From: an uncultured bacterium
Lineage (GTDB): Bacteria; Patescibacteriota; Minisyncoccia; Phycocordibacterales; PALSA-1337
DNA length: 18,288 nt
Direction: 5' to 3'
Assembly: GCA_903905325.1 (NCBI GenBank)
Contig: CAIVGA010000060.1
Location: 1 to 18,288 of the forward strand
Shown here: piece by piece, positions 1-18,288 of the stretch
How positions within the stretch are numbered: position 1 is the stretch's first letter
How the letters are laid out: each line of letters starts with the position of its first letter
Notes under the pieces: model-generated
What the model was told of the DNA's origin: nothing
Databases searched by the model: none
The model's input: the letters and a program-made list of their open reading frames with translations, nothing else
Made by a program: the position numbers and the translations under genes

Positions 1-193
1 TGTGGTAATGGGTGTCATAGATGTTGTGGTATGTCTTAACTACGGTCATGCCTATATCTTACTTGAAAACCGAGGGTTTCCAAACCTTCCTGCAAGGTAC
101 CGCGCGGCAGAGCCGCGGGGAAATCCGCTACCGCGTATTATATCAGGTGTAAAATATTTGCAATCTGTCAGCGTGAGAAAAAGTGTTTTGTAG

Positions 194-253
194 TAACAAA
201 AATCCCTCAGATACAGAGCTCGCATTAAATTCGCGAGATGTACCTGAGGGATT
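194..253 (-). terminator. Intrinsic terminator-like hairpin downstream of the 258..974 gene
   Basis: AATCCCTCAG (201-210) pairs perfectly with CTGAGGGATT (244-253), with inner CTCGC/GCGAG pairing. On the minus strand the stem is followed by TTTGTTA. It sits a few nt past the stop codon of the minus-strand ORF. Confidence 0.6.
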
Positions 254-257
254 GACG

Positions 258-974
258 TTAACTTAAAAGACCCAGACGTGCTTTTGCCGAAGCGAATACT
301 TGAGTTGGACTATTAAAAACACCAAACTTTTCCACGCCCAGTCGGAATCGTTCAATATCTCTTCGCGCATCGGAAAGCGTCTGTCCAGCAATGACAACTG
401 ACCCCTCATTCGAATTTGGATCGCTTTTAAGTGCTTTAAATGCATCTTCCAGAACAACCACGATAGAAGCGAGGTGAATTTGTGTTTCCAGGATTGATGC
501 TACAGTCCACTGGTCCGGACGAGCAACATACCGTGAATAGGGCTTGAGGTCGTTGATACTCTTTCTCAACTGTTCCAACTTCCAGCTAGTATCACCAAAG
601 TCAGCGACCGCATCCTTCATTTCTTGACTTTGGGGTCCGTGCACTTTGACAAACAGAAGGATCAATCCGAATACTGCCGGCACCACTGATACTAGCCAGT
701 AGATATGATTCGTATGGCAGAATATGCAGACCATGACCGCAACCAAACTCACGAGACAGCAAACAAAAGCGAAGATACCCCAACCAAATATGGTATTTCT
801 GCTTAAAATTAAAACATTGTTTGCATTCTGATTTCTCTCAATCAGACTTTTCAACGACTCGCCATCGAAGAATTTTCTGCAGAAATTGTCTAACAATTCA
901 TGCGACATGAGTTCAAACAGGTCGTGGAAACGTTTCTCCACAAGTATACGGACTCCGCTATTTTTCTCTTCCAT
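258..974 (-). CDS. Hypothetical integral membrane protein (two central TM helices, soluble N- and C-terminal regions)
   Basis: 238-codon ORF with ATG start. Hydrophobic segments IFGWGIFAFVCCLVSLVAVMVCIFC and IYWLVSVVPAVFGLILLFVKV. Followed by a terminator hairpin. No family recognised by eye. Confidence 0.6.
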   Translation of the reverse strand: MEEKNSGVRILVEKRFHDLFELMSHELLDNFCRKFFDGESLKSLIERNQNANNVLILSRNTIFGWGIFAFVCCLVSLVAVMVCIFCHTNHIYWLVSVVPAVFGLILLFVKVHGPQSQEMKDAVADFGDTSWKLEQLRKSINDLKPYSRYVARPDQWTVASILETQIHLASIVVVLEDAFKALKSDPNSNEGSVVIAGQTLSDARRDIERFRLGVEKFGVFNSPTQVFASAKARLGLLS

Positions 975-1009
975 TTTATTTACCTTTCAATACCTATATA
1001 GAACCATGG

Positions 1010-1065
1010 GCTTTCGGCTACATTACAGGCTTTCGACCTGCAAAGAACTTCTAAGAGCTTTCGAC
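1010..1065. promoter_or_regulatory. Three direct copies of GCTTTCGRC in the divergent intergenic region (candidate transcription-factor sites)
   Basis: GCTTTCGGC at 1010-1018, GCTTTCGAC at 1029-1037 and at 1057-1065. They lie between the divergently oriented 258..974 gene and hppA. Confidence 0.35.
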
Positions 1066-1242
1066 TCAAAGAAATCACATGGATTCAAAATAGTTTAGGC
1101 GAACTATTCTGTTTTTGACGTTACCATTCAGATGGTGCCATGTCAACCCACTATATTTTAAGCCACCCTTCTGTTATATTATCGACCTAACAAACACGGC
1201 CGTAAAAACGGCAATTTTAATAGAAATTATTATAAAAACACA

Positions 1243-3264
1243 ATGAATACATACATTTGGTTCGCTATTATCAGCTCCGTTATTGCTATCGCTTATGGTA
1301 GTTTCTTGACCGCTCAGATTATGAAGAAGCCAACTGGCAATGACCGTATGCGTGAGATTGCCGCAGCTATCCAAGCTGGTGCAAAGGCCTACCTCAACCG
1401 CCAATACCGCACGATCGCCATTATTGCCGTCATTCTTTTCCTTGTTCTAGCATTTATTCCTGGACTTGGGATCAAGATAGCCATCGGTTTCCTTGTTGGT
1501 GCAATTCTTTCAGCACTCGCTGGTTATATCGGAATGAATGTGTCTGTTCGCACAAATATTCGCACAACTGAAGCTGCTCGTGGTGGTCTCCAGAATGCAC
1601 TCTCACTCGCTTTCAAAGGAGGATCTGTCACAGGACTCATGGTAGTCGGCTTGGCACTACTCGGTGTTACAGCTTTCTATGCAATTACACGCGACACTTC
1701 TGCTCTTATCGGACTAGCCTTCGGTTCTTCACTTATTTCTGTTTTTGCTCGTCTCGGTGGTGGTATTTTCACCAAAGCCGCTGACGTTGGTACAGATATT
1801 GTAGGAAAAGTTGAAGCAGGTATTCCAGAAGATGATCCACGTAACCCAGGAGTTATTGCTGATAACGTCGGTGACAACGTCGGTGACTGTGCAGGTATGG
1901 CTGCTGACCTTTTTGAAACATATGCTGTTACAACTATTGCCGCTATCATGCTCGGCGTTACTCTTTTCAAAGGATTCGACAATGCCATTGCTTACCCTCT
2001 AGTTCTCGGTGGAGTTGCCATCATCGCCTCCATTATTGGTACATGGTTCGTTCGCCTTTCTAAGAGAGAAAATCCAAGTATCATGGGTGCTATGTACAAA
2101 GGTCTCGCAGTTGCTGGAGTTCTTGCTGCCGCTGCTTTCTACCCTATTACTTCTTGGCTCATGAGTGGTAATACACTCGCAAACGGAACTTCTATCAGTG
2201 TTATGAATCTCTTCGGTTGTACTATCGTCGGTCTCATCGTTACCGCCGCTCTTGTATTTATTACTGAATATTACACTTCAACAGCTTATGCTCCAGTTAA
2301 GTCCATCGCTGCCGCTTCAGTTTCTGGACATGGTACAAACGTCATTCAAGGTCTCGCTATATCAATGAAGTCTACAGCTTGGCCTTTGATCACAATCGTC
2401 CTCGGTATTCTCTTCTCATATCACTTCGCTGGTCTCTATGGTATCGCTGTTGCTGCTATGAGTATGCTTTCTATGGCAGGTATCATTGTTGCTATCGATG
2501 CTTATGGTCCTATCACAGACAATGCCGGAGGTATTGCAGAAATGGCCGATCTTCCAGATGAAGTTCGTGACATTACCGATCCTCTCGATGCTGTTGGTAA
2601 CACCACCAAGGCTGTCACAAAAGGTTATGCCATCGGTTCTGCTGGTCTCGCCGCTCTCGTACTCTTCGCTTCATATACAGAAATGACTCATGGTCTTTCT
2701 TTCAATCTCAGTGATCCAAAAGTTATCGTCGGTCTATTCATCGGAGGTCTTCTTCCTTATTACTTCGCAGCTCTTTGTATGGAAAGTGTCGGAAAAGCTG
2801 CTGGAAAAGTCGTCGAAGAAGTTCGTCGTCAATTCCGTGAGATCAAAGGAATCATGCAAGGTACAGCCAAGCCTGATTATGCGCGTTGTGTAGACATCGT
2901 CACATCAGCTGCTATAAAGGAAATGGTTATCCCTGCACTCATTCCAGTTATTGCTCCAATCGTTGTCGGATTTGTACTCGGTCCAGTAGCTCTCGGAGGT
3001 TTGCTCGTCGGTGCCATCGTAACCGGTCTCTTCGTTGCTATTTCAATGACTTCTGGAGGTGGTGCTTGGGATAATGCAAAGAAGCATATCGAAAAAGGTA
3101 ATCATGGAGGCAAAGGTAGTGAAGCTCACAAAGCCGCAGTTACAGGAGACACTGTCGGAGATCCTTACAAGGATACAGCAGGTCCAGCCATCAACCCAAT
3201 GATCAAGATCATCAATATCGTGGCTCTCCTTATAGTTCCACTTTTAATGACGTTGTGGAAGTAA
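1243..3264 (+). CDS. hppA: Membrane-bound H+-translocating inorganic pyrophosphatase (K+-independent subtype signature)
   Basis: 673 aa, polytopic. Hallmark M-PPase motifs [36 protein letters not shown] and [37 protein letters not shown] has Lys at the position that is Ala in K+-dependent enzymes. Confidence 0.97.
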
Positions 3265-3270
3265 AAGACG

Positions 3271-3279
3271 TGGTATAAT
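3271..3279 (+). promoter_or_regulatory. Extended -10 promoter element (TGgTATAAT) placed for a leaderless transcript
   Basis: TGG 3271-3273 and TATAAT 3274-3279, then exactly 7 nt to the ATG at 3287. No SD-like purine tract. Confidence 0.5.
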
Positions 3280-3286
3280 GGTCTTC

Positions 3287-4357
3287 ATGAAAAAAACATA
3301 CCTAGCCGGCTTGGCCGTTGGTGTTATTGCAATTTCATTACCTTTTTTGGCCTTTGCAGAGATAAATCAACCCCCTTTTCCACCAGCCGGAGCAAACTTT
3401 CCACCCACAGGAACACCATTTGAACAAGACCAGCAACAAGCAAACCAGGGCCAACAAAAAAACACCGACCAGCAACCACCTAATGATCAACCAAATCTTC
3501 CTATTCCCCTTCCACCAGATTGTTTAGATTGTGCCCAACCAATTCCACCACCCACTGATCAACCCGTTAGTCCAACCAGCTCATTTCGTCAGCAGATAAG
3601 CGATGGTATAAGATCAAATGAGAATGCCCGCAATCTTCTTTTGCAAGGACGTCCAGAATATTCCTCCACATCAAATCAGTTGCCGCCTCAAGACCAACTA
3701 CCACCGCAAGATCCACAATATTTTGGCTCTACAACGCGTCCAGATTTTGGTTCTACAACCCACGAATATGACGGCACAAGCACACGCGATATGATGCCAA
3801 GAGGTGATCGACGCGGTCCACGCAATCTTCAAGATCCACGAAATCAAGATCTTCGAAACCTAGACGAGCAGGGTTCTAGTTCAAATCCACGCGGTTTGGA
3901 CCAAATCCAAAATAAAAGAGACCGTAAAGCTCTTCGTATCGATATGTTCAACCGTGAAAGAAATCACGTTGTCAGCCAGATGCAAGTTGCACTTAACAAT
4001 TTGAAGAATATTCGTGAAAGAATCGCTTCCAGGATTACAAAAATAGAGTCTAGTGGTGTTGATGTAACTGATACAAATACCCTACTCGCAACTGCTGATA
4101 CAAAAATCTCTGTTGCTCAAACAGCCATAGATACTTTGTCAGCTTTCACACCAACCGCAACGAGCACAGCAAGCACTTCCGCTATTAGTCTAGATAAGCC
4201 AAGACAGATTAGCGACAGTGCTATCAAGGCTGTCAAAGATGCGCATGAGGCACTTAACAATGTCGTGCAATCCATTGCCCACGACCTGGGAATCAACCTT
4301 CAAGAAAATGTGACATCTACTCCCCCCGAACCAAGTCCAGTTCAACTAGATCAATAA
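3287..4357 (+). CDS. Secreted proline/glutamine-rich low-complexity protein with C-terminal helical region
   Basis: The ORF track starts at 3278, but the ATG at 3287 gives a classic signal peptide, MKKTYLAGLAVGVIAISLPFLAFA. P/Q-rich repeats QLPPQD x2, FGSTT x2 and PRNLQD/PRNQD. The C-terminal part is predicted helical. Confidence 0.75.
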   Translation: MKKTYLAGLAVGVIAISLPFLAFAEINQPPFPPAGANFPPTGTPFEQDQQQANQGQQKNTDQQPPNDQPNLPIPLPPDCLDCAQPIPPPTDQPVSPTSSFRQQISDGIRSNENARNLLLQGRPEYSSTSNQLPPQDQLPPQDPQYFGSTTRPDFGSTTHEYDGTSTRDMMPRGDRRGPRNLQDPRNQDLRNLDEQGSSSNPRGLDQIQNKRDRKALRIDMFNRERNHVVSQMQVALNNLKNIRERIASRITKIESSGVDVTDTNTLLATADTKISVAQTAIDTLSAFTPTATSTASTSAISLDKPRQISDSAIKAVKDAHEALNNVVQSIAHDLGINLQENVTSTPPEPSPVQLDQ

Positions 4358-4386
4358 TTTATTATCTTTTAATTATTTTAAATAGA

Positions 4387-4680
4387 ATGGAACAAAACCA
4401 AACAAATACAGCACCAGGAACAATAGGCGGAGCACCAAAGAAGGTTGGCCCCATCATCATGAGTTCAGTAGTTGTCCTTGTAATCATTGCGGTTAGCATA
4501 TATTTCTTTGCTTCACGAGCAGAGCATAGTAGCGTTACAGCTCCCACAAAGCAGACTGGCGCTTCTACTACAACCACAGTTCAGACCGTTAAACCTATTA
4601 CCAATACAGCAGACGATCCGCAGTCACTGCAAAATGATTTGAATAATTCTACGACAGGCTTGGATAGTCAGAATTTCTAA
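4387..4680 (+). CDS. Small single-pass membrane-anchored protein with Thr-rich extracytoplasmic tail
   Basis: 97-codon ORF with ATG start. One TM segment, IIMSSVVVLVIIAVSIYFFA. Same orientation as its neighbours. Confidence 0.6.
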   Translation: MEQNQTNTAPGTIGGAPKKVGPIIMSSVVVLVIIAVSIYFFASRAEHSSVTAPTKQTGASTTTTVQTVKPITNTADDPQSLQNDLNNSTTGLDSQNF

Positions 4681-4685
4681 TTTTA

Positions 4686-4714
4686 TTGCAAAATTCGTCG
4701 TGGCACGGTAAACT
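4686..4714 (+). promoter_or_regulatory. Sigma70-like promoter for tig (TTGCAA-N17-TAAACT), leaderless geometry
   Basis: TTGCAA 4686-4691, 17-nt spacer, TAAACT 4709-4714, then 7 nt to the ATG at 4722. The TTG at 4686 used by the ORF track is the -35 box, not a start codon. Confidence 0.55.
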
Positions 4715-4721
4715 CGACCCC

Positions 4722-5828
4722 ATGACTACAACCAATAAATCATATGACTCAGTTACTATTAAAAAACTTGACGGCTCTCGCCTCGAGATTACTAGCTCTA
4801 TTTCAGCAGAAACATTAGCAAAATTCCGTCCTCAGGCTATCAAAGAGATTGGCGAATCTATAAAATTGGACGGCTTTAGAAAAGGTATGGTGCCAGAAAA
4901 TGTCCTCGTCTCAAAAGTCGGTGAAATGGCCATATTAGAAGAAATGGCTGAACAGGCTATCTCTAGAGCTTATTTCGACATTCTCGTAGATAACAAGATC
5001 GACGCTATTGGCAGACCATCGACACAGATCACAAAACTCGCAAAAGACAATCCTCTAGAATTCAAGATTACCACTGCTGTACTTCCAGAAATCAAACTTC
5101 CAGATTATAAGAAACTCGCACAAAAAGAAGTTGCCAAGAGTGCAAAAGGTGGAGCTGACTATGTAGATGAAAAAGTTTCTGACAAAGAGTTGGAAGATGC
5201 TATTTTGCGTATTCGCAAGGCTAATGTTTCTCACGAAGGTCATGATCATGAAAAAATGACAGCAGAAGAGCACGAGAAAGCTGTTGAGGCTTCTTTGCCG
5301 GAACTTACTGATGATTTCGTAAAGAAGCTCGGTGACTTCACAGATGTTCCAGATTTCAAAGTGAAATTGTCAGCTATGGTCGCAGAACAAAAGCGTGATC
5401 AAGCCAATGAGAAGCGCCGTATACGCATTGCCGATGCTATCACTGAAGCAACAAAAGTTGAGTTACCAGAGATTATGATAGAAAGTGAACTCGAACGTAC
5501 ACAAGCTCAGTTCGCAGCAGACATAGAACGCATGGGTGTAAAGCTGGATGATTATTTGAAACATGCAAAGAAAACTTTAGAGGAAATTCGTAAGGAATGG
5601 AGACCTCATGCAGAAAAGAAGGCCAAGCTGCAACTTATTTTGAATGCAATTTCTGATGCCGAAAAGATAAAGGCGGAGCCGGCTGAAATCGAAGAAGAAG
5701 TCAATCAGATCGTTGAACACTACAAAGATGCTGATCGTGAACGTGCGACCGTTTATGCAGAAACTGTTTTGACTAATGAAAAAGTATTCAGGTTTTTGGA
5801 GAAGGGTGAAGAGAAGAGTGGCAAATAA
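4722..5828 (+). CDS. tig: Trigger factor, apparently lacking the central FKBP-type PPIase domain
   Basis: Ribosome-binding signature GFRKGMVP in the N-domain. The C-terminal arm region begins LPELTDDFVKKLG (compare E. coli LPELTAEFIKRFG). Only about 20 residues lie where the roughly 95-residue PPIase domain normally sits. Start moved to the ATG at 4722. Confidence 0.85.
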   Translation: MTTTNKSYDSVTIKKLDGSRLEITSSISAETLAKFRPQAIKEIGESIKLDGFRKGMVPENVLVSKVGEMAILEEMAEQAISRAYFDILVDNKIDAIGRPSTQITKLAKDNPLEFKITTAVLPEIKLPDYKKLAQKEVAKSAKGGADYVDEKVSDKELEDAILRIRKANVSHEGHDHEKMTAEEHEKAVEASLPELTDDFVKKLGDFTDVPDFKVKLSAMVAEQKRDQANEKRRIRIADAITEATKVELPEIMIESELERTQAQFAADIERMGVKLDDYLKHAKKTLEEIRKEWRPHAEKKAKLQLILNAISDAEKIKAEPAEIEEEVNQIVEHYKDADRERATVYAETVLTNEKVFRFLEKGEEKSGK

Positions 5829-5852
5829 AAATCCCGCGCACTTGCGAGGGAT
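5827..5852 (-). terminator. Intrinsic terminator for the minus-strand small unit (hairpin between convergent genes)
   Basis: ATCCCGCGC (5831-5839) pairs with GCGAGGGAT (5844-5852) with one mismatch and loop ACTT. On the minus strand the stem is followed by TTTTATTT. There is no T-run on the plus side. Confidence 0.55.
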
Positions 5853-5896
5853 GATTGTAAACGTGACAGCTAAATGTAACTAGTCAGTGTGATGAG

Positions 5897-6115
5897 TTAG
5901 CGTGCCAGACGAGCGCCGGATGCTTGTTTTCCCAGCAAAGCCGAAACAAAACAAGCATTAGCTTTCTTGAGATTCAAATTGTCATTAACGGGAACACCAC
6001 TTGTGTCCAAAGACGCAGCATCACCACTTTTCACTGCACGTAAGATTGCACGTACACGTTTACTGTTTGAAAGCCCTGGATGTTTCAAAGGATCACCTCT
6101 TGTTATTTTGTTCAA
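5897..6115 (-). CDS. Small basic hypothetical protein (start uncertain; TTG only)
   Basis: 72-codon ORF with no in-frame ATG. The alternative TTG at codon 10 is preceded by AGAGGTGA. Codon choice (CGT, GCT, GGT, GTT) resembles the core genes. It has its own promoter and terminator, but contains a perfect 11-bp hairpin, so an RNA role cannot be excluded. Confidence 0.4.
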   Translation of the reverse strand: MNKITRGDPLKHPGLSNSKRVRAILRAVKSGDAASLDTSGVPVNDNLNLKKANACFVSALLGKQASGARLAR

Positions 6116-6130
6116 CTAGTTCAGATGAAG

Positions 6131-6158
6131 ATAATACCACCGAATGCCATTATGTCAA
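6131..6158 (-). promoter_or_regulatory. Strong sigma70-like promoter (TTGACA-N16-TATTAT) on the minus strand
   Basis: Minus-strand TTGACA is the complement of 6153-6158 and TATTAT is the complement of 6131-6136, with a 16-nt spacer. It drives the 5897..6115 unit. Confidence 0.55.
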
Positions 6159-6190
6159 GAGGCATAAGAAAAAGATTGTGAGGATGACCC

Positions 6191-6289
6191 ATTACCAATT
6201 ACCCAACCTATATCCTGCATATATACCAACAAGCCCACCAATTGTTGATCCGACTATTACTCCAATCCAAATATAAGTTTTTGTATTCA
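6191..6289 (-). CDS. Possible 32-aa glycine-zipper membrane peptide (below the ORF-track cutoff)
   Basis: My own translation: ATG at 6289 gives MNTKTYIWIGVIVGSTIGGLVGIYAGYRLGNW then stop. It lies immediately downstream of rsmE on the same strand. No SD sequence. Confidence 0.25.
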
Positions 6290-6328
6290 TGATAATGTGT
6301 GAAACATTATAACCGATGAAATCCCTAT

Positions 6329-7132
6329 TTACCCAAACATGACCAGAGAAAGGGCAGCAACTACAGCGGTTTCTGAGCGTAGGACTTGATTTCCGAGAGA
6401 ATAAATGTCGATATTATGCTTGTGAAACAATTCTATTTCGTCTGGTGACCAACCACCTTCTGGGCCGATGAAAATATTCATCTTTACGTCTTTCGTCTTG
6501 CTGATCGACTTGCTGGATGAACCGCCAATCAAACCCTCACGCATTTTAGCCACAGAAAAGACCTCCCCCTCCGTATGAAACGCCAAATTCATGATGTCAC
6601 AAGTTGTGACATCGACTTTTTTAGAAAGCTCCACTGCTTCACTAAGCGTCGCTATGTCCCCAATCTCAGGTACATCACCACGACCACTCTGCTCACTAGC
6701 TTCAACAGCAATTTTACGTAAACGATCCATATTTAAAGACTTTTTTTCACTACGCTCTGCCATAACTGGAATCACACGAGACACACCGAGCTCCGTCGCC
6801 TTCTCAACAATCCATTCAAAAGTATCTTTCTTGACCACGCCGGCACATAAAATAACCTCACACATACCATCAAAACCATCGCGCCCGTGACCACCACGCC
6901 CAGCCATAAATCGACTTTGTTTTGCGCCCAACACCTTAACAGTAACAAAATCATTACCATAATCCTCAATAGAAGATTCATAGTCAAAACCCGAACCATC
7001 GAACAAAACCACGTGGTCACCCAACTTCAAACGAAAAACTTTGCGAATCTGGTTCGACAATTCAGCCGACTTAATTTTCATTTCGGTATTATTCCCTATT
7101 TTTTCCGTAATATAGAATCTGTGGAGCCGCAT
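6329..7132 (-). CDS. rsmE: 16S rRNA (uracil1498-N3)-methyltransferase RsmE (SPOUT family)
   Basis: Typical N-terminus MRLHRFYI. C-terminal knot motifs IFIGPEGGWSPDEIE and LGNQVLRSETA. 267 aa. Separated from the clpP stop by 2 nt. Confidence 0.9.
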   Translation of the reverse strand: MRLHRFYITEKIGNNTEMKIKSAELSNQIRKVFRLKLGDHVVLFDGSGFDYESSIEDYGNDFVTVKVLGAKQSRFMAGRGGHGRDGFDGMCEVILCAGVVKKDTFEWIVEKATELGVSRVIPVMAERSEKKSLNMDRLRKIAVEASEQSGRGDVPEIGDIATLSEAVELSKKVDVTTCDIMNLAFHTEGEVFSVAKMREGLIGGSSSKSISKTKDVKMNIFIGPEGGWSPDEIELFHKHNIDIYSLGNQVLRSETAVVAALSLVMFG

Positions 7133-7134
7133 TT

Positions 7135-7725
7135 TTACTTCTTTGAGTTACTCAAAACCTGGTCGATAATTCCATACTTCTTGGCCTCTTCAGCGTCCAT
7201 GAAGAAATCACGATCAACATCCTTTTCGATCTTGGCGAGAGTTTGACCAGTATTTTTTGCCAACATTTTGTTGAGAGATGCACGAGTCTTGATGATATGC
7301 TTGGCGCTTATTTCAATATCAGAAGCTTGACCTTCAGAACTACCAAGGGGTTGATGAATCATAACCTCAGCATTTGCCAAAGCTGTACGCTTACCTTTTG
7401 TTCCAGCTGAGAGAATAAGTGCAGCACCAGAAGCAGCGATACCAACACAAACAGTAGAAACATCGTTCTTTATATAATTTATCGTATCAATAATGGCGAG
7501 AGTTGCAGAAACTGAACCGCCAGGAGAATTAATGTAAAGTGAAATTTCTTTCTTTGGATCTTCAGATTGAATAAAGAGAAGCTGGGCAATAATGAGGTTG
7601 GCCATATGATCATCGATAGGACCACCAAGGAAAATAACATTATCCTTCAAAAGACGTGAGTAAATATCATAAGCACGTTCGCCTTGTGGGCTTTTCTCTA
7701 TAACTGTTGGAATGAGGTATGACAT
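7135..7725 (-). CDS. clpP: ATP-dependent Clp protease proteolytic subunit
   Basis: 196 aa with full-length resemblance to Clp[20 protein letters not shown], catalytic Ser context GIAASGAA, His context VMIHQPLG, Asp context [18 protein letters not shown]. Confidence 0.97.
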
Positions 7726-7762
7726 GGGGTTTATTTTGATGCTAATTAATTTTAGTAAGATT

Positions 7763-7790
7763 AATATACACTAAAATATGAATATGTCAA
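7763..7790 (-). promoter_or_regulatory. Sigma70-like promoter for clpP-rsmE (TTGACA-N16-TATATT)
   Basis: Minus-strand TTGACA is the complement of 7785-7790 and TATATT is the complement of 7763-7768, with a 16-nt spacer. It lies about 35 nt upstream of the clpP ATG. Confidence 0.5.
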
Positions 7791-7825
7791 AACTGACAAT
7801 GCGCTACTACCAAAACATATATTAT

Positions 7826-7854
7826 TTGCACTCCAGCCCCACCTGTTGTATTAT
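7826..7854 (+). promoter_or_regulatory. Candidate promoter for rny (TTGCAC-N17-TATTAT) giving a roughly 150-nt leader
   Basis: TTGCAC 7826-7831, 17-nt spacer, TATTAT 7849-7854. The next plus-strand gene starts at 8011. Confidence 0.4.
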
Positions 7855-8010
7855 GCTTATGTTACCAATTTAATTTTTGATTACGCTTTTTTAAGCCTTA
7901 GTGATAAAAACATTATGAACTTTCACCGATTCGATAGCCAAAAACACCTAGTAAAGCCTCATAAAATCATCATATCGCCATAGTCCTGAAAGAGCGGATC
8001 ACATTCGCTT

Positions 8011-9540
8011 ATGTCATTAAAAGAAGTCGCAGTCTATCTCTCGATCGCGGGAATAGTCGGTGTGGCTGTAGGTTACTACTTGCGTCTAATCATTTCTCTC
8101 GGTAAGAAAGGCTCAATGGAGCTCGAGATAAAAGAAATGCTTTTGACTGCCAAGGAGGAGGCCAAAAAGATAACGGCCGAAGCCGACGCCAAAACCGCCA
8201 AAATCCTTGACGATTCCAGAATAGAGATCAAAGCCAAAGAAGAAAAAATCAACCAAACCGAAGATCGCCTCATCAAAAAGGAGGGTTTTCTTGATAAACG
8301 CCAAGTCGATCTAGACAAGGAAGTCGAACTTATAAAGCAGAAAGTAGTCGAGATCAAGACTATTCGTGAGCAAGCAGACAAACTCGAAGCAGAACGTAAG
8401 TCTGCTTTGGAGAAAGTTGCCAGACTCACAGCCGAAGAAGCCAAGAAAGAAATCATCAAGGTTATAGAGAAGCAAGAAGAAGAAGATTTGCTTGTCAGAA
8501 TGAATAAGATGGAATCTCAGGGTGAAGAAATGCTCGCCAATAAAGCCAAAGACATTCTCGCAATGTCTATTCAGCGTTTGGCTTCATCAGTTGCTTCAGA
8601 TGTCATGTCGACTATTGTCCCAATTCCAAGTGATGATTTGAAAGGTAAAATTATTGGAAAAGAGGGTCGCAACATCAAAGCCTTTGAGCGTATTACTGGT
8701 GTTGAAGTACTCGTCGATGATACTCCAGGTGCAATTACTATTTCATCATTCGATCCAGTACGTCGTCACACCGCTCGTATTGCGCTCGAAGAACTTATAA
8801 AAGATGGCCGTATTCAGCCATCTCGTATTGAACAGGTCGTAGAAAAAGCCAAGCTTGATATAAATAAAACCATCAAAGAAAAAGGTGAGGCTGCCGCTTA
8901 TGAATGTGGCATTATCGGACTCGATCCACGCATACTTCTCATTCTCGGACGCCTTCATTTCCGTACAAGTTATGGTCAGAATGTTCTCCAACACTCTATC
9001 GAGATGTCACATATCGCTGGTATGATAGCGGAAGAGATCGGTGCAAACGTGCAAGTCGCCAAAGCTGGCGCTCTTCTCCACGATCTTGGAAAAGCACTCG
9101 ACCATGAAGTTGTCGGTACACACGTGGAGATCGGTCGTCGCATATTGCAAAAGTTCGGTGCTTCTGAAGAGATCGTCAAAGCCATGCAGGCTCATCATGA
9201 GGAATATCCTTATGAAACAGTCGAGTCACGTATCGTTCAGACTGCTGACGCTATCTCTGGAGCTCGTCCAGGTGCTCGTCGTGACAATGTAGAGAATTAT
9301 CTCAAACGTCTCGGCGACCTAGAGGCCCTCGCCAACTCATTCCCTGGCATCGATAAGGCCTATGCCCTCCAAGCCGGTCGTGAAATCCGCATATTCGTCA
9401 GACCAGAAGAGCTCGGTGATGTAGAATCCAAGGAATTGGCACGTAATATTGCTCTCAAGATTGAAAAAGATCTCAAATATCCAGGTGAAATTAAGGTTAT
9501 TGTTATTAGAGAAACGAGGACGATGGAGTTCGCCAGATAA
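8011..9540 (+). CDS. rny: Ribonuclease Y
   Basis: 509 aa. N-terminal TM helix, K/E-rich coiled coil, KH motif GKIIGKEGRNIKAFE, and HD domain LLHDLGKALDHE...HHEEY. Confidence 0.95.
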   Translation: MSLKEVAVYLSIAGIVGVAVGYYLRLIISLGKKGSMELEIKEMLLTAKEEAKKITAEADAKTAKILDDSRIEIKAKEEKINQTEDRLIKKEGFLDKRQVDLDKEVELIKQKVVEIKTIREQADKLEAERKSALEKVARLTAEEAKKEIIKVIEKQEEEDLLVRMNKMESQGEEMLANKAKDILAMSIQRLASSVASDVMSTIVPIPSDDLKGKIIGKEGRNIKAFERITGVEVLVDDTPGAITISSFDPVRRHTARIALEELIKDGRIQPSRIEQVVEKAKLDINKTIKEKGEAAAYECGIIGLDPRILLILGRLHFRTSYGQNVLQHSIEMSHIAGMIAEEIGANVQVAKAGALLHDLGKALDHEVVGTHVEIGRRILQKFGASEEIVKAMQAHHEEYPYETVESRIVQTADAISGARPGARRDNVENYLKRLGDLEALANSFPGIDKAYALQAGREIRIFVRPEELGDVESKELARNIALKIEKDLKYPGEIKVIVIRETRTMEFAR

Positions 9541-9599
9541 GATGGAGTTTGCACGCTAGTCGTACGATTTTTTCGTACAAATCAAGAAAGGCCGCGTTT

Positions 9600-10433
9600 T
9601 TACTTAATTCGCGGTTTTTCTTTTGGTAAGTAATTCCCTTTATTTACAACTTTCTTACCACTCACCTTCTCTAAATCTTTTCTAGTCCTTCCTGCGACAG
9701 CACCACCGTCTTTTGCATCTTTTTGCAATGCTGGCGTTCCAACAGAGTCACGACTTTGTGTAATATTCGTCGTCGCAGCTTCTCCAAGCATAGACAATAT
9801 AAGTTCAACATCATTCATGTGATCACGAAGATTATTTTCTCTGTCAAAATCTTTGAAATTCTTATACTCCTGTGCTGACATCTCAAAGGTTCCTTTGTAA
9901 ATCTCGTCAGTCAGAATAGCAAACTCCGAACTAGCTCTAACGCCACGATTTTTCCACTCATCTGTCAGAGTATTACGAACATTGATGCCACGCATCCTCT
10001 TATCAATCCAGCTTTTGGGATATCCTTTCTTCTCATATATAGCTTTTGCACGATTGACGGCCAACTCTGGATCTTGAATCTCATCTATGCGGTCCTTTCC
10101 GAGTTGAGCCAGCCAGAGCTTCAACGGTTCTGCTTTAGGAGAAGGGATAGATTGGATAATTCTGAAAATACCAGCCAAATCGGTACAACTCATCTTCTGA
10201 CGACCTCCTTTGGTAGTCACGTCAAGGGTATGTACAATTTGTACCCACCCTTTGTTAAGCATATCATCACGTTCTCTCATTCTATTAAGATATTGCTTAG
10301 GATCATTAGAATTCGTAAGGGCATAAACCACATCTTCAACCACAAAGAATACCCTTCCATCATGCCAAGCACGTCGAAACTCTTGCGTTCCAAAAAGTGT
10401 CATAGCTTTTGTATATAGATTTTCTTCATCCAT
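9600..10433 (-). CDS. Bro-N domain / DinD-like (DNA-damage-inducible protein D family) protein, phage-associated type
   Basis: N-terminal Bro-N-like LFGTQEFRRAWHDGRVFFVVEDVVYAL. The C-terminal half resembles my recollection of E. coli DinD (LRDHMNDVELILSMLGEAATT..AGRTRKDLE). The ATG at 10433 is preferred over the TTG at 10454. GAGGAG and TATAAT lie upstream. Confidence 0.75.
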   Translation of the reverse strand: MDEENLYTKAMTLFGTQEFRRAWHDGRVFFVVEDVVYALTNSNDPKQYLNRMRERDDMLNKGWVQIVHTLDVTTKGGRQKMSCTDLAGIFRIIQSIPSPKAEPLKLWLAQLGKDRIDEIQDPELAVNRAKAIYEKKGYPKSWIDKRMRGINVRNTLTDEWKNRGVRASSEFAILTDEIYKGTFEMSAQEYKNFKDFDRENNLRDHMNDVELILSMLGEAATTNITQSRDSVGTPALQKDAKDGGAVAGRTRKDLEKVSGKKVVNKGNYLPKEKPRIK

Positions 10434-10606
10434 GAACGCAATTATACTCCTCAAAAAAATCCTGGGAACTTCCGCGTGTCAAAATTTTATTTCGTGGTGA
10501 GAAATTTGTCTACAAAAATTTGCTTAAAGTTTGTGGGGTAAAAGAAAAGCCCCACACAATTTCTTATGTGAGGCCGAGATTTAAGCATAATCTCGAAAGC
10601 GTTAGA

Positions 10607-11236
10607 CTATAACTCTCTGCCGTAAGACATTGCTTTCACTTCTGTCTTCAAGATATTTCTAAGGATTTGGAGGGGACTCTCCCCAGATTGGCGCTTAAAG
10701 ACAAGCCACTGCGCTTTGTCCCTGTATTCCCATCGGTGCGTAACACTCGCCCTGGTAGCAAGAAACTCTTGCAATTCCTTGACTCGTCTAATGCAGGCTG
10801 AGCAGTTGTTACATTCGAATAGTGTTACCTGGAGACGAATGTGACTTGGTCTATACACAAGTTGTCGATCACGTGTCCAACCACTTATATGCACTGTTGT
10901 GGCAGAACTTTCCAATAACTGTTTTGGTGTGTTGATTCTGACGATATCATATATTCCACTTCTCATCTTCCCAAGAGCTTCATCAAAATCTTTTGGCCAT
11001 AAAGCTCGGATTTCCTTTTGACTTACCTTTTTAGGTTTTTGGAATGCTGCGAATCTAATGCGGAAACACCCCAGATCTGGAACCGTTATCTGCGTCTCGT
11101 GATACATAGATTTCATACCACGAGGACGATATTCTCCTGTGCCAGACATAATTTTTGCCAGATCTTTACCAACAAAATATATGTCGTCAAGATTATCATC
11201 CTCACACTTGAATTTAACGAATGCCAATTTTTTCAT
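10607..11236 (-). CDS. Hypothetical protein (209 aa), unknown family; CxxCxxC and two H-x-T/S motifs
   Basis: Long ORF. The ATG at 11236 is preceded by AGGA, and the GTG at 11272 is less likely. Contains CNNCSAC, YHETQ and VHISG. No family recognised by eye. Confidence 0.6.
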   Translation of the reverse strand: MKKLAFVKFKCEDDNLDDIYFVGKDLAKIMSGTGEYRPRGMKSMYHETQITVPDLGCFRIRFAAFQKPKKVSQKEIRALWPKDFDEALGKMRSGIYDIVRINTPKQLLESSATTVHISGWTRDRQLVYRPSHIRLQVTLFECNNCSACIRRVKELQEFLATRASVTHRWEYRDKAQWLVFKRQSGESPLQILRNILKTEVKAMSYGREL

Positions 11237-11307
11237 GCGATTATCCTGTACTGGTGTATTGTTTGAGTACACCTACTTAAAACTCATATTTTTGTCAAAG
11301 AACTTCT

Positions 11308-11356
11308 CTGTTTCGCTCTTTTGAGCTCATCAGCCGAGACGCATATCTCGGGACAG
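11308..11356 (-). ncRNA. Type III hammerhead ribozyme, copy 1
   Basis: Minus strand: CUGUC|CCGAGA-uaugcg-UCUCGG-CUGAUGA-GCUC-aaaa-GAGC-GAA-ACAG. All conserved core nucleotides are present, with a GUC cleavage triplet. Stem I differs from copies 2 and 3 by compensatory changes. Confidence 0.85.
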
Positions 11357-11367
11357 TTTTTTATGTC

Positions 11368-11736
11368 TTAGATTTCTCTTTCTTTTATCTGTAGGAGGTG
11401 TAGGTGGAAGTGTCCAGGGATTGATTTCTGTTTGTGTGTGTTTTCAAGAATCATGTCGTATTTGTCGTTAATGTCTTTTTTAATTTCTTTAAATTCCCTT
11501 AATTCTTCTTCTGTGAGGTCATCCTCTATTGTGTGTCTTAGCGGCACTATCATGTCGTTCTTTGTATCTACCTCGTCGTAAGGAAACTCGTTTTCGATTT
11601 TTTTCCACCCTTTGTAAGTTTTTATTGGCTTCGCTGTGCAAATGTAGCAAGTTGGAAACTTTGGAGTTTTTTGGTATTTTTCGTAGTTTGTATGCGTTTC
11701 CAGAGTTCTTAGTGTTTTAACTTTTTGTGTAGTCAT
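11368..11736 (-). CDS. HIT (histidine triad) family nucleotide hydrolase/transferase-like protein
   Basis: 122 aa. N-terminal CYIC (compare the Hint CxxC), MIVPLRH (compare H.LviPkrH), and C-terminal triad SIPGHFHLHLLQ (HxHxHxx). AT-rich codon usage like the host. Confidence 0.6.
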   Translation of the reverse strand: MTTQKVKTLRTLETHTNYEKYQKTPKFPTCYICTAKPIKTYKGWKKIENEFPYDEVDTKNDMIVPLRHTIEDDLTEEELREFKEIKKDINDKYDMILENTHKQKSIPGHFHLHLLQIKEREI

Positions 11737-11783
11737 TTTTATTTGCCTTATTTGTTTTGATAATTTTTCGACCTTTATTTTTA

Positions 11784-11832
11784 CTGTTTCGCTCTTTTGA
11801 GCTCTTCAGGCAGGATCCACATCCTGCGACAG
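11784..11832 (-). ncRNA. Type III hammerhead ribozyme, copy 2
   Basis: Minus strand: CUGUC|GCAGGA-ugugga-UCCUGC-CUGAAGA-GCUC-aaaa-GAGC-GAA-ACAG. The only core difference is at the unconstrained N7 position (A instead of U). Confidence 0.85.
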
Positions 11833-11877
11833 AAGGGGTTTGGAGTAGAACCAAACCCCACCATTCAGCGTCACCTC

Positions 11878-12258
11878 CTAGAGTTCCCTGATTCGGACTC
11901 CCTTGCGCGGACCGATCCAGACTTCGAATTGCCTGTCTTCGAATCTGCCTCCAGTGCCATACCCAGGCTCACTCAAGTCGTGTTTCTTGAGCAGGCCACG
12001 CGCCCAAGCTTTCCGGCGAATGAGGAACTGGATCCTTCGATCTTCCCTGGAATCTGAGCCGATCTCGGTCCCCGTGTTTGCCCGCTCATACACACTCACC
12101 ATCGAGCAAACTTCTGCTGGTGCAGTGCGGTCGTTTCCTGGTATCGACACACGTGGTTGGATCTCGGGACCCTCCACCCTCCGGAAGACTTCAGAAAGTT
12201 GCTCTTTGGTGATTCTGCGAATCCACTGGTGACTTGTTTGTTTGTTGCGTGCGCTCAT
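11878..12258 (-). CDS. Doubtful ORF: 126-aa highly basic hypothetical protein, or a spurious ORF inside a GC-rich structured RNA
   Basis: ATG start preceded by AAGAAGG. First codon positions are purine-rich. However, the region is GC-rich with long ORFs in several frames on both strands and several strong hairpins. Confidence 0.3.
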   Translation of the reverse strand: MSARNKQTSHQWIRRITKEQLSEVFRRVEGPEIQPRVSIPGNDRTAPAEVCSMVSVYERANTGTEIGSDSREDRRIQFLIRRKAWARGLLKKHDLSEPGYGTGGRFEDRQFEVWIGPRKGVRIREL

Positions 12259-12323
12259 TTGTGCCTTCTTTCTGCCCCTTCCGGAGCGGTTGTTGGTTTG
12301 TTGGCTCGTTTCAAAGATCTATT

Positions 12324-12372
12324 CTGTTTCGCTCTTTTGAGCTCATCAGGCAGGACTCATATCCTGCGACAG
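12324..12372 (-). ncRNA. Type III hammerhead ribozyme, copy 3
   Basis: Minus strand: CUGUC|GCAGGA-uaugag-UCCUGC-CUGAUGA-GCUC-aaaa-GAGC-GAA-ACAG. Stem III can extend to 5 bp (UCUGU/ACAGA). Confidence 0.85.
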
Positions 12373-12600
12373 AGTGGGTGGACCCAGTGTGCTGTTTTCG
12401 CACCTGAGTCCAACCCACCTTTATCCAGACTTAGCTCGATCTAACCCAGTAGATCGATTCTCATCTGGTTCTCGGTTGCGTTGCCGAGGGGAGACCCGTA
12501 TCAGGGTTTACTCCCTTACGCCCAGCTGCTTCATGCAGCCCTGCGTTTCTAATGCACTCGTTTGCTAGTCGAGTGTTGTTTTCAAAGTCTTTCTTTCTCT
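12373..12600 (-). ncRNA. GC-rich structured leader RNA of unknown class upstream (5') of hammerhead copy 3
   Basis: Six back-to-back hairpins at 12374-12418, 12425-12468 (with nested 7-bp TCGATCT/AGATCGA), 12471-12488, 12489-12515, 12525-12539 and 12555-12575. About 60% GC on a hand-counted 60-nt sample. Strand is assigned only by adjacency to the hammerheads. Confidence 0.4.
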
Positions 12601-12794
12601 TCGTCTTTGGTCCGTTGAACAATATATATGAATAATCTTGACAATGCTGGTCAGACATGGTCTTTTTGTAATCAATTAAATAAAATTTGGCTCAAATACC
12701 TAAGCAGAGCCACATTCTTCGTGGTCTTAACTGTAACTTATAGTTACATATTTTATGTTTCAAAGCACAAAATACTCAATACGAGCCCAAATAC

Positions 12795-12823
12795 TTGCTT
12801 TAAACGCACCATAACTGTATATT
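12795..12823 (+). promoter_or_regulatory. Candidate promoter for the TrmB-like gene (TTGCTT-N17-TATATT)
   Basis: TTGCTT 12795-12800, 17-nt spacer, TATATT 12818-12823. An alternative leaderless-type -10 box, TAGAAT at 12851-12856, lies 6 nt before the ATG. Confidence 0.4.
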
Positions 12824-12862
12824 ACTAGTGTACAAATTATTACACTTCAATAGAATAAATAT

Positions 12863-13591
12863 ATGGATAAAAACAAGGTTTTAGAGAAAATTGGCCTAAC
12901 AAAAAACGAAAGCGCTATATATTTGGCCCTCGTAGAGCTTGGTCCATCAAACATATCCAAGATTTCACAGAAAACCGCCATACATAGACCACTCATTTAT
13001 AAAGCACTTCCTTCCCTACTAGAAAAGAAGCTCATTACACAGAATCATCGTCAAAACAGAATGATCTACATGGCTGAACCACCAAACAGGCTTGAGGCAA
13101 TCTTTGATGATTTAAAAATTGACCTATTCGAGATTCTGCCAGATCTTGAAGACTCATATTCAAGCAATGAGCAGAAACCAAAAGTCAGGTTTCTTGAAGG
13201 CAAAGACGGAACAAAGAGAATATTTGATGACATTGTAAGAAGTCTCAAAAAGGGAGATGTATTTTATAGATATAGCTCAAACCGTGATGGCCAAGAGAAA
13301 AAAGACAAGTATGTACCACGTGGATACAGGAAAATGCGTGATGCTAAACAACTTCAGAGAGAGGTCATAACAAATGAACAAACTTCAAAGCATAAAATCC
13401 AGAAGCTAGACCGCTTTGTTAAGACAATGCCGGGAGATTTCGGACCTTTTGAGCACAACGTGACTGAGGTCATATATGGAAACAAGGTGGCTTTCATCGA
13501 CTACAACTCGGAAACTGCTATGGTTATAGAGAGTAAGAGAATAGCAGAGTTTCAAAAACACATTTTCAAGATGTTTTATAAGAAATTATAG
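12863..13591 (+). CDS. TrmB-family winged-helix transcriptional regulator
   Basis: The N-terminus LGLTKNESAIYLALVELGPSNISKISQKTAIHRPLIYKALPSLLEKKLI matches the TrmB-type wHTH pattern. 242 aa. Confidence 0.8.
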   Translation: MDKNKVLEKIGLTKNESAIYLALVELGPSNISKISQKTAIHRPLIYKALPSLLEKKLITQNHRQNRMIYMAEPPNRLEAIFDDLKIDLFEILPDLEDSYSSNEQKPKVRFLEGKDGTKRIFDDIVRSLKKGDVFYRYSSNRDGQEKKDKYVPRGYRKMRDAKQLQREVITNEQTSKHKIQKLDRFVKTMPGDFGPFEHNVTEVIYGNKVAFIDYNSETAMVIESKRIAEFQKHIFKMFYKKL

Positions 13592-13670
13592 TGTACCTGA
13601 ACATAAATTACCCATTTTTAGCTCTAATTCCCCCATCCACAGCTTATCCCACCCTCATATTTCACCCCTA

Positions 13671-13698
13671 TTGCCTAAAATATGGCTTAATATATAAT
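13671..13698 (+). promoter_or_regulatory. Sigma70-like promoter for hup (TTGCCT-N16-TATAAT)
   Basis: TTGCCT 13671-13676, 16-nt spacer, TATAAT 13693-13698. About 55 nt upstream of the hup ATG. Confidence 0.5.
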
Positions 13699-13753
13699 GT
13701 ACCTTACAGATCGATTATATTATTAGCCATTAATAGAACTAATCAAAAATACT

Positions 13754-14026
13754 ATGAACAAAGCAGCTATCGCAGAAGCAGTTCACGGAATCCTCGGAGG
13801 AACAAAGGTTCAGGCCGAGCAAGCCGTTGAGACAATGATCAACAGCATCATTGATTCTCTCAAGAAGGGTGAAGAGGTCTCTATTGCAGGTCTCGGTATC
13901 TTCTCAGTCAAGCAGCGTGCAGCTCGTCAGGCACGTAATCCTCGCACAGGCGAGTCTATCAACGTCCCAGCTATGAAGGTTCCAAAGTTCCGCGCCGCAA
14001 AGGCCTTGAAGGACGCAGTTAAATAA
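13754..14026 (+). CDS. hup: Nucleoid-associated DNA-binding protein HU
   Basis: 90 aa. MNKAAIAEAV..., beta-arm GLGIFSVKQRAARQARNPRTGESINVPAMKVPKFRAAKALKDAV. Confidence 0.95.
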   Translation: MNKAAIAEAVHGILGGTKVQAEQAVETMINSIIDSLKKGEEVSIAGLGIFSVKQRAARQARNPRTGESINVPAMKVPKFRAAKALKDAVK

Positions 14027-14045
14027 ATCGGTTCCCTTTTTGGAA

Positions 14046-14078
14046 AACAAAAGGCCTCCTTAATGGAGGTTTTTTGTT
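14046..14078 (+). terminator. Intrinsic terminator after hup
   Basis: CCTCC (14055-14059) pairs with GGAGG (14065-14069), extended by G-U and A-T pairs, and is followed by TTTTTT at 14070-14075. Confidence 0.6.
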
Positions 14079-14108
14079 ATAATACCCGCACCCCCAAGAT
14101 CGACATCC

Positions 14109-14783
14109 ATGACCTACCATACCCTACTCGTCAGCGATATTCATATTGGATCCAAGATCTGTCGCACGGACAAAATAATCGAACTTTTAAAAACGACTCA
14201 ATATAAAACGCTCATAATTAACGGTGATCTTTTTGATTCTGAAGTAACAAAATCATTCGACAATATGCATTGGCAATTAGTCTCTCTAATTTCCAAGGTC
14301 GCAGAGACGCGTAAAGTAATCATGGTTGGAGGTAATCACGGCCGTAAATTAGACGGTCTGGCCCGCAAAATAGGGATTGAAATTATGGACGATCATACTT
14401 TCATTGTCGGTCCTAATAAATTCCTATGCATACACGGAGACCAATTCGATCCATTTGTGACTTATTTACCACGCACCACACACATATTTACCCATTTATT
14501 TTATATCATTCAGCATATAAATAAGAAAAACCAGAACTCCTCTATGCTTATCAAGCGTCTGAGCAAGCGTATATTGGGAGTTTCGTCACACAGACAACAA
14601 AAACTTGCCATGCATCAAGCTATTCGAAGAAATGCCAATGTTGTTATTTGTTCTCATACCCATTTACCGTATACAAATTCAAAAAATAATTTGCTCTACA
14701 TAAACTCTGGTTCATTCTGTGATAATCCTTCTACTTATGTGACCATTGATCACAGGGGTAACGCCAAGCTGGAAAGGATATAG
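14109..14783 (+). CDS. Calcineurin-like metallophosphoesterase (LpxH/YaeI-like fold, substrate unknown)
   Basis: Ordered metallophosphoesterase motifs SDIHIG, NGDLFD, GGNHG, IHGDQFD and CSHTH. An extended -10 (TGtTATAAT, 14075-14083) lies upstream. Confidence 0.85.
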   Translation: MTYHTLLVSDIHIGSKICRTDKIIELLKTTQYKTLIINGDLFDSEVTKSFDNMHWQLVSLISKVAETRKVIMVGGNHGRKLDGLARKIGIEIMDDHTFIVGPNKFLCIHGDQFDPFVTYLPRTTHIFTHLFYIIQHINKKNQNSSMLIKRLSKRILGVSSHRQQKLAMHQAIRRNANVVICSHTHLPYTNSKNNLLYINSGSFCDNPSTYVTIDHRGNAKLERI

Positions 14784-14822
14784 GATATACTTGGGATAAA
14801 AAGGCGGTTTTTTGTTGACCCC

Positions 14823-14848
14823 ACCTTTCTGCCACTACCTTTCTGCCA
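14823..14848 (+). repeat. Perfect tandem 12-mer ACCTTTCTGCCA x2 (2-nt gap) just upstream of the kinase-like gene
   Basis: ACCTTTCTGCCA at 14823-14834 and at 14837-14848. A -10-like TATACT (14858-14863) and the ATG (14870) follow. Confidence 0.5.
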
Positions 14849-14869
14849 AATTTCATATATACTATCTCC

Positions 14870-15676
14870 ATGCCAGAATCTGAATTAAAAGTAGGACACT
14901 TCGACAGCCATGATCACAGCCAGGAAGAGCACCCTCAACTTTCTATTGAAAAAGTTGATATTCAGGTCAGGAATCTTATTGAGGCTATTTTGACCAATAG
15001 AACAGATTTCCTTGGAAACGGGTTAACTGCTGAAGTATACATACCAGAAGAATCAGAGAAAATTTGTTTCAAAATTTGTTGTTATCGTGAAGTATTAGGA
15101 AAAAATCCTCCTAAATCAAGTATTCGTACCACAACAACATTTGAGCCTAGTCATCCGAAATATGGCTATCATTCACCAGATACAGAGGGTACATTTTTGC
15201 AAGAATTGCATACCTTATCCAAAGAAGTAGATATTCCCAATCCGTGTTGTTGGGCAATTTATAAACAAACTGATGATGGTGATACTTACTCTACAAAAGA
15301 ACTCATATACGTGCTGGCAATGGAACGATTGGATGCGGTATCGATAAAAGATGTTATTGAAAAACGTGCTGTACTTCCCACAACTTTTAACTTTGAAACT
15401 TTCTTCAAAAAACTAAGAGTTTTTATATCCAAAATGCATGAAAAAGGAATATACCATCGTGATCTGCACGAGGGCAATATCATGATTGATGATAATGGAA
15501 ATCCGTGTGTAATAGATTTCGGTAAAGCTGCACGTGGATTCGGAGATGATGTATATGACATTGATTATCGTGAAGGCGGCCAACTCAGAAAAGGAAAGCT
15601 TACCAGCGATGAGGAATATGTGAATCAAGTTGAGAGATTGTTAATTAAACATATGACAAAAGACACGACCGTTTAA
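14870..15676 (+). CDS. Small protein-kinase-like fold protein (Ser/Thr kinase, Kdo/RIO-like or small-molecule kinase)
   Basis: Gly-rich loop LGNGLTAEVY, candidate catalytic Lys in ICFKI, catalytic loop YHRDLHEGNIMID, and IDFGKA. 268 aa. Confidence 0.75.
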   Translation: MPESELKVGHFDSHDHSQEEHPQLSIEKVDIQVRNLIEAILTNRTDFLGNGLTAEVYIPEESEKICFKICCYREVLGKNPPKSSIRTTTTFEPSHPKYGYHSPDTEGTFLQELHTLSKEVDIPNPCCWAIYKQTDDGDTYSTKELIYVLAMERLDAVSIKDVIEKRAVLPTTFNFETFFKKLRVFISKMHEKGIYHRDLHEGNIMIDDNGNPCVIDFGKAARGFGDDVYDIDYREGGQLRKGKLTSDEEYVNQVERLLIKHMTKDTTV

Positions 15677-15690
15677 TCCAGCAGTGTGGT

Positions 15691-15719
15691 TTGACAAATA
15701 TTATTATATATGTAATTAT
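15691..15719 (+). promoter_or_regulatory. Candidate promoter (TTGACA-N16/17-TAATTA/AATTAT) for the small downstream ORF
   Basis: Perfect TTGACA at 15691-15696. An AT-rich -10 lies around 15713-15719, about 10 nt before the ATG at 15729. Confidence 0.45.
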
Positions 15720-15728
15720 GAAATAAGT

Positions 15729-15932
15729 ATGAAGATGTTCAATCAAAGTGAATGTGAAGCTGCGGCAAAGGAAATGTTACGCGACAATAAGGCCTTGAAA
15801 GCTCTGGAATTGGTGACGATCATCCGAGTGGGTACAAAGGAATACGAAGAAAAACTCGCCGGAACCAAGACCCCAACACCAGTGTCATCATTCAAAGTCG
15901 ATAACATTGACTTCGCAGTTTTCATGAACTGA
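15729..15932 (+). CDS. Small hypothetical protein (67 aa)
   Basis: The ATG at 15729 is preferred over the GTG at 15684, which would overlap the promoter. Followed by a strong terminator. No family recognised. Confidence 0.45.
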   Translation: MKMFNQSECEAAAKEMLRDNKALKALELVTIIRVGTKEYEEKLAGTKTPTPVSSFKVDNIDFAVFMN

Positions 15933-15948
15933 AACCAACTATCTTCCC

Positions 15949-15981
15949 CCGTCACATTGGGTGTGTGACGGTTTTTGTTTT
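15949..15981 (+). terminator. Intrinsic terminator
   Basis: CCGTCACA (15949-15956) pairs with TGTGACGG (15964-15971) with a 7-nt loop, followed by TTTTTGTTTT. Confidence 0.7.
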
Positions 15982-16011
15982 ATAAAATTTGTTACTAACT
16001 AGACGATTCGC

Positions 16012-16085
16012 TGGTGCGGGATAGGAGAGTCGAACTCCTCACCACAGTTTGGAAAACTGTTATTATACCGATTAACTAATCCCGC
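16012..16085 (-). tRNA. tRNA-Gly (anticodon UCC), CCA encoded
   Basis: Hand-folded cloverleaf: acceptor GCGGGAU/AUCCCGC, anticodon stem ACAGU/ACUGU with loop UUUCCAA, T-loop UUCGACU, and 3' ACCA. 74 nt. Confidence 0.95.
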
Positions 16086-16087
16086 AT

Positions 16088-16576
16088 TTATTTTTTCTCT
16101 TCGCCACCAGACTTCCCTACACTGGCCGCCGATGTAGGATGACGCATTTTATACTCTTCGTCAACTTCTTCTTTCATTTCATCGACTTCTTTTTTCATCT
16201 CTTTAATCGTTGTCTGAATTTTCTTCAACTCATTTTCTTCCTCCTCTACTTCCTTCTCTGTCTTATCAGTCACCTTCTTTTGCTTCTTAATACCACTAAT
16301 CAATATCGTATCACCAACGAAATATGACACAAACAAACCGATCAAAAGAAGAATGACTGTGACGATAATAAGATTTGTTGGCTCATAAAATATCGCACCC
16401 AACCATCCGCCTTGTGATTGAAGAATATCAGCAGTGTGCCATACCCCTCTCCAAAAAAGCACGACCGCAATACCACCGATAATAGTATAAACAATCGGAT
16501 ATTGACTCAGATGTCCACGTACGACATCTTCAAGCTTATCGAAGAAATTATATATTTTCTTATAGATTTCTCTCAT
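16088..16576 (-). CDS. Hypothetical membrane protein with two TM helices and an acidic/lysine-rich coiled-coil tail
   Basis: 162 aa with ATG start. TM segments YPIVYTIIGGIAVVLFW and LIIVTVILLLIGLFVSYFVG. The tail reads EKEVEEEENELKKIQTTIKEMKKEVDEMKEEVDEE. The stop codon is 2 nt from the 5' end of tRNA-Gly. Confidence 0.7.
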   Translation of the reverse strand: MREIYKKIYNFFDKLEDVVRGHLSQYPIVYTIIGGIAVVLFWRGVWHTADILQSQGGWLGAIFYEPTNLIIVTVILLLIGLFVSYFVGDTILISGIKKQKKVTDKTEKEVEEEENELKKIQTTIKEMKKEVDEMKEEVDEEYKMRHPTSAASVGKSGGEEKK

Positions 16577-16617
16577 GATTTATATGTCGCACACTTTCAC
16601 TACTTTATACTAACTTG

Positions 16618-16690
16618 TCGGGGCGCCGGGATTCGAACCCGGAGTCACCTCTTCCCAAAAGAGGCATGTTAGCCGTTACACCACGCCCCG
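16618..16690 (-). tRNA. tRNA-Pro (anticodon UGG), no encoded CCA
   Basis: Hand-folded: acceptor CGGGGCG/CGCCCCG, anticodon stem CCUCU/AGAGG with loop UUUGGGA, T-arm CCGGG-UUCGAAU-CCCGG. 73 nt. Confidence 0.95.
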
Positions 16691-16762
16691 ATTTACAAAT
16701 TACCTTGCTCTACATAGACGCCTTAATTTTTACAACGCCGTTCGAATATCCTAACATAAATC

Positions 16763-17176
16763 TTACAAAATAACATTCTTTAGCCATTTAACACGGGCTT
16801 TTCTTGTCTTCATATTGATATAGACACATAAAACATGAAAATAAAACTCCGTATCTAGTCCGAAACATATCCCGTCAGTATTTACACCAGAATCACACAT
16901 ATATGTTTGAATCATTCTACGAATATGCCTAGTTTTGAGAGAATGTACATTATCTTCTGGACGAAATCCAGTCCAATACCCCGTTATACTTTTTACTTCA
17001 AAAAAATGTAGAGGGCGACAAATACCAGATGTTTCACGTGCAACATTTTCAACAGCAACGATATCCAGTTCACCCCATTTCTTCTGATAATTTCGTGAAA
17101 CAATCACAAATCCCCTCTTTTCAAGGTATCTGCAAGCAATATCCTCACCAATATTTCCAGTCGATCTAGTACTCAT
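16763..17176 (-). CDS. yraN: YraN-family (UPF0102) endonuclease-like protein
   Basis: GNIGEDIACRYLEKRGFVIVSRNY..WGELDIVA...FFEVKS matches the YraN pattern G.GE..A..YL...G..I..RN....GE.D..A....FVEVK. 137 aa. Confidence 0.8.
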   Translation of the reverse strand: MSTRSTGNIGEDIACRYLEKRGFVIVSRNYQKKWGELDIVAVENVARETSGICRPLHFFEVKSITGYWTGFRPEDNVHSLKTRHIRRMIQTYMCDSGVNTDGICFGLDTEFYFHVLCVYINMKTRKARVKWLKNVIL

Positions 17177-17250
17177 AAATTAATATGAATTAACGACAAA
17201 TTTTACGTTTTGTAACACCTTTTTGATGACTTTTAAAGTGTCCCAAAGAT

Positions 17251-17272
17251 AAATAGCTCAATAAAGCCATTT
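17251..17272. repeat. 22-nt perfect direct repeat, copy A (AAATAGCTCAATAAAGCCATTT)
   Basis: Identical to 17385-17406. Intergenic, between yraN and tRNA-Gly(GCC). Confidence 0.8.
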
Positions 17273-17340
17273 TCTAGAAAGGACAAGAAATTAACATCAA
17301 AACGACGATTTATAGCCATAAATTATGTCTTTTATAAACG

Positions 17341-17361
17341 TCATCCACAGAGTTATCCACA
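17341..17361 (+). promoter_or_regulatory. Tandem DnaA-box-like pair (TCATCCACA gag TTATCCACA)
   Basis: TTATCCACA at 17353-17361 is a perfect match to the consensus DnaA R-box. TCATCCACA at 17341-17349 has one mismatch. Both are in the same orientation, 3 nt apart. Confidence 0.4.
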
Positions 17362-17384
17362 GTTTGAATAACCCAATATCTTCA

Positions 17385-17406
17385 AAATAGCTCAATAAAG
17401 CCATTT
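17385..17406. repeat. 22-nt perfect direct repeat, copy B
   Basis: AAATAGCTCAATAAAGCCATTT, identical to 17251-17272 and 134 nt away. The DnaA-box pair lies between the two copies. Confidence 0.8.
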
Positions 17407-17438
17407 ATATTGCTCTTCGCGGCAGGCGAAGCGAATTG

Positions 17439-17509
17439 TGCGGGTAGGGAGAATCGAACTCCCACCTCGTCCTTGGCAAGGACGCGTCCTACCACTAAAC
17501 GATACCCGC
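17439..17509 (-). tRNA. tRNA-Gly (anticodon GCC), no encoded CCA
   Basis: Hand-folded: acceptor GCGGGUA/UACCCGC, anticodon stem CGUCC/GGACG with loop UUGCCAA, T-arm GGGAG-UUCGAUU-CUCCC. 71 nt. Confidence 0.95.
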
Positions 17510-17591
17510 AAAATACTAACGCAGTGTAGTATAGCGTAACTTTATTTTTTTACCAAGTTTTTCTTTTTTTCACGCTTCCAAAAACTTTTTG

Positions 17592-17664
17592 TGCGCCCGG
17601 TAGGACTCGAACCTACAACCCCTTGGTCCGAAGCCAAGTGCTCTATCCTTTGAGCCACGGGCGC
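17592..17664 (-). tRNA. tRNA-Arg (anticodon UCG), no encoded CCA
   Basis: Hand-folded: acceptor GCGCCCG/CGGGCGC, anticodon stem CUUGG/CCAAG with loop CUUCGGA, T-arm GUAGG-UUCGAGU-CCUAC. 73 nt. Confidence 0.95.
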
Positions 17665-18288
17665 TTATAACTTGTTACTATAATACTGGATAAGTAACTT
17701 TTGCCAAGCCTTCATAACTCTCAAGTAACGTATGCCGCCAACGCCGAGTCTAACACATCCCTGGTAATCAGGGTTTTTCTTCACATTGTGTGGAGTTTTC
17801 TTGTATATTGTCTTTTGGAATAAATATGGCTCTACAGCAAGCTTTTCTGACCAAAATATCTGCGAGTTTTCATAACCAGGTATGTCATGAATAAATAATC
17901 TGATTTTAATTTTATCATGGCCTATCAATAAAAACTTCTGAATCCATTTGTACATAAAAATAATCATATCGGAGTCAGAATTAACAAAATTAAACTGACT
18001 GTCACGTTTAGATCCTTCTGCCCAATACAATGCGACACCAATAAGAAAAACTGGATCCAAACAAAATTTTTGAAAATCTATCTTTGCTTCATCTTCTACT
18101 TTTTTCTCACGAACAGCTCTATTTGACCGATTTGTAAATATAGTTTTAATTCTTCCCTCATTCTGCCTCTCCATCATCCGTTTCTTTAAAAAAGCCTCCT
18201 CATTAGCAGAAAGTCTGATATACTTTAACCATCCAGACAACAGACCTTTGGAAACACTTATTTCCTTCTGGATTTCTTTATAACTAAA
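17665..18288 (-). CDS. Partial CDS (N-terminus off-window): HTH plus LAGLIDADG-like homing-endonuclease-type protein
   Basis: The reading frame stays open to the window edge (upstream residues FSYKEIQKEISVSKGLLSGWL look like an HTH). LIGVALYWAEGSKRD resembles a single LAGLIDADG-type motif. The stop codon directly abuts the 5' end of tRNA-Arg. Confidence 0.55.
   Translation of the reverse strand, partial: FSYKEIQKEISVSKGLLSGWLKYIRLSANEEAFLKKRMMERQNEGRIKTIFTNRSNRAVREKKVEDEAKIDFQKFCLDPVFLIGVALYWAEGSKRDSQFNFVNSDSDMIIFMYKWIQKFLLIGHDKIKIRLFIHDIPGYENSQIFWSEKLAVEPYLFQKTIYKKTPHNVKKNPDYQGCVRLGVGGIRYLRVMKAWQKLLIQYYSNKL

Follow-up and report, generated by a model that had tools for sequence, protein, structure and literature searches.

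Three predicted type III hammerhead ribozymes that punctuate a candidate operon from a CPR bacterium

Multiple hammerhead ribozymes flanking single genes were described in prophage-like regions of bacteria by Perreault et al. in 2011 (PMC3088659), who demonstrated that three of these arrangements cleave, among them the triple set at ardA of Agrobacterium tumefaciens, and who also reported clusters in Clostridium scindens and Azorhizobium caulinodans. The clustered hammerheads cut polycistronic RNAs in vitro, and in vivo cutting was seen for the cloned triple of A. tumefaciens. A 2019 review (PMC6765202) still regarded the purpose of such ribozymes as undefined. Among other self-cleaving RNAs, HDV-like theta ribozymes lie beside tRNA genes of gut phages, according to the account in PMC10879173, and the glmS ribozyme of B. 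subtilis yields a 5′-OH product that RNase J1 breaks down (Collins et al. 2007, as relayed in PMC3328962).

The locus considered here lies in an 18,288-nucleotide stretch of DNA (the window), whose closest named relatives are Paceibacteria/Parcubacteria MAGs, in keeping with an earlier note on the same DNA that had taken it for a CPR genome. It resembles the 2011 clusters in having several same-strand hammerheads that flank single genes of varied identity, a phage-type gene nearby (here Bro-N), and the same proposed role, namely the conversion of a long transcript into single-gene mRNAs. It departs from them in its CPR (Paceibacteria-like) host; in its three hammerheads, all of type III and from one subfamily with a near-fixed stem II of GCUC-NAAA-GAGC; in its conserved chromosomal site, with no prophage recognisable in the window; in its cleavage, which is predicted; and in its first copy, which follows a structured non-coding leader and not a gene. 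Ribozyme-based transcript processing is the most likely reading of this layout: three functional type III hammerheads would occupy the spacers of one minus-strand transcription unit and cut it into single-gene RNAs, and a probability of roughly 0.8 can be attached to that proposal.

The three 49-nt copies of the motif occur where they had been placed before, all on the minus strand, at 12372-12324 (HHR-A, 12323..12373 with its 5-bp stem III), 11832-11784 (HHR-B, 11784..11832) and 11356-11308 (HHR-C, 11308..11356). Stem III is indeed short, as the earlier note had it, with lengths of 5, 4 and 4 bp, and cleavage 3′ of C17 is predicted between 12368 and 12367 in HHR-A, 11828 and 11827 in HHR-B, and 11352 and 11351 in HHR-C. 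Each copy reads, in order, CUGU (the 5′ strand of stem III), C17, a stem I hairpin of 6-7 bp with a loop of 4-6 nt, CUGANGA, the stem II hairpin GCUC-AAAA-GAGC, GAA, and ACAG (the 3′ strand of stem III). Stems I and II are closed by loops and the 5′ and 3′ ends lie in stem III, which is type III topology. The catalytic core (C3 U4 G5 A6 N7 G8 A9, G12 A13 A14, A15.1-U16.1 and H17) is complete in all three copies, as CUGA(U/A)GA ... GAA A ... U-C17, so that the claim of canonical type III hammerheads stands. The pairs flanking the core are standard in every copy (1.1-2.1 G-C or C-G; 10.1-11.1 G-C; 15.1-16.1 A-U), and core and helices together conform to the acceptance rules of Perreault 2011 (PMC3088659). 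The copies differ from one another, again as noted previously, in N7 (U, A and U in A, B and C), in loop 1 and in three compensated stem I pairs (G-C to C-G, A-U to G-C and G-C to A-U), stem I of HHR-C being CCGAGA/UCUCGG.

A pattern of core plus stem II matched three times in the window, even with up to 3 mismatches, and not once in 200 dinucleotide-preserving shuffles. A purpose-built covariance model, R1, likewise found exactly three matches when both strands were scanned, at 75.6 (A), 74.0 (B) and 72.9 bits (C). The Rfam model Hammerhead_3 (RF00008), with which the earlier note had proposed a cmsearch, gave a divided answer: the alignments cover model positions 1-54 of 54 with significant E values (1.7e-8, 2.4e-6 and 1.6e-5 for A, B and C in a local scan, and 2.4e-7 to 2.3e-4 in a scan of the whole window), but the scores of 45.7, 38.1 and 35.1 bits all fall below the gathering score of 48.5 bits, which is an annotation cut-off and no biochemical criterion. 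Default Rfam annotation therefore misses the hammerheads, and at gathering thresholds the window returned four tRNAs only. What lowers the scores is a gap of 4 nt in loop 2, together with mismatches in the model's outer stem III. The copies share core, topology and full-length alignment with the viroid, satellite RNA and retrozyme sequences of RF00008; they differ from its consensus in a loop 2 of 4 nt versus 8 and a stem III of 4-5 bp versus 7, and from its members in being chromosomal, between protein genes, and not in a replicating circular RNA or retroelement repeat.

Folding of the copies in short context predicted stem III in the minimum-energy structure of copy A only; it is absent from those of B and C because the CUG of the core competes for the same CAG. 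Across 26 aligned sequences, the first base of loop 1 is always U, and loop 2 (NAAA) is rich in A residues that hardly vary, a pattern suggestive of a loop 1-loop 2 tertiary contact that may aid fast cleavage.

The alignment of 26 relatives also speaks to how the motif has been maintained. Paired cells amounted to 92%, versus 34-47% when partners were slid by 1-3 columns, and double changes were seen at 13 of the 16 pairs; stem I was 100% paired, with all six of its pairs covarying, and 0 of 500 shuffles reached the observed values. The phage sequences in the set were chosen by stem II, so covariation in that stem rests on the CPR loci, which were found through their proteins. Core positions are invariant throughout. 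Helices that change by compensatory substitution around a fixed core are just what selection on structure, as asserted earlier, would leave. Among the loci of relatives (given L numbers here), the syntenic L069-L072 carry an orthologous hammerhead with its core kept ahead of homologs of ORF209, the third gene of the unit (59-74% protein identity), and stem II in these copies is GUCC/GGAC, two compensatory pair changes away from HHR-C. No comparative signal came from L059 and L060, which match the window at 100% identity.

The gene layout bears out the idea that the hammerheads part a leader and three cistrons, all of one strand, from one another: the copies are spaced 540 and 476 nt apart, and one same-strand ORF follows each. 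A candidate σ70-like promoter lies at 12750..12779 on the minus strand (TTGAGT, 18 nt, TAAAAT; 9 of 12 consensus matches), divergent from a TrmB-like gene, in a region where a consensus scan found promoter-like sites to be no more frequent than in shuffles. The consensus scan also placed a hairpin resembling a terminator, with a T-run behind it, at 10548..10575 on the same strand, where the unit is likely to end.

The first cistron, ORF126 (11878..12258, minus strand), occupies a GC-rich segment of about 55% GC versus about 37% in its surroundings. A word-indexed protein search returned ORF126 itself only, which first suggested a non-coding unit; that view was overturned by local tblastn, in which the gene that opens the L063 array matched the C-terminal half of ORF126 at 47% identity (E 4e-17). 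Sequence and predicted fold place a hairpin, GGGGUUUGG-UUCUACU-CCAAACCCC, at 11835..11859 (minus strand), 2 nt upstream of HHR-B and with no U-tract after it. The product of the second cistron, ORF122 (11368..11736, minus strand), belongs to the HIT superfamily, and its CxxC and HxHxH motifs are invariant. It has 33 homologs, those with names coming from CPR, and Pfam DUF3605 matches 11 of 22 members of its family; its AlphaFold2 model (pLDDT 88.8) had top PDB matches that were all HIT/Hint or Ap4A phosphorylase structures, at a probability of about 1.0 and a TM of about 0.5. The third, ORF209 (10607..11236, minus strand), has a C-terminal domain with an invariant CxxCxxC that recurs in the hammerhead arrays of L194, L063, L138 and L155. 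Its AlphaFold2 model reached a pLDDT of only 68, and Foldseek gave no meaningful match. An APOBEC-like reading of the ORF209 paralog in L194 was set aside, the Pfam match (E 0.002) lying below the cut-off and the conserved HxE motif being absent. Searches of the three cistrons against Pfam, PHROGs and PADLOC gave no match. In the distant L063 array the genes run ORF126-like, ORF122, ORF209C-like, and every spacer holds a hammerhead.

Around the unit, the TrmB-like regulator (12863..13591, plus strand; Pfam TrmB, E 2.3e-14) is divergently transcribed, and a gene of this kind also adjoins hammerhead arrays in L063 (twice), L069, L071-L073, L141 and L194. On the other side, a Bro-N protein is encoded at 9600..10454 on the minus strand (Pfam Bro-N, 1.2e-10; PHROG 15286) and matches the candidate defence protein PDC-S13 (PADLOC, 8.8e-100). 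Its gene has promoter-like sites of its own, and in L194 a Gp49-like/HTH gene pair replaces it at the same site; it is part of a variable segment outside the hammerhead unit. Housekeeping genes (RNase Y, ClpP, HU and tRNAs) make up the flanks, and the chromosomal position of the array, between TrmB/HU and RNase Y/ClpP, is conserved. Next to the array stands the Bro-N/anti-repressor-like gene, but the ORFs of the window include no integrase, reverse transcriptase, transposase or phage structural gene. The locus is a variable hotspot among relatives.

Upstream of HHR-A, the transcript would begin with a structured leader RNA comprising hairpins H1-H4 (12418..12554, minus strand), which are kept in L194 and L141 and weakly in L147, and a long hairpin, H5 (12374..12419, minus strand), whose predicted fold ends directly 5′ of HHR-A. 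Positions 12600-12369 fold with a minimum free energy of -98.4, versus -61.6 +/- 4.1 for shuffles (z = -8.9); a two-sequence consensus of the leader holds 7 pairs preserved by double changes, and H5 itself changes from GUGGG/CCCAC in the window to GCGGG/CCCGC in L141. A leader covariance model, R2, scored 164, 164 and 148 bits on its three source sequences and 22 bits on L147. The leader strand had no Rfam match at E <= 10, and pattern scans for it found one metagenome contig and zero viral contigs. Judged by these models, the leader (roughly 190 nt) is an uncatalogued structured RNA. Two other readings were dropped: a 65-aa ORF in the leader shows 37% amino acid versus 80% nucleotide identity to L141 and is unrelated to the genuine 65-aa protein found there in L069-L072, and an SRP-like reading of H5 had no model match. 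Cleavage by HHR-A would set an RNA end directly after H5, much as for the theta ribozymes described in PMC10879173, which also adjoin a structured RNA and, like this array, lie in phage-related or accessory regions; going by that account, they belong to another ribozyme class, the partner here is a leader of roughly 190 nt and not a tRNA, and just one of the three hammerheads is so placed.

Conserved boxes follow two of the copies: TCTTTGAAA at 12309..12317 after HHR-A and TCTTTGACA at 11293..11301 after HHR-C, both on the minus strand. Among 224 unique hammerheads, CTTTGA stands 7-11 nt past GAAAC in 35 (with one further copy at 18 nt), versus 3 of 224 in an upstream control. The TCTTTGA box does not behave as a -35 promoter element, for it lacks a consistent -10 downstream, nor does it appear to pair with stem II, since it shows no covariation with stem II variants.

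The earlier note had called a triple same-strand array unusual. This cannot be upheld, given the 2011 precedent and given that same-strand arrays of 2-7 copies are common in scans of IMG/VR phage contigs and CPR genomes. In a stem II pattern search, 98 of the 119 genome matches listed were CPR-named, and a stem III of 4-6 bp is the norm in this hammerhead subfamily. Hammerheads fall on both strands in just 1 of 165 loci, with a median spacing of 837 nt. The 40 nt upstream of them are more structured than controls (-10.8 versus -7.05 kcal/mol, p = 2e-11), and they are rarer inside open frames than random segments (0.36 versus 0.61). An uncontrolled count found an ORF downstream in 199 of 208 cases; after controls the enrichment is modest, a same-strand ORF starting within 150 nt downstream at a frequency of 0.80, versus 0.67 for random positions and 0.57 for antisense. 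A literature search found no paper linking hammerheads with CPR/Patescibacteria. The locus is thus one more of a known kind, sound and unsurprising, its layout described in 2011 and routine in CPR.

Co-transcription of the three genes, the cleavage itself and its effects on RNA stability together make up the proposed mechanism, which would run as follows. The unit would be read as leader RNA, HHR-A, ORF126, HHR-B, ORF122 (HIT-fold), HHR-C, ORF209 and terminator, and each ribozyme would fold during RNA synthesis and cut 3′ of its C17. The upstream pieces would end in ...CUGUC with a 2′,3′-cyclic phosphate, two of the three just past a stable hairpin: H5 would become the 3′-terminal hairpin of the leader fragment after HHR-A cleavage, and the hairpin at 11835..11859 that of the ORF126 fragment. 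The downstream mRNAs would have their 5′-OH end exactly where the stem I hairpin starts and would retain the body of the ribozyme as a structured 5′ end. The outcome would be a leader RNA and three single-gene mRNAs, with stability and translation uncoupled.

By analogy with glmS, cleavage could instead destabilise its products. As presented in PMC3328962, glmS resembles this system in that a cut within an mRNA leaves a 5′-OH on the coding fragment, whose fate sets expression; that ribozyme is ligand-dependent, single and in a 5′ UTR, while the hammerheads here lie between cistrons and show no evident ligand domain. This precedent of 5′-OH-dependent decay speaks for the highest-rated rival, in which the ribozymes form a down-regulating or conditional device that tunes or silences the distal genes. 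Either a 5′ exonuclease would degrade the exposed 5′-OH ends, or the extent of cleavage would depend on the leader, the TrmB-like regulator, the TCTTTGA box or Mg2+. That some phage hammerheads may be slow or under regulation was suggested in PMC3088659, and at this locus a strongly structured, conserved leader stands ahead of the array, stem III is marginal and faces competing CUG/CAG pairing, and a conserved box occurs 7-11 nt downstream in about 16% of copies. Against it, the cores are fully consensus, loops 1 and 2 show the conservation typical of fast constitutive hammerheads, and none of the stems carries an inserted ligand-binding domain. L194, moreover, has the leader with no hammerhead directly after it, lacking both H5 and HHR-A. 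A base-paired 5′ end tends to hinder 5′ exonucleases in bacterial mRNA decay, and the 5′ end left by cleavage here would be base-paired in stem I. Such a device is regarded as unlikely.

A second rival, rated somewhat lower again, treats each hammerhead-bounded unit as a module by which genes are gained and lost, the ribozymes persisting mainly as repeated cassette boundaries, with mRNA processing secondary. Recombination between the 49-nt repeats might add or remove whole units, or units cut out as RNA might be ligated into circles through their 5′-OH and 2′,3′-cyclic phosphate ends, identical stem III halves rebuilding a hammerhead over the junction, and then be copied back. The window does exceed L141 by precisely one unit, which runs 540 nt from hammerhead to hammerhead, holds ORF126 and has a GC content of 55% versus 37% around it, although an indel between direct repeats is what ordinary recombination would be expected to produce, with no need of a special mechanism. 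Relative to its close relative L194 (flanks 86-90% identical), everything from leader hairpin H4 to the RNase Y gene has been replaced, and the single hammerhead of L194 is nonetheless 98% identical to HHR-B; the left breakpoint, however, falls about 50 nt short of HHR-A, within the leader and outside any hammerhead. L069 and L071, which are syntenic, show a single hammerhead and a single gene in place of the three of each in the window, but the gene order that the window shares with the distant L063 suits an operon better than it does free cassettes. Since stem III (CUGU/ACAG) is common to all three copies, chimeric hammerheads could form across unit ends, and Perreault 2011 (PMC3088659) considered spliced or circular products possible; they were sought in that work and none was found. 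The window holds no reverse transcriptase, integrase or transposase. The 540-nt and 476-nt units were also considered as circular or viroid-like RNAs and rejected as such: they fold only mildly better than shuffles (z = -2.2 and -1.8) and both are coding, with conserved protein genes, which sets them apart from the non-coding structured units of retrozymes and viroids. Nor do they resemble integron cassettes, there being no integrase among the ORFs of the window and no attC core sites at the repeat ends. A broader proposal combines the two roles and is offered as speculation, with no more assurance than the conditional device: the CPR type III subfamily might delimit interchangeable modules, of protein genes and a new structured RNA, that are acquired, lost or exchanged at conserved TrmB-adjoining hotspots, the ribozyme serving both as processing signal and as a recombination or RNA-level joint, and HHR-A also maturing the 3′ end of a leader RNA of an uncatalogued class.

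Finally, the idea of a DNA-level element (a palindromic repeat, attC-like site or terminator) with a chance likeness to hammerheads, or of a decayed prophage relic, is close to excluded: stem I does score as terminator-like on the plus strand, Rfam scores lie under the gathering threshold and a phage-type Bro-N gene adjoins, but the 17 invariant columns among 26 sequences are the catalytic core and core-adjacent stem pairs, helices vary by compensatory change, natural variation is confined to permitted positions (N7, H17 = U in L141, G10.1-U11.1), the motif is strand-specific relative to genes, there is no integrase, the repeat ends CTGTC...GAAACAG are unlike attC core sites (RYYYAAC/GTTRRRY), and a relic would hardly be kept across orthologous loci at 59-74% protein identity.

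With transcript processing as the preferred reading, the locus offers a clean comparative case on what hammerheads do in bacteria and phages, whose DNA encodes hundreds of them (PMC6765202): a ribozyme is held at the same intergenic positions in diverged relatives, an exact one-unit indel is at hand, and cleavage would leave both products structured-ended. The concentration of the subfamily in CPR/Patescibacteria among the matches listed, mostly as same-strand arrays, may prove of more use than this single locus. Since CPR bacteria combine small genomes with a limited RNase repertoire, they could be processing operons by ribozymes as a matter of course when they express their genes.

The 49-nt element reported in the earlier note occurs three times on the minus strand of 11308-12372, at 12372-12324 (HHR-A), 11832-11784 (HHR-B), and 11356-11308 (HHR-C), and is a standard type III hammerhead. 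Each copy reads CUGU-C, a stem I hairpin, CUGA(U/A)GA, GCUC-AAAA-GAGC, GAA, and ACAG, with every conserved hammerhead position (C3-A9, G12-A14, A15.1-U16.1, and C17) present; since stems I and II are capped and stem III is open (5 bp in HHR-A and 4 bp in HHR-B and HHR-C), the topology is type III. Differences among the copies are limited to N7, loop 1, and three stem I pairs, where GCAGGA/UCCUGC in HHR-A and HHR-B becomes CCGAGA/UCUCGG in HHR-C with both sides altered, just as the note had described. The flanks are otherwise mutually unrelated. A search for the core plus stem II, tolerating up to three mismatches, gave three matches in the window and none in any of 200 shuffled sequences. The Rfam Hammerhead_3 search that had been proposed gave significant, full-length alignments for all three copies (45.7, 38.1, and 35.1 bits for A, B, and C; E 1.7e-8 to 1.6e-5 in a local scan and 2.4e-7 to 2.3e-4 across the whole window), but no score reaches the curated gathering cut-off of 48.5 bits. 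This is why a default Rfam scan of the window gives four tRNAs only, and it reflects a loop 2 and stem III shorter than the model consensus. Secondary-structure prediction gave minimum-energy folds that always included stems I and II, but stem III for HHR-A only, in a short context. The full core, topology, alignment, and shuffles together uphold the identification of three minus-strand hammerheads.

The order of features on the minus strand likewise confirms that the hammerheads divide a leader and three cistrons. The unit is transcribed divergently from a TrmB-like regulator gene (12863-13591). It runs from a weak promoter-like site at about 12779-12750 (consensus only) through a leader of about 370 nt with a structured 3′ part, HHR-A (mapped here as 12373-12323), ORF126 (12258-11878), a hairpin (11859-11835) 2 nt 5′ of HHR-B, HHR-B itself, ORF122 (11736-11368), HHR-C, and ORF209 (11236-10607) to a terminator-like hairpin at 10575-10548 (consensus only). 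On its structural model, ORF122 is a HIT-superfamily protein: CxxC and HxHxH motifs are invariant among its members, 11 of 22 of which match Pfam DUF3605, and the AlphaFold2 model (pLDDT 88.8) had only HIT/Hint or Ap4A phosphorylases as top PDB matches. ORF209 has four homologs and a domain with an invariant CxxCxxC; an AlphaFold2 model and structure search gave it no assignable fold. The initial protein search found no homolog of ORF126, but the gene that opens the array in L063, a more distant related locus, shares 47% identity (E 4e-17) with the C-terminal half of ORF126, which is therefore a real gene and not an orphan. The GC content of 50-57% at 11840-12600, a stretch spanning the leader 3′ part, HHR-A, and ORF126, compared with ~40% on average in the window and ~37% immediately around, suggests a separate origin for this module.

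The window derives from the chromosome of a CPR bacterium; the earlier note had supposed a CPR-like genome. Its genes include RNase Y, ClpP, RsmE, HU, a metallophosphoesterase, and four scattered tRNAs; the housekeeping genes are nearest to Paceibacteria/Patescibacteria MAGs (~66-74% nucleotide identity), and the named ORF122 homologs belong to Adlerbacteria and Kaiserbacteria. The tRNA genes (Gly-TCC, Pro-TGG, Gly-GCC, and Arg-TCG) lie among small ORFs at 16012-17664 on the minus strand and have no relation to the hammerhead unit. A minus-strand Bro-N gene (9600-10454) immediately follows the hammerhead operon within a variable segment; its product matches PDC-S13, a candidate defence family in PADLOC (E 8.8e-100), and PHROG 15286.

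The arrangement is best explained by co-transcriptional self-cleavage of the window transcript at the three hammerheads. Cuts would fall 3′ of C17, between 12368 and 12367, 11828 and 11827, and 11352 and 11351, and a putative single transcript would yield a leader RNA plus a separate mRNA, with structured ends, for each of the three genes. In the type III layout the ribozyme body would stay on the downstream RNA, placing its 5′-OH directly at the stable stem I hairpin, while the upstream RNA would terminate in CUGUC with a 2′,3′-cyclic phosphate; for HHR-A and HHR-B, this end would lie just past a strong hairpin (H5 and 11859-11835, respectively). A direct precedent is found in three clustered hammerhead arrangements, where ~2-kb transcripts gave the expected cleavage products and a triple from A. 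tumefaciens cleaved in vivo after cloning (Perreault et al. 2011, PMC3088659). It is also possible that the hammerheads have a regulated or destabilising role. In the case of glmS, a 5′-OH can trigger RNase J1 decay (PMC3328962), and a 2019 review considers the purpose of such bacterial ribozymes still undefined (PMC6765202).

The 3′ part of the leader (12418-12575, minus strand), together with hairpin H5 at 12374-12419, is GC-rich and strongly structured (z = -8.9), comprising hairpins H0-H5. It is conserved at 80-90% identity, with compensatory changes, in the related loci L141 and L194, and a Taylorbacteria MAG (L147) has a weak match (22 bits) immediately 3′ of a hammerhead. The leader matches no Rfam family, and it could be a new class of cis-regulatory or small RNA. 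An overlapping 65-aa leader ORF was rejected as a gene, as it is not conserved as protein. A box, (T)TCTTTGA(A/C)A, is present at 12309-12317 and 11293-11301 (minus strand) and recurs in L063, L069, L071, L141, L194, and ~25 other CPR loci. It lies 7-11 nt after GAAAC in 35 of 224 unique hammerheads (plus one copy at 18 nt) versus 3 of 224 in an upstream control, and occurs in CPR or metagenome loci only, being absent from 58 viral loci. The box did not covary with stem II, and no consistent -10 element follows it.

Comparison with relatives showed the ribozymes to be conserved at orthologous positions, and the TrmB-RNase Y stretch to be a variable hotspot built of hammerhead-delimited modules. 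In L141, a leader and HHR-A 80% identical to those of the window run directly into an ORF122 homolog, so the window differs by exactly one 540-nt hammerhead-to-hammerhead unit, that of ORF126 (GC 55% versus ~37% around). In the close relative L194, the flanks are 86-90% identical and everything between H4 and RNase Y is replaced (window 9543-12422, L194 1417-3016). The replacing segment lacks the Bro-N/PDC-S13 gene and holds a 48-aa ORF, a hairpin, a single hammerhead with 98% identity to HHR-B, a gene resembling the ORF209 C-terminal domain (ORF209C-like), and a toxin-antitoxin-like pair of Gp49-like and HTH genes. In L063 the genes run in the same order as in the window (ORF126-like, ORF122, ORF209C-like) and every spacer contains a hammerhead; the locus has seven hammerhead matches, forming two arrays that each adjoin a TrmB gene. 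Four syntenic loci, L069-L072, share the order HU, TrmB, a genuine 65-aa protein, one hammerhead, and an ORF209 homolog; the hammerhead has stem I as in HHR-C and a compensated stem II. The 65-aa protein (MKALQDLIGKQVIYSMF...) occupies the leader position (L071 1964-2161, L069 7609-7794, L070 2525-2722, L072 1470-1667), is well conserved, and weakly matches the Pfam RimP C-terminal SH3-like domain (E 0.0015); its gene is followed by a hairpin and then the hammerhead. An indel of exactly one unit, the behaviour of the stretch as a hotspot, and a stem III common to the copies would suit cassettes or mobile modules bounded by hammerheads. Such a reading is quite unlikely, however, considering that no recombinase or reverse transcriptase lies in the window, one breakpoint falls outside any hammerhead, gene order is conserved with L063, the units are coding and weakly structured, and a search for circles in 2011 was negative (Perreault et al. 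2011, PMC3088659).

Relatives came from two independent sources: a scan for the core with the window's stem II, which gave 58 loci in IMG/VR and at least 119 in genomes, and the DNA surrounding homologs of the adjacent protein genes. When 26 distinct type III copies were aligned, the 17 columns without variation were core positions and adjoining pairs, and 92% of cells were paired under the hammerhead structure versus 34-47% with partners slid 1-3 columns. Two-sided changes occurred in 13 of 16 pairs, stem I was 100% paired with 6/6 pairs covarying, and none of 500 shuffles matched these values. In the phage set the search pattern had itself fixed stem II; CPR loci retrieved through proteins, free of that bias, show GCUC/GAGC changed to GUCC/GGAC and GCUU/AAGC. 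Natural variants were confined to ribozyme-tolerated sites, namely N7, and U17 and G10.1-U11.1 in L141. Selection on structure rather than sequence, as first proposed from stem I, is thus substantiated, and this pattern of invariant and covarying positions effectively excludes a DNA-level repeat or relic.

The same-strand triple array is not unusual, contrary to the earlier note. Our own covariance model found 127 matches (E ≤ 1) in viral and relative loci totalling 605 kb, with same-strand arrays of three to seven in L011, L015, L030-L033, L036, L040, L043, L047, and L063, and 141 in genome loci totalling 594 kb, where arrays of three to five are numerous. A stricter scan of all collected loci gave 233 hammerheads, with two to four copies on 46 locus-strands, both strands occupied in only 1 of 165 loci, a median spacing of 837 nt, and stem III mostly of 4-6 bp. 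The 40 nt upstream were more structured than controls (-10.8 versus -7.05 kcal/mol, p = 2e-11), a same-strand ORF started within 150 nt downstream of 80% (random positions, 67%; antisense, 57%), and fewer hammerheads than random segments lay inside long open frames (36% versus 61%). Among the 119 genome loci listed, 98 carry CPR names, 9 belong to other phyla, and 12 are without a name, an enrichment that holds for this subfamily only, the scan being tied to one stem II sequence. Several subfamily loci can occur per CPR genome (e.g., OY969413.1 and CAZEMP010000002.1, among genome loci L075-L193). L117 (CAZMDE010000221.1, ‘uncultured Bacteroidales’), with three hammerheads and ClpP-/TrmB-like sequence ~72% identical to the window, is probably a mis-binned CPR contig.

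The array is laid out like the clusters of prophage-associated hammerheads that Perreault et al. (2011) described. In the literature searched, no paper linked hammerheads with CPR, where this subfamily is concentrated, or described how it recurs next to TrmB-like regulators at a variable site in the chromosome. It may be tentatively suggested, although as a somewhat unlikely prospect, that these loci represent a hammerhead-jointed module system that would include a new class of leader RNA.

Follow-up and report, generated by a model that had tools for sequence, protein, structure and literature searches.

As described previously, clusters of hammerhead ribozymes flank single genes in prophage-like regions (Perreault et al. 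2011, PMC3088659), and the polycistronic RNA containing them was cleaved in vivo as well as in vitro. The reason for the presence of self-cleaving ribozymes between bacterial or phage genes is still unresolved (PMC6765202). Our literature search found no paper connecting hammerheads with Patescibacteria. Here, we analyzed an 18,288-nt stretch of DNA (contig CAIVGA010000060.1, referred to below as the window) of a Patescibacteria-type bacterium. As in the described clusters, hammerheads encoded by one strand separate short genes whose identity differs by locus, a winged-helix regulator gene and a phage-type gene (here Bro-N) lie nearby, and a polycistronic RNA would be expected to be cut into single-gene pieces, which in our case is a prediction.

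The initial annotation took the region 11833-12600 for a single, ~770-nt, GC-rich and hairpin-saturated RNA. In our view, the region is probably composed of two adjoining modules of a hammerhead-cut minus-strand operon, and is not one large RNA. Module 1 is likely to be a conserved non-coding hairpin RNA of ~230 nt that falls outside every known family, and module 2 is a small and ordinary gene, whose protein belongs to an uncharacterised family. Thus, the first description holds for the leader (12376-12592), which is non-coding and exceptionally structured, but not for the middle 381 nt, which are a protein gene.

Hammerheads and base composition of the block

All features of the block are on the minus strand, among three type-III hammerheads at 12321-12375, 11781-11835, and 11305-11359. 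In searches with the Rfam Hammerhead_3 model (RF00008), they scored 45.7 bits (E 2.9e-8), 38.1 bits (E 4e-6), and 35.1 bits (E 3e-5), and their cleavage is predicted to occur after C12368 (12368/12367), at 11828/11827, and at 11352/11351, respectively. All these scores are below the Rfam gathering score of 48.5, because stem III and the loop of stem II are short. The core of each copy is intact and reads CUGA(U/A)GA-[GCUC AAAA GAGC]-GAAA-CAG, with ...CUG-U-C 5' of stem I (N7 is A in the second copy, CUGAAGA), in agreement with the definition of the catalytic core as C3 U4 G5 A6 N7 G8 A9...G12 A13 A14...A15.1-U16.1, H17 (PMC3088659). The architecture is that of a hammerhead as well, with stems I and II closed by loops and stem III open. 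The three hammerheads recognized in the initial annotation are real.

Hammerheads of this subtype were found in 129 instances (114 distinct loci), and their stem-I sequences differ widely yet stay complementary, which represents stem-I covariation. Nearly all of the 84 genome matches for the subtype come from Patescibacteria metagenome-assembled genomes (MAGs), which indicates that ribozyme arrays are common in this group. The motif AAAG[U/A]UCUUU[G/A]AAA occurs 4-9 nt downstream of 36/114 hammerheads, as compared with a background of 4.5%. Hairpins adjoin the 5' strand of stem III in the hammerheads at 12375 and 11835, as annotated initially. The presence of a GC hairpin before every hammerhead had to be rejected, as it is only a modest trend (z < -2 in 33% versus 17%, p = 0.03). 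The ribozyme cores and the AAAGUUCUUUGAAA motif are candidate positions of cassette breakpoints. In the region 10500-13200 searched for tandem direct repeats, as would be expected of a type III toxin-antitoxin RNA or another tandem-repeat RNA, the only notable direct-repeat family was that of the three hammerheads.

The GC content is 52.9% in 11833-12600 (and up to 56.7% over 300 nt), 41.4% in the whole window, and 35.8% in the neighboring gene of a 122-aa protein; the figures of 57-60% versus 28% given previously for the block and this gene were overstated. The raised GC content reflects foreign, shuffled cassettes and not RNA structure. The cassettes of a related array range from 30 to 56% GC, and genes of the family represented in module 2 are richer in GC than their own contigs in 4/4 cases. 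For annotation, the lesson is that where an AT-rich genome has a GC-rich island beside ribozymes, most of this island is imported coding sequence.

A protein-coding gene in the middle of the block

The ORF at 11878-12258 (minus strand) is a protein-coding gene for a 126-aa protein. A word-indexed protein search with this ORF returned identical copies only, and thus an exhaustive search was needed to reveal the family. Exhaustive phmmer found 21 homologues of the 55 C-terminal residues (71-126; E 5e-11 to 9e-4), which share the pattern RRKxWARxLL..GL[ST]xPG..G.FE...F.V.IGPR.GVRI, with seven invariant columns in the family alignment. The nucleotide identity to four homologous genes at codon positions 1, 2, and 3 is 62, 69, and 36%, respectively (212 codon comparisons), and 71/119 identical residues are encoded by different codons. 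In support of that, AlphaFold2 supplied with the 21-sequence alignment modelled residues 70-126 with a pLDDT of 93-98, as a domain of one helix and three strands, while the model obtained from the single sequence was uninformative (pLDDT 37). The N-terminal 70 residues are unconserved and poorly modelled. The conserved domain did not match anything in Pfam, PHROG, or PDB; the only matches there were the N-terminal zinc ribbons of some homologues, which the 126-aa protein does not have.

The 5' UTR of the gene (12259-12320) contains the motif AGAUCUUUGAAAC (12308-12320), a GCUCC-GGAA-GGGGC hairpin, and the Shine-Dalgarno sequence AAGAAGG 5 nt before the AUG. In the 3' UTR, a 9-bp GC-rich hairpin, GGGGUUUGG/CCAAACCCC (11835-11859), adjoins the next hammerhead.

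Windows within the coding sequence folded no better than shuffled sequences (z from -1.8 to +1.3), and z was -1.5 for the whole stretch between the two hammerheads (11836-12320). Hence, "hairpin-saturated" is an apt description of ~12376-12580 and of the hairpin at 11835-11859, but not of the ~380-nt middle. The individual hairpins listed initially were all recovered at their reported positions or a few bases away, including, in this module, the helix just mentioned at 11835-11859, CAGAYUUCGAA.../UUCGAA at 11917-11946, and CUCAAG/CUUGAG at 11971-11991. The helix at 11917-11946 coincides with the codons for RFEDRQFEV, in which the palindromic dicodon UUCGAA (Phe-Glu) occurs twice. The long ORFs reported on both strands are also there, encoding 126 aa on the minus strand, and 109, 95, and 86 aa on the plus strand. 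However, homologues diverging with codon periodicity, which the initial annotation itself had named as the mark of a protein gene, were found for 11878-12258, and the idea of a single ~770-nt RNA was abandoned.

The hairpin leader and its relatives

The GC-rich leader (minus strand) opens with the motif AAAGACUUUGAAAAC (12578-12592), the same that usually follows a hammerhead. It continues with a conserved non-coding block of five hairpins (12421-12578), supported by folding, a covariance model, and RNAalifold: H1 (12555-12575), H2 (12518-12546), H3 (12489-12515), H4 (12471-12488), and H5 (12425-12468; 5 + 8 bp), the last of which corresponds to a nested helix noted initially. A sixth hairpin, H6 (12376-12416; 4 + 8 + 4 bp, -26.3 kcal/mol, z -5.9 for 45 nt), lies directly 5' of the hammerhead, and was seen initially as a 9-bp helix at 12374-12418. 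The leader region 12376-12625 folds at -95.6 kcal/mol (z = -7.25); when the contig was scanned in 290 sliding windows of 250 nt, all others were less structured (z -7.5 here versus a mean of -0.54, sd 1.5). The hairpins follow one another independently along the leader, which contains neither a multi-helix junction nor a pseudoknot. The z values of its two strands are -7.25 and -6.04, and the numbers of G-U (7) and A-C (4) pairs do not decide which strand of the hairpin block is the RNA strand.

Among 4227 Rfam families, cmscan matched only the hammerheads and a chance hairpin in 11836-12640, when run with the gathering score on the window, and with E<=10 on 10800-13000 and on 12360-12640 (281 nt). 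The check proposed in the initial annotation thus revealed no GOLLD, ROOL, HEARO, pistol, hatchet, twister, or twister-sister match in 11836-12640, and covariance models of OLE, raiA, hairpin, HDV-like, tmRNA, RNase P, SRP, and intron RNAs did not match this region either. We also found no ORF with a ribosome-binding site in the leader. An ORF of 65 aa (12461-12658) was rejected as a gene, as it has no ribosome-binding site, was not called by the gene caller of the contig, and would be broken by 1-nt loop indels in one relative (L134). Another one, of 22 codons, is preceded by a good Shine-Dalgarno sequence in L134, but has ACG in the window where AUG is needed. The resemblance of H5 to a hammerhead (CAGAUGAGA...) was dismissed, as its topology is wrong and A replaces U4.

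Upstream of the leader, TTGTCA (12644-12639), a 12-nt spacer, and TATATT (12626-12621) form a candidate promoter box (12621-12644, minus strand) divergent from a TrmB-like gene. The arrangement TTGTCAA...TATAT/TATTAT is also present in three related loci (L123, L124, and L134). A scan with the sigma-70 consensus found no convincing promoter; it did not call the candidate box, and gave only a weak TTGAGT-18-TAAAAT at 12779-12750.

Hairpins H1-H5 recur in two further metagenomic lineages, in different contexts (L123 and L134/L135), with scores of 197 bits for L123 and 68.8 bits (E 3e-17) for L134/L135 against our covariance model of the block (R1). The L123 homologue is 86% identical and extends to position 12422 of the window; H6 lies outside the part common to L123. 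In the structure-fitted alignment of the only three distinct copies known, 96.8% of cells in H1-H5 are paired, and 6/43 pairs are changed on both sides versus none in slid controls; with the same three sequences and fitted alignment, 4/500 shuffles reached the observed value. RNAalifold recovered the same five hairpins. In stems, pairs are fixed or compensated, whereas loops, bulges, and linkers vary, with the 1-nt indels located in loops. The block is ~77% identical between lineages in which the TrmB-like and 122-aa protein genes are 70-76% identical (DNA), and in which the flanking AT-rich intergenic DNA is unalignable. Taken together, these results support the leader, ~12376-12592, as a conserved structured RNA.

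The family seems small. Searches of 116 hammerhead-bearing loci with the leader and the ORF region by blastn and nhmmer gave no match, and model R1 found no additional copy of the block in these loci. Two degenerate patterns used to scan viral contigs gave 0 matches and 15 chance matches, respectively, and no match was found in GenBank phages by blastn and tblastn.

Cassettes, their predicted processing, and known systems

The TrmB-like winged-helix regulator gene (12863-13591, plus strand; Pfam PF01978, E 2e-14) is divergent from the array. Its product is 75-99% identical in 25 metagenome loci, most of which have hammerheads on the divergent strand, and judging by sequence it is the conserved anchor of such loci. 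The cassette that follows the 126-aa protein gene (11305-11736, minus strand) includes the third hammerhead and the gene (11368-11736) of the 122-aa protein, which has a HIT-like HFHLHLL motif and is 79-80% identical (aa) to those encoded in L119, L133, and L134. Even among strains with anchor gene products that are 99% identical (aa), the units between ribozymes behave like exchangeable cassettes. In L124, the promoter region is joined directly to a 5' UTR of the type found before the 126-aa protein gene, the region 12303-12604 being missing, and this 5' UTR is shared there with an unrelated ORF. In L123, the hairpin block is followed by a 48-aa ORF, and the two are not separated by a ribozyme. 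In L134, it is placed between a hammerhead look-alike and a twister-P1 with no ORF attached, and in a relative the corresponding junction carries a twister instead of a hammerhead. Another ORF-less hairpin cassette is present between two hammerheads in L125. Judging by these loci, a cassette may hold a conserved structured RNA in place of a gene. Genes of RNase Y and of a Bro-N protein (phage-type) are nearby, and no integrase or recombinase gene is present among the called genes of the 16-kb neighborhood.

The operon would be transcribed away from the TrmB-like gene and cut into pieces by its self-cleaving ribozymes. Cassette 1 (~12368-12592) is non-coding and comprises a short A-rich 5' motif, H1-H5, and H6, which adjoins the first of the hammerheads. 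If cleavage occurs after C12368 during transcription, it would leave a free RNA of ~230-250 nt, consisting almost wholly of stable helices, with H6 as its 3'-terminal hairpin and a 2',3'-cyclic phosphate just after it. Cassette 2 (12367-11828, 540 nt) would be an mRNA that starts with a 5'-OH and the retained hammerhead body, and that closes with a GC hairpin immediately upstream of the site where the second hammerhead cleaves. As the helices of the leader are conserved and its loops are not, the released, stable RNA would most likely act as a protein-binding scaffold or decoy. This reading, a mobile non-coding cassette freed by ribozyme cleavage and followed by a protein-gene cassette, is the best one in our opinion, with a probability of about 0.65. 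The block of L123 does not fit it, as with no ribozyme before the downstream ORF it would be a 5' UTR there, and not a free RNA. If the released hairpin RNA is functional in its own right, then ribozyme arrays would yield defined small RNAs in addition to monocistronic mRNAs.

The position of the block next to the promoter and the TrmB-like gene, both in the window and in L123, its continuity with the 5' UTR of the 48-aa ORF in L123, and the nearby RNase Y gene would also suit a 5' leader acting in cis to stabilise the transcript of the operon or to modulate its transcription or translation, as an RNase barrier or a platform for a regulator. We regard such a role as unlikely. In the window, the block is set apart from every ORF by a hammerhead whose core is intact, and once cleaved from the mRNA, the leader could no longer protect it. 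In L134, the block is the cassette in second position, has a hammerhead look-alike on one side and a twister on the other, and is devoid of an ORF. It is still less likely that the leader is a non-functional relic, made of 3'-UTR hairpins and ribozyme fragments left over from cassette recombination. Although the arrays are highly recombinogenic, GC hairpins are common before ribozymes, and the block family is tiny, a relic would hardly remain ~77% identical across lineages next to unalignable AT-rich flanks, or keep its stems through six double changes while its loops drift.

A function at the DNA level, as palindromic operators of the TrmB-like protein, recombination sites, or a single-strand origin, seems improbable to us. 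The almost equal folding of both strands, the indecisive excess of G-U over A-C pairs, and the location of the block less than 700 nt from the TrmB gene in 3/3 contexts could be explained in this way. However, the helices contain G-U pairs, bulges, and nested stems, which make no sense in double-stranded DNA, and in 3/3 contexts the block is oriented in the same way with respect to ribozymes and ORFs. No recombinase gene is found in the 16-kb neighborhood, and the six palindromes have six different sequences, which would not all be bound by a single dimeric regulator. The suggestion of the initial annotation that the leader may be a new self-cleaving ribozyme is very improbable, because there is no multi-helix junction (or pseudoknot) and the unpaired segments all vary between fixed stems. 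New ribozyme classes were indeed discovered next to known ribozymes (PMC5737381, PMC4604425), the leader is placed among ribozymes, and the block of L123 stands before the '...AAAAGUUCUUUAC' motif that is normally found downstream of a hammerhead; in the window, however, a normal hammerhead follows the leader, and no twister, twister-sister, pistol, hatchet, hairpin, or HDV-like match was found at E<=10. Finally, the GC content raised throughout 11833-12600, the ORFs in several frames, and the strong local helices within the 126-aa ORF could be reconciled with one large non-coding RNA in which this ORF would exist only because GC-rich sequence is poor in stops. The homologues, codon-periodic divergence, and confidently modelled domain of the ORF, its shuffle-like folding stability, and the hammerhead that splits the block leave this explanation hardly any probability.

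The array differs from the hammerhead clusters described previously (PMC3088659) in its type-III ribozymes with a stem III of 3-4 bp, its hosts known from Patescibacteria MAGs, its TrmB-like anchor, at least one ORF-less cassette of conserved hairpins, and the replacement of a hammerhead by a twister in a relative. The leader resembles the orphan non-coding RNA motifs ROOL, raiA, drum, and DUF3800 (Weinberg et al. 2017, PMC5737381) in its conserved structure and mobile or phage-like context. In contrast to them, it is a simple string of hairpins without conserved loops or junctions, matches no Rfam family, is delimited by ribozymes rather than by a terminator, and is represented by only three distinct copies. 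Retrozymes and viroid-like circular RNAs (PMC4918200, PMC5680766) are units flanked by two type-III hammerheads whose stem III is short, as is the 540-nt unit of our locus, in which base pairing could form again between the 3' end and the hammerhead body retained at the 5' end. However, this unit is predicted to be an mRNA rather than a rod-like or branched non-coding RNA, folds ordinarily (z -1.5), and encodes a conserved protein, and there are no LTRs, reverse transcriptase, or tandem identical repeats.

In its organization, the locus resembles integrons, with an anchor gene and a putative promoter followed by variable, short, heterogeneous, mostly single-ORF modules, and with a structured element repeated at each module boundary. 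Some integron cassettes are non-coding as well. Unlike in integrons, no integrase is found among the called genes (16 kb) and there are no attC sites; the boundary is a ribozyme, which acts on RNA. We would guess that the cassettes are exchanged by recombination between the ~60-nt repeated ribozyme sequences. A bolder and rather doubtful proposal is that the hairpin block represents the first described ribozyme-released, trans-acting non-coding RNAs, that is, mobile "RNA cassettes" in the hypervariable Patescibacteria arrays anchored on TrmB-like genes, with hammerheads and twisters serving interchangeably as boundaries. If so, these arrays would be an integron-like system of accessory genes organized at the level of RNA.

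Composition of the GC-rich block

The window, a bacterial contig (ENA ERZ27313057 k141_285755; mean GC 41.4%), encodes HU, RNase Y, trigger factor, ClpP and H+-PPase. Its minus strand holds four tRNA genes, at 16015-16085, 16618-16690, 17439-17509 and 17592-17664 (59-71 bits). All features relevant to the GC-rich block are also on the minus strand, where the transcript order is leader, hammerhead, 126-aa ORF, hammerhead, 122-aa ORF, hammerhead, 209/221-aa ORF and Bro-N gene. Upstream of this array, and transcribed divergently, lies a TrmB-like regulator gene (12863-13591, plus strand), the product of which shares 75% amino acid identity with one encoded on a MAG contig of 476 kb from Candidatus Paceibacterota.

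The initial annotation proposed 11833-12600 as a candidate for one large structured RNA. Every helix that it named is present in the sequence, and the GC contrast is real, although its figures were overstated (52.9% in 11833-12600 versus 35.8% in the 122-aa gene). When the entire contig was scanned in sliding 250-nt windows on both strands against dinucleotide shuffles, 12376-12625 ranked first of 290 windows (z -7.5; mean -0.54, sd 1.5), whereas windows within 11876-12375 reached only z -1.8 to +1.3. Thus, the region is heterogeneous, and a single RNA spanning it is unsupported: its middle is a protein gene, while about a third of the claimed structure remains, as a genuine small RNA motif.

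A word-indexed search with the 126-aa ORF returned identical copies only; when 1.84 billion representatives were searched exhaustively with HMMER, 21 further proteins matched residues 71-126 (44-61% identity, E 5e-11 to 9e-4). The family alignment contains a sharp motif, RRKxWARxLL..GL[ST]xPG..G.FE...F.V.IGPR.GVRI, and a CxxC...CxxC zinc ribbon, absent from the 126-aa protein, is found at the N-terminus of many homologues. Compared with the four homologous genes for which DNA was retrievable, the gene is 62/69/36% identical at codon positions 1/2/3, the codon-periodic pattern that, according to the initial annotation, would refute an RNA, and 71 of 119 identical residues are encoded by different codons. 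For residues 70-126, AlphaFold2 with the alignment predicted one helix and a three-stranded sheet (pLDDT 93-98). The conserved domain had no relative in Pfam, PHROG, PDB or BFVD. A Shine-Dalgarno sequence, AAGAAGG, precedes the AUG, and the strong helix at 11917-11946 corresponds to the codons of RFEDRQFEV, with two palindromic UUCGAA dicodons (Phe-Glu).

A probable hairpin RNA in the leader

The leader is probably a non-coding RNA with a conserved hairpin structure. Between 12592 and 12376, its minus strand folds into six hairpins in succession: H1 (12555-12575), H2 (12518-12546), H3 (12489-12515), H4 (12471-12488), H5 (12425-12468) and H6 (12376-12416), whose last base directly precedes the hammerhead. 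No ORF with a ribosome-binding site was found in the leader, and no Rfam family matched even at E<=10 with a 281-nt query.

Anchoring on the neighbouring TrmB-like protein, we obtained 25 related metagenome loci (proteins 75-99% identical), three of which, L123, L134 and L135, carry the H1-H5 block. L123, with a TrmB-like protein 99% identical to that of the window, shows 86% DNA identity over the stretch spanning H1-H5. L134 and L135, which do not differ from each other (TrmB-like protein, 76% identity), match a covariance model built on the window and L123 copies (68.8 bits, E 3e-17). In these sequences, of which just three are distinct and which were aligned by fitting to the model, 96.8% of pair cells hold canonical pairs. 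Both sides changed at six pairs, versus none in slid controls; the observed figure was attained by 4 of 500 shuffles. Variation sits in loops and bulges, with 1-nt indels within loops, and RNAalifold, run independently, recovered the same five hairpins. Between the window and L134/L135 lineages, the block is about 77% identical, similar to neighbouring coding genes, and the AT-rich intergenic DNA flanking it is not alignable. As G-U versus A-C counts (7 versus 4) do not fix the strand, it was assigned from context, since in all three loci the block points the same way as the ribozymes and the ORFs.

Hammerheads and exchange of cassettes

At a relaxed Rfam threshold, three type-III hammerheads were found on the minus strand, at 12321-12375 (45.7 bits), 11781-11835 (38.1 bits) and 11305-11359 (35.1 bits), with E from 3e-8 to 3e-5 and scores under the gathering value of 48.5; their cores agree with the accepted consensus. 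Their exact stem-II/core string, CTGANGAGCTCAAAAGAGCGAAAC, is present in 30 viral contigs and in 84 genome contigs, almost all of the latter being Patescibacteria MAGs; among its carriers, stem I shows free covariation. In 36 of 114 distinct copies of this subtype, AAAG[U/A]UCUUU[G/A]AAA lies 4-9 nt downstream (background 4.5%). This motif occurs in the window at 12308-12320, 11290-11304 and 12578-12592, in 5' UTRs of L119, L121, L123 and L125, and also at cassette starts without a ribozyme. Across 110 hammerheads, a hairpin preceding the ribozyme was no more than a modest trend.

The TrmB-like gene is the constant anchor of these loci, and in most of the 25 the hammerheads lie on the strand divergent from it. 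Cassette content varies even at 99% TrmB-like protein identity: L123 instead has a 48-aa ORF, an ORF resembling the C-terminal part of the 221-aa product, a terminator and a HigB/HigA-like pair. The 122-aa gene (11368-11736, minus strand) encodes a protein with a HIT-like HFHLHLL motif close to the C-terminus and with no Pfam or PHROG match at E<=0.01; its counterparts in L119, L133 and L134 share 79-80% amino acid identity with it. The families of the 122-aa protein, the 126-aa protein and the 221-aa C-terminal part are patchy among the loci; in L119, a close relative with cassette GC of 30 to 56%, a 126-aa-family gene occupies another slot of a six-hammerhead array. Genes of this family are richer in GC than their own contigs in 4/4 contexts. 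The last ~90 residues encoded by the 221-aa ORF (10607-11272, minus strand), with CxxC..CxxC, reappear as small stand-alone proteins in the L123, L125, L119 and L129 arrays. In L121 (3010-3400, plus strand), the TrmB-like gene and a 126-aa-family gene are separated by an 800-nt stretch that holds a strong TTGACA-17-TATACT promoter, a GC-rich segment full of hairpins and an ORF of 42 aa preceded by a perfect Shine-Dalgarno sequence; no ribozyme was detected in it.

The hairpin block itself behaves as a cassette, judging from its arrangement across loci. In L124, promoter-proximal sequence (window 12672-12605) is joined straight to the 5' UTR of the 126-aa type (12302-12254), so 12303-12604, hairpins plus hammerhead, is a discrete module. 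In L134, the block is the second unit, after an ORF of 80 aa and, just upstream of the block, a hammerhead look-alike (~3400-3450, minus strand). The core of the latter, CCGACGAG, has C for U4 and could be either inactive or a variant that is tolerated. Further hairpins follow, and then a twister-P1 ribozyme (3074-3131, minus strand; 49 bits, under the gathering score of 67.2; E 7e-8 to 5e-10) upstream of a 122-aa gene with 80% amino acid identity, the position held in the window by hammerhead 11781-11835. At this boundary, ribozymes of different classes thus seem exchangeable. L125 has a ~165-nt hairpin-rich unit without an ORF between two hammerheads (835-1002, minus strand), unrelated in sequence to the window leader. 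Moreover, a 5' UTR, AACAACCGCUCCG..AGGGGCA..AAGG..AAUG, with a small hairpin right before the Shine-Dalgarno sequence, is common to unrelated ORFs on the minus strand (window 12259-12302, L124 311-363, L123 ~3495-3540), which suggests recombination breakpoints inside UTRs.

Possible fate of the leader and relation to known arrays

Transcription would start near the conserved TTGTCA-12-TATATT box (12644-12621), which a consensus promoter scan did not call. Cleavage after each C17 (12368/12367, 11828/11827 and 11352/11351) is expected because the cores are intact and clustered hammerheads of other bacteria have demonstrated activity (PMC3088659). It would yield an all-helical leader RNA of ~230-250 nt, ending just past H6, and an mRNA of 540 nt encoding the 126-aa protein, with a compact hammerhead body bearing a 5'-OH at its 5' end and with its 3' end just past the GGGGUUUGG hairpin. 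In general, 5'-OH ends slow 5'-monophosphate-dependent decay, and terminal hairpins slow 3'-exonucleolytic decay.

We favour the released leader as a free, stable RNA that may serve as a protein-binding scaffold or decoy, because helix sequences are conserved and no ORF would remain attached in two of three contexts. The main rival is a leader acting in cis; in L123, a 5'-UTR motif, the 48-aa ORF and then a hammerhead come after the block, with no ribozyme between block and ORF. We consider it less likely that the hairpins are a relic, that they function at the DNA level, or that the leader is a new ribozyme.

Arrays of several hammerheads flanking variable genes have been described in phage-like regions, adjacent to a winged-helix regulator (PMC3088659), and what they are for is an open question (PMC6765202). 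Our literature search found no paper on hammerheads in Patescibacteria. New here are this setting, hypervariable arrays anchored on a TrmB-like gene in which hammerhead and twister appear to be exchanged, a hairpin cassette that is conserved, non-coding and outside any Rfam family, and the uncharacterised small-protein family of the 126-aa product. The window resembles the known arrays (PMC3088659) in having several hammerheads among variable genes and an adjoining winged-helix regulator, here TrmB-like.
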